From Alphaproteobacteria bacterium (GTDB taxonomy: Bacteria > Pseudomonadota > Alphaproteobacteria > Rs-D84), in NCBI GenBank assembly GCA_015062525.1, contig SUUM01000004.1, positions 24,547 through 88,546 of the forward strand: 64,000 bases of DNA, read 5' to 3'. The position numbers were made by a program, and so were the translations under genes. Position 1 is the first letter of the stretch; each line of letters starts with the position of its first letter. The notes under the pieces were generated by a model. The model saw only the letters and a program-made list of their open reading frames with translations. It was not told the origin of the DNA and did no database searches. Of this stretch, positions 1 through 64,000 are shown piece by piece.

Positions 1-29
1 TCTAAAAAATCCCCACAACACACCCCACT

Positions 30-1151
30 TCATTCCAGCGACCTCTTAAACCTGAACACACAAAACAGCAATATCACCAGCGCCTGAAATGCCAAAATGG
101 CATACAGCCACCAAATATCAAAAAACAAACTGCCCTTTAGGAATTGATCACGCGTTATATCCATATAGAACCGCGCTGGGAACAGCGAAGACACATACTG
201 ATATCCACGCGACATATACTCGATAGGGAACACAAACCCCGACAAAATAACCGTCGGCAGCAATCCAATTATTTCCGCATATTGAATTGCGACCTCTTGC
301 TTTTTAGTGGATACAGATATCAACAAACCTATCGCCAAATACCCCAAAATAAATAACCAGGTTCCCAATATCAATTGCCAATAACCGCCTATAAATGGCA
401 CACCAAAAACAACACGCGCAATAATAAACACCAATATAAATCCTGCGAAACTAAGAATCGCATATGGCGCAACCTTGCCCACAATAATATCTAATCGCGT
501 GGCGGGCGTTGACAATAACATTTCCATAGAACCACGTTCCCATTCCCGACAAATCGTCAATGTTGTTAACATAATCGCCACCAGCGCAATTATCACCGCA
601 CTTAATCCCGGCACCGCGAACCACCGAGAATTTAATTCAGGATTAAACAAATATCGCACCTTGAACTGCAAATTTTGCGCAGATGCATTCAGCGGCACAT
701 CCATAATTTTGAAATAGGCGTTCTGATTTATCGTATTCAGATAATTCGCCACCGATGACATAGTTGACGTTTCGGTTCCATCAACCAACACCTGAACCGA
801 TGCACCATCGCCCATTACGTCCTTTTCAAACCCAGGTGGCATAACCAGCCCCACCCGCGCACGCCCCGCCACAATATCATCATATATAGCATCAGGATTG
901 TCTATATCATAGGGTCGAAAATAATTTGAACTGCCAAACGTTTCGACCAGTTTTCGCGATGCGCTGGTTTTATCCGCGTCAACATATGCCATATTTATCG
1001 ATTTGATATTAAATTCAATTGAATTTCCCAAAATCAGTACTATTGCCAATGGCAACATTAACGCCATAATCAGGGTAAATGGATCACGCCAGATATGTTT
1101 GAACTCTTTGGAAAAAATCGCACGTGCGCGCCGCCATGAAAATATTTTCAT
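30..1151 (-). CDS. ABC-2 type transporter permease
   Basis: Six-frame ORF 30..1220; multi-helix hydrophobic protein; likely start at MKIFSW (1151) overlaps the upstream ATPase stop by 4 bp (ATGA), indicating operon coupling. Confidence 0.7.
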   Translation of the reverse strand: MKIFSWRRARAIFSKEFKHIWRDPFTLIMALMLPLAIVLILGNSIEFNIKSINMAYVDADKTSASRKLVETFGSSNYFRPYDIDNPDAIYDDIVAGRARVGLVMPPGFEKDVMGDGASVQVLVDGTETSTMSSVANYLNTINQNAYFKIMDVPLNASAQNLQFKVRYLFNPELNSRWFAVPGLSAVIIALVAIMLTTLTICREWERGSMEMLLSTPATRLDIIVGKVAPYAILSFAGFILVFIIARVVFGVPFIGGYWQLILGTWLFILGYLAIGLLISVSTKKQEVAIQYAEIIGLLPTVILSGFVFPIEYMSRGYQYVSSLFPARFYMDITRDQFLKGSLFFDIWWLYAILAFQALVILLFCVFRFKRSLE

Positions 1152-2059
1152 CGATTTTGTCCCTCGACCAATTTTATAAACACATCCTCCAGCGAAGGCG
1201 CAATCTGTGTTATTTCCCAATCGCGTTGCAAGCGTTTCAAATGAGGCGCCACATGCACCCCATCACGAAATCGCAAATGAAAATTTGCCCCATACGGTTG
1301 CCAAATATCAACCACATCTGGCAACGGCATGGATGGATTTTTCCGGCGCGCCCGCAGGCTATACAACGTATCGCCAAACGTTTTGCGTTTCAGGCTTTCC
1401 GGACTATCTATTGCAATCAATTCCCCCGCACGCATTAATGCGATGCGTGAACAATTTTCGGCCTCGTCCATATAGTGCGTACTAACAAAAATCGTTTTAC
1501 CAGATTGCGCCAATTCACGTATCAACTTCCAAAAGCGCATTCGTGCATGTGGCGCCACACCGGCGGTCGGCTCGTCCAGAAAAACAATAGACGGATCATG
1601 CAATAACGCAACACACAGCGCGACTTCTTGCTTAACACCACCGGGCAAATCATTAACAACCGTTTTCAAATTGCGATTCCATCCGATAAAATCCAGCAAA
1701 ACTTCCCGCCGCGTCAAATATATTTCACGCGACACCCCGCGCAACGCCGCCGCAAAATCCAGGTTCTCTACAACAGACAAATCATTATACAGCGTAAATC
1801 GTTGCGACATGTACCCAACCCGTTTCTTAATGTCATTAGTATATGCAGGCTTAAAATCTATACCATCAATTATCACGCGCCCACTTGTCGCCGGCAACAG
1901 CCCACACAGCACACGTATGGTGGTGGTTTTTCCGGCACCATTAGCCCCCAAAAATCCAAAAACCTCGCCACGTTGCACCTCAAAAGATATATCACGCACC
2001 GCATAAAAATCACCAAATCGCACAGACATATCCTGCACACTCACAATCGGAATTTTCAT
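1148..2059 (-). CDS. ABC transporter ATP-binding protein
   Basis: Walker A GANGAGKTT, ABC signature and Walker B (LDEPT) present in the ORF. Confidence 0.85.
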   Translation of the reverse strand: MKIPIVSVQDMSVRFGDFYAVRDISFEVQRGEVFGFLGANGAGKTTTIRVLCGLLPATSGRVIIDGIDFKPAYTNDIKKRVGYMSQRFTLYNDLSVVENLDFAAALRGVSREIYLTRREVLLDFIGWNRNLKTVVNDLPGGVKQEVALCVALLHDPSIVFLDEPTAGVAPHARMRFWKLIRELAQSGKTIFVSTHYMDEAENCSRIALMRAGELIAIDSPESLKRKTFGDTLYSLRARRKNPSMPLPDVVDIWQPYGANFHLRFRDGVHVAPHLKRLQRDWEITQIAPSLEDVFIKLVEGQNR

Positions 2060-2787
2060 TGTGCAAATCCCCCACGTTGAATAAACAATTCATCAAAATT
2101 CCGACTGTTATATTTTCGCAATAACACGTCTGGCTCACCAGCCGCCAACACACGTCCACGTTCCATTAAAACAACACCACCACATCTTTCGGCTTCGTCC
2201 ATATATGCTGTTGACATTACCACCAAAATCCCACGTGCAACCGCATCGTGCAACAAATCCCAAAACTCACGCCGACTAATTGGATCAACGCCATTTGTTG
2301 GTTCGTCCAATAACATAATCTGGGGCGATCGCAACAACGCACAAATCAACCCCAATTTTTTATACATTCCACCCGATAATTGTCCCGCAGGCCTGTCCAT
2401 AAATTTATCAAGGCGCGCCAAATGCACCAACTCTTTCTTTTTCTGTTCAAAATCCGCATCATCTATGCCATACAGTTTTCGAAAAAAATCCAAATGTTCC
2501 GCCACCGATAAATCCGCATACAAACTCTGGCTTTGTGGCATATATGCAATATGTTCTGCCATATTTTGAAATGAAACCCCACGTCCATTTTCTCGATACA
2601 ACACCACACCCGAATTTGCCCGCATTAAATCCAACATAATCCGAAACAGCGTAGTCTTGCCCGCCCCAGCGGGTCCAATAATGCCATATAAATTTCCTGT
2701 ATCAAAACGCATAGACACATCATCCAAAGCAACCACATCTTTGAATCGTTTTGAAACCCCATCAACATGAATGTTTATATTAGTCAT
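2056..2787 (-). CDS. ABC transporter ATP-binding protein (second ATPase)
   Basis: Walker A GPAGAGKTT, LSGGMYKKL signature, LLDEPT Walker B; 4-bp overlap with the downstream gene. Confidence 0.85.
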   Translation of the reverse strand: MTNINIHVDGVSKRFKDVVALDDVSMRFDTGNLYGIIGPAGAGKTTLFRIMLDLMRANSGVVLYRENGRGVSFQNMAEHIAYMPQSQSLYADLSVAEHLDFFRKLYGIDDADFEQKKKELVHLARLDKFMDRPAGQLSGGMYKKLGLICALLRSPQIMLLDEPTNGVDPISRREFWDLLHDAVARGILVVMSTAYMDEAERCGGVVLMERGRVLAAGEPDVLLRKYNSRNFDELFIQRGGFAQ

Positions 2788-3535
2788 CTGTTATCAACGT
2801 ACTTTCGATTGTCATCCCAGATTTCAATATTAAATCCGGGTTTTCAAATTGCACCTTGACGCCATAGACCAAGCGCGTACGTTCATCACGTGTCTGAACA
2901 TTTTTTGGGGTAAATTCTGCGACCTCGCTTATTTTTATAATGCGCCCACGAAATTGCATATTATCTGCCTCGGGCAAAACACCAATTACATTTTGTCCCA
3001 CGCGCAATTTGTGCAACATACCATACGGCACATAAAAATACGCCCATATATCATACGGATTTGAAACAGATATCAACGGGGTCCCGGGTGCGACCACCTC
3101 GCCTACCTCGCGAAAACGTGTAATTACCATGCCATTAATTGGCGACAGTACACGACACCACTGTAATTTCAAATCATTATCCCGCTTGGTACGCACCAAT
3201 GCATCATATTCAGAATCCGCCAAGTGTCCACGCGATTGTAATTGCGATGCGCGTTCAAAATCTCGGTCAATTTGGGTCGCCAAAATTTTATACACATCAC
3301 ACGATAATTCCACCAACGGTTGGCCAACCGATACATTATCACCCTCTATCACATAAACATCGGAAATATCAGAAGCCACACGCGATGATATTACAACCTT
3401 GGTTGTTTCAAGTGTACCCGCATAATAAAACGGCCGATGTGCCACCCAGTATTTGATAGCAACCACCGCCACCACAATCACAATTGCCGCAATTGTCAAA
3501 CCGGCAAAAATTTTAATCCTATTTTTATTTTTCAT
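2780..3535 (-). CDS. HlyD-family periplasmic adaptor (membrane fusion protein)
   Basis: N-terminal TM anchor then HlyD-like biotinyl-lipoyl/beta-barrel pattern; sits in an operon with the ABC ATPases and permease. Confidence 0.65.
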   Translation of the reverse strand: MKNKNRIKIFAGLTIAAIVIVVAVVAIKYWVAHRPFYYAGTLETTKVVISSRVASDISDVYVIEGDNVSVGQPLVELSCDVYKILATQIDRDFERASQLQSRGHLADSEYDALVRTKRDNDLKLQWCRVLSPINGMVITRFREVGEVVAPGTPLISVSNPYDIWAYFYVPYGMLHKLRVGQNVIGVLPEADNMQFRGRIIKISEVAEFTPKNVQTRDERTRLVYGVKVQFENPDLILKSGMTIESTLITDD

Positions 3536-3589
3536 ACCCCAATTATGCCAGAAATCTGACCTAATTTCGTTGGGTATGAATTCATAAAT

Positions 3590-3994
3590 TTATTTATCAA
3601 TAATCTGATTAACCTGGGCAATCAGCCGAACAAACATATCAAATTTTTTTGTTCCTAATTTTGATTTAATCAGATTCATTTTTTCATTATTTGTCTGTGA
3701 AATTTTATTAAATAAATCTTTACCGCGTTTGCTGGGCATAACATAGACACTGCGCCCATCTTCGGGCGACGGCACACGCACAACCAGGCCATGTTCTATC
3801 AATACCGCCAAATGCGCACTAATCATCGCCTTGGACACATGCAACGTTTCCGCCAATATCGCTGGAACATGTGGTCCCGGTGTTGTGCACATAATACTCA
3901 ACACGGCAAATTGACTGGCACGAATCGGCATATCATCCCCCGCATTACGCATAACCGCCCGACAAAACCGCATTATTTCCGCATTCATTTTCAC
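3590..3994 (-). CDS. MarR family transcriptional regulator
   Basis: ~130 aa winged-helix protein with a MarR-like pattern, directly upstream of the efflux operon. Confidence 0.65.
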   Translation of the reverse strand: MKMNAEIMRFCRAVMRNAGDDMPIRASQFAVLSIMCTTPGPHVPAILAETLHVSKAMISAHLAVLIEHGLVVRVPSPEDGRSVYVMPSKRGKDLFNKISQTNNEKMNLIKSKLGTKKFDMFVRLIAQVNQIIDK

Positions 3995-4232
3995 ACAATT
4001 TAATTAACCAACGTTAACCATTATAATTCACCCAGATTAACTAAATCAAGAAAATAAAAACACCCAGAAAAACCGTCGCGATTGCGACGGAATAACTATT
4101 ATTTTGTTTTAAATGGCGCCACAAATTTGCGACGTTCTTGTCCGGAATTTTATCCAACTTCACAGCTAATCCTTTTTAAGCCTAAGGACCGGCACATCAA
4201 AACAACAAACAATATCAACGAAAGAATCCAAG

Positions 4233-4262
4233 AAAAAATCCCGACATCGTCGGGATTAAAAT
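4233..4262 (-). terminator. rho-independent terminator (AATCCCGACGATGTCGGGATTTTTT on minus strand)
   Basis: Perfect GC-rich hairpin followed by a T-tract immediately after the small ORF. Confidence 0.6.
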
Positions 4263-4424
4263 TTACATTTCGTTGCCACCATTGTCCCCCAGGAACACAT
4301 TTCGCATACGAAATTCCTTCATAATATCAACCTTGGCGCCCGCATTCTTAAAACCACGCACTTTCGCGCCCCCCTGTTCCAGAGATTGCATCGCAATATT
4401 AAAATTTTTTACCATATCAGTCAT
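4263..4424 (-). CDS. small hypothetical protein (53 aa, MTDMVKNFNIAMQSLEQGGAKVRGFKNAGAKVDIMKEFRMRNVFLGDNGGNEM)
   Basis: Absent from the ORF track because it is under 60 aa; GAGG RBS 8 nt upstream of ATG and followed by an intrinsic terminator. Confidence 0.4.
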   Translation of the reverse strand: MTDMVKNFNIAMQSLEQGGAKVRGFKNAGAKVDIMKEFRMRNVFLGDNGGNEM

Positions 4425-4511
4425 TTCAAATGCCTCTTGTCAAAACATCTCTCTGACGCAATCAATATATACCACAAAAAACTTTTTGTCAAGTATTGTT
4501 GCGAGATAATT

Positions 4512-6092
4512 TTACTCTTCACAATCAAATTCAGCACAGCTCCCCATCGAATATTCCTCTATCGCAAACTCCATCGGCACTGGCTTAGGCTCTTCTGTAT
4601 AGTGAACTTCTTTGACGACACGCACACGACGATTTGCCGCATTCGGAGTATTGTCTGGTGTTGGCACCGCCAAATCTTCCTCGCCGGCGGAAACAGCAAC
4701 AATTTGGCTGGCCGGAATTCCGTACTTAATCAACATCTTCTGCACGGCTTCGGCACGACGTCCCCCCAACGCATAGTTATAATTGGATGTACCCGCCGTA
4801 TCGGTATGCCCAACCACAGAAACCCTGATATTTTTATTTTCCTGGGTCACATCAACCAACTGTTTAATCAATTCCTGATATTCTGGTTTAATAGTCGCCT
4901 TGTTAAAATCAAACCGTATTTCGAACACTTCCTCCATAACATGCTGGGTTGGTTCAAGTGGAATCTGCTGAACCTTAATCATTGTTTTTTCGCCCTGATT
5001 CACTTGAATCTGGTCCAGACGCGCATTAATCGCAGCCAATTCCGCACGCATCGCCATCATCATATTGATAAATTCTTCACGCGACACCAGTTCATCCCCA
5101 ATCATTGGTGGTTCTTTTTCTTTTACCACAACCGCCACAGATGGCGCATTTTGACAATTCGCATCACCCTGTGCACATGTATGATTATGCGATTGCGACT
5201 GGCATTCCATATCCCCCGCTGGGCAATCAACCGCCATCAGACGATTAGCACTGTTGTGCATACTGTTGTCATTTGCACTGTTTGAAATTGTTTTATCCCC
5301 ACCATAGATATTCTGATTAAACACCATTGGCTGAACTGGCACAGGATTAATCAGATGTTCTGGCACATTAACGTTATTCACAACAATCACACCTTCGCGT
5401 GCCGCGCCACCACCACGCATAGTGTTCATACCACGCGTTTCCGGATAATAAGCCCCAGCGGTACGTTGCGTTGTTTCAACAACAGTTTCCCGCCCTACAA
5501 CACTCGCGGTTGATTTATTCACAACTTTACCACCATTACAATCACGCAACGCCACCAGGGCTTTATTAAACCTGTCGCGACATTGATTTGCAGTTGCAAC
5601 CTGACCACTTGCCGCCGCAGACAACCAGCAATCAAACTTAGCCTGCGCCTCAGCCGCCAGTTCCGGATTAGTGTACGACGCATCATTTTTCAATTGATCC
5701 ATCAAATCATTATACGCAGCATACAACTCAAACGATTCCTGTTCATTTTCCACCGGCCAATTTTCAAGAGATTCTGGGAATGGCACCTCGCCACTAAATG
5801 CAGCAACGGCCTTGTTAGCAAACAACTCGCCCATATCGGTATAACCACTGGTCCGCGCATTATAAATCGCATAAGAACGATAATTCATTGCCAATTGATT
5901 CAAGAAAGAATCCTGATGCGGTGCGGAATAAACATCCAAAAACTCAACATAATCAACAGTCGGCGTCGCACCAACATCCGTATATTCCATCACATCGCCA
6001 CCCGAACGTGCACACGCACCAACCGCCACAATGCCCACCAGCGCCAGCATACGTGATATAACCCATGTAGCAACATTTGATTTATATTTCAT
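4512..6092 (-). CDS. OmpA-family (peptidoglycan-binding) lipoprotein
   Basis: Signal peptide with lipobox-like VGAC; C-terminal OmpA/MotB domain (VGHTDTAGTSNYNYALGGRRAEAV...RRVRV). Confidence 0.75.
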   Translation of the reverse strand: MKYKSNVATWVISRMLALVGIVAVGACARSGGDVMEYTDVGATPTVDYVEFLDVYSAPHQDSFLNQLAMNYRSYAIYNARTSGYTDMGELFANKAVAAFSGEVPFPESLENWPVENEQESFELYAAYNDLMDQLKNDASYTNPELAAEAQAKFDCWLSAAASGQVATANQCRDRFNKALVALRDCNGGKVVNKSTASVVGRETVVETTQRTAGAYYPETRGMNTMRGGGAAREGVIVVNNVNVPEHLINPVPVQPMVFNQNIYGGDKTISNSANDNSMHNSANRLMAVDCPAGDMECQSQSHNHTCAQGDANCQNAPSVAVVVKEKEPPMIGDELVSREEFINMMMAMRAELAAINARLDQIQVNQGEKTMIKVQQIPLEPTQHVMEEVFEIRFDFNKATIKPEYQELIKQLVDVTQENKNIRVSVVGHTDTAGTSNYNYALGGRRAEAVQKMLIKYGIPASQIVAVSAGEEDLAVPTPDNTPNAANRRVRVVKEVHYTEEPKPVPMEFAIEEYSMGSCAEFDCEE

Positions 6093-6198
6093 TGTTTATT
6101 CCTCTCTTTCTTCAATTGATATTATTATAGTATTTTTAGATCATTTAGTAAAGAATAAAAAACACTCAAAAACAAAAATTGCCAACGACGTTTTACTT

Positions 6199-6669
6199 TT
6201 ATCTTCCTTTCAGGATTCTCGCTTTACTTTTATCCCATTCACGCTGTTTGATTGTTTCGCGTTTGTCCACCTTGTTTTTACCATAGCCAACACCCAACAA
6301 AACCTTTAGCCGCCCACGATTATTAAAATATAATTTCAGAGGTACAATAGTCGCACCTTTTTCCTGTAATTTTCCAATCAAGCGATTAATCTGATTACGA
6401 TGCAATAATAATTGACGACTGCGCCGTTCATCAAAGTTCACGATACGCGCAGCGGTCGGCAACTTTTGAACTTCTACCCCCGCCAGCCACAAATTATCAC
6501 CACGACGTTGCACAAAACCATCAACAATAGTCACCAAACCATATCGGATTGATTTTATTTCCGCCCCCGTCAGGGAAATTCCTGCTTCTATTGTATCTTC
6601 AATAGAATAATTGAACCGCGCCTTGCGGTTTTCTGAAACCTGTCCTGATTTAATAATTTGTCGTACCAT
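6199..6669 (-). CDS. smpB: SsrA-binding protein SmpB
   Basis: 156 aa with the conserved SmpB sequence pattern (KSGQVSENRKARFNYSIEDTIEAGISLTGAEIKS). Confidence 0.9.
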   Translation of the reverse strand: MVRQIIKSGQVSENRKARFNYSIEDTIEAGISLTGAEIKSIRYGLVTIVDGFVQRRGDNLWLAGVEVQKLPTAARIVNFDERRSRQLLLHRNQINRLIGKLQEKGATIVPLKLYFNNRGRLKVLLGVGYGKNKVDKRETIKQREWDKSKARILKGR

Positions 6670-6711
6670 AATGCAACGATTTTATATCACCCCCACAAAA
6701 AAATCAAATAC

Positions 6712-6905
6712 TTCGCTAAATAAAAGTTTAGTGGTTAGTGTAAGTGCTAGTGGTTAGTGGATGTGTGCGGCGAATGCCGCACATTATAGTGCCATCACTT
6801 ACCACTCACACTAACCACTTATCACTAAGATAAACTTTTATTTATCTAAGTGATGATATGTTAATTGCGCTTTGCTCTTTGCGCTTTGCTCTTTGCTCAT
6901 TGAAA
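6712..6905. repeat. palindromic repeat element (ttagtggttagtg family) plus gcgctttgctctttgc direct repeats
   Basis: ~130-bp imperfect palindrome centred on hairpin TGTGCGGCGAATGCCGCACA; copies recur at 13312, 35866, 38185 and 38440. Confidence 0.8.
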
Positions 6906-6930
6906 AAATCCCCCACCAGGGGGATTTTTA

Positions 6931-7983
6931 TCAGAACCTGTACACCCCAGAAACATTGATATTATGCAGTTGAATCACATCATTATATTTATACCGGTAA
7001 CCAATACCAAACTGTACCCCACGTGCCGACAGCAATTCTACACCACCACTAATATTAGCCCACAATGGATCAATATCAATATCATACCGTATAAACTCAT
7101 CCGCTACAGCAAATTTATATTCTGCATGATTTGGCGCACCGAACACATCATATTCCACCCCAATTGATGCATATGGTCGAACTTGGAACCTTGCCGATGG
7201 ATAAATACGTTTCTGTGCAATCAATGAATACCCCGGCGTTAAAACAAAATACCCATCTGATTGCATACGCAGATACTCATGGCCCGCCACCTTTTCTTTG
7301 ACATTAGACCCGAAATTATAGCCAACACGTACATACAAATTACCCACAACATATTGATTCAGAACATCATGCATCAGTCCCCATTCACTCATCAAACTGA
7401 ACGCAGTACCATCACCATCAATTCTGTCAACCAAGTTCTGGGTACGGTCAACGTCAAAGACATGCAAATCCAAGAACGCATTACCATATAAACGTGTCTT
7501 TTCACCCAGTATTTTCATCAAATAACCGCCCAGGCCAATATCAGTATCTGCGACATCAATACTGACATTTCCCACCTGGGTTGTACCAGCATAACTTAAA
7601 TCCACGGAATCACCCGCTTTGGACGTTGTGTGCGACACACGCCCCGACACCCCCAATTGCAAGGTATTTGATTCCTGCCAGTCAAAACCGCCCGCCACAC
7701 TGACACGATGACCGTCTGTATGTTTGCCATCATTAATATTTTGATAGAAAATACCATAATCGACATCCAACCATGCTTTATTCAAATTGCGATGACGATT
7801 CCAGATAAATTCATCAAACATACGGTCTTCGAATGAACGAAAGGACATATGTTCATTTAGCGCGACCGCCCCCGCAATCTGTTCAACAGATACCAGATTT
7901 TGAGCTGTTTCTGGTTCTACTACATCCGCCCCTGCCCCCATTGGCAGCAAGCAACAAACCAAAGATAACAACTTTTTCATCAT
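6931..7983 (-). CDS. outer-membrane beta-barrel protein (family unassigned)
   Basis: Signal peptide MMKKLLSLVCCLLPMGAGA, alternating beta-strand pattern, C-terminal YRF typical of OMPs. Confidence 0.55.
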   Translation of the reverse strand: MMKKLLSLVCCLLPMGAGADVVEPETAQNLVSVEQIAGAVALNEHMSFRSFEDRMFDEFIWNRHRNLNKAWLDVDYGIFYQNINDGKHTDGHRVSVAGGFDWQESNTLQLGVSGRVSHTTSKAGDSVDLSYAGTTQVGNVSIDVADTDIGLGGYLMKILGEKTRLYGNAFLDLHVFDVDRTQNLVDRIDGDGTAFSLMSEWGLMHDVLNQYVVGNLYVRVGYNFGSNVKEKVAGHEYLRMQSDGYFVLTPGYSLIAQKRIYPSARFQVRPYASIGVEYDVFGAPNHAEYKFAVADEFIRYDIDIDPLWANISGGVELLSARGVQFGIGYRYKYNDVIQLHNINVSGVYRF

Positions 7984-8080
7984 TTTTTTATTTCCTTCCT
8001 ATAACAATTGTGATTATATTATGGCACATTTCATTTTCCTATGGCAATATGAAATTGTATATACATCTAAAGGAAACTAA

Positions 8081-9355
<1,275 letters not shown>

Positions 9356-9371
9356 TCACCGCAGAAAGAAT

Positions 9372-9400
9372 AAAAACGGGGGGGCGCACGCCCCCTTTTA
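9372..9400 (+). terminator. intrinsic terminator after eno
   Basis: AAAAACGGGGGGGCGCACGCCCCCTTTTAT hairpin with T-tract. Confidence 0.7.
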
Positions 9401-9410
9401 TAACACACAA

Positions 9411-9617
9411 ATGTTAAACAATATTGACTTTTTACTGATAATAAAATACGCACTGGGTGTAATGTTAACCATTGGGGTCATTTTTGCACCCGCCTGGATT
9501 GCGCGCCAAAATGGACGTGGCAAACCAGACATGCATGCCGTCAGATTGGCCAGTTGGATTTTCGGCTGGTCAATTATCGGTTGGCTGTGGTCTTTATTCT
9601 GGGCAACCCGCAAATAG
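9411..9617 (+). CDS. small membrane protein, superinfection-immunity-like (Imm family)
   Basis: 68 aa with two TM helices and a WIFGWSIIGWLWSLFWA motif resembling PF14373-type proteins. Confidence 0.4.
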   Translation: MLNNIDFLLIIKYALGVMLTIGVIFAPAWIARQNGRGKPDMHAVRLASWIFGWSIIGWLWSLFWATRK

Positions 9618-9626
9618 GTGTCACAA

Positions 9627-12263
9627 TTAATCTACTCCCTCTGGCAAATTCACGTATACACCGCTACCATCACCATCATCAACACAATAACGGAAGCCAT
9701 CACTCCCTTTTTGCACCGTCATCCCAAGTGCACAGACCTGATTAAAATCTGAAAACGAACGTGCTGTACACCAATTATTCTCGGTCGGTTTTTTTGTGAA
9801 ATCAGACCACAACTCTACCCCACTTGTAGTACAACTAGCATCCGCAGCCGCAACCTGTAAACCCTGGTCATCTATCATCGTTGCCGGCAACACCGCAACA
9901 CACTTGGACGATTTTCCCCACTTACTGCGACGTGCACCATTTTCCCAACACAAACACGCACCCCACGACTGGGTCGCAACCCCCAAACTATAATCACGCG
10001 GGCACATATCTTCACCATTTCCAATTCCATATAACGAAACCAACGTATTAGAACCATGTTCACGTATGTCATACCGGGAATCAGTAAAATTCGCCAAACA
10101 CAAATTATTCTCATTATACGCGCCATCATCAAAGAACTGATACTCCATAAATCGTCCCTGCAGATTCGCGCACTGGATGGACAGCATCGATATAATCTGA
10201 TTATAAACCTCGGTCGCGACACCGGTCGGGCGCATATTCCTATGTTCCAGCGCATAGCGATCATTCTCGTCTGCATTTTCAGCCACAAGCCCATATCTGA
10301 CATAGGCGGTATTATTATTATCCGTATTCACGCCACCCCTTGGGACTGCAAACGAAAATCCCACACTATTTTGCAGAACATTCTCTACCTCTGCCACATC
10401 AAACCCACCAAAGGCTTGCTTCATCATACTTTCACTACTGCATGCAGTAATATTTGCCAATTGTTTCGCGCATTCGGATTTAAGAACTTCTACTCTTTGC
10501 CCATTTTCATCATACTTAACCTCATACAAAGCAAACCAATCTGGCGCACTTCCTGAATTTGCTGGGAACAAACCGCTGTACGGGTAATAGAAATTTTCAT
10601 AATTATTCCCACCATATTTATCAAAGCATTGCTTTACAACCGCACGACACGCCGTCAATGTATCTGTGTTTTTAATATTATCCACATATTGTGCAATAAT
10701 ATTACCATCAAACATATTATTACATGACTCCACATAGTCCGAACACATTTGACTATTCAGCACAACTTTATCTGGCTGCAACACAATACTACTATCCCCC
10801 GCCAATTCCGCCATAGCTGTGGTTATTGCCTTATTTCCATTCATATAACAATTGGCCACATAATCCAAGCATCCTTGTTTAATTTCCGAAACCTTTGCTT
10901 TCTGGGCATAATAAATAGACAACATTGCCTTGTCTAAATATTCGGCCCAAACGGTATCTGCGTTTTCCACACACTTATCCAGCGCATCTTGCGCAAATTT
11001 TTTAACCCTGTTTTCAAAATTTTGGACGAATGCCCGATTAGACGAATTTTTAGATAATTTTTGATCAACCGCTTCAACCCCATCGCTGAACACCAGCATT
11101 TGTTCCAATTTATAGAAATCTTCCACTCCAACAATCGGCTTACCGGTTGAAATATCGATATATTGTCCATTATCTAAACACTTATGATAATCTGCACCGC
11201 ACACCTGTTCGCTTAATATCGCCGCTTCCACTTCGTTAATACAGGTTGTAATATCAGACGAATTATGTTTCTGACGATTTTCCACACGCGCCAAATCCAG
11301 CATTGCGCTACCCTCGCGCACAGCGGCCTTCATCTGCTTTTGTGTTTTTTCAACTGCCGCCTGCACTGTATTACAGTCTTGTTCAATTGCCATTAAATAC
11401 GCTGTAATCGCCCGTTGCAACGACGCATCGTTACAATCCGCCCGCACAGCATCACGACATTGGGGATAAACGGCACTATACAGCGCATTACCATTATACG
11501 CGGCGATTGCCTGTCCAGCGTCCACCATCCCAAATGCATTAACCGTATCAAAAGAAATATTAACACTGTTTAAATCTGAATATTTACCACCCACAGATGT
11601 ATCTTCGCCACGAATAGAATTCATAATTGCCTGCAACAACGCCTTGGATGCAGAATTATCATCAGTCAGGGCATTTTCGCCTTCGGTCTGGGTACGCATT
11701 GCCGTTGCCTGAGCGGCGGTCATCCCCACCACATCCAAAGATTCTGTGAACACAGTCAACTTTTCCCCCGCCTGTTCCAGAACGCCACGCACTTCGTCCA
11801 ATTCAAACACACGGTCATTACACGAACAACGGCGATAATTATCATTTTTCAGCATACAAAATTGGTCCATACACGAAAAGTATGTATTTTTACATTGTTC
11901 ATATTCCGCACCGGTCCGCGTAGATGACATTGCCCCCACCGCATCATTTCCCGCGCGCGCAACAATCGGCGTCATATTGCGTGAATTACTGATATTTTTT
12001 GCCACCCGTGTGGTCAAAGAACGAGTGTTTATTCCATTACGTGAAACCGTTGCCCGACTTTTACTAGAATCTGTTGTTGCCCGCGCTGATAAAACAGATG
12101 TACGCGGTTCGCTGCGTTTTACAACCGTGGCGGTTCGTGCCTGGGTCTGGGCCACACTTTTATCTAATTTTGCACGCGAAACCGCCGTTCCATCACGAAC
12201 GGCCGCATTTGCGACACCGACGCAAACCAGCAGATTTGCAAGAAAAACCAGAACTCTCTTCAT
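9627..12263 (-). CDS. large secreted Cys-rich protein, paralog A (unknown function)
   Basis: Signal peptide MKRVLVFLANLLVCVGVANA; T/R/A/S-rich low-complexity segment then a Cys-rich domain homologous to 27766..30762; ORF extends to 12323 but start 12263 gives the signal peptide. Confidence 0.6.
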   Translation of the reverse strand: MKRVLVFLANLLVCVGVANAAVRDGTAVSRAKLDKSVAQTQARTATVVKRSEPRTSVLSARATTDSSKSRATVSRNGINTRSLTTRVAKNISNSRNMTPIVARAGNDAVGAMSSTRTGAEYEQCKNTYFSCMDQFCMLKNDNYRRCSCNDRVFELDEVRGVLEQAGEKLTVFTESLDVVGMTAAQATAMRTQTEGENALTDDNSASKALLQAIMNSIRGEDTSVGGKYSDLNSVNISFDTVNAFGMVDAGQAIAAYNGNALYSAVYPQCRDAVRADCNDASLQRAITAYLMAIEQDCNTVQAAVEKTQKQMKAAVREGSAMLDLARVENRQKHNSSDITTCINEVEAAILSEQVCGADYHKCLDNGQYIDISTGKPIVGVEDFYKLEQMLVFSDGVEAVDQKLSKNSSNRAFVQNFENRVKKFAQDALDKCVENADTVWAEYLDKAMLSIYYAQKAKVSEIKQGCLDYVANCYMNGNKAITTAMAELAGDSSIVLQPDKVVLNSQMCSDYVESCNNMFDGNIIAQYVDNIKNTDTLTACRAVVKQCFDKYGGNNYENFYYPYSGLFPANSGSAPDWFALYEVKYDENGQRVEVLKSECAKQLANITACSSESMMKQAFGGFDVAEVENVLQNSVGFSFAVPRGGVNTDNNNTAYVRYGLVAENADENDRYALEHRNMRPTGVATEVYNQIISMLSIQCANLQGRFMEYQFFDDGAYNENNLCLANFTDSRYDIREHGSNTLVSLYGIGNGEDMCPRDYSLGVATQSWGACLCWENGARRSKWGKSSKCVAVLPATMIDDQGLQVAAADASCTTSGVELWSDFTKKPTENNWCTARSFSDFNQVCALGMTVQKGSDGFRYCVDDGDGSGVYVNLPEGVD

Positions 12264-12382
12264 CTCTGATGAAAAGTCTAGCAAATTTGCCAATTCCCGT
12301 GCAAGCGAATAATACCAAGACATAAAAAACCTATTTTTCTTGTTGCAAAGATTTGAAAATTAATATATTATACCTGTCGCCT

Positions 12383-12469
12383 GCGGATATGGCGGAATTG
12401 GTAGACGCGCTAGTTTCAGGTACTAGTGGTAGCAATACCTTGGAAGTTCGAGTCTTCTTATCCGCACCA
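12383..12469 (+). tRNA. tRNA-Leu (anticodon CAG), type II with long variable arm
   Basis: Manual cloverleaf: acceptor GCGGATA/TATCCGC, anticodon stem CTAGT/ACTAG, loop TTCAGGT, encoded CCA. Confidence 0.8.
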
Positions 12470-12474
12470 GTTCT

Positions 12475-12550
12475 GGGGTTGTAGCTCAGTTGATAGAGCG
12501 CTACGTTCGCATCGTAGAGGTCGTGGGTTTGAGTCCCATCAGCTCCACCA
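12475..12550 (+). tRNA. tRNA-Ala (anticodon CGC)
   Basis: 76 nt; G3:U70 identity pair, loop TTCGCAT, T-loop TTTGAGT, encoded CCA. Confidence 0.8.
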
Positions 12551-12582
12551 AATTTACTTATCGGCTTTGCCGATTAGGAAAT

Positions 12583-12650
12583 TTGAGTGTCTCGGCGGTG
12601 CTTGCACCGACGGACGGAAAGAACTCAAATTGGAACAAACATATTCGATG
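12583..12650. repeat. hairpin element GTCTCGGCGGTGCTTGCACCGACGGAC (single copy of the 27365 tandem-repeat core)
   Basis: Same ~45-bp motif, including flanking aaatttgagt, as the 52-bp tandem units at 27365-27714. Confidence 0.7.
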
Positions 12651-12681
12651 CCGCGAATTGCGGCATTATTAAAAAGTCTTC

Positions 12682-12768
12682 GGGGATATGGCGGAATGGT
12701 AGACGCTGAGGACTTAAAATCCTTTGGTCATTGCGACCGTGTGGGTTCAAGTCCCACTATCCCCACCA
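12682..12768 (+). tRNA. tRNA-Leu (anticodon TAA), type II
   Basis: Acceptor GGGGATA/TATCCCC, loop CTTAAAA, long variable arm, encoded CCA. Confidence 0.8.
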
Positions 12769-12801
12769 CACATTCGCCCAACAAATGGCGATTTTTTATT
12801 T

Positions 12802-12878
12802 GGATGTGTAGCTCAGTTGGTTAGAGCGCTTCGTTCACATCGAAGAGGTCGTTGGTTCGAGTCCAATCACATCCACCA
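12802..12878 (+). tRNA. tRNA-Val (anticodon CAC)
   Basis: 77 nt; anticodon stem CTTCG/CGAAG, loop TTCACAT, T-loop TTCGAGT, CCA. Confidence 0.8.
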
Positions 12879-12892
12879 CAAATTAAACATCT

Positions 12893-13010
12893 CGCCATCC
12901 GGCGGGATTTTTTAGTGGCTAGTGTAAGTGCATCCGTCTGTGCACAGCACAGCCGAGATAAAAAGAGCAAAGAGCAATTAATGTATCTTTACCGCGATGA
13001 ATAAAAGTTT
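12893..13010. repeat. repeat element arm (inverted partner of 13437..13530)
   Basis: agtgtaagtgcatccgtctgtgcacagcacagccgagataaaaagagcaaagagcaattaatgtatctttac is the reverse complement of 13441..13510. Confidence 0.75.
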
Positions 13011-13128
13011 AACAGAGATATTAATTTTTAGAAATTAAGCACCATTACCTGCCCCCGTCGGGCCCCGAAAAATTCAGATGAATTTTTTGGGTGACTTTGT
13101 GGGGCGGGACAGTTTTACTTGACCCGCC

Positions 13129-13314
13129 ATGCGGGGCTTTAGTAAAACTTGGGTGGGGGCAAATATGACAAAACATTCAACACAAGTTATTCGCGCAAAA
13201 CAATTACGCAAAAATATGTCAGACGCAGAAAGCAAATTCTGGTATCGAATTAATCGCAATCAACTAGGTGTAAAATTTCGCCGCAATAACAAAGCCACTT
13301 ACTTCGATAAATAA
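13129..13314 (+). pseudogene. truncated DUF559-like (endonuclease-domain) gene fragment
   Basis: 61 aa matching the N-terminal DUF559 pattern (LRKNMSDAESKFWYRINRNQLGVKFRR) but lacking the C-terminal half; ORF ends at the repeat element at 13312. Confidence 0.4.
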
Positions 13315-13530
13315 AAGTTTAGTGGTTAGTGCAAGTGGTTAGTGGTTAGTGGATGTGTGCGGCGAATGCCGCACATTATAGTGCCATCACTTACCACTTA
13401 CACTAACCACTTATCACTAAGATAAACTTTTATTTAGCGCAGTAAAGATACATTAATTGCTCTTTTTATCTCGGCTGTGCTGTGCACAGACGGATGCACT
13501 TACACTAATCACTAAAAAATCCCCGCTTGG
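13312..13530. repeat. palindromic repeat element (ttagtggttagtg family) plus inverted partner arm
   Basis: Near-identical to 6714..6846; the second half is the reverse complement of 12893..12960; ends in an A-tract/hairpin/T-tract terminator-like module also seen at 23843..23907. Confidence 0.8.
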
Positions 13531-13671
13531 TTGCACCCGCGCAAACGAATGTTTGTGTGGGTGGAATCCAGGGTGTTTTTTTACAAAAAAAAATGTGTGC
13601 TGACACATGTACAAAAACAACAATTTTTTCATACAAAAAACACAAGTAATATCAATATATTAATCCGTGTA

Positions 13672-13699
13672 AAAACTATAAAACAAACCAACGTTTGTT
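13672..13699. promoter_or_regulatory. hix/gix-like 28-bp palindromic site, left copy: TATAAAACAAACC-AA-CGTTTGTTTTATA
   Basis: 13+2+13 architecture with an AA central dinucleotide; A-rich...CC | GG...T-rich half-sites reminiscent of Hin hix sites; the partner site at 13764 has the inverted core. Confidence 0.45.
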
Positions 13700-13763
13700 T
13701 TATACCATTTTGTCAAACAAAAAAATAGCAGATTTCCGCCATTTTTGCAAGCGCAAATCAACT
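13700..13763 (-). promoter_or_regulatory. putative invertible promoter segment: TTGCAA-N17-TGC-TATTTT on the minus strand
   Basis: -35 TTGCAA, 17-bp spacer and extended -10 TGcTATTTT read leftward, away from the Gly-rich operon, in the present orientation. Confidence 0.35.
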
Positions 13764-13791
13764 ATAAAACAAACGTTGGTTTGTTTTATAG
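13764..13791. promoter_or_regulatory. hix/gix-like 28-bp palindromic site, right copy, inverted core: TATAAAACAAACG-TT-GGTTTGTTTTATA
   Basis: Exact reverse complement of the left copy, so the two sites form inverted repeats. Confidence 0.45.
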
Positions 13792-13808
13792 TCTAAATGG
13801 GGGGATTT

Positions 13809-14816
13809 ATGCCGGCAATACATGTTAATAATGTTGATATTCAGGTGTATGAACAGCAGTATACATCACCCACCCTGCACGTGCAAAATACCGACGGAAA
13901 AATATACCATGCAATTGTTATACCCCAGGGGGGCGAATTTCTTGATGCCTCGGAAAAACTGGTATATTCCGCGGATTCAATCAACGAATGCGAACCGGTC
14001 ACATTGGATGCGGGAATGTATCGCGTGGAATTGCGTGGTGGCGCGGGTGGAAAACAATCGCGGTGTAATGTCGGTTTGGGTACAATAAACCCGGTTGCCA
14101 ATACGGTATCCCAGGTTTTTAAATTACCCACACAAACAACCGTATATGCATTTCGTGGTGGCGATGGTAATGACAGTCCCACGGTGACGGTTCATCAGAT
14201 TCCGGGTGGTGGCGCATCGGGTGTGGACAGCATGCTGGTGGTGGGTGACCATGCAATTGTTGGTATCGGCGCACCATCGTCACAGTGTTTTAATTTAGCT
14301 ATTACATCATACCCATACCCCCATGGGGGCACAACAACACGCTTTCAGTGCCAATCCACACCATCTGGAACATATGCCATAGAAAACATTGAAATAGGAC
14401 AAGCTGTAGGTGGTACTTATTTTGGCTGTGGTGGGGGTGGCGGGGGTGCCCCAAATGGTATTGGTGGTACATCGGTTTCATACACAAACGTTAAAATAAC
14501 CGCCGGCACCAATGCGACATCTGATGGGGGTGGGAATGGTGGTGATGCGGAAAATTTAACGGGGGATTCACAAACAAAAAATCTGGGGATTGGTGGCATT
14601 GGTGGCAAAAACGTATATTGGCAATGTGCCGGTCACACGGCGGTATCGTATGGTGGGGGCGGCGGCGGCGCCACATGCATGTTGTACAACCCAAATACGT
14701 GCGCCAGCACAACAAATGCATGGTGTTATTCCGATTGCGCCGATGGTGGCGACGGTGCATCGGGCAGTACCGGCAAATCAGACACCAGTTACGTTAAAAT
14801 TTATAAAATAGGATAA
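13809..14816 (+). CDS. Gly-rich protein, paralog 1 (fibre-like, unknown function)
   Basis: GGGGGG RBS then ATG at 13809; Gly-rich blocks (GGGGGGAPNGIGG, GGGNGGD); ~35% identical to the next gene; no signal peptide. Confidence 0.6.
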   Translation: MPAIHVNNVDIQVYEQQYTSPTLHVQNTDGKIYHAIVIPQGGEFLDASEKLVYSADSINECEPVTLDAGMYRVELRGGAGGKQSRCNVGLGTINPVANTVSQVFKLPTQTTVYAFRGGDGNDSPTVTVHQIPGGGASGVDSMLVVGDHAIVGIGAPSSQCFNLAITSYPYPHGGTTTRFQCQSTPSGTYAIENIEIGQAVGGTYFGCGGGGGGAPNGIGGTSVSYTNVKITAGTNATSDGGGNGGDAENLTGDSQTKNLGIGGIGGKNVYWQCAGHTAVSYGGGGGGATCMLYNPNTCASTTNAWCYSDCADGGDGASGSTGKSDTSYVKIYKIG

Positions 14817-14821
14817 TCATA

Positions 14822-15793
14822 ATGTTATTACCGTTGGCATTATTATCGGCATTATATTTTAAAACATCGGATGGTAATATTTATCATACCATTGATAAAA
14901 TACCGGATGGCATGTGCATACTAAACAATAACGGCGCGGAATTGGTGTACGAAGCAAGCAATTTTAACACCTGTAACGAAATTGTATTACAACCCGGATG
15001 TTATCGTGCGGAACTACGTGGCGGAATTGGCTTACAAAATGAATATTGTTTATCCATTGCCGAACAGGATTTTACCCCCACCATATCCGCAATATTCAGT
15101 ATAAACGAACCAACCACGGTATATGTATTCCGTGGTGGCGATGGTAACCCAGGTGGGGTAAATGTTATAAATAACAGAACTGGTGCATTCGGTGGCGGTG
15201 CATCGGGCGTGGACAGCATATTGGTTGTTGGCGACCGTGTATGGCGTGCATCGGGTGGCGCGGGTAAAACGTGTGTAGCCACAAGATATCATCTGAATGG
15301 CGCTACCAGCTCTAGCTCAGTTTCTGTTGGAAATGGTATTGGTGGGGGCGCAACGTCAAAAATCAGCACTCAATCTCGTTTATATTTACAACAAATATCA
15401 GCACTACGCTTCGAGGTATACGGCATTGGCGGTGGTGGTGGCGCGTCACCAAATGGCGCCGGCGGTACAGATTGGCAATTCCACAGTGCTTTTATCAATG
15501 CGGATGAATATGTAAATGCCGGCACCAATGGCACAGATGAACGTGGTGGTAACGGTGGTGATATTTATTCGTGTAATAACCCATCCTGTACATCCATGGT
15601 ATCCGCCACGGGGGGCACGGGTGGCGCAACCGTTACATATGAATGTGGTGGCCAAACCGCAAAATCATATGGTGGTGGTGGCGGTGGCGGGGCATACAAT
15701 GGAAGCAACTCAACCGCCGCCAACGGCGGTAATGGCGGTTCCGGTTCAACCGGCACCAGCGACACATCATTTGTACGAATTTATCGCATATAA
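14822..15793 (+). CDS. Gly-rich protein, paralog 2
   Basis: AGGA RBS; shares VY.FRGGDGN, GGGASGVDS.LVVGD and TG.SDTS.V.IY.I motifs with paralog 1; tandem arrangement. Confidence 0.6.
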   Translation: MLLPLALLSALYFKTSDGNIYHTIDKIPDGMCILNNNGAELVYEASNFNTCNEIVLQPGCYRAELRGGIGLQNEYCLSIAEQDFTPTISAIFSINEPTTVYVFRGGDGNPGGVNVINNRTGAFGGGASGVDSILVVGDRVWRASGGAGKTCVATRYHLNGATSSSSVSVGNGIGGGATSKISTQSRLYLQQISALRFEVYGIGGGGGASPNGAGGTDWQFHSAFINADEYVNAGTNGTDERGGNGGDIYSCNNPSCTSMVSATGGTGGATVTYECGGQTAKSYGGGGGGGAYNGSNSTAANGGNGGSGSTGTSDTSFVRIYRI

Positions 15794-15809
15794 ATTATTT
15801 ATATCAAAT

Positions 15810-16412
15810 TTATTCCCACCCCTGACGTTTTACAAACTGTGATACAGTCGCGGGATAAACCCCCATTATCTTGGATATTTGATATTTACTGACCCCCATA
15901 TCCAATAAATCTTTCACCAGTTTTGTATTTCTGGCCAGGCCCAATTTCCTTGAACGTGTCGCCATCGGTCGCCCCAGTCTTTTGCCCGTGGCACGAATAC
16001 TGTCCAACGACGCCTTGGTTCGTTGCGATATCAGGTTGCGTTCAATCTCGGCCGATAAACCAAATGCAAATGCCATTACCTTGGACTGAATATCATTTCC
16101 CAAACGATAACTTTCCTTGATGGTCCAAACCTGACAATTTTTATTCATACAAAATTCCAAAATTTTCATAATCTCTAGTACCGAACGCCCCAGACGCGAT
16201 ATCTCGGCGGCAATTAAAATATCACCATCATGCAACCCATTTAACAATAACCATAAACGTCTTTTCGATAATGGTTCACGCGATGATATTTTTTCTTGTA
16301 TCCACCGTTCGACCTTTATATGATTTTGCCTTGAAAATTTATTTATCTCGAAATATTGATGTTCGCACGTTTGTTTATTCGATGACACACGAATATAGCC
16401 GATAATCGCCAT
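15810..16412 (-). CDS. serine recombinase, Hin/Gin/Cin-type DNA invertase (resolvase family)
   Basis: 200 aa; N-terminal catalytic motif IGYIRVSS with the Ser nucleophile; C-terminal HTH (GVSKYQISKIMGVYPATVSQFVKRQG); size typical of small invertases. Confidence 0.8.
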   Translation of the reverse strand: MAIIGYIRVSSNKQTCEHQYFEINKFSRQNHIKVERWIQEKISSREPLSKRRLWLLLNGLHDGDILIAAEISRLGRSVLEIMKILEFCMNKNCQVWTIKESYRLGNDIQSKVMAFAFGLSAEIERNLISQRTKASLDSIRATGKRLGRPMATRSRKLGLARNTKLVKDLLDMGVSKYQISKIMGVYPATVSQFVKRQGWE

Positions 16413-16547
16413 TTTTTGAACCTTTTGATTTAAAATTTATTTTTCAATTTCTTTTACATAATACAAAAGTACAAATTCAATGAATTTTCTGCTTCCATTA
16501 AATATGAAAATTTATTATTATTAACACAGGAAGGAAGAGACAAAGGC

Positions 16548-16883
16548 ATGAGAAAAATTTCATATATCGTTTTTGCGTGTGTATTGTATATCCCATTTGC
16601 AAATGCAAAAATTGCAAGTCAAGAGTATGTTACAACTCATACTAGTAATCACACAAACCCGCATCAGGTCACCAAGGCTCAAGTTGGCCTTGGGAATGTA
16701 CCAAACGTTGACACAACAAATGCGGCTAATATTACTACGGGCACACTTGGGTATGACCGCCTGCCGGTTGGAACGACAGCAAACACCGTTGCCGCCGGAA
16801 ACGATGCCAGGTTTTACGCAATACCAACCGCACAACCAACCGTCAACGCCCCAGAAGGCATGGCGTTGGTATGGTTCAATTAA
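16548..16883 (+). CDS. small secreted protein with a phage tail-fibre-like motif (KAQVGLGNVPNVDT)
   Basis: Strong RBS GGAAGGAAGAG; signal-peptide-like N-terminus; motif resembles the conserved VGLGNVDNTSD block of coliphage tail fibres (from memory, not searched). Confidence 0.45.
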   Translation: MRKISYIVFACVLYIPFANAKIASQEYVTTHTSNHTNPHQVTKAQVGLGNVPNVDTTNAANITTGTLGYDRLPVGTTANTVAAGNDARFYAIPTAQPTVNAPEGMALVWFN

Positions 16884-16892
16884 AAATCGTAC

Positions 16893-16930
16893 TATACACC
16901 ACATAAAAAAACCGCCATACGGCGGTTTTT
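16893..16930. terminator. bidirectional intrinsic terminator
   Basis: AAAAAAACCGCCATACGGCGGTTTTTTTTAT between convergent genes. Confidence 0.75.
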
Positions 16931-16931
16931 T

Positions 16932-17678
16932 TTATTTTAAATAAAATGTTATTGTTGCAACAACACGCACTTTCTTGTTAATCGCCTGACGTTCATTGGA
17001 TGACCAACTGTCGGTTGGATCGCGCGATTCGATACTGAATACACCCTGGTTAGCACTTTTAATTTTGCCCAAACGCGCATCCGCATCCTTGGCGAACTGT
17101 TCACCGGCCGCCGTTGCGTTCTTGGTCGCCTGCTCTATCATAGAAATTTTAATATCGTTCAATCTATTAAAGATATAAATCGGTCCCGCATAATCTTCGG
17201 TAATTGTAATACCACGACGCACCAATTCCCCCATTCTGCGCGACACACTGTCCACCAGCGCAACATTGTGCGACCGCACCATAACCCCCGTTTCAATAAC
17301 ATAACGACCGTCGTTTTGTTGATTCTTTAATTCCGAATCGGTGTACCCCGCGTATTTATCACGTACCTGAACACGCAAGTTCTGAATATCATCGGGCGCA
17401 AAACCCGCATCTATCAAAAACGTATTAATTTCGGTTATATCGTTATCAATGCGCTGTTGCAGTTCCGCCAAATCACCCCCAACACCATTGATTTTAATAT
17501 TCCAAACGGCGGTATCGGCCACAACATCACGTTCGGCCAACCCCTTGACCGTCACCGTTCGTCCCGACATCGCGCGATAAATTCCATCACCAATAAAATA
17601 CCCCCCCAGCGCAATTCCAATCGCCAGCACCACCAGCCAAACACCAGACATAGACTTTAATTTCTGTGTAATTTTCAT
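16932..17678 (-). CDS. SIMPL-domain (DUF541, BP26/YggE-like) periplasmic protein
   Basis: N-terminal TM/signal anchor; ~250 aa with a SIMPL-like pattern; family assignment from recollection. Confidence 0.5.
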   Translation of the reverse strand: MKITQKLKSMSGVWLVVLAIGIALGGYFIGDGIYRAMSGRTVTVKGLAERDVVADTAVWNIKINGVGGDLAELQQRIDNDITEINTFLIDAGFAPDDIQNLRVQVRDKYAGYTDSELKNQQNDGRYVIETGVMVRSHNVALVDSVSRRMGELVRRGITITEDYAGPIYIFNRLNDIKISMIEQATKNATAAGEQFAKDADARLGKIKSANQGVFSIESRDPTDSWSSNERQAINKKVRVVATITFYLK

Positions 17679-17734
17679 GATAACTCCCCCTTTATCACCC
17701 TATAATGTAATATAAAATATGCCCCAGGTCAAAA

Positions 17735-18415
17735 CTATTTATTGCGAACAATTTCCCCAATCACGAAATTCGCCATAATCAATCCAAATGTTCCCGTTAT
17801 CGTTATCACAGACCCCAGGTTTTTTGCATGCCCCATAACCGGTGCAGGCGATTCGGTCGAAAAAACGGCGGGAAAATCTGGCATCGCCGCCCCACGCACC
17901 AATCGCCGCACACGTGCCGCCAATGGACAAACACTTGTTTTTGATATCGGCGCAATTTTGATGTGCGTTGGGTCCGTCTTGGACGCCGCCCCCATACTGG
18001 TAATCAGCGGCACATTATGCACATGTGCCCACCTGTACAACGCGACCTTGGATTCCACGCAATCAATCGCATCAATCACAAAGTCCGGCACAATATCCAC
18101 ATCTGTATTTTCATCCCAACGCAGATTCAGCGCATCAACCACAATATCTGGGTTTATATCATGAATGCGTGCGGTGGCAACATCAACCTTTGCCACCCCA
18201 ACGGTCGATGTCAGCGCAAACAACTGCCGATTTATATTTGATTCTTCGACCACATCAAAGTCCACAACCACTAAATGCCCAACACCGCTGCGCGCCAGGG
18301 CCTCAATCGCAAACGAACCAACCGCACCGCAACCAACAACCATAACCGTTGATTTTTTCAGTTTTTCAACCCCCACATCCCCAAACAATAAACGCGTTCT
18401 GTGTAATCTATCCAT
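17735..18415 (-). CDS. tcdA: tRNA threonylcarbamoyladenosine dehydratase TcdA/CsdL (ThiF/MoeB E1-like)
   Basis: VVGCGAVGSFAIEALARSGVGHLVVVDFDVVEESNINRQ: Rossmann GxGxxG plus the E1-like motif characteristic of TcdA. Confidence 0.7.
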   Translation of the reverse strand: MDRLHRTRLLFGDVGVEKLKKSTVMVVGCGAVGSFAIEALARSGVGHLVVVDFDVVEESNINRQLFALTSTVGVAKVDVATARIHDINPDIVVDALNLRWDENTDVDIVPDFVIDAIDCVESKVALYRWAHVHNVPLITSMGAASKTDPTHIKIAPISKTSVCPLAARVRRLVRGAAMPDFPAVFSTESPAPVMGHAKNLGSVITITGTFGLIMANFVIGEIVRNK

Positions 18416-19061
18416 TTTTCAGCATCCTTATTGTATTTTCATAACAATCACAATTCGGACAAATCGCGGCAAATTGTTCCGCGACCCGAACAATCCCCGT
18501 TGGATTGTTTGAATCCGTTTCAATTAAAATGCGATTACTGGCCACATCTGCCACAACATTCCGTGCATTCATAAACGAAAAATATGCATTATAATCCGCA
18601 CACAATCGCGCCACATCCCCCGCATTACCAGAAAAACGATGGAACAGCATAAAAGGTGGCTGTTTGGATTTAGATTTCTTTAGCACCGCGAACATTTTAT
18701 CCCACGCGCCAACACAATGCACATGCACCCCACGCCCCAATTCCGCTGCTATTTCCAATTGGCGTGAAAAAACATCAATTTGCAAATCCATATCGGGCTT
18801 ATGTTTATCCAATCCTATTTCCCCAACCATAATTTCTGGGTTTTGAATCAACAAATCTTGCAATTTTTCATCCCAGCCCGCCACCAAATCCGCCACAAAC
18901 CACGGATGCACCCCAATTGCAGCCCAAACATTTATATTTTTATTTGCCTGGGCAATCACCCCGCCCCATTCTGACGGCCGGGTTGCATTAACGATTGCCC
19001 CGATATTATCGGGCAATTTTTCATCAAACAAATGACAATGTGCATCTATGTATTTTTTCAT
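18408..19061 (-). CDS. TatD-family metal-dependent hydrolase/DNase
   Basis: N-terminal YIDAHCHL motif; start set at MKKYID (19061). Confidence 0.7.
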   Translation of the reverse strand: MKKYIDAHCHLFDEKLPDNIGAIVNATRPSEWGGVIAQANKNINVWAAIGVHPWFVADLVAGWDEKLQDLLIQNPEIMVGEIGLDKHKPDMDLQIDVFSRQLEIAAELGRGVHVHCVGAWDKMFAVLKKSKSKQPPFMLFHRFSGNAGDVARLCADYNAYFSFMNARNVVADVASNRILIETDSNNPTGIVRVAEQFAAICPNCDCYENTIRMLKNG

Positions 19062-19096
19062 ATTTATGCAAAAAACGCCCACACGGGGCGTTTATC

Positions 19097-20458
19097 TTAA
19101 CCATTAACAATTTCCAGAACACGCCCCGGCACATCTGCAATTGCGACGCGTTCCTGGGCCATTGTATCACGATGACGCAGGGTCACCGAACCATCCTCTA
19201 TTGTCTGGTGGTCAACAGTAATACAAACCGGCGTACCAATTTCATCATGACGGCGATAGTTTTTACCAATATTTCCCGAATTTTCCAGTTCAATGCGCCC
19301 AATTGCCATTTTTCGCAACTTTGCAACAATATCATTCGAAATATCCAGTAATTCTGGCACATTACGCGCCAATGGAATAACCGCCGCCTTGACCGGCGAT
19401 AACTGTGGCTTTAACTTTAACACAGTACGTGTTTTACCGTCGCCCAGATCTTCTTCTTCGTATGCCTCTATCATAACCGCCAACATAGCACGGTTAACAC
19501 CCATCGCGGTTTCAATTACATATGGAATAAAGTTTTTACCACTTTGTGGGTCGCTGTAAGATAACTTGGTCGTACTGTCTTTATTTTCCAATACATTTGC
19601 GTTGATTTTGAAGTCTTTTTGTCCCTTGGTATGCGACCCCAGGTCAAAATCCTGGCGATTATGAATACCTTCGACTTCATCAAATCCGTCTGGGAACTCA
19701 TATTCAATGTCAACCGCCGCCTTGGCATAGTGCGCCAACTTTTCATGTGGCATAAAACGTAATTTTTCCGCCGGAATCCCAAGAACATCAATCCACCACG
19801 CCATACGTTGTTCCATCCACATTTTGTGATATTTTTCATCATCAACCGGATTTACAAAGTACTGCATTTCCGCCTGTTCAAATTCGCGCATACGGAACAC
19901 AAAGCCACGCGGGGAAATTTCGTTCCGGAACGCCTTGCCGATTTGAGCAATACCAAATGGCAACTTATGCGGCTTCGCATCCAGTACATTTTTAAAGTTA
20001 GTATATGTTGTTGTCGCTGTTTCTGGGCGCAGATATGCATTAACCGCCCCATCAGACGTTGCACCAATGGACAATCCCATCATCAACTGATACGCACGTG
20101 GTTCGGTAATATCCGTACTGCCACAGTTATCACACTTGGTTTGGTCTTTCATCTTGTCCTGGCGCATGCGGGTGCCACATTTTTTACATTCAACCAATGG
20201 GTCTGAAAATCCCGCCTCGTGCCCAGAATACTTCCACAGCAATCTGTTTGAAATCAATGCCGCATCCAGTCCTTCGATATCATCACGCGAATAAATCATG
20301 GCGTTCCACCACGCATTGCGAATATTCTTCATCAATTCAACGCCATATGGACCATAATCATATGCACCACCCAATCCACCATAAATTTCAGAACCTGTAA
20401 AAATAAACCCACGACGTTTGCACAATGCAACGATATCATTAACTGTTTTTGCTGGCAT
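19097..20458 (-). CDS. glyQS: glycine--tRNA ligase, homodimeric alpha2 (GlyQS) type
   Basis: 453 aa collinear with Thermus-type class II GlyRS (ALCKRRGFIF..SEIYGGL..YDYGP.GVEL..FRNE..FEQ.E..NIGKAYRRHDE.GTP). Confidence 0.9.
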   Translation of the reverse strand: MPAKTVNDIVALCKRRGFIFTGSEIYGGLGGAYDYGPYGVELMKNIRNAWWNAMIYSRDDIEGLDAALISNRLLWKYSGHEAGFSDPLVECKKCGTRMRQDKMKDQTKCDNCGSTDITEPRAYQLMMGLSIGATSDGAVNAYLRPETATTTYTNFKNVLDAKPHKLPFGIAQIGKAFRNEISPRGFVFRMREFEQAEMQYFVNPVDDEKYHKMWMEQRMAWWIDVLGIPAEKLRFMPHEKLAHYAKAAVDIEYEFPDGFDEVEGIHNRQDFDLGSHTKGQKDFKINANVLENKDSTTKLSYSDPQSGKNFIPYVIETAMGVNRAMLAVMIEAYEEEDLGDGKTRTVLKLKPQLSPVKAAVIPLARNVPELLDISNDIVAKLRKMAIGRIELENSGNIGKNYRRHDEIGTPVCITVDHQTIEDGSVTLRHRDTMAQERVAIADVPGRVLEIVNG

Positions 20459-20615
20459 AAATTCACCCCTATACTTAATCAGACTTATATATTATACCGA
20501 TTTTGATATTTTTCAACTGCGAATTATGTTCGCCGGCAAAAATACTGAATACTTTACAATATCTCGAAAGACAAACGCGCCCACACGGGCGCATTTGTTT
20601 TTAAAATCAATATCA

Positions 20616-21524
20616 TTAAATACTGTCTGCATTAACCCAACGTCCGTTCTTCAACAAGCCCGGGGCCATACCTTCGTTATTACGCAATGCATCAATCACA
20701 CCACGTGCCTGGGCTGCATCCAGGTTCACAATACGAACCTTGAACATATCACCTTCGTTGACAACAACCGCATCACCATATGTTTTCATACGCTGCGCCA
20801 GGGAATCTGCGCTATCTTGGGCATAGAACGCGGCAACCTGTACACTGTAATCACCGGAAACCGGGGCCACTGCAACAGGTTCCGCAACCTGTACCGGCTG
20901 TACTGGTTGTGCAACTGGTTGCGGTTCCACAACCGCAACACTTGTTTCAACCGCGGCCGGTGCTGTTGCACCCAAGGTCGCATTTTTTACCGCCATGGAC
21001 TGTTCAGACAGAACTTGAATCTGAACCTTGCCCTGACCGTTCAAGCCAATTTTCTGTGCCGCCGCCGGTGACAAGTCCATCAAACGAGTATTTACAAATG
21101 GGCCACGATTGTTGATACGCACAACAGTTGACTGACCATTATCCAGATTCGTTACACGCGCAATCGTGGGCAGTGGCAATGTTTTACTGGTTGCGACCAT
21201 TTGATTAATATCGAACACTTCACCATTACTTGTTTTAGTACCATTTAATTCCGTTGGAATGATACCAACCACACCCGTCTGATTATATGTCATATCTTCG
21301 ACTGGGATATATTGCACATCATCAACCTTGTACGCGGTACCAATATAATACTTTGGTGCCGGCGCCAACAAATAAGAATCATTCAAACTTTGCACCGGTG
21401 CATCCATTGTCAATGGTTCCTCGCCGAAACCATCACCATAACTTGTGTTATTCCCGGTTGTGCTTAAATCCGCACACCCCGCCAATACCGCAGTCAAAAC
21501 CGCCAAGGAAACTATTTTTTTCAT
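20616..21524 (-). CDS. rlpA: septal ring lytic transglycosylase RlpA-like lipoprotein (DPBB + SPOR domains)
   Basis: Lipoprotein signal (LAGC); DPBB motif VVRINNRGPF...LS.AAA; C-terminal SPOR-like domain. Confidence 0.7.
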   Translation of the reverse strand: MKKIVSLAVLTAVLAGCADLSTTGNNTSYGDGFGEEPLTMDAPVQSLNDSYLLAPAPKYYIGTAYKVDDVQYIPVEDMTYNQTGVVGIIPTELNGTKTSNGEVFDINQMVATSKTLPLPTIARVTNLDNGQSTVVRINNRGPFVNTRLMDLSPAAAQKIGLNGQGKVQIQVLSEQSMAVKNATLGATAPAAVETSVAVVEPQPVAQPVQPVQVAEPVAVAPVSGDYSVQVAAFYAQDSADSLAQRMKTYGDAVVVNEGDMFKVRIVNLDAAQARGVIDALRNNEGMAPGLLKNGRWVNADSI

Positions 21525-21600
21525 ATCTGGAACTCCTTACATTCTTTTATGATTTACATTTTATCATAAATTAGGGTCCGTTTCAAATTTATTTTATCTA

Positions 21601-23064
21601 TTATTTAATACGCCTATCAATCACATACGCCACCGGCAAATATAACATCCCATACCCCGCAATTACGCCCCCCAGAATCCAAATACTGCCGATTTCAACA
21701 CGCGCCATAATCAGTCCCAATATCGCCGCCCACAAACCAAATGCGACAACTGCACGCATAGTGCGCCCATCATGATGCACCAACGCACGCGCACGACATG
21801 CCCGCCCCAGCAGATAATTTTTCAGATAACCACTGGCCACCACGCCAATCGGCACCGCCAGGTACCCAACAATCGGGAACAATGCCAAATACATTACCGC
21901 CGCCGCCCCCAACGACACCATACTGGTTTTAACCGGGGTCTTAACATCCTGGGACGCATACAGGGTTTTACTGTAAATCTGGCTGACCAACATAGCCGGC
22001 AATACAAACGCCTGAATCATAATCGCATGCGCCACCGCCCGTGTTGATTCAGCCGTCCAAGCACCATATTCAAACAGATACTTGATAATAGGTTCCGCCA
22101 ACACAACCAGTCCCACCACACAAGGCAAAATCAGCATCAGCGATCGTCGCATAGATGAATTTTGTTGAATATAAACGCTGCGCATATTTTTATCTGCCAA
22201 CGCATTGGAAATAGACGACATCAAAACCGTCCCCACCGCCAACCCAATCATCGCAAACGGCAATTGCACAATACGGTCTGAATAATACAGCCACGACACC
22301 GCCCCACTTTGGAAACTGGCCACCAGCGTACCTACAATAATCGTAATCTGATAAAAACCACTGCCGATAATGCTGACCCCTAAACGTTTGAACAAAGACC
22401 GCATCCGCGGGGTCCAACGTGGCACAACCAATCGCAATCCAAAGTGTTTATGTCGAATCCGCCGCCACAACACACCAAACTGAATAATTCCCGACAATAC
22501 AACCGTTCCCGCCATCAGATAAAGGACATTTTGCGTTCCCCACACCATCGCAATCAATAATGCACCAATCAACATGATGTTCAGCAACACCGGCATAAAC
22601 GCCGCCAACAAAAATCGCGAAAACGCATTCAATATAGCCGACAAAAACGCCGCCCCACAAACAAAAATCACATAAACAAACATTATTCGCGATATAACAA
22701 CGGTCATTTCCATTTTACCTGGCACCACATCAAATCCCGGCGCCAGAATCCACACGACCAAAGGCATAAATATTTCGAATAATATTGTAATCCCCAGCAA
22801 CCCAACCATCAGCCACGAAAACACATTTCGCGCAAACGATTCGTCCCGTCGCGAATCCGCATACATGGGAATAAAGATTGCAGACAAAGCCCCCTCGCCC
22901 AATAAATCGCGGAATAAATTCGGCAATTTGAATGCCGCCAAAAAAATGTCTGACAAGCGTCCCGCGCCCAAAACGCGCGCAATTAACATATCGCGCACAA
23001 ATCCGAACACACGACTGATGCCGGTCATGGCACCAACACCAAAAATATGTTTGCCCAGTTTCAT
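21601..23064 (-). CDS. murJ: lipid II flippase MurJ
   Basis: 487 aa, ~14 TM helices; conserved N-terminus (VGAMTGISRVFGFVRDMLIARVLGAG). Confidence 0.85.
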   Translation of the reverse strand: MKLGKHIFGVGAMTGISRVFGFVRDMLIARVLGAGRLSDIFLAAFKLPNLFRDLLGEGALSAIFIPMYADSRRDESFARNVFSWLMVGLLGITILFEIFMPLVVWILAPGFDVVPGKMEMTVVISRIMFVYVIFVCGAAFLSAILNAFSRFLLAAFMPVLLNIMLIGALLIAMVWGTQNVLYLMAGTVVLSGIIQFGVLWRRIRHKHFGLRLVVPRWTPRMRSLFKRLGVSIIGSGFYQITIIVGTLVASFQSGAVSWLYYSDRIVQLPFAMIGLAVGTVLMSSISNALADKNMRSVYIQQNSSMRRSLMLILPCVVGLVVLAEPIIKYLFEYGAWTAESTRAVAHAIMIQAFVLPAMLVSQIYSKTLYASQDVKTPVKTSMVSLGAAAVMYLALFPIVGYLAVPIGVVASGYLKNYLLGRACRARALVHHDGRTMRAVVAFGLWAAILGLIMARVEIGSIWILGGVIAGYGMLYLPVAYVIDRRIK

Positions 23065-23116
23065 GTTTTAGATTATACTGCCATCATCAAATAAAAATCA
23101 AGACAGGAATAAATAT

Positions 23117-23839
23117 ATGAAAAAACAAATTACCCTGATTGGCATATTGGCGATATTGGCGGGCTGCGCCGGTTCAGACAATGAAATTGTGGCGGATCAA
23201 CCCCTGCCCGAAATATACGCAAACGCCTATGCAGAATTTAATGATGAAAATTATGAAGAAGCCGCCACGGAATTCCTGCGTGCTGAAACCCAGCACCCGG
23301 CCAGTTCCTGGGCCCCAGATGCATTGATTATGGCGGCATATTCACATTATATGGATGGCGACTTTGCCGGCGCGTTATTGGCGACCGACCGATTTATGCG
23401 ATTCCATCCCGGCCATCGTGATGTGCCATATGTAATGTACCTGCGCGGCATGTGTTATTATCGCCAGGTCAGCGATGTCCGCCGCGAACCCGGCATGTCC
23501 GCGTACGCATTGACGCAGTTTCAGACATTGGTCCAACGTTTCCCCAACAGCGAATATGCAAAAAATGCCGAAAACAAAATCAATATATTAAAGAACTATA
23601 TAGCGGGCAAGGTTATGTATTCCGCCCGCAACGACATGCGCGTTGAAAATTGGCCCAGCGCGATAAACCAATTACAAACCATTGTTCGCGACGCCCAGGA
23701 AACCGCCATGACGCCCGAGGCCCTGTACCGCCTGACCGAGGCTTATACCGCAATCGGCCTGCCCGAACAGGCGCACGGATACGCCGAAATGTTAAAATTA
23801 AACTTTCCGGACAACACCTGGACAAAAAAGTTAAAATAA
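23117..23839 (+). CDS. bamD: outer membrane protein assembly factor BamD-like TPR lipoprotein
   Basis: Lipobox LAGCAG; TPR-like helices; ~240 aa, the size and pattern of BamD/YfiO. Confidence 0.65.
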   Translation: MKKQITLIGILAILAGCAGSDNEIVADQPLPEIYANAYAEFNDENYEEAATEFLRAETQHPASSWAPDALIMAAYSHYMDGDFAGALLATDRFMRFHPGHRDVPYVMYLRGMCYYRQVSDVRREPGMSAYALTQFQTLVQRFPNSEYAKNAENKINILKNYIAGKVMYSARNDMRVENWPSAINQLQTIVRDAQETAMTPEALYRLTEAYTAIGLPEQAHGYAEMLKLNFPDNTWTKKLK

Positions 23840-23842
23840 AAA

Positions 23843-23907
23843 AAATCCCCCATCCGGGCCCCGCGCAAACAAATGCTTGCGTGGGTGGACATCCGGGGGT
23901 TTTTCAA
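23843..23907. terminator. terminator-like repeat module (A-tract, GC hairpin, T-tract), homolog of 13507..13572
   Basis: aaaaaatcccccatccgggccccgcgcaaacaaatgcttgcgtgggtggacatccgggggttttt; shared cgcgcaaac..aatg.ttg.gtgggtgga core. Confidence 0.6.
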
Positions 23908-23928
23908 GACAAGAAAGGAACTGGTATT

Positions 23929-24834
23929 CTATATCAATCCAAAGGACGTGATATAGTTGAAAGATATTCCCATGATAAAGTTGCTGCCATAGACATCAAC
24001 CCCACGGGCGCGGGCGCGACGATACTGCACATATGGCCCCATCGTCAAATCACCCCACAAATTCGTATCCAAGCGCAAAACCGCACTTAAATCGCGTTCC
24101 AGGTCCGTTGGAACAAACTGCGAATAACTTAGATATTCACGATAGTACCCATTGGACGATAATTTTACCCCTTCGCGAATTTGATATTCCAAACGCCAAC
24201 CAAGTTCCGCCGCCAATTTGCTGGTCTTTTCATTGGCAAAGGTAAAATCATATTCATACACACCCGTCAAATACAGGCTTTTTACAATTGCATTGTCAAA
24301 CAGCGAAATACCGGCACTGCCACGAACGACCTGCTGGCGCGGTGTATCATCTGCGGTTTTAAATTCTGTATCATATGCCGCACGAACCGTCGGACCAAAT
24401 TTAAATCCATAAGATTCCCAACACGCATAAGACAAATCGCTACTTAACAAAATATCATCGGCGTTTTCACTAACCGTTTCTGGCTCATCATATGGTTGCA
24501 ACTTGGTTTCACCATATTCCATAAACAGTGAATTATCCCACTGAAAACGATTTTTGCTGTATTCCAGCGCCGTATCAAAAACGCCCTTAACAAATGTCTG
24601 ACTGTCTGCCTTTAACGCAGAAATTGGCGATTTTTGATATTCAGCCGCATTTTTCACATCAGTACGCGACCATTCCAACCCAATTCGACGCACCGCCAAT
24701 GTCAGTTTAGCAGAATCCACCGCCGGCGCATCATCCGCCAATGCCATTCCCGGCAACATAAATAACAAAGCAACCCACGATATTTTTCTCAAATCAACAC
24801 CCCATTTATTTCCAAATTCGCAATACACCATCAT
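23929..24834 (-). CDS. hypothetical secreted/envelope protein
   Basis: ORF 23929..24885; signal-peptide-like KISWVALLFMLPGMALA; start uncertain. Confidence 0.45.
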   Translation of the reverse strand: MMVYCEFGNKWGVDLRKISWVALLFMLPGMALADDAPAVDSAKLTLAVRRIGLEWSRTDVKNAAEYQKSPISALKADSQTFVKGVFDTALEYSKNRFQWDNSLFMEYGETKLQPYDEPETVSENADDILLSSDLSYACWESYGFKFGPTVRAAYDTEFKTADDTPRQQVVRGSAGISLFDNAIVKSLYLTGVYEYDFTFANEKTSKLAAELGWRLEYQIREGVKLSSNGYYREYLSYSQFVPTDLERDLSAVLRLDTNLWGDLTMGPYVQYRRARARGVDVYGSNFIMGISFNYITSFGLI

Positions 24835-25420
24835 TATTGGCGAATCGCCATCCGGCCTCGCGCACGGCAATCGTAAATTTACCACGCGCCGACACAGGCA
24901 ATTCCAACACCGCTGAATCCGCAGTCATGGTCTTGGTTCCCAAATCAATTTTTTCATTCCGTGCAATCTGATTTAATTCTGCCCAATTTTGCATTCCGTT
25001 CGACATATTTACATTTACAACAAACACATCCTGTTTTGATTCATCGGGCAACCAATGCTGCACCGCATTATTGTCCAACCATGTGCGCGCCGCCCCGCCA
25101 TCAACCGCCATTGAAATATTCGCGGAATACGTTGTATCAGACAACTTTTCACCATCAATACTGGATGATGCAATCAGGTTCATTAAATCCGAACTTTTCG
25201 CCTGCGAAACGGCCGATTTCAGCGCTTCCACGTCTGCATATTGCCGCAATACATCGTTTATAATCTGCCGACGCGCCTCGTCAAAGGCAATATTTTTTGC
25301 ATTTGCAGCCGTATCACTTGTGATATTCACAGATGCCACACCATGCAAATCCACCGCATATGCCGACACCAGTAATCCGCACCCCAACATTCCGAACAAA
25401 AAAGCACGTATTTTCCGCAT
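24806..25420 (-). CDS. hypothetical secreted protein
   Basis: Signal peptide MRKIRAFLFGMLGCGLLVSAYA; start chosen at 25420 to avoid overlapping the upstream OMP gene. Confidence 0.45.
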   Translation of the reverse strand: MRKIRAFLFGMLGCGLLVSAYAVDLHGVASVNITSDTAANAKNIAFDEARRQIINDVLRQYADVEALKSAVSQAKSSDLMNLIASSSIDGEKLSDTTYSANISMAVDGGAARTWLDNNAVQHWLPDESKQDVFVVNVNMSNGMQNWAELNQIARNEKIDLGTKTMTADSAVLELPVSARGKFTIAVREAGWRFANNDGVLRIWK

Positions 25421-25424
25421 ACTA

Positions 25425-27062
25425 TCAGAACCTTGCATTCACCCCGATACGAATCCCAAGTGATTTATAAAAAGATTTTATTTCGCTATCCACCTTGTCT
25501 TCCCAGTTGTTTGCACGCACCACGGCAACATATTCAGGATCTAATTCAACCACTTGTCCATTCGTATCCAGGATACGATCTGCCTGGGAAATACCATTTT
25601 GCATAAAATGCTCTATCTGCGAATCCGAAAAAGTGTTTCCAAAATCAGTATTCAGCACCTTTTTCCACAGGTTAAATGCATTTTCATATTCTGGCACCCA
25701 ATAAGACGGATTCAAATACGTCGTAGCATCCGCGTCAGACACAGAATAATAATCATATGTCAAACCAATAGACAACGCAACCTTGTCCGTTATCGCGGTA
25801 CGCCAATTTGCCCCCATACCAAAATGGATTCCGGAACCAATCCCCCCCTTGTCCTGAACGGATTTTGGGTGTTGCCAATCAATACGATACGGCTGGTCGC
25901 CCGTGGCGGTGTACGACGGCAATCCTAACTCAACATTTGCCACCACAACATTATTCTGATTGATATCATATTGCATATCCAAAGCGACGTATGGACCCGA
26001 CCACTCAACCTCGTACGAATGACTCACATCCGGCTGCTCAAAATAGAACGTTCCTTCGGCCTCAACTAAATCATAGCCCCCAGGCACCTGAACCGCCGCA
26101 TAAACCGCATCCCCTTCCAGATAGCCATCGCCATCACTATCCACTAACTGATTTCCATTTGCATCAAAATAAGAATACCCAGGATACGCAGGATTCGCAT
26201 AATTCTGAATACCGTCAAACACCGCAATCAGTGGCCAACATTGTGTTGAACCGTCCATCAACGTTACACAGGACGCATCATAATCCGCATTAACAAAAAC
26301 CACACCTTTGTTGTTTGTCGTTTTCAAATCATATTTTAAATAGCGCCAACCAACCGATGGTGTAATTCTCAAATTCCCCAATTTAAAAAAGTCCGTCAGT
26401 CCAATACCAACATTGTAACCAAACATATCACCGTCTTTACTGACACCACTTGATAAAGCATGCCCCAGCTTCTCCCCTGTGAACGCATTACCCGCACTAT
26501 TCACACCATAATACAAACCATACAAATAACCACCATGACTAATATCATCATCAATCATACTGGTTTCACCAGTCTGCATACCATACTGCAACCCTGCGCC
26601 AATTTGCACGGCAGTATTACCAACATCAAAGACAGATTTAGCTGCCGCATCAAACACCAACCAGTCTATATTATCATAGTGTAATTTTGACCCCGCGGTA
26701 TCCATTTCAAATTCCCACATCGCCACCTGCTTAGACAACCCGGCATCCAAACTGAACCCATGCGCACTAGATTGTGTTGCCACACGTTTTTGTTGTGATT
26801 GCTGTGGCTGTTGTGGCTGTTGCGTCATTCCAGCACGCGAATTTGTTGTATACCCCGCATTTGCATACTGATTACGATTATACGCCGACACGCCCTGGGA
26901 CGAATAATTCGTTGTACGAGCACGCTGGGTATAAGACTGTTGCGAATAACTTCTCTGGGGGGATTGGTAATTCCCTGTATAATACGTGCCCGCAGCATGC
27001 GCACCCGCCGACACCAGCACAATTGCAGAACAACTAAACAAAAAACGTGGCAAGATTTTCAT
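25425..27062 (-). CDS. outer-membrane beta-barrel protein with a Q-rich N-terminal region
   Basis: Signal peptide MKILPRFLFSCSAIVLVSAGAHA; C-terminal beta-signal ending in ARF. Confidence 0.55.
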   Translation of the reverse strand: MKILPRFLFSCSAIVLVSAGAHAAGTYYTGNYQSPQRSYSQQSYTQRARTTNYSSQGVSAYNRNQYANAGYTTNSRAGMTQQPQQPQQSQQKRVATQSSAHGFSLDAGLSKQVAMWEFEMDTAGSKLHYDNIDWLVFDAAAKSVFDVGNTAVQIGAGLQYGMQTGETSMIDDDISHGGYLYGLYYGVNSAGNAFTGEKLGHALSSGVSKDGDMFGYNVGIGLTDFFKLGNLRITPSVGWRYLKYDLKTTNNKGVVFVNADYDASCVTLMDGSTQCWPLIAVFDGIQNYANPAYPGYSYFDANGNQLVDSDGDGYLEGDAVYAAVQVPGGYDLVEAEGTFYFEQPDVSHSYEVEWSGPYVALDMQYDINQNNVVVANVELGLPSYTATGDQPYRIDWQHPKSVQDKGGIGSGIHFGMGANWRTAITDKVALSIGLTYDYYSVSDADATTYLNPSYWVPEYENAFNLWKKVLNTDFGNTFSDSQIEHFMQNGISQADRILDTNGQVVELDPEYVAVVRANNWEDKVDSEIKSFYKSLGIRIGVNARF

Positions 27063-27237
27063 ATTACACCCTTTCCTTTTAATCCGTATCAAAAGATATT
27101 TTATCATAAAAAAGTTGAAAAACAAATTTAATATTGCAAAAATATATCACCAGGACACATATCATGTCTCACATTTGCGATCATGGCGACTACGTGAGCG
27201 AACGCGAACGTGCCGCCCAGAACCATTATTCAAACAC

Positions 27238-27322
27238 GCGACCATGGCGGAACTGGTAGACGCGCAGCACTAAGGATGCTGTGGGGCAACCCTTGGGGGT
27301 TCGATTCCCCCTGGTCGCACCA
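27238..27322 (+). tRNA. tRNA-Leu, type II; anticodon reads AAG (A34, unusual) by manual folding
   Basis: Acceptor GCGACCA/TGGTCGC; anticodon stem CAGCA/TGCTG with loop CTAAGGA; 5' half nearly identical to tRNA-Leu(CAG) at 12383. Confidence 0.65.
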
Positions 27323-27364
27323 CCAAATTTTCAAGCAAGCGCAGCGCGCGTTGAAAATTTGAGT

Positions 27365-27714
27365 GTCTCGGCGGTGCTTTGCACCGACGGACAGCAAGAA
27401 CCAACGGTTATTCAATGTCTCGGCAGTACCTTGCACCGACGGACAGCAAGAACCAACGGTTATTCAATGTCTCGGCAGTACCTTGCACCGACGGACAGCA
27501 AGAACCAACGGTTATTCAACGTCTCGGCGGTGCTTTGCACCGACGGACAGCAAGAACCAACGGTTATTCAGTGTCTCGGCGGTGCTTTGCACCGACGGAC
27601 AGCAAGAACCAACGGTTATTCAATGTCTCGGCGGTGCTTTGCACCGACGGACAGCAAGAACCAACGGTTATTCAATGTCTCGGCGGTGCCTTGCACAGAC
27701 GGGGTCTTGTCTCC
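27365..27714. repeat. 52-bp tandem repeat, 6 full + 1 divergent copy, each with hairpin CGGTGC-TTT-GCACCG
   Basis: Exact 52-bp periodicity (units at 27365, 27417, 27469, 27521, 27573, 27625, 27677); units 2-3 carry three transitions in the hairpin arm; a single homologous copy lies at 12583. Confidence 0.9.
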
Positions 27715-27765
27715 ATTTTCTACTTGCTCGACTTTTGATAAATTTGCTAACATTCATTCAACAGA

Positions 27766-30762
27766 ATGAAGGGAATTAAACTGCTTTTGGCTGTATTGCT
27801 TGCACCGCTTGCGTTTCAAGCGGTGGCGGCTGACAACACATCCGAAATCGCCCGCGCGGCTACGCGTCAAAACACTGGTGGCGGCATCACATCCGCCCGT
27901 CAAAGGGGCAACGCAACCCAACAAAAACCAACCTCAACATCACGTACAAGGAATGCCAACAAATCTGGGTCAACGTCCGTACGTGAACGCACAACCACCA
28001 CACCACGTGATGGCGCAACCACCACACGCACTGCCAAGACCCCCGAAAAAAACGTGTCGGCACGCAACGCGACAAAAATTCAGCCACGAACAATAAAAAC
28101 TGTTGCCCACGCCACACAACCACGTGCCACAACAACGGCACGCGTCGCGACAAAATCACGCGTTGCCACCACCACACCCAAAACACGCGCGCGCAATGCC
28201 ACCGCACCAGCAACAGGCACCGACGTATTAAACCGCGACTTTTCCAAGTGTCGTACGGTATTTTATGACTGTATGGATGAATTCTGCGCGAACAAGGACA
28301 GCCAACTGAAACGTTGCGCATGTTCAGCCCGCATAAACGAATTTGACGGGACTAAACGAAATCTTGCTAATGTAGAGGAAAAACTGCTGGATTTCAGCCA
28401 ACGTCTATTGACTGTCAATATGGACAAAGAAGATGCAATGGCGTTGTACAAACCGACCGAGGGCGAACTGGCCTATGCTACCGAAGACACATCTGCATCT
28501 AAAAAGATGTTGGACGAAATCGCCAAGAAATTAAACACAAGTTTTAACGACAACAACTTTGACCAGGGGTTAAACACCATATCTTTGTCATTAAATATGG
28601 ATTCTGCATTTGATACAGTTGATTCCATGGCGGGCGCATCAACGGCGGCAAAATCCGGCACAGATTTATACATATCCGCCCTGCCCGTATGCCGCGAAAT
28701 GGCGCTTGAGGTTTGCAGTTCCGACGACCTAGCAATCGCAGAAAGCAGTTATCAAATGGCAATTGAAAGCGACTGCAACACAGTAAAAAAATCATACCAA
28801 ACCCAGGTTGACCAGGCCCGCGAACAGGTATTTGAATCAGGCGCCCTGTTGGACATGTCGCGCCTTGACATTCATCAGAAACGAAATTCAGACGACGTAT
28901 TAACCTGCAAACGCAAGATGCTGGATATGCTAACCGATTCGACCGTCTGTGGCACAGACATGGGCAAATGCCTGGATACCACGGGGCGATACATTGACCC
29001 CACAACGGGCAAGGCGTTCCTGACAACGGAATTGGCAAACCTTGCTACATTAATAACACACCCCGAAACAGGTCAAACATGGCGCACCGCCCCTGGCAAT
29101 GACCGCTTCGTCACATTTTTAAATTCAAAAAAGAAGTTCTTAGAACCCGCCATGGAAAATTGCCAAGATATTTCCGACTATGTTTGGGACGAATTTATTA
29201 ACGACGCATTGGCACAAATCAAATTAGCCCAAGACAAAAAACTGGAAGAAATGCGCCAATCATGCACCACATTAACAACCCAATGTCTGGCAGAAACATA
29301 CGATTCGATTACAGAATTTGATGCACGTGCCCTATCAATTTTTGGCGTTGCCGCCGACAAAACCGTTAATGCTATGTGCGCTGACGTACAAACTGCATGC
29401 ACAGCATTAATGGAAACATCGGGCGGCGGTACAGATTGGCAATCCGGCATGACCGCAATCGCAACAGAAAAAACATATGAAACTATCCTGCAAACATGTC
29501 GTGAAGTTGGGCGCACCTGCATCATCCAAACATGCTCATCAATATCCGGCAACTTTGGGCTGTGTGAAAACATAGACACATCAATTAACCGCAAATCAAT
29601 AATCAACCGCAGTGCCTGCTGGAACGAAGTTGTCGCCTGTATTGCCAGTGCCGGTGCAGATTCCCTGACAAAAATTCAGTCACTGCATGCTTTGGACACA
29701 ATTAGAAACTCGGTTTCGGACACAACCGGCAATTCAACGGTAAATCGCCCAAATACATTCCGCACATTTTATGGCGAAATGTACGGCATAACAAATGCGG
29801 AAGATATTACCGTATCATTATCAGACACCGACACCATAACCCCATGTATCAGCAATGATGACACAAACTGTGTTTATGACATATGCACCACAGAATGTGC
29901 AAACGCAACCGAACAATCACCCGTTCCCACCGAATGTTATACATGTCGTCTGGCGGAACGTATTTGGGGCAATTGCGAAGCACCATCAAACACAGAATTG
30001 ACCAATACGCAACCCAACATCGACGGCAATGAAACAAGTGCTACATATCACAACCGCATTAAAACGAATGCGGACACCCTGTTGGCATGGTTTGCAGAAA
30101 ACACAGGAACCGACGGTTTAACCGACAGCTGTCGCGACACCAGTTGTCGCCCAGGCTATAAACTGGCCAACAATGGTTCATGTGTACCACCAGCCCTTAT
30201 TGCAGACAACGGTGAAACGTGCACAACTACTGATGATTACAGATATAATATCTACGACGATTATTCAGCATGTTGCGAAAGTGGCAAGAAAGATTATTAT
30301 GGCAACTGCTGCGAAGAAGAAGTCGCCAACCTCAACAACACAATAACCACACAAAACGACGACATATACTTTGGTGAAAAAGTCGTCAGTAAGATTTGCG
30401 CAACCCCAACCGCCAATTTGGCAAACCTGGTTGTTCGTTATACAGCCGACGACAAAACATATGATTTGATATGCCAAGGCGACATAACCTGGACAGGCAA
30501 TGAAGAAATCGGCTATCCAAACGGCAAAACCGTACATTGTAATGGCGAACTGGTACGCATTGACACAGACGGACACTATGATTCACCCCTAGGAACAAAT
30601 GGCATAACCGTATCAAATTATTACCTCGACCATGGACTCACATATAAATATGCTGGCACCCAACAGGGTAATATGTGGAATAACTGCGGTACAACATCAC
30701 AACCACAAACAACAGAAAATATTATAAATTGGTCAATTAAATACACAGAAGTATGTAATTAA
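27766..30762 (+). CDS. large secreted Cys-rich protein, paralog B (unknown function)
   Basis: Signal peptide MKGIKLLLAVLLAPLAFQAVA; T/R/A-rich disordered region; Cys-rich domain alignable with paralog A (CRTVFYDCMDEFC / CKNTYFSCMDQFC, etc.). Confidence 0.7.
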   Translation: MKGIKLLLAVLLAPLAFQAVAADNTSEIARAATRQNTGGGITSARQRGNATQQKPTSTSRTRNANKSGSTSVRERTTTTPRDGATTTRTAKTPEKNVSARNATKIQPRTIKTVAHATQPRATTTARVATKSRVATTTPKTRARNATAPATGTDVLNRDFSKCRTVFYDCMDEFCANKDSQLKRCACSARINEFDGTKRNLANVEEKLLDFSQRLLTVNMDKEDAMALYKPTEGELAYATEDTSASKKMLDEIAKKLNTSFNDNNFDQGLNTISLSLNMDSAFDTVDSMAGASTAAKSGTDLYISALPVCREMALEVCSSDDLAIAESSYQMAIESDCNTVKKSYQTQVDQAREQVFESGALLDMSRLDIHQKRNSDDVLTCKRKMLDMLTDSTVCGTDMGKCLDTTGRYIDPTTGKAFLTTELANLATLITHPETGQTWRTAPGNDRFVTFLNSKKKFLEPAMENCQDISDYVWDEFINDALAQIKLAQDKKLEEMRQSCTTLTTQCLAETYDSITEFDARALSIFGVAADKTVNAMCADVQTACTALMETSGGGTDWQSGMTAIATEKTYETILQTCREVGRTCIIQTCSSISGNFGLCENIDTSINRKSIINRSACWNEVVACIASAGADSLTKIQSLHALDTIRNSVSDTTGNSTVNRPNTFRTFYGEMYGITNAEDITVSLSDTDTITPCISNDDTNCVYDICTTECANATEQSPVPTECYTCRLAERIWGNCEAPSNTELTNTQPNIDGNETSATYHNRIKTNADTLLAWFAENTGTDGLTDSCRDTSCRPGYKLANNGSCVPPALIADNGETCTTTDDYRYNIYDDYSACCESGKKDYYGNCCEEEVANLNNTITTQNDDIYFGEKVVSKICATPTANLANLVVRYTADDKTYDLICQGDITWTGNEEIGYPNGKTVHCNGELVRIDTDGHYDSPLGTNGITVSNYYLDHGLTYKYAGTQQGNMWNNCGTTSQPQTTENIINWSIKYTEVCN

Positions 30763-30842
30763 AAAAATCCAACACACTAAAATGTTGGATTTTTTTATTG
30801 CTCGAAATATAATTATCAGCTATGCTTGTACTATAATAAATC

Positions 30843-31835
30843 ATGACAAGGATTTACGCATTTTTTTTCATATTATTATGCACGCATTCCATAGCATACG
30901 CGGTTGGCGTTGGTGGTGTTTGTGACCCATCAGGGTCTGCAGAACAACAATGTGACAACAACTTGTACTGCAATGAAATGGATGAATGCCAACGATGCCC
31001 AGTCTCATACCCAAATTCCATCCAGGGACAAAACAACATGATAGAATCATGTTATACAAACTGCGGCGCCAAACCCAATTTTTATCATGGCACATGGTTA
31101 CCAGATGATTCTACGGTATATTATGGAGATGTATGTCAATACACTAACAGCGATAATATCTCATGCGATAATTCAGCAGACCCGTGCATCGGATTTCACC
31201 TTGAAGGAACGGGCGACAATTCAAGGTGCGTTTCAAATATTACCGAATGTGAATCAGGATTCAAGATATACGATTCTGCCACATCTGGCTGGGGCGAATG
31301 CCTTATAACAGAATGCGAATCGGGATATCATCTGGAAATCACCGGCCGCATGTGCGAACAAAATCATGGGAACTGCGTTTCAGATACACACACATGTGAA
31401 TCTGAATTAACATGCGACTACGGGGAAATAACGGGAACATTTCACTGGCAAGAAAATGCATATGACTATTCTGAGTGCGAGTGCACCGGACCGGTAAATC
31501 TAAACCATGGCACAGGTACCAAACTTTGCACATGGGACAACAACTCATGGTCCAACTGTCAAATAACATTAGAAACATGTATTGCAGGTTATTGGCAGGG
31601 CGAATCTGAAAATCCAACAGATTGCACCCAGGTTTCTGCGGGTTATTATTCAGCCGAAAACGAACTTACCCGCTATGCATGTCCTGCGGGCTCGACATCC
31701 GCAGCGGGTTCAACCGACATAACCGCTTGCTATATGACCGGTGGCACAACACAAATTTGTGATGGGGACACCCCTGCAAATTGTTTCACCCTGCCCGACA
31801 ACGTCGGCTCAATCTATTATCACGGCGCCCAATAA
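30843..31835 (+). CDS. secreted Cys-rich protein with repeated CESG(Y/F) modules
   Basis: Signal peptide; repeats ITECESGFKIYD / ITECESGYHLEI / THTCESELTCDY; ~10% Cys. Confidence 0.55.
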   Translation: MTRIYAFFFILLCTHSIAYAVGVGGVCDPSGSAEQQCDNNLYCNEMDECQRCPVSYPNSIQGQNNMIESCYTNCGAKPNFYHGTWLPDDSTVYYGDVCQYTNSDNISCDNSADPCIGFHLEGTGDNSRCVSNITECESGFKIYDSATSGWGECLITECESGYHLEITGRMCEQNHGNCVSDTHTCESELTCDYGEITGTFHWQENAYDYSECECTGPVNLNHGTGTKLCTWDNNSWSNCQITLETCIAGYWQGESENPTDCTQVSAGYYSAENELTRYACPAGSTSAAGSTDITACYMTGGTTQICDGDTPANCFTLPDNVGSIYYHGAQ

Positions 31836-31898
31836 TTTTCCCAAAATCCAGACCCACGCACACCTTCGTTTACGCAGGTGGACATAGGCAGAATTTTT

Positions 31899-32420
31899 TT
31901 ACCATAATTTGATATTATCAATCACACCATGAATCAATTCTAACTGTTGTGGCCCGAATTTCCCCAGCACCCAATCCGCCGGATCCATTGGCAAACCAAA
32001 ATCACGCGGATGCCCAATACCAATCCTTATACGCCGGTAATCGCGTCCAACGTGCGCATCAATTGAACGAATACCATTGTGCCCGGCGCTACCCCCACCA
32101 ATTTTTTCGCGGCAATTACCAACCGTAATATCCATATCATCATGGATTACAATTAAATTTTCCAATGGTACCTTATAAAAAGCCATCAATGCCCCAACCG
32201 CCACGCCACTGTTATTCATAAACGTCTGGGGTTTTACAAATATCACACGTCGTCCATCAATATCCATGCGGACGGTTAACGCATCTTTTTCGTTTTTCCA
32301 CGTTGCCCCCGCCCCCGCCAGGCAATCCACCGCCATAAATCCAACATTATGACGCGTATTGGCATACCCCGCCCCGGGATTACCCAATCCAACAACTAAA
32401 AACGGTTTATTTTCTTGCAT
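31899..32420 (-). CDS. pth: peptidyl-tRNA hydrolase
   Basis: FLVVGLGNPGAGYANTRHNVGFMAVD motif; start at MQENKPF (32420) within the longer ORF. Confidence 0.85.
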   Translation of the reverse strand: MQENKPFLVVGLGNPGAGYANTRHNVGFMAVDCLAGAGATWKNEKDALTVRMDIDGRRVIFVKPQTFMNNSGVAVGALMAFYKVPLENLIVIHDDMDITVGNCREKIGGGSAGHNGIRSIDAHVGRDYRRIRIGIGHPRDFGLPMDPADWVLGKFGPQQLELIHGVIDNIKLW

Positions 32421-32466
32421 ATTTACCACTCTTTTTTTTATTATAGTATCACAGAAAGGAGAAAAC

Positions 32467-33006
32467 ATGAACACAAAATCATTCGCTATTTTAACCGCCA
32501 CCACCATTATGTTATCAGCGGGCGCGGCAAACGCAAACATGTTATTCGATATTTATGCCGGTGGCACATACGGTTTTGGTGGCTATACAATGTACACGGG
32601 CGACCACGACATTTCAAAATCTGCCCAATCTTATGGCGCGGTTTTGGGTATGGACATCCCGATGTTCCGCGTAGAACTGGAATACAACTACCTGGATGCA
32701 GATGCATTAAACATAAACACAGGCTTTGTAAATGCATACTTTAAAATCCCAACCCCAATTGTAAAGCCATACATAGGCGCGGGTATTGGTTCTACATTTG
32801 ACAGCAAATATGAACCAACGCACGGCATAAAAACAGACATTGACGATGTAATGGCATACCAGGGTATGTTGGGTATTACACTGAATCTGCCGGTTATACC
32901 ATTTAATATCGACGTCGAAGGTCGCGTTATGTACGCCCCAGATATTATGACGGACATTGACCTGTTGCAATACGAAGGACGCGCAAAACTGCGATATGTA
33001 TTTTAA
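32467..33006 (+). CDS. small outer-membrane beta-barrel protein (OmpW/opacity-like)
   Basis: GGAG RBS; signal peptide ending ANA; ~180 aa with alternating hydrophobic strands and C-terminal YVF. Confidence 0.55.
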   Translation: MNTKSFAILTATTIMLSAGAANANMLFDIYAGGTYGFGGYTMYTGDHDISKSAQSYGAVLGMDIPMFRVELEYNYLDADALNINTGFVNAYFKIPTPIVKPYIGAGIGSTFDSKYEPTHGIKTDIDDVMAYQGMLGITLNLPVIPFNIDVEGRVMYAPDIMTDIDLLQYEGRAKLRYVF

Positions 33007-33064
33007 TTAATAAATGGGGGGGCGTATGCCCCCCAAACTAACTGAACCACGGGAAGAAATTCAT

Positions 33065-35833
33065 ATGCTGACATTAATTGACGGAAATTCACTTTTATTT
33101 CGCGCATACTATGGTGTACACAGTCGCCTAACACGCGCAGACGGCACCCCAACCGGTGCGGTATATGGATTTTTTAATATGATTTTGCCAATTTTGGCAT
33201 CTGCAAAACCGGACGACGCATTTGTATGCGTATTTGACGCATCACGCATCACATTTCGCCAGGGTATTTACCCAGAATACAAAATGAATCGTTCTGAAAC
33301 ACCCGCCGATTTAATTGTCCAGGGGCAAATGATTCAGTCCGGTCTGATATCCATGGGCATGCCCGTCCTGTGCGTCCCTGGGGTCGAAGCAGACGATGTT
33401 ATCGCCACCCTTGCACGCAATAATTGTACCGAACCAAATGCCACCCGCATTATCACCAGCGACAAAGATTTAATGCAACTGGTGTCCGACTGCGTATTTT
33501 TATATGACGGCATGAAGAATCGCGAAATTCGCGAGCCCGAAGTTTTGGAAAAATTCGGTGTTAAACCACATCAGGTAATTGATGTTCAATCCCTGATGGG
33601 CGATTCGTCCGATAATGTACCCGGGGTCCCCGGCATTGGTCCGAAAAAGGCATCAGAACTTATCAACCAATTTAGCACCCTGGACAATTTATATGCAAAT
33701 CTGAACGACGTCAAAAACGAACGTATTCGCAATCTGTTGCGCGACAACCGCGAAATGGCATATATATCCAGACAGTTGGTATCTTTAAAGACAGATGTTG
33801 ATTTATCCGGGTTGACGATTACACCATTTCGGTTTAACACACCGGGCGCACTGGAATTTATTCGCACCAATGTGGAAAGTAATTCCCTGGTCACAAAAAT
33901 TGAAAAATTATTCCCAATTGAAAAAAATTCACCGACCACACCCGCATTTAATTTTCCCGGCAACGCATGTGATATACCTGATAATCCGCCCACAACCACA
34001 CAAACAAAAAAACGCGACATCAAATGCGAAACAATTACGACTGTTGCGGCATTGGACAAATATCTGGGCAAAATCGATAAGATATTGGCACTAGACACGG
34101 AAACAACGGGCCTGAACCACACAGTCGACAAAATTGTTGGTATATCATTGGCAATAGACGACACACACGGCGCATACATTCCGATTCGCCACCGTGTTGG
34201 CACACCCGACCTTTTTGGAGGCAATACAATCGCACCAAATCAACTTGATATAGATACGGTGCGCGAAAAATTATGGCCAATATTAACAAATCCAAACATC
34301 GTCAAAATTGGACACAACCTGAAATACGATTTGCATATTATGGCGAACGAAGGTTGGGAAACAACACAAATTCATCCCATTGACGACACAATGCTGTTAT
34401 CATATGCATTGCACGGCACCCGCCATGGACATGGGCTGGACGAATTGGCGCTGATGTACCTGGGACATGAAAACATTAAATTCGCATCCCTGTTTCCACC
34501 AAAAACCCGCGATGAAGCCATGCGATTTGACCAATTGTTAATCGCGGACGCATGCCTGTATGCCGCCGAAGATGCATGTATCTGTCGCGCACTGTATGAT
34601 TTAATGCGTCCTGAATTAAACGCGGACGACAAATTACGCAAATTATATGAAACATGCGACCTGCCATTAATGCCGATATTAATGCAAATGGAACGCGCGG
34701 GTGTATTGGCCGACCGGGCGAAATTACAACACCTGTCCACCGTATTCCATGAGCAATTGCAAAAATTACAGACCGATATTTGGCAACTGGCCGGGCACGA
34801 ATTTAATATAGCAAGCCCCAAACAACTGGGTGCAGTACTGTTCGATGAATTACATTTGCCGGCAAATAAAAAGCGTTCCACAGACGCCGATTCATTAAAC
34901 GATTTAATTGATGCCCACGAAATCATTGAAAAAATACTAAATTGGCGTTCAATCGCAAAACTTGCCGGAACATACGCGGACGCATTGCCGCGCCAAATTG
35001 CACACGACGGTCGTATTCATACAACCTATCTTCAAACCAGTACCAACACCGGCCGCCTGTCCAGTCGCGATCCAAACCTGCAAAACATACCGATTAAAAC
35101 CGAACTAGGCGAAGAAATCAGGAAATGCTTCATCGCCGCCCCCGGTTATACGTTGATTTCGGTGGATTATTCCCAGATTCAATTGCGCCTGTTGGCGGAT
35201 TTGGCAGACGTTCAAACATTCAAAGAAACATTTAATAATAACGCAGACATCCACGAACAAACCGCCCGCAAAATATTTGACATCCCGTCCGACCAACCGG
35301 TCCCGCGCGATTTGCGTCGTGCGGCAAAAACCGTGAACTTTTCAATTATTTATGGCATATCATCATTTGGCCTGTCATCCCAATTGGGCGTATCACAAAC
35401 CGACGCACAAAACATTATTAACACCTATATGGCGGGATTACCCGAAATCCGCGAATACATTGAAAAAACAAAACAATTCGCATTGGCGCACGCCTGTGTG
35501 TACACCCCTTGGGGACGGCGAATTGAATTGCCAGACGTAAAAAATCCGCGTATGCGTGCATACGCTATGCGTGCGGCAATCAACGCCCCAATCCAGGGAT
35601 TCGAAGCCGACCTGATGCGACGCGCCATGGTTGAAGTTGATAAAAACATCATTCGCCCCAACGCCGATAAAATTCGTATGATTATGCAGGTACACGATGA
35701 AATCGTATTTGAATGCAAATCTGAATTTGCCGATGAATTTGCCCATAAAATAAAATCAGCCATGGAACACATAACAAAACTATCTGTTCCATTGGTGGCT
35801 GAATTTACAATTGGCACCGCATGGGGCAAATAA
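33065..35833 (+). CDS. polA: DNA polymerase I
   Basis: 5'-3' exonuclease, 3'-5' exonuclease and pol A family palm motifs (LSSRDPNLQNIP, VHDEIVFE); ORF begins at 33014 but MLTLIDGNSL at 33065 is the conserved start. Confidence 0.9.
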   Translation: MLTLIDGNSLLFRAYYGVHSRLTRADGTPTGAVYGFFNMILPILASAKPDDAFVCVFDASRITFRQGIYPEYKMNRSETPADLIVQGQMIQSGLISMGMPVLCVPGVEADDVIATLARNNCTEPNATRIITSDKDLMQLVSDCVFLYDGMKNREIREPEVLEKFGVKPHQVIDVQSLMGDSSDNVPGVPGIGPKKASELINQFSTLDNLYANLNDVKNERIRNLLRDNREMAYISRQLVSLKTDVDLSGLTITPFRFNTPGALEFIRTNVESNSLVTKIEKLFPIEKNSPTTPAFNFPGNACDIPDNPPTTTQTKKRDIKCETITTVAALDKYLGKIDKILALDTETTGLNHTVDKIVGISLAIDDTHGAYIPIRHRVGTPDLFGGNTIAPNQLDIDTVREKLWPILTNPNIVKIGHNLKYDLHIMANEGWETTQIHPIDDTMLLSYALHGTRHGHGLDELALMYLGHENIKFASLFPPKTRDEAMRFDQLLIADACLYAAEDACICRALYDLMRPELNADDKLRKLYETCDLPLMPILMQMERAGVLADRAKLQHLSTVFHEQLQKLQTDIWQLAGHEFNIASPKQLGAVLFDELHLPANKKRSTDADSLNDLIDAHEIIEKILNWRSIAKLAGTYADALPRQIAHDGRIHTTYLQTSTNTGRLSSRDPNLQNIPIKTELGEEIRKCFIAAPGYTLISVDYSQIQLRLLADLADVQTFKETFNNNADIHEQTARKIFDIPSDQPVPRDLRRAAKTVNFSIIYGISSFGLSSQLGVSQTDAQNIINTYMAGLPEIREYIEKTKQFALAHACVYTPWGRRIELPDVKNPRMRAYAMRAAINAPIQGFEADLMRRAMVEVDKNIIRPNADKIRMIMQVHDEIVFECKSEFADEFAHKIKSAMEHITKLSVPLVAEFTIGTAWGK

Positions 35834-35859
35834 TCCCATTAATAATTCGTTTGCTTAGA

Positions 35860-36060
35860 TAAATAAAAGTTTAGTGGTTAGTGTAAGTGCTAGTGGTTAG
35901 TGGATGTGTGCGGCGAATGCCGCACATTATAGTGCCATCACTTACCACTTGCACTAACCACTAAACTTTTATTTAGCGAAGTAATCATGGATTCCGCCAC
36001 TTACCACTAACCACTTACACTAACCACTTGCACTAACCACTAAAAAAATCCCCCAAACGG
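35860..36060. repeat. palindromic repeat element copy plus an extra half-copy (ttagtggttagtg family)
   Basis: Near-identical to 6714..6846; followed by a bidirectional terminator at 36041..36074. Confidence 0.8.
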
Positions 36061-36076
36061 GGGATTTTTATTAACA

Positions 36077-37672
36077 TTAAAACAATTTGAACTTGTAATT
36101 TGTTCCTGCACGGAATGTAACATTTGAATCCGCTAAACCGGCCGCCGCATTCACGGACCAGTTATCGCTCAGACCCATTGCCGCACCCAATGCAATCGCG
36201 GATTGACTGTTGTAATAGCCATAACCACCACCAACAGACACTTCGCCCTTGCCTACGCCAGACACCGCAACCGACGACATAGCGGCCGCACTTGCGATAC
36301 CAGCAGACAAATCTTCTTCCAGTGCATCGACCTTTTTATCCGTATAATCATAGGCGGACTTTAATGCCAATTCATTCTTGGAATCAACATATGCCTTGGC
36401 GGATGCCAACGTCATTTCATCGCCCGCAATACGATTTGCAACCTCTTCTTCAATTGCAGTCTTGTTTGCTGCAATGTTTGTTGCGTTTGTTTCAATCGCA
36501 ACCTTGTTTGCAGACACTGCGTCATCAATCGCATTGATCGCACCACTGAATGTTGCTTCATCGCCTGCAATTTCACCGGTCAACGCATCTGACACGGCAT
36601 CTGATTTTGCTGATTCAATCCCCAGCGTGTTGTCAACCCACTGTTGCTTTTCCGCAAAGATATATTCTGCTTCATCGCGCATGGAATCCAATGCAACATC
36701 AATCGCACCATTATCCGCCAATGCATTATCAATTTCTGCCTTGGCACCATTTGTAATTGTTTCCAGAATTGGCGCATCATAGACGTCTTTTGCTGCCTGA
36801 TACAATTCACCATTTGCAACATATGCATCTGCCGCCAGCTGTTTCGCCGCCTGTGCCTCTGCTAACTTAGTCGTTGCTTCGCCAACAGTTGCAAAATAAC
36901 CATCCAGTTCTGCGATTTTTGCACTATCATTTTCGAAAACAGTATTTGCCGCAGCAAAATTAACATCCTCGGTCGCTTTATTCGCAGTGGTCGTGGTCTC
37001 GGCTGTTGCAATATTAGCTTTATCGGCATTATATGCAGCAACCATATTATTAAATTCTGTTTCCAACGCAGAACCAGCAGTCGGCGTCACATCCAAATTT
37101 CTATCATCAACCAATTTTGTACCATCTGCTGACAGATGATATACATAACCGGAATCTTCAACTGTATACAATGTTCCATCAAATTCAACAGCAGTACCAT
37201 TGACAACATCAACCGATGCACCACCCGTGTATGTAGCATCTAATGCAACAACTTCCACCATATCTTGTGCATTTTCGCCCAGTGTTACAGTTTCACCCGC
37301 ACCATTTTTATAGGTGTAATTATCACGGCTGGCGGTTGCACCTGCGGCAATTGTCTGTGTACTTACGATATCGCCCGACGCGGTTGTTGTGCCGGTATAT
37401 GTCGATATATCTGGTGTTCCGTCTTGCAGGCTTTTTGTTGAACCATCTACATCCTTATATGTAAAATCAGTCAAAACCGGGTCTGAATTATATGCAATAC
37501 CCGTCGCGGTTGTACCGTCTGATTTTACGTAATCATACGTTGTACCAGCTACCCCGGCCGAGATATCCATACCACCGTTATATTTACCACCGAATGTGAC
37601 ATCTGTTGCCGCCACGGCTGGGCAAGACATTGCAATTGCAACCAGCGAAGTTAAAACAAAGTGTTTTTTCAT
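36077..37672 (-). CDS. surface adhesin-like protein, possibly a trimeric autotransporter (YadA-like C-terminal anchor)
   Basis: Signal peptide; long Ala/Thr-rich coiled/repetitive passenger; Gly/Ala-rich C-terminal ~80 aa ending FKLF. Confidence 0.5.
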   Translation of the reverse strand: MKKHFVLTSLVAIAMSCPAVAATDVTFGGKYNGGMDISAGVAGTTYDYVKSDGTTATGIAYNSDPVLTDFTYKDVDGSTKSLQDGTPDISTYTGTTTASGDIVSTQTIAAGATASRDNYTYKNGAGETVTLGENAQDMVEVVALDATYTGGASVDVVNGTAVEFDGTLYTVEDSGYVYHLSADGTKLVDDRNLDVTPTAGSALETEFNNMVAAYNADKANIATAETTTTANKATEDVNFAAANTVFENDSAKIAELDGYFATVGEATTKLAEAQAAKQLAADAYVANGELYQAAKDVYDAPILETITNGAKAEIDNALADNGAIDVALDSMRDEAEYIFAEKQQWVDNTLGIESAKSDAVSDALTGEIAGDEATFSGAINAIDDAVSANKVAIETNATNIAANKTAIEEEVANRIAGDEMTLASAKAYVDSKNELALKSAYDYTDKKVDALEEDLSAGIASAAAMSSVAVSGVGKGEVSVGGGYGYYNSQSAIALGAAMGLSDNWSVNAAAGLADSNVTFRAGTNYKFKLF

Positions 37673-37699
37673 TTTCTTTTCCCTTTTTCGTTTAATTAA

Positions 37700-37730
37700 A
37701 CAAAAACCGTCATGGAAATGACGGTCAGGG
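37700..37730 (-). terminator. terminator-like hairpin (CCGTCATTTCCATGACGG + T-tract) 20 nt upstream of the adhesin start codon
   Basis: On the minus strand the hairpin and U-tract immediately precede the RBS; it insulates the gene from rpsB-tsf read-through or acts as a leader attenuator. Confidence 0.5.
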
Positions 37731-37984
37731 GGTTAAGAAAATCATATCGCAGAATGACCTCCGTGGCTTTTACGCGTATGCGCTGTTGTATGGCCACGGA
37801 CCCCCCGACAAAATCGGGCAGAAAATTGCAAAATAAAAAGCGCATCCGCGCCCTGGTTCTTTTATTTTGCCAAAGTCGGATATCAATGCAATATATGCAC
37901 CGCTGCAATAAAGGATTTCTTACGTCCCTGACCCAACATCCCTGTTGGTTCCCAGACATTATAAAATAAACAAAATATAAATTC

Positions 37985-38535
37985 AATTACTTTGATAAAT
38001 AAAAGTTTATCTTACAAAACACGTTAAGTGTTTTGTCATTCCGTGGCTTGACCACGGAACCCAGGTTATGCGCGCAAAGCGCGCACAAATAATAAGGATT
38101 CTATTACCTGGGTCCCGGTGTCAAGCACCGGGATGACAGAATTTTTTTACAAAAATTCTGTTTTTATTTACCCCACTAAACTTTTATTTAGCGAAGTAAT
38201 CATGGATTCCGCCACTTACCACTAACCACTTACACTAACCACTAAAAATCCCCCATTTACCCCGCTAAATAAAAGTTTAGTGAAATATTTAATTGTTAAA
38301 AAAATTAAGAACAGAGACAAGTTCTCCTCCGTGGGAGGAGTACGGCGTAGCCGGGAGGTGGGTTAACCCACCCCGTCCGCTTCGCGTCCACCCCTCCCCG
38401 GGGGCGCATGTGCGCCGCCGACGGAGGGGAACTTTTACCCCGCTAAACTTTTATTTATCGCAGTAATCATGGATTCCGCCACTTACCACTAACCACTTAC
38501 ACTAACCACTAAAAAAATCCCCATTACCGGGGATT
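37985..38535. repeat. composite intergenic repeat region: MITE-like element with ~33-bp TIRs (38035..38165), repeat-element half copies, GC-rich structured insert (38285..38450)
   Basis: TIR tgtcattccgtggcttgaccacggaacccaggt versus acctgggtcccggtgtcaagcaccgggatgaca; GC-rich hairpins ctcctccgtgggaggag and gggaggtgggttaacccacccc. Confidence 0.7.
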
Positions 38536-38541
38536 TTTTTA

Positions 38542-39411
38542 TTACTTCAACATCTTAGCAACTTCATCGGCCAGATTGTCTTCGCGTTTTTCAATACCTT
38601 CGCCCAGTACATAGTACGCAAAGCCCGCCAATTTACCACCGGCCTCGCCTACTACTTCTTTGACTGTTTTCGATGGATCCATAACGAATGGCTGTTCTTC
38701 CAGAACCGATTCGCCATAGTATTTCTTGATACGACCTTCGACCATCTTTTCAACGATGTTTTCTGGTTTGCCCGCCGTTGCACCAGATTCGATAAACACT
38801 TTCTTTTCGCGTTCAACCGCAACTGGGTCAACATCCGCAATTGTCATAAATTCTGGTTTATTCGCCGCAATGTGCATTGCGATTTTGTAACCAATTTCAT
38901 CAATTTTTGCGTCATCACCATTGATAGCAACCGCAACACCAATCTGTCCCATACCTGGAACCAGGGCATTGTGAATATACGTAAAGATTTTATCGCCCTG
39001 CACCTTGGCAATACGACGCAGGTTCATATTTTCACCAATTGTTGAAATAGTCGCCGCGATATCATCTTTGACCGCCGCCATTGTTGCATCAAAATCACCC
39101 TTTAATTCCATAGCCTTGTTTGCGACATCCGCAACCAACTTCTGGAACTTGTCATTTTTGGCAACAAAGTCTGTTTCGGCATTCAATTCAACGACACAGC
39201 CCATACCATCGCATTTAACAACGGTCACCAAACCAGATGCTGCAACACGCCCGGCCTTGGATGCCGCTTTGACAATACCCTTCTGACGCAACCAATCGGC
39301 GGCGGCTTCGATATTGCCATCATTTTCGATTAAGGCTTTCTTACAATCCATCATACCCGCAGATGTTTTTTCGCGCAGTTCTTGAATCAATTTTGCTGTA
39401 ATTTCTGCCAT
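38542..39411 (-). CDS. tsf: elongation factor Ts
   Basis: AEITAKLIQELREKTSAGMMDCKKAL N-terminus; 289 aa. Confidence 0.92.
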   Translation of the reverse strand: MAEITAKLIQELREKTSAGMMDCKKALIENDGNIEAAADWLRQKGIVKAASKAGRVAASGLVTVVKCDGMGCVVELNAETDFVAKNDKFQKLVADVANKAMELKGDFDATMAAVKDDIAATISTIGENMNLRRIAKVQGDKIFTYIHNALVPGMGQIGVAVAINGDDAKIDEIGYKIAMHIAANKPEFMTIADVDPVAVEREKKVFIESGATAGKPENIVEKMVEGRIKKYYGESVLEEQPFVMDPSKTVKEVVGEAGGKLAGFAYYVLGEGIEKREDNLADEVAKMLK

Positions 39412-39490
39412 TTTGAATCTCCCATATTTTTTATAAGAATCTTATTGTCGTGGGGGATTTCCCCACGACGATTAAATATCATTCCAGATA

Positions 39491-40351
39491 TTATTTATCG
39501 GCTTTTTCCGTCAATTTACCACGACGTTCTGCACGTGCCTCTGATGTCTTAGATTTCATCTTGGCTTCTTTTTCCTTGATTTCATCTTCTAATTCATCGG
39601 CTGCATCTGCACGCATATCAGATTCGACCTTTTTACCGGCCGCCCCGCCCAAACGTTTTTCGATACCAGACAAAATTGCATCTACGAACAGGTCGCAGTA
39701 CAACTGGGTTGCGCGCGCCGCGTCATCATTCCCTGGGACTGGGTAATCAACCATCTCGGGATTTGCATTTGTATCACAAATCGCGATTGTTGGGATATCC
39801 AAATTTCTAGCTTCGCGAACGGCATTCATTTCACGTGGCACATCAATAACGACCATCGCCTGTGGCGTGCCATGCATATCCAAAATACCACCGAAAATAT
39901 CGCGCAGTTTTTCAACTTCTTTGGTCATAACACCAACTTCTTTTTTGGTTAATCCCAATTTGTCAGCATTTGCGATATCTGCTTCCATTTTCTTCAAACG
40001 ACGAATTGACTGGGAAACCGTTGTCCAGTTTGTCAACATACCGCCCAACCAGCGATTGTTCACATAGTACTGACCGCAACGTTCCGCCGCATCTTTGACA
40101 ATATCTTTTGCCTGATGTTTAGTTGCAACGAACAAAACCTTGCCACCTGCGGCCGCGATTGCTTCTAATGCAACCAAGGAACGATGCAACAAAGGTGCTG
40201 TTTTATTCAGGTTAATGATATGAATTTTATCTTTTACGCCATAAACATATGGTGTCATCAACGGATTCCAGCGACGTGTGTGGTGACCAAAATGAACACC
40301 TGCTTCCATCAACTGTTTCATTGTAAATGTTGGCAATGCCATGATTTTCAT
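39491..40351 (-). CDS. rpsB: 30S ribosomal protein S2
   Basis: MALPTFTMKQLMEAGVHFGHHTRRWNP N-terminus; canonical rpsB-tsf gene order. Confidence 0.95.
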   Translation of the reverse strand: MKIMALPTFTMKQLMEAGVHFGHHTRRWNPLMTPYVYGVKDKIHIINLNKTAPLLHRSLVALEAIAAAGGKVLFVATKHQAKDIVKDAAERCGQYYVNNRWLGGMLTNWTTVSQSIRRLKKMEADIANADKLGLTKKEVGVMTKEVEKLRDIFGGILDMHGTPQAMVVIDVPREMNAVREARNLDIPTIAICDTNANPEMVDYPVPGNDDAARATQLYCDLFVDAILSGIEKRLGGAAGKKVESDMRADAADELEDEIKEKEAKMKSKTSEARAERRGKLTEKADK

Positions 40352-40609
40352 CCTTTTTTGTGTTATTATCCTCGCCGTCTGTGGAAACCCAAATTATTCA
40401 TTTGGACACAAATATAACAGAACGGCTGTGTTCTTCGCACAAGGTGCGTGCCCAGATAATACACAAACGCCTGCAAAAAATCAAGTAAAAATATAAAAAA
40501 ATAACCTGATTTACCCGAACAAGAAAAACACCGTTTAATATTGACAAACAAAACCTTTGTACTATATTAATAGTGTGTGGCGTGTGTCCACCCAGGAAAA
40601 AGGAAAGAA

Positions 40610-42454
40610 ATGACAAAGTACAGAATAATTTTGACCGCTGTTTTGTCTGGCACATTGTGTTGTGCGCCGGTGTTGGCCGCAAACAATTGCGACAACCAAA
40701 TATATCGTCGTTATAATCCCGACAAATGCGCAACGGAATTAAGTGATTCTGGTTTTTCATTTGGGACAACCGCCACCATAGCATCAGGCACCGTCGCATT
40801 AATCGGTGGTGCAATCGCATTACTGGGCGGCCCATCCGATGACAATTCTTCATCATCCGCCGTACACCCAACATTACCAACATATACTATGGTTGGTGGC
40901 GACGTAGATTACGTACATTTATCATCGATACTGAACAACACTGATTACACAAGCAACGCAAACCAATATAATGATATCCGCGCGGCATATTCCCTGGCGC
41001 GTGGTTATACCGGCAAAAATTCGTATATCGCCGTCTTTGATTCCAGCAGCGCAACATCACACGGCGCAAACGTAGCGGCCCTGGCCGGTGGAACAATTGC
41101 CCCAGATGCAGATGTAAATATTTATACAGTTGCCCGTTCCCAATATGACTTTGATTCATTTTATGATATCGGCAATACAATCCGGAACGCGACCACAGAC
41201 GGTGCAGATATTTACAATTTCAGTTGGTCAGCCGACATGTTCGCAAACCAAATTCGTTCACGTTATCACATGGAACAATTAACTGACAAAAACTTTATCA
41301 ATTCTTTGACAAATGCAGCCTCAACAAACGATGCTATTTTTGTCTGGGCGGCGGGCAACGATTCTAATTCCCAGTCCAGCGCATTATCTGCCATGCCATT
41401 ACACATCCCAGAATTAAATGGACATTTCATAAATGTGGTTGCCTGGGACAGTGCGACCGGCGAACTGGCATATTACAGCAACCAGTGTGGCATTACAAAA
41501 AACTATTGTATTACCGCCCCAGGCAGCAATATTAACGCCCCCGCCACCAACGAAATAATTGATGGCACCAGTTTTGCGGCCCCAATCGTTTCCGCCGCCA
41601 TCGCAGTAATCCGCGAAGCATTCCCATACATGCGGGCAAACCAAATCACAGCCCTGCTGTTTGAAACGGCGCGTGACATCGGCGAAGTTGGCGTTGACAC
41701 GGTTTATGGACATGGCATGCTGGACCTTGAACGCGCGACACGTCCCGTGGGTGCCGAACTTGTCCCATTATCAGACGGCATGACCGTTGCCCTGCGCACC
41801 GCACACATGACGGGCGGTATCGCACACAACGTAAAATCAGAAAATATTAAATTTGCGTTTGTTGACAGCTATGGTCGCGCATTTGACGCAAACCTGAATG
41901 ATAATATCAGCATAAAAAACCGCGGCATTGGATTTGAACGCCTGCGCGATAATAATGAAACACGCATGCAATTTGGAAACATAGAATTTGGCTTCAAAAA
42001 CACAGAATTGTTAAAAGGCGACGGATTTTTATCAACCGATTCCCAGAACACAATTACATTCATTGGTCTGAACAGCACCATACAAATGGGTCATGCAACA
42101 TTATTCAGCCGCACAACCATTGGCACCATGCACCCGACCGCATCTGCCGAATCGATGATAAACGGATTTTCAGAAATCATGACGGGATCTATTACCCTGG
42201 GTACAACAATGGGCGATTGGACATTTACAATTGGCACAACAGATACAATTATTGACGGCAACATGTACCTGCGCATACCAACCGGACGCCGTGTTAATGG
42301 CGAATACACATTTGCAAACCACACAATCGATATGGCAACCCGTCCACCTGTCGAAATATCAGCATCATATAAATTCATGACCGCAGGCTTCGTAGATAAT
42401 CCATTCGGAACTGATGAAGTCTATGTACTTGCAAAAACCAAATTACAATTTTAG
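40610..42454 (+). CDS. subtilisin-like (S8) serine protease, probably with an autotransporter or OM-anchoring C-terminal domain
   Basis: Catalytic triad motifs ([29 protein letters not shown]); signal peptide; C-terminal region ends KLQF. Confidence 0.65.
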
Positions 42455-42540
42455 TACCAGCCAGACCGAAAAAACACTTGCTTTTTAGGGTCATAATTGC
42501 TCAAATCGTACTATATAAGCAAAAACTAAAAGGAAGCGTT

Positions 42541-42999
42541 ATGGCAGGAAGCATTAATAAAGTAATATTGGTCGGAAACATCGGTCAAGAACCTCAGGTT
42601 CGCACCATGGGCAGCGGTCAAAAGGTGGTCAGTTTTTCCCTTGCGACATCTGATCGTTGGCGCGACCGCACAACCGGCGAACAAAAGGAACAAACCGAAT
42701 GGCATCGCGTTGTAATCTTTAATCCCAACCTGGTCGAGGTTGCCGAACGCATGCTACAAAAGGGAACAAAATTGTATTTAGAAGGTTCCCTGCGCACCCG
42801 CAAATGGCAAAACCAGTCCGGCGCAGATGTTTATACAACCGAAGTCGTCTTGAATCCATTTAGTGGACAAATGGTAATCCTGGGTGGCGCAAAATCAATG
42901 GATGGCATGGGTTCTGAATACTCGGCACCCGCGGCACCGGCATCCACCCCACGCGAAGAAATTTCCGTCGCCGACATCGGGGACGATATTCCGTTCTAA
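42541..42999 (+). CDS. ssb: single-stranded DNA-binding protein
   Basis: OB-fold N-terminus ([14 protein letters not shown]...RWRDR...TEWHRVV.F) and acidic C-terminal tail DIPF. Confidence 0.9.
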
Positions 43000-43023
43000 A
43001 AAATCCCGCGCTTGCGGGATTTT

Positions 43024-43944
43024 TTATTTCTGTATTGCACATGCATAATCCGAAACCAATTTTTGATGAATATCTTCCTGAATTTGGGCAAATGATTTAT
43101 ATCCACCTTTATCGGTCTTGAAAGGCACCCGCCCAACCGCTTCCAGATAACTACCATTAATCCCAACCGTACCATCAGGGTAAAAACAATATACCAATCG
43201 CCCACGCGCACCACAAATTGGTGGCACAACGATATCGGTCAACTTTTGCACCACCGGCACCGCCCTTACATCAACAAATTTCCCCACACACGATTCGACC
43301 CACACACCATTTATCGTATATCTAGCCGCCCATATACCTGACATTTTTTCAAAATTTTCTATATTCAGTTTTGGATTATTCAAAACACGAGAATCCAGTA
43401 ATGGCACAGAATCTGCAACTGTAGCCGTTATTAAATTCACCCTGTTGCGCAATTTCTTGTCGTTTGTAATCAAATCAGCAATTTTCACAAACCAATCCGC
43501 CGATTGGACGGGGTGCAATTTATCATCCACAGACACCGCCATACTTAAGTCACGCCCCGGATTTAAATTGCGCAGCATATTAACAACTGATTTCTGCTTT
43601 TGCGCATCCGCAACCCATGCACCATTTGTCTTTAACTGCAATTCCATTCCGCGCCCCAAAACCATATTGACACACGATTCGACATACTTAATCGGCGCGG
43701 TAAATATTTCGCCACCCGAAAACACAACACAATTGATAAATGTTGGAACCTTGGCAAATTCATCCGAATAAAATCTTATATCCGCATACGGCAATACGTC
43801 CCGGGGCGCATTTGGCGACGAACGCATATAACACCCACGACACCGCAAATTACAATACTGGGTTAAATAAAACACTACCTCAATCTCGTAATTTTTCGTA
43901 TCATATATAATATCAGATATATGCTTGGAATAAGAATCTACCAT
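43024..43944 (-). CDS. radical SAM protein (function unknown)
   Basis: CNLRCRGC (CxxxCxxC) cluster near the N-terminus; 306 aa. Confidence 0.6.
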   Translation of the reverse strand: MVDSYSKHISDIIYDTKNYEIEVVFYLTQYCNLRCRGCYMRSSPNAPRDVLPYADIRFYSDEFAKVPTFINCVVFSGGEIFTAPIKYVESCVNMVLGRGMELQLKTNGAWVADAQKQKSVVNMLRNLNPGRDLSMAVSVDDKLHPVQSADWFVKIADLITNDKKLRNRVNLITATVADSVPLLDSRVLNNPKLNIENFEKMSGIWAARYTINGVWVESCVGKFVDVRAVPVVQKLTDIVVPPICGARGRLVYCFYPDGTVGINGSYLEAVGRVPFKTDKGGYKSFAQIQEDIHQKLVSDYACAIQK

Positions 43945-44234
43945 CTAAGTTTTTCCAATTCCTGCTTTGACTTAATCAACCTTTGAATATTATCATGACA
44001 GTCCCTGGCGCACCGAACATGTGCCTGCCCCAGACACAGATTCAATGCCCCAATCAATGAATTCACAATCGCCATATCATAATTTTCATGAACCGCCGTC
44101 GCAATGGCTGCCAATATACACGAAGCACCAATCGCGACACCACCATAACCAACAACCTTGGACATTTTTGCCCTGTCCTGTAATTTTTTTATCATTTCTT
44201 CTGTTGATTTAATCAGTTCTTGTTTTGGTGTCAT
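43938..44234 (-). CDS. small hypothetical membrane protein, translationally coupled to the radical SAM gene
   Basis: AAAGGTAGG RBS; one predicted TM helix; stop overlaps the downstream start. Confidence 0.4.
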   Translation of the reverse strand: MTPKQELIKSTEEMIKKLQDRAKMSKVVGYGGVAIGASCILAAIATAVHENYDMAIVNSLIGALNLCLGQAHVRCARDCHDNIQRLIKSKQELEKLRW

Positions 44235-44405
44235 TATACCTACCTTTGATTTTGATTATTATCTATTTTCTTTTTGGCTTTATATTACAACTATTGTTAT
44301 GATTAAAAGGATAAGCACTCATACCCAATACATTAACCCTAAATCCATATTTCGTCAACAAAAAAGTATTTTATTTCTGGCGCAAATCTTGCTATTGTTG
44401 CAATC

Positions 44406-45032
44406 ATGACAAAGCAAACACCTGACTTTTCGTTGGAAATTACGTGCGGTGCAAAATTGGTTGCCGGCGTGGACGAAGCGGGCCGTGGCCCCCTGTGCGG
44501 TCCCGTTGTTGCGGCGGCGGTGATATTTCCCCGCCACGATATTGAAATTCCGGTAATAATCCGCGATTCTAAACAAATGACACCAACCCAGCGCGCATGC
44601 GCATACGATTGGATAACCCAGAACACACTCTGGGCGGTTGCCGAATGCAGTCCCGCCGAAATTGATGAATTAAATATATTATGGGCATCCATGACCGCCA
44701 TGAAGCGCGCGATTGAAAAACTGGCGCAAAAACCTGACCATTGCCTTGTTGACGGGAACAGATTGCCGCACGATTTAAACGGCACCGCCGTCGTTCGTGG
44801 TGACGCAAAATCATTATCAATCGCCGCCGCATCCATTATTGCCAAGGAAACCCGCGACCGCATCATGCATGATTTATCGCAACAATTCCCCCAATACGGC
44901 TGGGATAAAAACGCGGGCTATCCCACAAAATCACATTTGCGCGCCCTTGACCAATATGGTATAAATGAACATTATCGAAAAAGTTTTGGCCCGATTAAGG
45001 AAAGGATAAAAAATGAAACTTCGCACAATTGA
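44406..45032 (+). CDS. rnhB: ribonuclease HII
   Basis: VAGVDEAGRGPL active-site motif; 208 aa. Confidence 0.9.
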   Translation: MTKQTPDFSLEITCGAKLVAGVDEAGRGPLCGPVVAAAVIFPRHDIEIPVIIRDSKQMTPTQRACAYDWITQNTLWAVAECSPAEIDELNILWASMTAMKRAIEKLAQKPDHCLVDGNRLPHDLNGTAVVRGDAKSLSIAAASIIAKETRDRIMHDLSQQFPQYGWDKNAGYPTKSHLRALDQYGINEHYRKSFGPIKERIKNETSHN

Positions 45033-46182
45033 AAATCTGGATTTACGCGGAAAATATGTATTACTGCGCGACGATTTTAACGTCCAAATTGTTGACGGCA
45101 CAATTACCGAACCATTCAGAATTGATGAAAGTATGCCAACCATCAACGCCCTGCGTACGGCCGGCGCGCGCGTCGCGATTGTTGCCCACCGTGGCCGCCC
45201 ACGGGGGGTGCGTAATATGGAATACACCCTGAAACCCATCGCAGATTATATGGGAATAAAACTAATCCCCGATTGCCTGGACAAATCATTTATGACCGAA
45301 ATGCACGACGGCGACGTGGTATTACTGGAAAATGTTCGATTTTATGCAGGCGAAGAATCAAATGACCCCGCATTTTCCGCGGACCTGGCGCGCGGATTTG
45401 ATATATTTGTAAATGATGCATTTGCGGTGTCCCACCGCGCCCATGCCAGTACCGTTGGTGTGGCGGAAATCCTGCCATCATATGCGGGAAAATTGCTGGC
45501 GTCTGAAATTGAACACCTGACCGCGGTTATGGAAAATCCGGCGCGTCCCCTGCTATCTATCGTCGCAGGCAGCAAGGTTTCCACAAAAATCGGCGTATTA
45601 AAGGCCCTGGCCAAACTGTCCGATACACTGATAATCGGTGGCGCATTGGGTACAACGTTCAACTATGCAACGGGCGGCCGCGTTGGCAATTCGCTGTACG
45701 AAGCTGACCAGCGCAACACCGCCCTGGAAATTTTGGAATACGCAAAACAAAACAACTGTCGCGTGCTTTTGCCATTGGACAAAGGCGTTGCTAAAACATT
45801 TGAACGTGATGCCACGCGCACAAACAAAGACTTCACCGAAATCGAAGACGACGATGTAATTATCGACGCGGGAATCAAAACCACCGAACGCGACGTTGCG
45901 GCAATCCGTGATGCAAAAACGGTTATCTGGAACGGCACGGTTGGCATGGCGGAATGGGCACCAACATGGTCGTATGGGTCATTTGCAGTGGCACGTGCGA
46001 TTGCCGAACAAACCCGCGCCGGCAAATTAACCAGCATTGTTGGCGGTGGTGACACGGTCGCGGCCCTGTCTGCATGCGGGGTAAAAGGCGACATAACCTA
46101 TGTATCCACCGGTGGCGGCGCATTTCTGGAATTTATCGAAGGGCGCACCCTGCCCGGCATTGCAATATTGGAAAACAAATAA
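45013..46182 (+). CDS. pgk: phosphoglycerate kinase
   Basis: 389 aa with conserved PGK motifs (RVDFNVP-like N-terminus, GGGA...G C-terminal hinge). Confidence 0.9.
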   Translation: MKLRTIENLDLRGKYVLLRDDFNVQIVDGTITEPFRIDESMPTINALRTAGARVAIVAHRGRPRGVRNMEYTLKPIADYMGIKLIPDCLDKSFMTEMHDGDVVLLENVRFYAGEESNDPAFSADLARGFDIFVNDAFAVSHRAHASTVGVAEILPSYAGKLLASEIEHLTAVMENPARPLLSIVAGSKVSTKIGVLKALAKLSDTLIIGGALGTTFNYATGGRVGNSLYEADQRNTALEILEYAKQNNCRVLLPLDKGVAKTFERDATRTNKDFTEIEDDDVIIDAGIKTTERDVAAIRDAKTVIWNGTVGMAEWAPTWSYGSFAVARAIAEQTRAGKLTSIVGGGDTVAALSACGVKGDITYVSTGGGAFLEFIEGRTLPGIAILENK

Positions 46183-46208
46183 CAAAAAACCGCCAAATGG
46201 CGGTCTTT

Positions 46209-47468
46209 TTATTTACGATGCTTGGCCTTGTACGCCAAAACGTATGGCACAAATTTGTCGGCATATTTATCACCCAACCACGCCCGCGGGATTAAGATTG
46301 AATTTCCCATGCCTGCGGCCATCTTTTCAACCGTTTCGCCATTTTTGGCATTAATTAATTCGGTCAATTTAACAGTCACAGAATCCATTGTCCCGGGCAA
46401 AATAAATGTAATTTCATCGCCCATGCGCGTTTCATTACGCAATTCAAATGTTATATTTTTATCATCCACCGCTGTAATCACACCCGCCGCATGATAATCG
46501 GATGTACTGCGCGTTGTTTCATAGTTATGCGCCGACGGTGGCACCGGCCCATCAAAGAACGCCGTCGTGTACCCACGCGTTTCCAGGCGATTCAATGCAT
46601 CCATAAACGGCGCGGGGTCAAAATTATCTGGATTCTCCGCATACGCGTCCAATGCGCAACGATACGCATTTACAACCGAACCAACATAGTATTCGGACCG
46701 ATTGCGCCCTTCGATTTTCAGGCTATCCGGTCCCGCCGCCACAACATCCGCCAACCGTGGCATTAAACACAGGTCTTTGGAATTCATAATATATGCGCCA
46801 CGTTCGTCTTCATCAATTGACATTTCGACGCCTGTTTCCACCTCGCGCAAAATCACATCATACTTCCACCGGCACAGTTGCGCGCACGCACCACGGTTTG
46901 CCGGCCGCCCAGTAATAAAGTTAGACAACAAACACCGCCCCGAATACGACATGCACATCGCCCCGTGAACAAAGATTTCCAATCCCACATCCGGACATTC
47001 TGCGCGAATATTTTTAAATTCGCTGTGCGACACCTCGCGCGCCAACACACACAATTTCGCGCCCGCGTTTTGCCAGAATTTGACTGTTTTCGCCGAACAA
47101 ATATTTGCCTGGGTTGAAATATGTATCGGCATATCTGGGAAATTTTCACGCACCCACATAACGATACCTGGGTCAGACACAATCAGCGCATCTGGTTTCA
47201 GATACCGAATAATTTCCGCCACACGCGGCATATTTGCATATTCGTGATCATGCGCAAACAGGTTGAACGCCAAATAAACCCTTTTTCCCGCCGCATGCGC
47301 CAATTCTATACCTTGGCGAACGCCTTCTACATCAATTTTCGCGCGTGCCCGCATTGAAAACCCGGGCAGTCCCGCATAAATAGCATCTGCGCCATATAAA
47401 ATGGCGGTACGAAAGGCATCCAACGTCCCCGCCGGCGCCAATAATTCTGGTAATTTTATGTTTTTCAT
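46209..47468 (-). CDS. peptidase U32 family protein (RlhA/TrhP/UbiU-like)
   Basis: N-terminal LELLAPAG...AI..GADAIY TIM-barrel signature of the U32 family; start at MKNIKLPELLAPAG. Confidence 0.75.
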   Translation of the reverse strand: MKNIKLPELLAPAGTLDAFRTAILYGADAIYAGLPGFSMRARAKIDVEGVRQGIELAHAAGKRVYLAFNLFAHDHEYANMPRVAEIIRYLKPDALIVSDPGIVMWVRENFPDMPIHISTQANICSAKTVKFWQNAGAKLCVLAREVSHSEFKNIRAECPDVGLEIFVHGAMCMSYSGRCLLSNFITGRPANRGACAQLCRWKYDVILREVETGVEMSIDEDERGAYIMNSKDLCLMPRLADVVAAGPDSLKIEGRNRSEYYVGSVVNAYRCALDAYAENPDNFDPAPFMDALNRLETRGYTTAFFDGPVPPSAHNYETTRSTSDYHAAGVITAVDDKNITFELRNETRMGDEITFILPGTMDSVTVKLTELINAKNGETVEKMAAGMGNSILIPRAWLGDKYADKFVPYVLAYKAKHRK

Positions 47469-47603
47469 ACCCCCTATTCTGCCCCAAATAAATATAAAGG
47501 CAAGAAATTTATACATCACATATTTTATCTCGCCTTCATTCAACTTTTTATTGCTAAACGCATTAATTTTGCTATGCTTCGGCGCAAATCAAAAGGATTA
47601 TAT

Positions 47604-48938
47604 ATGTACATACTTGCGTTAAATTGTGGTTCTTCATCATTAAAATATCAGGTTTTTGATGCCAACACAAAAACACCAATAATCAGTGGCAATGTTGAAA
47701 AAATCGGTTCTGCGGATTCCTTTATAACTCAAAAAATACCCGAGGGCACGAAACACACAAAAGAAATCCCCATGAAAAATCATGAAAAAGCATTGGGTGT
47801 TGTGTTGGCTATGCTTGAACATGATTCTATTGATTTGACTAAAATCAATGGTGTTGGACATCGCGTTGTAATGGGTGGCGATAAATTTGCCTCATCAATA
47901 AAAATCAATGACGACGTCATCAGGACCATTAATAAATTATCACCATTGGCACCATTACACAACCCACCTGCCCTGTGTGGCATCATAACCGCGAAACAGT
48001 TATTACCAAACGCGACCCAAATTGCGGTATTTGACACCGCGTTCCACCAAACAATGCCAGACTATGCATACCGTTATGCCGTGCCATCTGCATGGCACCG
48101 TGAACTGGGCGTACGTCGCTATGGTTTTCACGGCACATCACACATGTATGTTTCTAAACGCGCTGCATCAATGCTTAACAAACCCGCAAACGAATGTAAT
48201 CTCATCACAATGCACATAGGTTCTGGCGCATCTGCAACAGCAATCAAAAATGGTGTATCGGTGGACACATCATTGGGCATGACCCCACTGTCCGGTTTGA
48301 CAATGGGCACACGTCCGGGCGACCTGGACCCAGGTGTAATATTATACGTCATGGAACAGCTAAAATTAACACCATCCCAAATGCAAACACACCTAAACAA
48401 AAGTTCTGGTCTTCGGGGTATCACAGAACAATTTGCCGACCGTCGCGATATCGAAGACAACCGCTTCACCAACGATAAATGTCGTCTGGCAATGGATATC
48501 GAGATACACAATGTCAAGAAATACATTGGTGCCTATATGGCGGAATTGGGCCGCACAGATGCGCTGGTATTTACGGCGGGCGTTGGTGAAAATGATGACT
48601 TATTGCGCGATAAATTCTGCCGTGGGATGGAACACATGGGCATAAAAATGGACTTTAACAAAAACAAGGGCTTATTGGCGCGCAACGGCGCTGGTGAATC
48701 TGTGCTCAGCACCCCAGACAGCCCCGTTAAAATCTTTATGATACCAACGAATGAAGAATTGGTAATTGTCGAAGATACCTTGGCAATCATGAATGGAACA
48801 TACAATCCCAATCATTTGGAAATGGATTACAGTTTCGCGCCAAAACCATCGGCCTATGCAACTGCCCAGTCCACATTCAAGAATGCACAACGATTGCAAC
48901 AACAGACACAAAAAACAGCAGCACAACACACAAAGTAA
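47604..48938 (+). CDS. ackA: acetate kinase
   Basis: ILALNCGSSSLKYQVFD N-terminus plus VGHRVVMGG and FHGTSH motifs. Confidence 0.9.
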   Translation: MYILALNCGSSSLKYQVFDANTKTPIISGNVEKIGSADSFITQKIPEGTKHTKEIPMKNHEKALGVVLAMLEHDSIDLTKINGVGHRVVMGGDKFASSIKINDDVIRTINKLSPLAPLHNPPALCGIITAKQLLPNATQIAVFDTAFHQTMPDYAYRYAVPSAWHRELGVRRYGFHGTSHMYVSKRAASMLNKPANECNLITMHIGSGASATAIKNGVSVDTSLGMTPLSGLTMGTRPGDLDPGVILYVMEQLKLTPSQMQTHLNKSSGLRGITEQFADRRDIEDNRFTNDKCRLAMDIEIHNVKKYIGAYMAELGRTDALVFTAGVGENDDLLRDKFCRGMEHMGIKMDFNKNKGLLARNGAGESVLSTPDSPVKIFMIPTNEELVIVEDTLAIMNGTYNPNHLEMDYSFAPKPSAYATAQSTFKNAQRLQQQTQKTAAQHTK

Positions 48939-48966
48939 AAAAATCCCCAACTGCGGATTTTTTACT

Positions 48967-48994
48967 TGCGTTGCGAGTTCATATATGTATAATT
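48967..48994 (+). promoter_or_regulatory. sigma70-like promoter for tRNA-Thr (TTGCGT-N16-TATAAT)
   Basis: -35/-10 hexamers with 16-bp spacing, ending ~10 bp before the tRNA 5' end. Confidence 0.5.
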
Positions 48995-49004
48995 GTTTGG
49001 CATT

Positions 49005-49080
49005 GCCGGTTTAGCTCAGCTGGTAGAGCGGCTGATTTGTAATCAGTAGGTCGTTGGTTCAAGTCCGACAACCGGCACCA
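49005..49080 (+). tRNA. tRNA-Thr (anticodon TGT)
   Basis: 76 nt; acceptor GCCGGTT/AACCGGC; loop TTTGTAA; T-loop TTCAAGT; encoded CCA. Confidence 0.8.
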
Positions 49081-49290
49081 GAATTAAAACGTACCATTTG
49101 GTGCGTTTTTTCGTTGGGTTTCCCTGCCTTTTTGATTTTTGTGTTGGGTGGCGAACTTGCGCGGGGCTGGCTATTTTTATTTTATTCGGGGCATGTAATT
49201 CCAACCCATTTCCGCCCCATGCCCCCAAACCACCAAAAACTGTGATGCAACAATAAAAAAAGGCGCCAGTCTGACGCCTTGCTGTATCAA
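49081..49290. repeat. modular ~300-bp repeat, copy R1 (tRNA-Thr-adjacent, terminator-exit variant)
   Basis: Shares the gcgttttttcgtt...attttattcggggc...ctgtgatgcaacaataaaaa core with R2, R3 and R5; ends in a hairpin terminator for the minus-strand gene. Confidence 0.8.
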
Positions 49291-49296
49291 AAAAAT

Positions 49297-49587
49297 TTAC
49301 TCACCATAAACCATCACACAACTTTCAACAAAGAATGGATACAATCCTTCGTTTCTTTCTTCTATGTAGTAAATTTTGCTTATATCAGCATCTAGTGCCG
49401 CCTTCAAAATACTTTTCTCATATTCTATTGGCAATACAAATAAAGCAATTGCGTTACAGGCTTTTCCAACCTTTAATTCTTCAATTTTTGAAAAATCAGT
49501 TTTATTCAAGTCTATTTGGTTTATATATGGCGCATTTACACAAGCAGATAAAAACAACACCGCAAGCAAACAAAATAATTTTTTCAT
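49297..49587 (-). CDS. small lipoprotein (unknown function)
   Basis: Lipobox LSACV; 96 aa; GGAGAAACAT RBS. Confidence 0.5.
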   Translation of the reverse strand: MKKLFCLLAVLFLSACVNAPYINQIDLNKTDFSKIEELKVGKACNAIALFVLPIEYEKSILKAALDADISKIYYIEERNEGLYPFFVESCVMVYGE

Positions 49588-49683
49588 ATGTTTCTCCTTT
49601 TTACTTACATAAAACTAACAGAATATTTTCATAAAATCAATCTTCAATAAGACATGTACAAGCTGAATAATACTTGTTAAAAC

Positions 49684-49985
49684 GCTATGTGAGGCGATGT
49701 GTGATGCAGGCGGACCAAATCAACTGGCCGACCACTATTGGAAATCTTGGACTTTGGACTCGCCTTGGCATCCCGACAAAGGCTACCCGTTTAAAAACGC
49801 ACCAAACGGTGCGTTTTTTGTTTAGATTTCCCTGCCCTGTTGGATTTTGTGTCGGGTGGCGAACTTGCGTGGGGCGGGCTATTTTTATTTTATTCGGGGC
49901 GTGCAATTCCAACCCAATCCCGCCCCATGCGCTAAAAATACAAAAAACTGTGATGCAAAGTGTGATGCATTGTGGTATAGTTAAC
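49684..49985. repeat. modular repeat copy R2 (promoter-exit variant, TGgTATAGT extended -10 at 49973..49981)
   Basis: Contains the gctatgtgaggcgatgtgtgatgcaggc head, a tRNA-Thr 3'-end-like stretch (CGCCTTGGCATCCCGACAAAGGCTACC), terminator AAAAACGCACCAAACGGTGCGTTTTTT, and TGTGATGCA direct repeats before the -10. Confidence 0.85.
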
Positions 49986-50001
49986 TCAAAAGGCACATAA
50001 T

Positions 50002-51201
50002 ATGCAACAGAGACAATTAAACAAATTAAAAGAAATAACCAAACAAAATTTTAGCTTTGTTCCTGCAGATAAAAATATGTATGGAATCAAATACTATGAA
50101 CACAAATGCACAAATGATGCTGAGTACCATGAAATTGCAGGTATATTAAATCAATACCCCAATATGTTCTATACTTGCATAGAACATAAAGACAACACTG
50201 TTTCTATTGCAGTTTTACAAAATATTTTGGACAAAAAACGCATAGAAAATATAATGTGGCACAAAGATTGCCAAGCATCAAAAGTAGAATCCATAGGTAA
50301 AATTCATGGAAATGATATTTTTTTGGAACAAATCCCGACACAATCTGGAACAATGCACAACGTTATCAATCACAGCAACCGGGCAGTCGCAATCGTAAAT
50401 ATTAACGGCTATCGGTTGCCCTTTTATGTCTCTTCTGGAATTTCCGGGAAGGAAACAGAATATGGTATACCGTCAGAAAAATGGTATCCTTTGCAGGGAA
50501 TATCAGACAGTGGTTGGTTAAATAAAATGCCCGACATGCAAAAAAATCCATACCCAGAACTGGACGAAATTTGCAAAATTCTGGAAACAAAATTCCCCGC
50601 CACAAAATACAAAGAAATGGCACTGAACGAAAGTTTGCCTAGAGCCGACAAAACCATACTTTTGGAATATGCGAACAGCAACTTTCCCGAAGGAACCCCT
50701 TTTAATGAAAACGGATTATACCAATACTACAGAAATCACATAATATATTTGCCAGCAATAATAGACGCATGGCGTTCTAAACCAAATGACTATTTAGAAA
50801 TATCAAAAGGAGTGTTGCAGATTTCTGAATTGAACACAGTAGACAAAATTCGCACATTAGATTTGATGGCCAACTCATCATTAGATGGCGATTATATCTG
50901 GTTAAAACCCGTCCAACATCAATTAAAAAACCAGACAGGCGCAGAAACAAGCCAAAACATACAGAATCAACTGCACAACATTGGTATTTTTTCCAATACC
51001 GTTGTTAGCTCTGATAATAAAAATGGGTTTGGTATACCAATCCAAATATTTCAAGACTATTTTAGACAAAAACAAACACAGAAATTTGTGGATGCCACAC
51101 AAAAAATTGATAAGACAGATTCAAAAAAAGACAAAAGACAAAATATTTCACAACATATTATGAAACGCTTTAAAGACCTTCTTGATAACTATAAACGGTG
51201 A
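50002..51201 (+). CDS. hypothetical protein (399 aa, no recognisable domain)
   Basis: Driven by the R2 promoter; AAAGG RBS. Confidence 0.5.
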   Translation: MQQRQLNKLKEITKQNFSFVPADKNMYGIKYYEHKCTNDAEYHEIAGILNQYPNMFYTCIEHKDNTVSIAVLQNILDKKRIENIMWHKDCQASKVESIGKIHGNDIFLEQIPTQSGTMHNVINHSNRAVAIVNINGYRLPFYVSSGISGKETEYGIPSEKWYPLQGISDSGWLNKMPDMQKNPYPELDEICKILETKFPATKYKEMALNESLPRADKTILLEYANSNFPEGTPFNENGLYQYYRNHIIYLPAIIDAWRSKPNDYLEISKGVLQISELNTVDKIRTLDLMANSSLDGDYIWLKPVQHQLKNQTGAETSQNIQNQLHNIGIFSNTVVSSDNKNGFGIPIQIFQDYFRQKQTQKFVDATQKIDKTDSKKDKRQNISQHIMKRFKDLLDNYKR

Positions 51202-51492
51202 GGCGATGTGTGATGCAGGCTGAGTAATCAACTGTCTGAAACCATTGGAAATCTTGGACTTTGGACTCGCCTTGGTATCCCGACAAAGGCTACCCGTTTA
51301 GAAACGCACCAAATGGTGCGTTTTTTCGTTGGTGGTTCCCTGCTCTTTTGATTTTTGGATTGGGCGCAACACCCATGCGGGGCGGGAGGGTTTTATTTTA
51401 TTCGGGGCGCACAAATCCAACCCAAATCCGCCCCACGACCCCAAAACACCAAAAACTGTGATGCAAAGTGTGATGCAGTGTGGTATAATTTG
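51197..51492. repeat. modular repeat copy R3 (promoter-exit variant, TGgTATAAT at 51481..51489)
   Basis: Same architecture as R2; perfect extended -10 consensus 25 bp upstream of the next ATG. Confidence 0.85.
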
Positions 51493-51514
51493 TAGGAAAA
51501 TAAAGGGATAAGTT

Positions 51515-52612
51515 ATGACCAAGATACCAACAGTCAGAGAAATGGAAGAATTATTACTGCGTGATTCCACAACAGACGATTTGATGCCGGGCATGCCCGA
51601 TAAAGACATGCCTGAAAAACAAATAACCGCAGCAGATGTAAAACACGATGTCTCGGTCTTGGCACGATTGCTAATTCGTGCGTATGTTGGATGGCCGGTT
51701 CACAGCCAGATAATAAAAAGAAAGGTTCTTAAAGACCTGGTTGATATTTATAACAATGCCCACGATATGACGGCGATGGAGTTTTTTGAACAACTGAAAC
51801 CGGTCCTGTCATATATCCCAGACAATCACATATCGCTGCGTTTTAATAGGCAACGCGTTGGAACACACAGGACGCGCAAGGCAGTCAATGTCGGAAAAAA
51901 TATTGCTGGCGACAAACAAATTGCCACACAGATGAAAAATGGCATCGCCATAATCGGCTTTACACGCATGTTGCGCAATGATGATTTTGCCAACACAATT
52001 CTTGAATTTGCTAAAAACACACTGCCCAAATCCACCGCATTGATAATAGACCTGCGTGGCAATGGTGGCGGAAACAGTTTTTATTCCGACAAGTTCTCGG
52101 AACATCTGTGTGGCACACGGATTGATAGCATGAAAGAAGTATATATCAGGGCCACCCCAGAGGCAAAAAAACTACAACATGCGGCACAACCAAATGCCGG
52201 CTGGAAAGATGTTCCGGAATCAGAAGAACTGACATTATGGAAAACAGGCAAAAACTATACGGCCAATCCAGAGAAAGCGTATATGAAACCGATATATATT
52301 CTGACCGATGGCCAGACCGGGTCCAGTGCAGAAATGTTCCTGTTGCGCATGATTCACCACCCATGTGTTCATGTTGTTGGCGATAATTCAGCTGGAATGG
52401 AAGAATACGGCAATATGGCAAACAGTTTCCTGCCACACAGCCAAATAACCGTTGCAGTCGGTATGAACTATCGCAAATTATTACAAGAAGATTTCGAATT
52501 AAATGGACACGACCCCGACATCAAATGTCCAGATGGCACAGATGCATTTGCCGTTGCAATGGCCCAGATTGAAAAAGCCAAAACATTACAATCGCAGACA
52601 CCCGAAAGATAG
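51515..52612 (+). CDS. S41-family (C-terminal processing/tail-specific protease-like) peptidase
   Basis: IIDLRGNGGGNS motif typical of S41 peptidases; no signal peptide. Confidence 0.55.
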   Translation: MTKIPTVREMEELLLRDSTTDDLMPGMPDKDMPEKQITAADVKHDVSVLARLLIRAYVGWPVHSQIIKRKVLKDLVDIYNNAHDMTAMEFFEQLKPVLSYIPDNHISLRFNRQRVGTHRTRKAVNVGKNIAGDKQIATQMKNGIAIIGFTRMLRNDDFANTILEFAKNTLPKSTALIIDLRGNGGGNSFYSDKFSEHLCGTRIDSMKEVYIRATPEAKKLQHAAQPNAGWKDVPESEELTLWKTGKNYTANPEKAYMKPIYILTDGQTGSSAEMFLLRMIHHPCVHVVGDNSAGMEEYGNMANSFLPHSQITVAVGMNYRKLLQEDFELNGHDPDIKCPDGTDAFAVAMAQIEKAKTLQSQTPER

Positions 52613-52622
52613 TCCAAAAATC

Positions 52623-53261
52623 CTACACTGCTTGCGATAACCAATCCGGCATATCAATCAGCGTGAATTTTTCACCATCATATTCCAGTTTGAAATATTC
52701 TGCATTTGGCATTCCGCCACGTGGCCATTTTATATCTGTGAATTGTTTGATTATATTTTTCGCCACCCCCGTATGTGTTGCAATGGCGATTGTTTTGCCG
52801 TCTGAGTTTTTTACGATATCCAATATCGCATTACGAACACGCGCAATAAACATATTATAACTTTCACCGTTTGGTGGGACATAATCGTCATTAGACAGCA
52901 ATGCAAACGGTGCATAAATTACATCACCTGACATATCAATCGGGGTATCTGCAGGGCTATCAGTCAATTTTACAATATGTCCACAAAAATCACCCATATT
53001 CCATTCACGCAAATCACCATTTTGTATAATCTGTTGGTCGCCAGCCACCGCACGTGCTGTATCCAATGCACGCGACAACGACGAAGAATACACAACATCA
53101 AACTTTATACCCGACAATTTTTGTGCCAATGCTTGTGCCTGGGCCACACCATTGGCATTTAATGGCACGTCCAGCCACCCCTGCATACGTTTTTGGATAT
53201 TTGCGTCTGTTTCGCCATGTCGAAAGATATAAAGTATTTTTTTCATGATAGAATTATACAA
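52623..53261 (-). CDS. histidine phosphatase (phosphoglycerate mutase-like) family protein
   Basis: N-terminal RHGETDAN catalytic motif. Confidence 0.7.
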   Translation of the reverse strand: MYNSIMKKILYIFRHGETDANIQKRMQGWLDVPLNANGVAQAQALAQKLSGIKFDVVYSSSLSRALDTARAVAGDQQIIQNGDLREWNMGDFCGHIVKLTDSPADTPIDMSGDVIYAPFALLSNDDYVPPNGESYNMFIARVRNAILDIVKNSDGKTIAIATHTGVAKNIIKQFTDIKWPRGGMPNAEYFKLEYDGEKFTLIDMPDWLSQAV

Positions 53262-53289
53262 TCTAAACCACCAATTATCAACATGTGTT

Positions 53290-53345
53290 ATCTGTTAAAA
53301 TGCTATGTGAGGCGATTTGTGATGCACTAATAAAAAAACCGCCCA
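53290..53345. repeat. partial modular repeat R4 (head motif + terminator)
   Basis: gctatgtgaggcgatttgtgatgca followed by ctaataaaaaaaccgcccaatcgggcgggg. Confidence 0.7.
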
Positions 53346-53361
53346 ATCGGGCGGGGTAATA

Positions 53362-54255
53362 TTACCTGTCGTTTTGGTTGTTATTTTTTGCCCAGGACTT
53401 TTGCATCTGATATTTTATTTCATCAAATCTAAATTCTGCAAAACCAATCAATTCAGACAAAAGCATTTCTTTTTCAGCGCGCGTAAATTTGCGCGGTTTA
53501 TGGGTTGCGACAAAATCCGCACGCATTTGGCGTAATTTTGTAGTCTGTTCCCCTGTTGGCATTTTGTGTGGTGACAAAGCCCTGTCTGTGCGAACAATAT
53601 TATTCTGGCGCAGGTTTATGTACGCCATATCGCCGGGACCTTCGGTATAATTTTGATATTTGAAACCAGTCAGACCAATTGATTCAAAATACAAAATCAT
53701 ACGCTGAAAGAACAAGTTTTCTGCGCTGTGGATATCAAATAATGTTTCCAAACCTAATTCTGTTTGTATTGCTTCCACAGTCATTGTGCTACGCACCGGT
53801 TCACATATCCAATCAAACTGCCACGGCACATCAATGTCCTTATCCAACACCGCTTGTTTTGCTGTTTCAATCTGTTTGCGAAACTCAGATTCGTCATGAA
53901 TATTCAACACACGAATGAAGTCGGCAATTTTATCGCCACACATATACTGAAATAAAACCCCCATAAAGTTCTGCACACTGTGGTCGTTCAGGTCTGGTAT
54001 TTCATCCCAACGCCCAGCCTGCAAATTCACGGGTATTATCTTGGGCTTTGTAATATCAATATTTGGGTCGCGTTTCCATTTTCCTTCGTTCAGATTGGTT
54101 TGTGCATTCACCAATTTGCCAAAGTGTGTCAATGGGCGAAAATAATCAAAATCATAATAAGTGCCATGATACATTGTTAAAGGTTTGCCATCTGTCCCCA
54201 ACAACACCGGCGATAAACAATCGGGCATATCAATAATATATGGAAACGAAACCAT
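53362..54255 (-). CDS. hypothetical protein (297 aa)
   Basis: Start overlaps the GNAT gene stop (operon); no recognisable domain. Confidence 0.5.
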   Translation of the reverse strand: MVSFPYIIDMPDCLSPVLLGTDGKPLTMYHGTYYDFDYFRPLTHFGKLVNAQTNLNEGKWKRDPNIDITKPKIIPVNLQAGRWDEIPDLNDHSVQNFMGVLFQYMCGDKIADFIRVLNIHDESEFRKQIETAKQAVLDKDIDVPWQFDWICEPVRSTMTVEAIQTELGLETLFDIHSAENLFFQRMILYFESIGLTGFKYQNYTEGPGDMAYINLRQNNIVRTDRALSPHKMPTGEQTTKLRQMRADFVATHKPRKFTRAEKEMLLSELIGFAEFRFDEIKYQMQKSWAKNNNQNDR

Positions 54256-54836
54256 TACTTACCCTTATATTCCGACTTTAGTTTCGAAAACAACAGATGA
54301 TTCATATATGTGCCGTCTGGCATTTTATTCGCAGCACGTTCAACACCATCCAGTTGATAACCAGCCTTTTTAATCGAATTTACCGAACAAACATTGCCCT
54401 CCATCGCCTGACGACAGATACGATTTACCCCCAGTTCTTCAAAACCCAATTTATCAATCAGCTTATGCACTTCCTGATTAAAGCCTTGGCCGCGAGCAGA
54501 TTTAATAAACCATACACTGGAACACTGTATCGTATCACAATGGTCTATGTAGTGAAACCGCTGATATCCAACGAATTTGCCATTATGAAAGATATACCAA
54601 ACAACACCGTCTTTATAACCTGCCTCTCGCTGCATCAATTTTAACAGTTCATCGACAGATTCAGGCAAATGATTTTTGTATGATGCTGAATACCGCATAT
54701 ACTGATAATCGGCTGGATTTTCATTTTTCAGCACATCCCACAACATCTGTGCGTTCGCAATAGTTGGCTTTAATACTCGCAACTCTAAACGTTCCGTCTT
54801 AATATCGCGATTAAATATTTCATAAAATTTTTCCAT
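54255..54836 (-). CDS. GNAT family N-acetyltransferase (RimJ/RimL-like)
   Basis: 193 aa with acetyl-CoA-binding motifs (Q/R-x-x-G-x-G/A pattern ARGQGFNQ). Confidence 0.65.
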   Translation of the reverse strand: MEKFYEIFNRDIKTERLELRVLKPTIANAQMLWDVLKNENPADYQYMRYSASYKNHLPESVDELLKLMQREAGYKDGVVWYIFHNGKFVGYQRFHYIDHCDTIQCSSVWFIKSARGQGFNQEVHKLIDKLGFEELGVNRICRQAMEGNVCSVNSIKKAGYQLDGVERAANKMPDGTYMNHLLFSKLKSEYKGK

Positions 54837-54888
54837 CTACTTTGTCCTTTTGTTATCCCATTTATTTTATCACATTTTTTGTTAAAAT

Positions 54889-55195
54889 GCTATGTGATGC
54901 GATGTGTGATGCAGGCGGACCAAATCAACTGTCTGAAAATATTGGAAATCTGGGACTTTGGACTTGCCTTGGCATTCCGACAAAGGCTACCCGTTTAAAA
55001 ACGCACCAAACGGTGCGTTTTTTGTTTGGTTTTCCCTGCCCTGTTGAGTTTTTATGCTTGGCGCGCCACCTGCGCAGGGCGGATGGGTTTTATTTTATTC
55101 GGGGCGTGCAAACGCAACCAAATCCTACCCCACGTCCCCAAAACACCAAAAACTGTGATGCAACAATAAAAATCCGCCCATTTGGGCGGGTTTAT
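54889..55195. repeat. modular repeat copy R5 (terminator-exit variant)
   Basis: Full-length copy ending ctgtgatgcaacaataaaaa + hairpin ccgcccatttgggcgg. Confidence 0.85.
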
Positions 55196-55215
55196 CTTGT
55201 TAAATATTTTCACAA

Positions 55216-55782
55216 TTATTCTGCGTCCTGTTGTTTCTTGCGCAACATTAATTCTGGTTTGCCAGCATTTAATTCTGGCGACACTGCAAAACCCAATCCG
55301 TCTATGAATGATTGAATCTGAGATTTCACTTGCGCCACATCCACATCATCGGCGGTGCAATATTCCACCTCTAAAAACAGCCCCAGATCTGCCACAGTTT
55401 CAAATTCAATTGTATAATCGCCCGCACGGTATGTGCGTTTCAGGTTGTCAATCCGTATCAATTCACGCAACCCCAGCGCATTCATAATATCGCACAAAGT
55501 TGACATATCAGCAACGGTTGTTTCGGATTCATCAGAATACAACCATGTGTCACCGTCAAAATGGTCGTACTTGTACGTGATATAATTTGTGCCGTCTTTT
55601 GCACGTGTGCGACAGCATGCATACAAGCGGCCATTGCTGTCGGGTTGTAAATCTGGGCGCAATGGGTCGTAATAGTATGTATCCACCGTACGTTTATCGC
55701 CCAAGAAGTCAAATTCAGATAATTTACGCAGAACATCTGCTTCGTCTGCGAAAACCTGAACCAAGATTTCAATTTCTTTCAT
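55216..55782 (-). CDS. CYTH-domain protein (triphosphate tunnel metalloenzyme / class IV adenylate-cyclase-like)
   Basis: N-terminal KEIEIL and C-terminal GLFLEVEY motifs typical of CYTH; the Lys of EIExK is replaced. Confidence 0.55.
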   Translation of the reverse strand: MKEIEILVQVFADEADVLRKLSEFDFLGDKRTVDTYYYDPLRPDLQPDSNGRLYACCRTRAKDGTNYITYKYDHFDGDTWLYSDESETTVADMSTLCDIMNALGLRELIRIDNLKRTYRAGDYTIEFETVADLGLFLEVEYCTADDVDVAQVKSQIQSFIDGLGFAVSPELNAGKPELMLRKKQQDAE

Positions 55783-56170
55783 AAGATGCACCCTTTGTGA
55801 TATTCTAAACCGCTTTTTCAGAAATATCAATATTTTCCAATGGAATATAATGTCTGTGACACAAGTAAATCCGCCGGCAGTTGTGGATGGAATAGCAGGT
55901 CCAGGATTGGCACCCAGTGCATATCATCGTGGACACGCAGTTGGATTTCGTATGTGTGGTCCAAAATCTTGTATACGTGCGGAATTACACAAGCAGAAAA
56001 TATTGCGCAACCGATAAGAATCTTTTGTTATCCCGCAATTCAATGCTCACCCAAATTCAACAGATGTCAAAAAGGATTGTATGCTGTGAAAAAATCAGCA
56101 TATATAAACTTTGACAACATAAATATTGTAATCTATACTGATTCTATAACCCCAGCCATAAGGATTTGAA

Positions 56171-57016
56171 ATGCCTGAAAAAAACACCCTGTATGATAAT
56201 TTGCGCAATCCAGTTTCAACAATTGAACGCGGGCAACCAATCCCCAGCGGATTGAACAAGCTGTCTGTGCATGTATGGATTGTAAATGATGCCGGCGAAT
56301 ACCTGTTGCAACAACGCATGGGTACGGCCAAGAAATTTCCAAATATGTGGGGCCAGACTGGTGGCGGGGCAATCGCAGGCGAATCCAGTTGGGATGCGTG
56401 TGTTCGCGAAACAATGGAAGAGTTAGGACTGACACCAGACCCAAAAAAATCTGTATTGGTTGGCACAATTAAGCGACCGATAGATTTCGTTGATGTGTGG
56501 CTAGTGCACAGTAATGTTAAAATTTCTGATTTAAAACCACAGGCAAGCGAGGTGCAATCCGTCAAGTGGGCAACACTGGCGGATATTCAACACATGCAGT
56601 ACGACAATGAATTTATTCCGTCTATTGTTCCAGGGTTTAATATGGTTTTGAATTATCAGAAAATGGTAAATCCCACGCCAGTAAATGCACGTGATTTCTT
56701 GGGCAAATTAGTGCGTGTACAAATGGACAGGCCCCTGGGCAGCAAACATCCAAAACACGGCTTTACATACGAAGTGAATTATGGTTTTATCCCAAACACC
56801 ATATCGGGCGATGGCGAGGAGTTAGATGCGTATGTATTGGGGCCAGATTATCCGTTAAAGGATTTTCTGGGACGATGTATTGCAATCATTCACCGTACTA
56901 ATGACAACGACGATAAACTGATTGTTGTACCGGATGGGTTTGATTTTGCAGATGAATATATTGAACAAAAAACTGCTTTCCAAGAACAGTGGTTCAAGCA
57001 CACGATTATAAGATAA
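56171..57016 (+). CDS. NUDIX hydrolase fused to an inorganic pyrophosphatase-like domain
   Basis: Nudix box GGGAIAGESSWDACVRETMEELGL; C-terminal region matches family I PPase (YEVNYGFIPNTISGDGEELDAYVLG vs E. coli [23 protein letters not shown]). Confidence 0.65.
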   Translation: MPEKNTLYDNLRNPVSTIERGQPIPSGLNKLSVHVWIVNDAGEYLLQQRMGTAKKFPNMWGQTGGGAIAGESSWDACVRETMEELGLTPDPKKSVLVGTIKRPIDFVDVWLVHSNVKISDLKPQASEVQSVKWATLADIQHMQYDNEFIPSIVPGFNMVLNYQKMVNPTPVNARDFLGKLVRVQMDRPLGSKHPKHGFTYEVNYGFIPNTISGDGEELDAYVLGPDYPLKDFLGRCIAIIHRTNDNDDKLIVVPDGFDFADEYIEQKTAFQEQWFKHTIIR

Positions 57017-57035
57017 AATCAAGGGGGGGATAGTC

Positions 57036-57440
57036 ATGCGAACACAAACAACAAGCAGATGTTTAATTGTTCAAGGTGATAGCATCGTTTTATGCAAGCA
57101 CTTGGCTGGCGGTTATTATTTCTTGCCTGGTGGTGGATTGGAAATTGGCGAAACATTGAATCAGTGCATTACACGTGAACTGAATGAAGAAATGGGCGTT
57201 GCAGAATCTGACATCACTATTCATGATGGCATCTTATTGGCTATTGAAAATCAGGGCTATGATTCCAATGGAAATTTCCTGTACGGGATTGAAGTTATTA
57301 AACGTGTGGACATCGATGCAGATGACATAAGCAGCAAAGAGGATTTGATTGGCTTTGAAAAAGTGAAAATTTCTGATTTGCCAGGCACAAAATTATATCC
57401 TGTTGTTATTAAAAATTGGATAATAGAAAGATTCAAATAG
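57036..57440 (+). CDS. NUDIX hydrolase
   Basis: Nudix box GGGLEIGETLNQCITRELNEEMGV. Confidence 0.8.
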   Translation: MRTQTTSRCLIVQGDSIVLCKHLAGGYYFLPGGGLEIGETLNQCITRELNEEMGVAESDITIHDGILLAIENQGYDSNGNFLYGIEVIKRVDIDADDISSKEDLIGFEKVKISDLPGTKLYPVVIKNWIIERFK

Positions 57441-57455
57441 AAGGAACACTTACAA

Positions 57456-58205
57456 ATGACAAGATATTATTGCAGCGGTTTTGACCTTAATAATATTTTT
57501 GGACACGGACTTGGCAAGATGTTCAAAGCCGAACTAGAAGACACAAAGAGCATAGTCTATATTCCTGCTGGTGCGGAAAAAATAGAAAAAGCACGTGCAA
57601 AACATATTCCTAATTTCACAAAGCATTTCAAAAATGTGGGAATAGAATTTGAATCTGTAAATATCATCACGCCCGAACTGTCCCCCGCAGAAGCAAAGGA
57701 TATGATAAAAAATGCAAACTTTGTCATGCTGATGGGTGGTAACCCCTATAAGCAAAAAGACCTTTGTAAAAGTTTGAACATTTTAGACGACTTGAAGAAC
57801 TATAATGGTGTTATGCTGGGGTTTAGTGCGGGTGCTATGATGATGTCTAAATATATCATTATCACGCCTTGTAGTGATGAGTTTCCAAATTTTCATATTG
57901 AGCCAGGTTTAAATCTGGATGGCATTTCAATTTATCCACATAATAACACATCAGACAAGGATTATCCGGAAGAACTTGTTTCTGGTGATGAAGTGTATAA
58001 AAAGTCAGATTTGCTACAGGTTGCCAAAGATTATGGTAAATTCTATCTATTACAGGATAATTTAAGAGAAGATGGCCTAACAGATGTCAGCTTTATCAGA
58101 TGTTCTAATGGTAATGTTGAATTTTATATCGAAAACGATGGCAAGATTTGGTTAGTTGACAAGGATATAACGCTGGTTAAAAATAATGAACCGTTGGACT
58201 TTTGA
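57456..58205 (+). CDS. peptidase S51 (dipeptidase E/cyanophycinase-like) family protein
   Basis: LMGGNPY and GFSAGA (Ser nucleophile) motifs match PepE IVGGGNTF / GWSAGA. Confidence 0.6.
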   Translation: MTRYYCSGFDLNNIFGHGLGKMFKAELEDTKSIVYIPAGAEKIEKARAKHIPNFTKHFKNVGIEFESVNIITPELSPAEAKDMIKNANFVMLMGGNPYKQKDLCKSLNILDDLKNYNGVMLGFSAGAMMMSKYIIITPCSDEFPNFHIEPGLNLDGISIYPHNNTSDKDYPEELVSGDEVYKKSDLLQVAKDYGKFYLLQDNLREDGLTDVSFIRCSNGNVEFYIENDGKIWLVDKDITLVKNNEPLDF

Positions 58206-58524
58206 TAATGATGAATTGTTTGAACTAGTGCGCATAGGTCGAAAACGTGGAACCTGTGGCCGGAATTCTGACGAAGAACCAATGGCAAAAATTGGTGATG
58301 TTCAGGAAATCTATAATAGTCGTGGCGAAACAATACGAATTCAAATTACAGCCGTTCGAAAGTGTCGGTTTTGTGACATTGATGACGCATGGGCAAAAAT
58401 AGAGGGCGAAGGCGACCTGTCCCTGGCATACTGGCGTACGGTTCATATTGAATTTTTTAACAAATACTTTCCCGATTTTCAGGAAACTGATTGGCTGGAA
58501 TTAAACGAGTTTGTGGTTATATAA
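58186..58524 (+). CDS. ASCH (PUA-like) domain protein
   Basis: EGEGDLSLAYWRTVHIEFF pattern typical of the ASCH domain. Confidence 0.55.
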   Translation: MNRWTFDNDELFELVRIGRKRGTCGRNSDEEPMAKIGDVQEIYNSRGETIRIQITAVRKCRFCDIDDAWAKIEGEGDLSLAYWRTVHIEFFNKYFPDFQETDWLELNEFVVI

Positions 58525-59299
58525 CCTCTAATTCAATCCCCACAATGCCGTATTTTGATTCCATTTCGGCATCGTAAAATTTTGATATTGCGGACATCAA
58601 TGCGTTTAGCGATGCGAAACCGGTTCGGGGCATGCTGATTTTTGTGGCCAAGTCTGCAAAACTGCGCGCAATATGCAGGCGAACGATCTTTGCACGAATA
58701 TAATCATTGCGATTTTGCGCATCATATATCAGAATAACGTCGCCGTTGTGCATTCTGCGACGTTTTTCATCATACAGGCACAGTTCAATATCCTTTTCGC
58801 CGGAACGCACCATTTCATAATATTCAGGGCGCAAGCTCATTGAAAATTTACAGTCCAAGTTTGGCAAAATGTGCAGCGCATAAAATTCACGCATATCGTC
58901 AAATGGTGTGATTTTTGGGTTTAATAAGTCGTCGGGGGCAACCCATGCAACCGAAATTTCTTCGGGGCGATTTTCACAGAAATTCAATTCCATATCATCT
59001 GGGACGTGAACGATAAAAAAGTGATGTTCTTCGGCCCATGCGCCACGTTTTTGCGCCCGTTCGGGGGTTGGGTGACGAAATGCATATGGCACCGGAATTT
59101 CAACCACTTGGTCTGCCAGCGCAGATACAGCTTCGCCCAATTCTTCGGTCAGTTCACGCCGCAACGCAGTCAAAAAATCTTCGCCATCATCCAGTCGCCC
59201 GCCAATTGGTCCGTATCCGTTTTCGCCGTATTTTAATAGTGCAACCTGTCCATCACGCACTGGCAAGATATATGCTGAATAACTGATATCTTTTATCAT
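58517..59299 (-). CDS. NUDIX hydrolase fused to a C-terminal ASCH-like domain
   Basis: Nudix box PIGGRLDDGEDFLTALRRELTEELGE; C-terminal YYEMVRSGEKDIELCLYDEKRR..GDVILIY resembles ASCH. Confidence 0.6.
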   Translation of the reverse strand: MIKDISYSAYILPVRDGQVALLKYGENGYGPIGGRLDDGEDFLTALRRELTEELGEAVSALADQVVEIPVPYAFRHPTPERAQKRGAWAEEHHFFIVHVPDDMELNFCENRPEEISVAWVAPDDLLNPKITPFDDMREFYALHILPNLDCKFSMSLRPEYYEMVRSGEKDIELCLYDEKRRRMHNGDVILIYDAQNRNDYIRAKIVRLHIARSFADLATKISMPRTGFASLNALMSAISKFYDAEMESKYGIVGIELEVI

Positions 59300-59301
59300 C
59301 T

Positions 59302-59802
59302 CTATTCCTGGGGTTGTAGGGGTTCAATTGTTTGAATCGTCATATGTATTTCGCCTGATGGCACACTAACGGTTGTTTCATCCCCAACAGATAATCCGAC
59401 CAAGGGATGAACCAGTGGCATATTATATGCGTACTTTTGTTGCGGTATGTCTTCTGCCCCCAATGGCACAATCCCCAGCCTGCATTCTGTTTCTGCGCCA
59501 GTGGTTTCATTTTCTTGGGTCACGCATACCCAGCAATACAGTCCGACTGTTTCTGTGGTTGCCGGCTTATTCCTTGGTACGACAAGCATATTGTCCAGGT
59601 CTGCCAATAAATCAGCGACCAATTTTTCTGTCTGCTTTTCTTCCCTGGTCAAATGTTCATAGGCAAAATTATCATGCCATGTGTTTGTGTCTTCTGTGTA
59701 TGCAGCTGTCTTATCGTTGCGTATCTGGGCCAGTCGCTCTTGCAGCCCTTGAACCTTCCGTTGGGACTTATCAAAGTATTCTTTTGTTACAAAAATTTTC
59801 AT
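59302..59802 (-). CDS. GreA/GreB-domain protein (Rnk-like)
   Basis: C-terminal FKBP-like GreA domain pattern (VGLSVGDETTVSVPSGEIHMTIQTIE). Confidence 0.5.
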   Translation of the reverse strand: MKIFVTKEYFDKSQRKVQGLQERLAQIRNDKTAAYTEDTNTWHDNFAYEHLTREEKQTEKLVADLLADLDNMLVVPRNKPATTETVGLYCWVCVTQENETTGAETECRLGIVPLGAEDIPQQKYAYNMPLVHPLVGLSVGDETTVSVPSGEIHMTIQTIEPLQPQE

Positions 59803-59811
59803 TTCTGTTCC

Positions 59812-60582
59812 TTACAGATTTAATAAAACATCCTTTATTCGTGAACGAACTGCATGGTATTTTGCACGCAAGTCTGCGCCTTGGCCGACCAGATGTTGGC
59901 CAACGGCTGAATTATCAGACACAACCAACAGTGCCGATGCGGGTTTGCCTATAATCTGCATGGCCTTGAAAAAGGTTGCCGTTTCCATTTCTATCAGGGT
60001 TGCGCCCATTTGTCGAAACTCGTCCAAGTGTGCATATTCGCAAGCGATACTGTCGATTGATATTGGTGTCGCATCTTTGGTAGACATACCAACACTTGTG
60101 CAAACTCTCGACAATTCTGCATTTAATTCTGGTGATGAATATGTGCGTTCAAACATCTTTTCTGGACTTAATTTATCATCCAGGTACAATGTTGCGCCAT
60201 TGCCAGATATAGAACATGTTGGAACAATAACATCCCCGATTTCTAGTTCCGGAACCAATGAACCCACCGAGCCAACAAATACAAATTTTGCACAGTTGGC
60301 CGAATGACAGGACAAACAAAAGTCAACTATATTTGGCGCACCAACCTGTAATTGAATATATAAGTATGATTTGCCGTTATGTTTTATACGATGTGATTTT
60401 GAGAATCTGTCTGAATATATTTCAGCAATATCTGTTGTGGCACTATCAAAGACTTTATCAATTGGCCAAGATGGTGCAATAAATACGCAATCAAAATGTT
60501 CGGCAGACGATATTCCATACAGCTGTTGTAACATATCCGAACAAGATATGTTATCCTGACATGATTTGACTATTTTATTCAT
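59812..60582 (-). CDS. PNP/UDP-phosphorylase superfamily nucleosidase/phosphorylase (MTAN-like)
   Basis: FVGSVGSL and IEMETA motifs of the PNP_UDP_1 fold. Confidence 0.6.
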   Translation of the reverse strand: MNKIVKSCQDNISCSDMLQQLYGISSAEHFDCVFIAPSWPIDKVFDSATTDIAEIYSDRFSKSHRIKHNGKSYLYIQLQVGAPNIVDFCLSCHSANCAKFVFVGSVGSLVPELEIGDVIVPTCSISGNGATLYLDDKLSPEKMFERTYSSPELNAELSRVCTSVGMSTKDATPISIDSIACEYAHLDEFRQMGATLIEMETATFFKAMQIIGKPASALLVVSDNSAVGQHLVGQGADLRAKYHAVRSRIKDVLLNL

Positions 60583-61052
60583 TTTGTATCCTTTGATGCA
60601 CTGCGATATGATTTACATTCGGAATATATTTCGCCACGCGCCAATCCCGCCAATGATATACGGGTTGTTGAAACAACGTTCTTCAATTTGGCGACTTCGT
60701 CCAATGTGAAATATTGCATATCGGCACACTTGTCCCCCTCGCAATTACGAATTGTGCCGGTGTATTTTGACACCTCGAAAAAGAAATCAAAAGATTCTGT
60801 GCGACTGGCCAGATTGCTGGTAACGTGTACGCATTTGATGTCGTCGGGCGCAATGTCGATATCCAGTTCTTCTTTGGCCTCACGTATGGCGGCGGCACGT
60901 GCGGTTTCACCTTGTTCAATGTGCCCCGCCGGCAGAACCCACCAACCACCATCATAATTAAAAAAGCCATCATTGCGGAAGAATAATAACACTTTGTCGT
61001 CTTTTTTTATAATCAGGTTTATTACACCCTTGAACATTGCGCGTTCTGCCAT
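60579..61052 (-). CDS. NUDIX hydrolase
   Basis: Nudix box GHIEQGETARAAAIREAKEELDI; 4-bp overlap with the upstream gene. Confidence 0.8.
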   Translation of the reverse strand: MAERAMFKGVINLIIKKDDKVLLFFRNDGFFNYDGGWWVLPAGHIEQGETARAAAIREAKEELDIDIAPDDIKCVHVTSNLASRTESFDFFFEVSKYTGTIRNCEGDKCADMQYFTLDEVAKLKNVVSTTRISLAGLARGEIYSECKSYRSASKDTK

Positions 61053-61317
61053 TTCTTATCCTTTTTCTTATCTTAAACTGCTTTTTACGAAAATTCAATT
61101 ATTTCATATGGCCATTTTTATAATCGATATTTCTAATTCTTCTGGTGTTATACCTGCGTGGTGACTTTTAAGCACAAATGTGTCTGGCCGCTGTTTCAAG
61201 TCATATTTATCAGTTGCCAGCGCAACAAAATCATCAAAAACCGTGATATGATAAGATAAAAAACTTTTTTACACAAAACAGCCAATCGTAAAAAGAAAGC
61301 ACCATTTGGTGCTTTCT

Positions 61318-61832
61318 TTATTTTGTATTTGATTTCATTTTCATCGCTGATTTTACCAAAATATTATCTGGTTTGTTATTTTTTTGCAGGACTTCTGAAA
61401 TCAGATTTATCATAGGTTCACGATGACTGTTCACAAAACTCTTTATCTGATTTTGAATAATTTGCTGGACATCTTTCTCAGAATATTCTTTGAAAAATGC
61501 CGCCGTATTAGTCCAAATACCATATACATTGCCCAAATATAGATTATGCAGGGTTACAGGCTCGCCACGTTTGGCACGAACCCAACCATATTCATTACGC
61601 CCGGCATTAGTAATATGCAATCTCAAAGTCTCTGCTGACTTTACTGTTTTAGGAAACATATCAATATTCAAAGCAAAATTATCTTGAAACTTTACAATTA
61701 TGTTAAAAAATTTAACTGCATAATCATATATTTCTTTACCGTTTGGCGCAGGCCCCAATTTAGATAATTCCTTTTGCATCTGCTCTAGCTGATTCATCGT
61801 TTCAACTTTATTAATAGCTTTTTTAAACATCT
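61318..61832 (-). CDS. hypothetical protein (start at MFKKAINK; the ORF extends further upstream)
   Basis: GGAGA RBS before the internal ATG at 61832; no recognisable domain. Confidence 0.4.
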
Positions 61833-62028
61833 TATCTCCTTTTTTATTTACATTTATTATAACATAAATAAATAAAAAAAAAATAAAATAAAGCAGATAC
61901 AATAAAATCAACATCGGGATGCGAATCAGGACGCCAGATAAAAAAACCTGTACAAACTGAATAAGACTTGAAAACTGCTCTACAGGGCTAAGCGTTATAC
62001 AATTATGCTCAAACAACCGTTTTTTGTT

Positions 62029-62415
62029 TTATCTTGTTTTTTGGCATCTGTTATAGTGTCTGATATTACTAATTTTTTTATTCATTTCACACGCTTCGCT
62101 ATATGATTCCCGGTCGTATACAGGTATTAATACAATTGTTATATTTTGAACACTGTGGCCACAATCGGCTTTTAGCACACCCGATGTATTTTGAACAATT
62201 TTATTTGGTGTTATTTGTTTTGTGTTTATTTTTAGTTTTTTCAACAGTTTTATATTGGCATCAATTGCATTCTTTAAATCATATAAATAATCCTCTACTA
62301 TGGTCCCCCCCAGGGCCAGATTATCTTTTTCAGCTATAAAGAATGGTGGTGTGGTTGAAACAATAAAAATATTGTAATCATTATATATTTCGATTAAATG
62401 CTTCTGTTTTTGCAT
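62029..62415 (-). CDS. hypothetical protein (128 aa)
   Basis: ORF abutting the next gene's stop; no recognisable domain. Confidence 0.4.
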   Translation of the reverse strand: MQKQKHLIEIYNDYNIFIVSTTPPFFIAEKDNLALGGTIVEDYLYDLKNAIDANIKLLKKLKINTKQITPNKIVQNTSGVLKADCGHSVQNITIVLIPVYDRESYSEACEMNKKISNIRHYNRCQKTR

Positions 62416-63930
62416 TTATTTACCTTTTGTTGGTTGGGTGGTTGATGTTAAATCTGATGCACTCACTACTGTATACACGTCTGTTGCTAGACCACTTGCT
62501 TTCGTAGTTGCTTTTACGTCATTTGAAACCGTTTGCACTTGTTTTAGTGTATTTGTCGCTTTCATGCCTTTTATTGCTTTTATAGCATGACTACTGGGAC
62601 TCAGCGAAACCATACTTGCAGCAAAGGCCCCCGTGTCAATAGCATCTTTTATGACTTGATGAAAACTCATCCTATCTACAAGTGTGTTTAATTTGTTTGG
62701 CAGGTCTTTTTCATCTATACACGAGTCTTCAATAGATTTTAACGACTCGTCAAGAATTGCTTGCATATCCGGTGTTGAATTTACCATTGCATATGGAACA
62801 AGGTCATATATTTTATCAACATCGCAATTTTTGCTGTTACATGTGTTACATACATTGCATTTGTCACTGGTGCAAGCTGTTTTACATCCGCACTGATTTA
62901 TTAGATTAAGTATATCAAATCCGCTGGATGTGCCAACATTTTGCTGAATCTTATTCACTTCTGTTAACACTATGGATGTACTTGCTGCAACAATTGCTAA
63001 TGTTCCACCAGAGGCAACTGTGGCGGCAAAAAAACCCAGTGCCACCGCGCCTTCGATCAAAGCATCTACATTTTCTGATGTTTTCGCATCGGGCAAGTCA
63101 CAAATTTGCAGTTTTGGATTGAATCTGGTTTTTACCCCAAATTGGATCCCAAGGGCATTGCATTGTGCTTCACTTACCCCTGTACATCTGCCAGCAACAT
63201 ATTTCCCACCATCTACAAGGCATGCCATTTTTGATTTATCAGCTTGGCTGGTAATGCCACTGAATTCGCTTAGATCATCAAACACAAATTCTATGTTGTA
63301 TGAACCTTTTTCTTTGGTGGTGGTCAGAACACATTCTATTATATCGTCGGATGTACCCTTGACATTTTTACCATAATAAGCTTTTGTCATGGATGCACAC
63401 TCTAAAGATTTAAAATCACTTCCTAATTTAGATTCTACGTATTGACCTATCAGTACCTTGGTTGAATTATCAAATTTTGTTTGATAGCCTTGGAAAATAA
63501 ATGGATCTAGACCGGGATAGGTTTTCACGGACTCATCAGCGGTTTTTACCTTGAAATCAACGTAACAATAATAATTCCTAGTAGGTGTAACTGTACTTCT
63601 ATCTTGTTCATAAGTTGCACTAAAAGCAAATTTGTCAGAAACAACTTTTAGTTTATTACACAGTTCCCCTGTTTTTATTTTTTCACCACCCATACAAACC
63701 GTTTGCTTATTCGGTAAAATTCTGCCGCCGTAAAGTGTGCACAGCCCCTTGAGTGTCCCATATCGCATGTCATCGTCAACAGATTCAACCAGGTCATCAA
63801 ATTCAAATTCGAATACGTATTTGCCATCCGTAGAAGTGCAGGCTAAATAATCATTATTACCATCTTGTCTGTAACGCATCTGGCATTGAATGGTGTATGG
63901 GCCAATTTTTTCATAAACGTATTCTTGCAC
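62416..63930 (-). CDS. hypothetical Cys-rich protein (504 aa) with one predicted TM segment
   Basis: Cys cluster CGCKTACTSDKCNVCNTCNSKNC; hydrophobic stretch ALGFFAATVASGGTLAIVAAS. Confidence 0.45.
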   Translation of the reverse strand: MQEYVYEKIGPYTIQCQMRYRQDGNNDYLACTSTDGKYVFEFEFDDLVESVDDDMRYGTLKGLCTLYGGRILPNKQTVCMGGEKIKTGELCNKLKVVSDKFAFSATYEQDRSTVTPTRNYYCYVDFKVKTADESVKTYPGLDPFIFQGYQTKFDNSTKVLIGQYVESKLGSDFKSLECASMTKAYYGKNVKGTSDDIIECVLTTTKEKGSYNIEFVFDDLSEFSGITSQADKSKMACLVDGGKYVAGRCTGVSEAQCNALGIQFGVKTRFNPKLQICDLPDAKTSENVDALIEGAVALGFFAATVASGGTLAIVAASTSIVLTEVNKIQQNVGTSSGFDILNLINQCGCKTACTSDKCNVCNTCNSKNCDVDKIYDLVPYAMVNSTPDMQAILDESLKSIEDSCIDEKDLPNKLNTLVDRMSFHQVIKDAIDTGAFAASMVSLSPSSHAIKAIKGMKATNTLKQVQTVSNDVKATTKASGLATDVYTVVSASDLTSTTQPTKGK

Positions 63931-64000
63931 TAACTCAACAGCAGGTTGATATTGAGTATTAACTTCCCTGAATATTTTGACACATTCACCCTTCGCCCCA

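Follow-up and report, generated by a model that had tools for sequence, protein, structure and literature searches.

A NUDIX-ASCH fusion where two convergent operons meet in 'Candidatus Enterousia', with a possible role in the sanitation or salvage of modified cytidine nucleotides

Introduction

How modified nucleotides from RNA turnover are handled is an active question, and the locus described here poses it in a specific form: what might be done by a free-standing ASCH gene that runs tail to tail into a gene whose product joins an ASCH domain to a Nudix hydrolase domain? The host belongs to the gut alphaproteobacterial genus 'Candidatus Enterousia', whose genomes are smaller than 1 Mbp and lack nucleotide biosynthesis (PMC12306168). 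Such cells must import the nucleotides of others, modified ones included, and in a sub-megabase host of this kind the need for sanitation of the pool becomes concrete.

The role of ASCH proteins as N4-acetylcytidine (ac4C) deacetylases in nucleotide salvage was established only in the years from 2020 to 2026. E. coli YqfB is an N4-acylcytidine amidohydrolase with a Thr-Lys-Glu triad (K21, T24, E74), in which R26 provides the oxyanion hole and the R26A variant is inactive (PMC6972931). In a later survey, 19 of 19 tested ASCH proteins hydrolysed ac4C; these covered the GKER and GKTR types and Pyrococcus homologues, including those from Pyrococcus kukulkanii, which are not necessarily orthologues of PH0355/PF0455. 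The same terminal Arg was essential in TthASCH, and variants without it, a type left out of the survey's tests, are common in bacteria (preprint 10.64898/2026.02.27.708502). EOLA1 takes part in nucleotide salvage by deacetylating free ac4C (preprint 10.64898/2026.08.01.741249). The preliminary description of this DNA had treated ASCH as a domain that recognises modified bases or RNA and had read its pairing with Nudix as a sign of hydrolysis of a modified or capped nucleotide. The first part needs revision, since ASCH has moved beyond the status of a presumed reader; of the second, the general idea that a Nudix acts on a modified nucleotide holds as a prediction, and a capped substrate is a further possibility.

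Layout of the gene cluster

The pair lies in a 6-kb cluster (55.2-61.3 kb of the window, the whole 64-kb stretch of DNA analysed) that holds four Nudix genes and genes for a mini-pyrophosphatase, a nucleoside-phosphorylase-like protein, a CYTH protein, an S51 hydrolase and a Gre-factor paralogue (Table 1). The free ASCH gene and the fusion gene lie where two convergent operons run into each other, and the coordinates and geometry given in the preliminary description were confirmed.

Table 1. Positions in the window of the genes, domains, motifs and sites of the cluster
Feature	Position	Strand	Details
CYTH (triphosphate-tunnel/class IV adenylate-cyclase-like) gene	55216..55830	-	divergent from + operon; Pfam CYTH 49 bits
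Promoter-like site TTGACA-17-TATACT	56111..56139	+	upstream of + operon; 11/12 matches; consensus scan only
Gene for Nudix plus short inorganic-pyrophosphatase-like module	56171..57016	+	281 aa; opens + operon; Pfam NUDIX 56.2 and Pyrophosphatase 34.5 bits
Stand-alone Nudix hydrolase gene	57036..57440	+	134 aa; Pfam NUDIX 37.4 bits
Peptidase S51-family hydrolase gene	57456..58205	+	249 aa; upstream of free ASCH gene, overlapping it; Pfam Peptidase_S51 48.4 bits
Free ASCH gene	58186..58524	+	112 aa; terminal gene of + operon; 20 bp shared with S51 gene
Octapeptide of free ASCH	58237..58260	+	GRKRGTCG, residues 18-25
12-bp palindrome GGTTATATAACC	58515..58526		both stop codons inside
NUDIX-ASCH fusion gene	58517..59299	-	260 aa; terminal gene of - operon
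ASCH domain of fusion	58520..58852	-	residues 150-260; PH0355-type
Octapeptide of fusion ASCH	58778..58801	-	GEKDIELC, residues 167-174
Nudix domain of fusion	58856..59299	-	residues 1-148
Nudix box of fusion	59132-59200	-	residues 34-56
Gre-factor paralogue gene	59302..59802	-	166 aa; directly upstream of fusion, same operon; Pfam GreA_GreB C-terminal domain 38.1 bits
Divergent NP-I family nucleoside phosphorylase/nucleosidase-like gene	59812..60582	-	256 aa; Pfam PNP_UDP_1 73.3 bits
Stand-alone Nudix hydrolase gene	60579..61052	-	157 aa; opens - operon; Pfam NUDIX 64.8 bits
Hairpin plus T-run	61292..61319		just beyond start of - operon

The nearest solved structures of the NP-I-like protein are MTAP, uridine phosphorylase, MTA nucleosidase and AMP nucleosidase. 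The CYTH protein exceeded the NCBIfam cyaB cut-off (66.1 against 57.95 bits); its true start is probably an internal ATG, giving the 188 aa called in L001. The C-terminal module of the protein that opens the + operon matches, at 53% identity, the N-terminal part of another bacterium's PPase-ASCH fusion. This match was counted in favour of a sanitation role, as were the identity of the operon partners as nucleotide enzymes and the results of the phage and plasmid searches given below. Hairpins at 55170-55193 and 61292-61319 flank the cluster on both sides. Rfam and tRNA scans placed six tRNAs in the window and none in the cluster. An integrated mobile island was considered and rejected: between tRNA-Thr and the window end there is no integrase or transposase, and a 190-300-bp repeat family is present there.

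The 3' ends of the two central genes share 8 bp (58517-58524) within the perfect palindrome, and a scan for hairpins and T-runs found no terminator-like site between them. The junction is identical across all close relatives, and in a distant clade the two genes again abut tail to tail with another sequence at the junction. These features could mean that the overlap is itself functional, with transcriptional collision or antisense RNA over the palindromic end leading to mutual regulation and alternative expression of the free ASCH and the fusion. However, a genome below 1 Mbp can be expected to be tightly packed, shared ancestry can explain the conservation of the junction in the close clade, and the pair is missing in most species; we regard a regulatory overlap as very improbable.

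The fusion protein

Both ASCH assignments, which the preliminary description had left to profile searches, held: against the curated Pfam PF04266 gathering cut-off of 21.2 bits, the free protein scored 59.3 and the fusion 39.3 bits, the latter in addition to 48.9 bits for NUDIX. An AF2 model of the fusion (pLDDT 92.5, pTM 0.85) displayed an alpha/beta/alpha Nudix fold followed by the PUA-like beta-barrel/alpha-helix fold of ASCH. In structural comparisons YqfB ranked second or third for both the free and the fused ASCH domain.

The Nudix box GX5EX7REUXEEXGU is complete in the fusion (G34...E40...R48-E49-L50-T-E52-E53-L-G55-E56). Across 15 aligned family members its catalytic residues do not vary, and 112 of 118 family representatives match the strict pattern. 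Further invariant residues are H76, H92, an FCExR motif with C108, and C150. A proline downstream of the Nudix box is the rule for ADP-ribose pyrophosphatases; P71 of the fusion lies 15-16 residues past the box, but as it varies within the family this rule was set aside.

In the ASCH half, the motif GxKDIELR is found in 117 of the 118 representatives. In the window's own allele, codon 174 is TGC (Cys) instead of the family's Arg, which occupies this position in 117/118 representatives and in all 42 of 42 species loci. Residue 174 falls at the position of YqfB R26, and since YqfB and TthASCH both depend on this Arg, the ASCH half of this particular allele may be weakened.

All NCBIfam matches of the Nudix domain fell far below their cut-offs: the RppH equivalog NF001936 scored 26.3 bits (cut-off 118) and the NudI equivalog 21.2 bits (cut-off 95), and no NCBIfam match to MutT or NudG was listed for the fusion. 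These low scores were counted against a sanitation role. An alternative reading is that the fusion acts in RNA-end processing, as an RppH/NudC-like 5'-pyrophosphohydrolase or a decapping enzyme whose ASCH domain binds RNA or erases tRNA ac4C and thereby targets the Nudix domain. The Gre-factor paralogue of the same operon, a weak full-length match to GreA/GreB under the NCBIfam cut-offs, would then connect this activity with transcription, perhaps with initiation by non-canonical nucleotides. RNA-binding ASCH proteins are described as basic (10.64898/2026.02.27.708502), whereas all proteins of the cluster are acidic (pI 4.6-5.5). We consider a role at RNA ends rather unlikely.

The free ASCH protein

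The preliminary description saw one ASCH domain in two forms. Instead, the free and fused domains belong to two distinct subfamilies, with 31% identity over 59 aa and different nearest PDB entries; a recent duplication of one ASCH gene was rejected on the same grounds. The free protein is DUF984/YhfF-like and resembles 3s9x, 1t62 and YqfB. Its octapeptide keeps the G, Lys and Thr and lacks the terminal Arg, as does the whole subfamily. In a statistically weak alignment, K20, T23 and E73 correspond to YqfB K21, T24 and E74, and the oxyanion-hole position R26 is occupied by G25. The sequence similarity to YqfB is not significant, and YqfB was absent from the PDB sequence matches of the free protein. 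The missing Arg of this subfamily and the weak YqfB alignment of the free protein were counted against a sanitation role, together with the C174 allele of the fusion.

Distribution and gene neighbourhood

The architecture of the fusion is shared by 151 homologues, and the family is lineage-specific, forming a single 50%-identity cluster among 1.84 billion representatives. At least once, the ASCH domain has been cleanly lost. We found no description in the searchable literature of an ASCH domain joined covalently to a Nudix pyrophosphatase.

Gene content around the fusion was mosaic in the 48 species-level loci, for which frequencies were taken from a tblastn map, as greedy ORF adjacency under-counts owing to spurious antisense ORFs. 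The free ASCH adjoins the fusion in 13 of 48 loci and is missing from 33, as well as from all three distant contexts; an obligate two-gene module was thus rejected. The most constant partner of the fusion is a same-strand stand-alone Nudix gene, which precedes it in about 25 of the loci (directly adjacent in 16). The Gre-factor paralogue is adjacent upstream in 11 loci, and several have S51 or a variant of it next to either the free ASCH or the fusion.

An exhaustive profile search showed that PH0355-type ASCH domains have elsewhere been joined independently to Nudix, on either side of it, and to an inorganic-PPase-like module, while one weak case resembles MazG; the Nudix enrichment in this census is inflated, as the query profile itself held a Nudix domain. 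These other ASCH-pyrophosphatase fusions lie in housekeeping contexts. Within this ASCH subfamily there are also fusions to tRNA/DNA methyltransferases and to Macro and DNA-alkylation-repair domains. Such partners fit nucleic-acid substrates equally well and were counted against sanitation.

The variability of the neighbourhood, where the 451 ORFs lying within 4 kb in the 48 loci make up 240 clusters, would also be compatible with a conflict system, that is, a fast-evolving defence or counter-defence locus that destroys phage-specific modified nucleotides or signals, with ASCH as the modified-base sensor. Published surveys tie prokaryotic ASCH domains to restriction-modification (R-M) systems and modified bases. 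The distant orthologues of the fusion, solitary in three species, adjoin restriction and defence genes: type I R-M and GmrSD in one, Mrr and an ADP-ribosylglycohydrolase in another, and an SLFN-like helicase with Nudix, integrases and AAA_13 in the third. This setting was also counted against sanitation, but a location beside R-M genes, seen in three distant species, may simply come from shared variable regions. The neighbouring Nudix genes match PDC-S07, a candidate single-gene Nudix system of PADLOC, at 42 bits; the match of this model to the fusion itself, at 18 bits, looks like generic Nudix similarity. PDC-S07 was the only model returned by PADLOC-DB 2.0, which had no match for the free ASCH, and a known defence system was rejected. 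The cluster of the window contains no recognisable effector (nuclease, toxin or NTPase sensor) or mobility gene, and the other ASCH-pyrophosphatase fusions sit in the housekeeping contexts already noted. Searches of phage and plasmid collections by tblastn yielded no homologue, leading us to reject a phage or plasmid origin, and in PHROGs just the generic 'RNA-binding protein' and Nudix families were matched. A conflict system is, in our assessment, distinctly unlikely.

A possible function in nucleotide sanitation or salvage

Since all biochemically tested ASCH proteins deacetylate ac4C, we lean, tentatively, towards a role of the cluster in sanitising or salvaging modified, probably N4-acylated, cytidine nucleotides, and for the same reason the fusion is more likely to be a two-activity enzyme than a reader joined to a catalyst. 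Its Nudix half would strip a non-canonical (d)NTP or NDP-X of pyrophosphate, barring it from nucleic acid, and its PH0355-type ASCH half, with the amidohydrolase fold, would take the N4-acyl or a similar group off cytosine to give reusable CMP or cytidine. The fusion would thus be a bifunctional enzyme for modified pyrimidine nucleotides. The free ASCH may be a YqfB-like enzyme with a Lys-Thr-Glu triad that carries out the same reaction on the free base or nucleoside, while the neighbouring Nudix, mini-pyrophosphatase, CYTH and nucleoside-phosphorylase-like genes could provide PPi removal, triphosphate cleavage and the separation of base from ribose.

A natural ASCH-Nudix fusion predicts that nucleotide forms of N4-acylated cytidine are physiological substrates too, and the joining of a mini-pyrophosphatase to the same ASCH type elsewhere points in the same direction. 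More broadly, Nudix-ASCH, ASCH-Nudix and miniPPase-ASCH fusions might represent an unrecognised two-step 'dephosphorylate, then de-acylate' pathway for modified cytidine nucleotides, set in Ca. Enterousia, an obligate nucleotide scavenger, within a hypervariable, cassette-like Nudix array that would serve as a diversifying filter on the modified nucleotides of neighbours or phages; we offer this wider proposal as an improbable speculation. The fusion offers a compact enzyme with which to test nucleotide-level N4-acylcytidine substrates, and such enzymes might find use with ac4C-containing therapeutic RNA or N4-acyl-cytidine prodrugs. Should the prediction fail, the locus would merely add more uncharacterised Nudix and ASCH genes.

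Comparison with known systems

The role proposed for the fusion is the same as that of the house-cleaning pyrophosphatases Maf, MazG and Nudix. Maf proteins are described as keeping modified nucleotides from RNA turnover (m5CTP, m5UTP, pseudo-UTP and m7GTP) out of the pool (PMC3899018). The fusion has no sequence relationship to Maf, and its pyrophosphatase is covalently linked to a putative base-deacylating domain. With RppH, NudG/ORF135, NudI, NudB and MutT it shares the Nudix fold and the complete Nudix box, but it differs from them by its C-terminal ASCH domain and its own invariant residues, and reaches none of the equivalog cut-offs.

The fused ASCH domain resembles PH0355/PF0455 (PDB 2z0t, 1s04), archaeal single-domain ASCH proteins of about 110 aa known from structural-genomics entries, which lack a Nudix partner; relative to YqfB-type ASCH it has Glu in place of Thr (GKER type). 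The free ASCH differs from YqfB (GxKxxTxR) in having no oxyanion-hole Arg and in an EGEGDxSLxYW motif specific to its family. The solved proteins 3s9x (Lactobacillus crispatus ASCH) and 1t62 (Enterococcus EF3133, DUF984; 'YhfF') comprise 159-166 aa, and their N- and C-terminal extensions are missing from the 112-aa Enterousia protein.

The two genes and their junction

The coordinates and convergence of the 112-aa and 260-aa ORFs in the preliminary description both match the ORF list (Table). Its ASCH and NUDIX calls held on profile search, with Pfam scores well over the cut-offs for the free ASCH protein and for both domains of the fusion, and the AlphaFold models are confident (pLDDT 92.5 for the fusion and 94.9 for free ASCH). 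The Nudix box of the fusion is intact (G34-x5-E40-x7-R48-E49-L-x-E52-E53-x-G55), with catalytic residues that do not vary in an alignment of 15 diverse members of the fusion family.

The genes overlap by 8 bp, a perfect palindrome, GGTTATATAACC, contains both stop codons, and both proteins end in Val-Ile. This convergent overlap could have a regulatory role, which we consider very improbable. No terminator-like element was found between the converging genes.

Table. Features of the window and of related loci.
Feature	Position	Strand	Details
Direct repeats	49065–49250, 49674–49975, 51198–51483, 53293–53326 (fragment), 54879–55215		~190–300 bp, 82–85% identical
Upstream segment	52623–54836		Histidine phosphatase, 297-aa ORF, GNAT acetyltransferase
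CYTH gene	55216–55830		Divergent from plus operon
Nudix-miniPPase	56171–57016	+	Plus operon, first
Nudix	57036	+	Plus operon, second
S51 hydrolase	57456	+	Plus operon, third
Free ASCH	58186–58524	+	Plus operon, last; 112 aa; Pfam ASCH 59.3 bits
Palindrome	58515–58526		Both stop codons
NUDIX-ASCH fusion	58517–59299	-	Minus operon, last; 260 aa; Pfam NUDIX 48.9 bits (residues 11–133), ASCH 39.3 bits (154–260)
Fusion codon 174	58778–58780	-	TGC (Cys)
Gre-factor paralogue	59302–59802	-	Minus operon, third
NP-I nucleoside-phosphorylase-like	60582	-	Minus operon, second
Nudix	61052	-	Minus operon, first
Three successive ORFs	61318–63930	-	232, 128 and 504 aa
Variable regions with distant fusion orthologues	L003 1–5920, 10456–12073; L005 9823–18786; L007 6505–11875
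Stand-alone PPase-like protein	L010 11959–12351		130 aa
Tandem-repeat protein	L054 6355–8994		879 aa
Short ORF	L054 9670–9999		109 aa
PPase-ASCH overlap	L058 5454–6696		Unrelated bacterium

Genomic setting

The window is chromosomal, with PGK, U32 peptidase, acetate kinase and tRNA-Thr upstream of the region and GrpE, TIM and SurA downstream in identical metagenome contigs. Free ASCH and the fusion are the terminal genes of two convergent operons. A Shine-Dalgarno-like sequence precedes each cluster gene individually, a strong promoter-like site lies upstream of the plus operon, and hairpins flank the cluster on both sides. In ~6 kb of a ~0.9 Mb genome, the cluster combines four Nudix domains with several further nucleotide-phosphate enzymes, and all of its proteins are acidic by pI. 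All 49 related loci, from species-representative genomes, belong to 'Candidatus Enterousia' or to unnamed gut Alphaproteobacteria MAGs; Ca. Enterousia (order Rs-D84) has genomes of <1 Mbp and lacks the pathways that would let it synthesize nucleotides, amino acids and lipids (PMC12306168).

The inorganic-pyrophosphatase-like module of the first plus-operon gene is short, matching the Pfam model over only half its length or so, and also occurs as a stand-alone protein in seven related loci. The Gre-factor paralogue is divergent and full-length, with a GreA/GreB C-terminal domain and a coiled-coil-length N-terminus, and scores far under the GreA/GreB equivalog cut-offs. The direct repeats, the first of which starts inside the 3' end of tRNA-Thr, each contain a terminator-like hairpin, AAAAACGCACCAAACGGTGCGTTTTT, and give the region from tRNA-Thr to the Nudix cluster a cassette-like segmentation; of the close relatives, a few (L014, L022, L024 and L057) carry copies too. 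The repeats may be sites of recombination, scars of tandem insertion or a regulatory element. In the segment with the histidine phosphatase, the 297-aa ORF has only a very weak ART-PolyVal (ADP-ribosyltransferase) match (E 0.004, 20 residues), and the stop of the GNAT gene overlaps the start of the next gene; the trio partially co-occurs with the fusion in L030. The three successive minus-strand ORFs gave no Pfam match, and the central part of the 504-aa protein is Cys-rich; beyond them, the identical contig L001 encodes two further unannotated proteins (695 and 357 aa), then GrpE.

Conservation of the pair and its neighborhood

The arrangement is identical in 23 contigs. The neighborhood of the fusion is a striking mosaic across 48 species-level loci, where the 451 ORFs within 4 kb make up 240 clusters. 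In a tblastn map of these 48 loci, a 157-aa Nudix gene lies upstream on the same strand in ~25 (directly adjacent in 16), a Gre-like gene directly upstream in 11, and a phosphorylase-like gene nearby in eight. Free ASCH abuts the fusion tail-to-tail in 13 loci and lies within ~1 kb, non-abutting, in two more. Two deep clades supply the abutting pairs; the palindromic junction is common to the close clade, whereas the junction sequence differs in the distant one (L042 and L047; fusion 53–55% identical). The pair is thus a recurrent, optional association, and "Nudix then Nudix-ASCH" is the more constant unit. The domain-level part of the preliminary description was correct, and its interpretation in part: besides the pair being optional, the ASCH domains said to occur "in two forms" differ, with only 31% identity over 59 residues.

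The fusion can dispense with its ASCH domain. The Nudix-only protein of L051 shares 94% identity with the Nudix half of the L038 fusion and stops exactly at the domain boundary, and L052–L055 form a separate Nudix-only clade. In L054, a protein containing about ten near-identical tandem repeats of ~40 residues adjoins the Nudix-only orthologue, and a short ORF overlaps the Nudix gene start.

In three distant species, the fusion occurs alone, without free ASCH, in variable regions rich in restriction or defense genes. It lies beside type I R-M, GmrSD and DNA methyltransferases (two N6/N4 methyltransferases) in one; beside Mrr and an ADP-ribosylglycohydrolase, adjoining an integrase island, in another; and beside a small Nudix, then integrase, Bro-N, an SLFN-like helicase with a Nudix, and a resolvase in the third. 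AAA_13, integrases and a serine recombinase are also found in these regions. The restriction genes and the hypervariable neighborhood would be consistent with a phage-conflict locus, a reading that we consider improbable. Phage and plasmid collections yielded no homologue, and the matches in PADLOC and PHROGs were generic only.

Occurrence of the architecture

When 1.84 billion representative proteins were searched exhaustively with a profile, only a single full-length match came up, one 50%-identity cluster (P0085, 466 bits), followed by a Nudix-only orthologue (229 bits) and then ASCH-only proteins. Lower in the ranking, the same ASCH type occurs in independent NUDIX-ASCH fusions (P0207, P0158, P0175 and P0272) and in the reverse order (P0153); it is also fused to inorganic-PPase-like (P0201 and P0161), MazG-like (P0186, weak) and methyltransferase (P0273) domains. 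The PPase-like module of P0201, from another bacterium, shares 53% identity with the C-terminal module of the window's Nudix-PPase gene. Nudix, mini-PPase and ASCH are thus joined in all three pairings. The other ASCH-pyrophosphatase fusions have ordinary housekeeping contexts. In L058, the PPase-ASCH gene and the end of a gene for 3-methyladenine DNA glycosylase I (Adenine_glyco) overlap, which hints at a link between the fused ASCH type and alkylated-base handling. Among 36 multidomain relatives, Nudix occurred in 10, a figure inflated because the query contained a Nudix domain; tRNA/DNA methyltransferase, GDSL acylhydrolase, Macro, DNA-alkylation repair and GNAT domains were also found.

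ASCH motifs and proposed role

The E. coli ASCH-fold enzyme YqfB hydrolyzes N4-acylcytosines and cytidines, using K21 as base, T24 as nucleophile, E74 as acid and R26 as oxyanion hole; R26A is inactive (PMC6972931). All 19 ASCH proteins tested in a 2026 study, of GxKxxExR and GxKxxTxR types, are reported to deacetylate N4-acetylcytidine (ac4C) in tRNA, and most also the free nucleoside; the motif Lys and Glu/Thr are essential, the importance of Arg is protein-dependent, and bacterial variants without the terminal Arg were left out of the set (preprint 10.64898/2026.02.27.708502). In a second 2026 study, human EOLA1 is shown to act in nucleotide salvage by deacetylating free ac4C, and links of prokaryotic ASCH to R-M systems and acetyltransferases are noted (preprint 10.64898/2026.08.01.741249).

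GxKDIELR is the motif of the fusion family: 117 of 118 representatives carry it, as do 42 of 42 species-level loci. The window's allele is GEKDIELC, with Cys174 replacing the motif Arg; present on 23 independent contigs, the allele is real and no sequencing error. Since this position aligns with YqfB R26, the ASCH half of the window's fusion may be weakened. In the free ASCH subfamily, K20 and T23 are invariant and E73 nearly so. These residues line up with the YqfB triad in a profile alignment that is of low confidence and consistent with the structural match; the oxyanion position lacks Arg.

We tentatively favor a role for the cluster in nucleotide-pool sanitation and salvage, because of the published ASCH biochemistry, the fusions that tie ASCH to pyrophosphatases in a three-way network, the presence of nucleotide enzymes in the two operons, the acidity (by pI) of every cluster protein, the housekeeping contexts of other fusions, and the host's dependence on imported nucleotides. 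We infer the activities and substrate as follows. A modified cytidine nucleotide, most plausibly an N4-acylated one, would lose pyrophosphate to the Nudix half and its acyl group to the ASCH half; free ASCH would act on the base or nucleoside, and PPi hydrolysis, triphosphate cleavage and base/ribose separation would fall to the neighboring genes. The fusion could instead be an RNA 5'-end enzyme, given that its closest Nudix structure is RppH, that the tested ASCH proteins have activity on tRNA and that its gene adjoins a Gre-like one. We regard this as rather unlikely.

The appeal of the fusion lies in a timely, testable prediction on how an unusual host metabolizes modified-cytidine nucleotides. 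No mention of Nudix-ASCH fusions was found in the searchable literature. The fusion is lineage-restricted and combines two enzyme domains that are each already known; we do not regard it as a new type of system.
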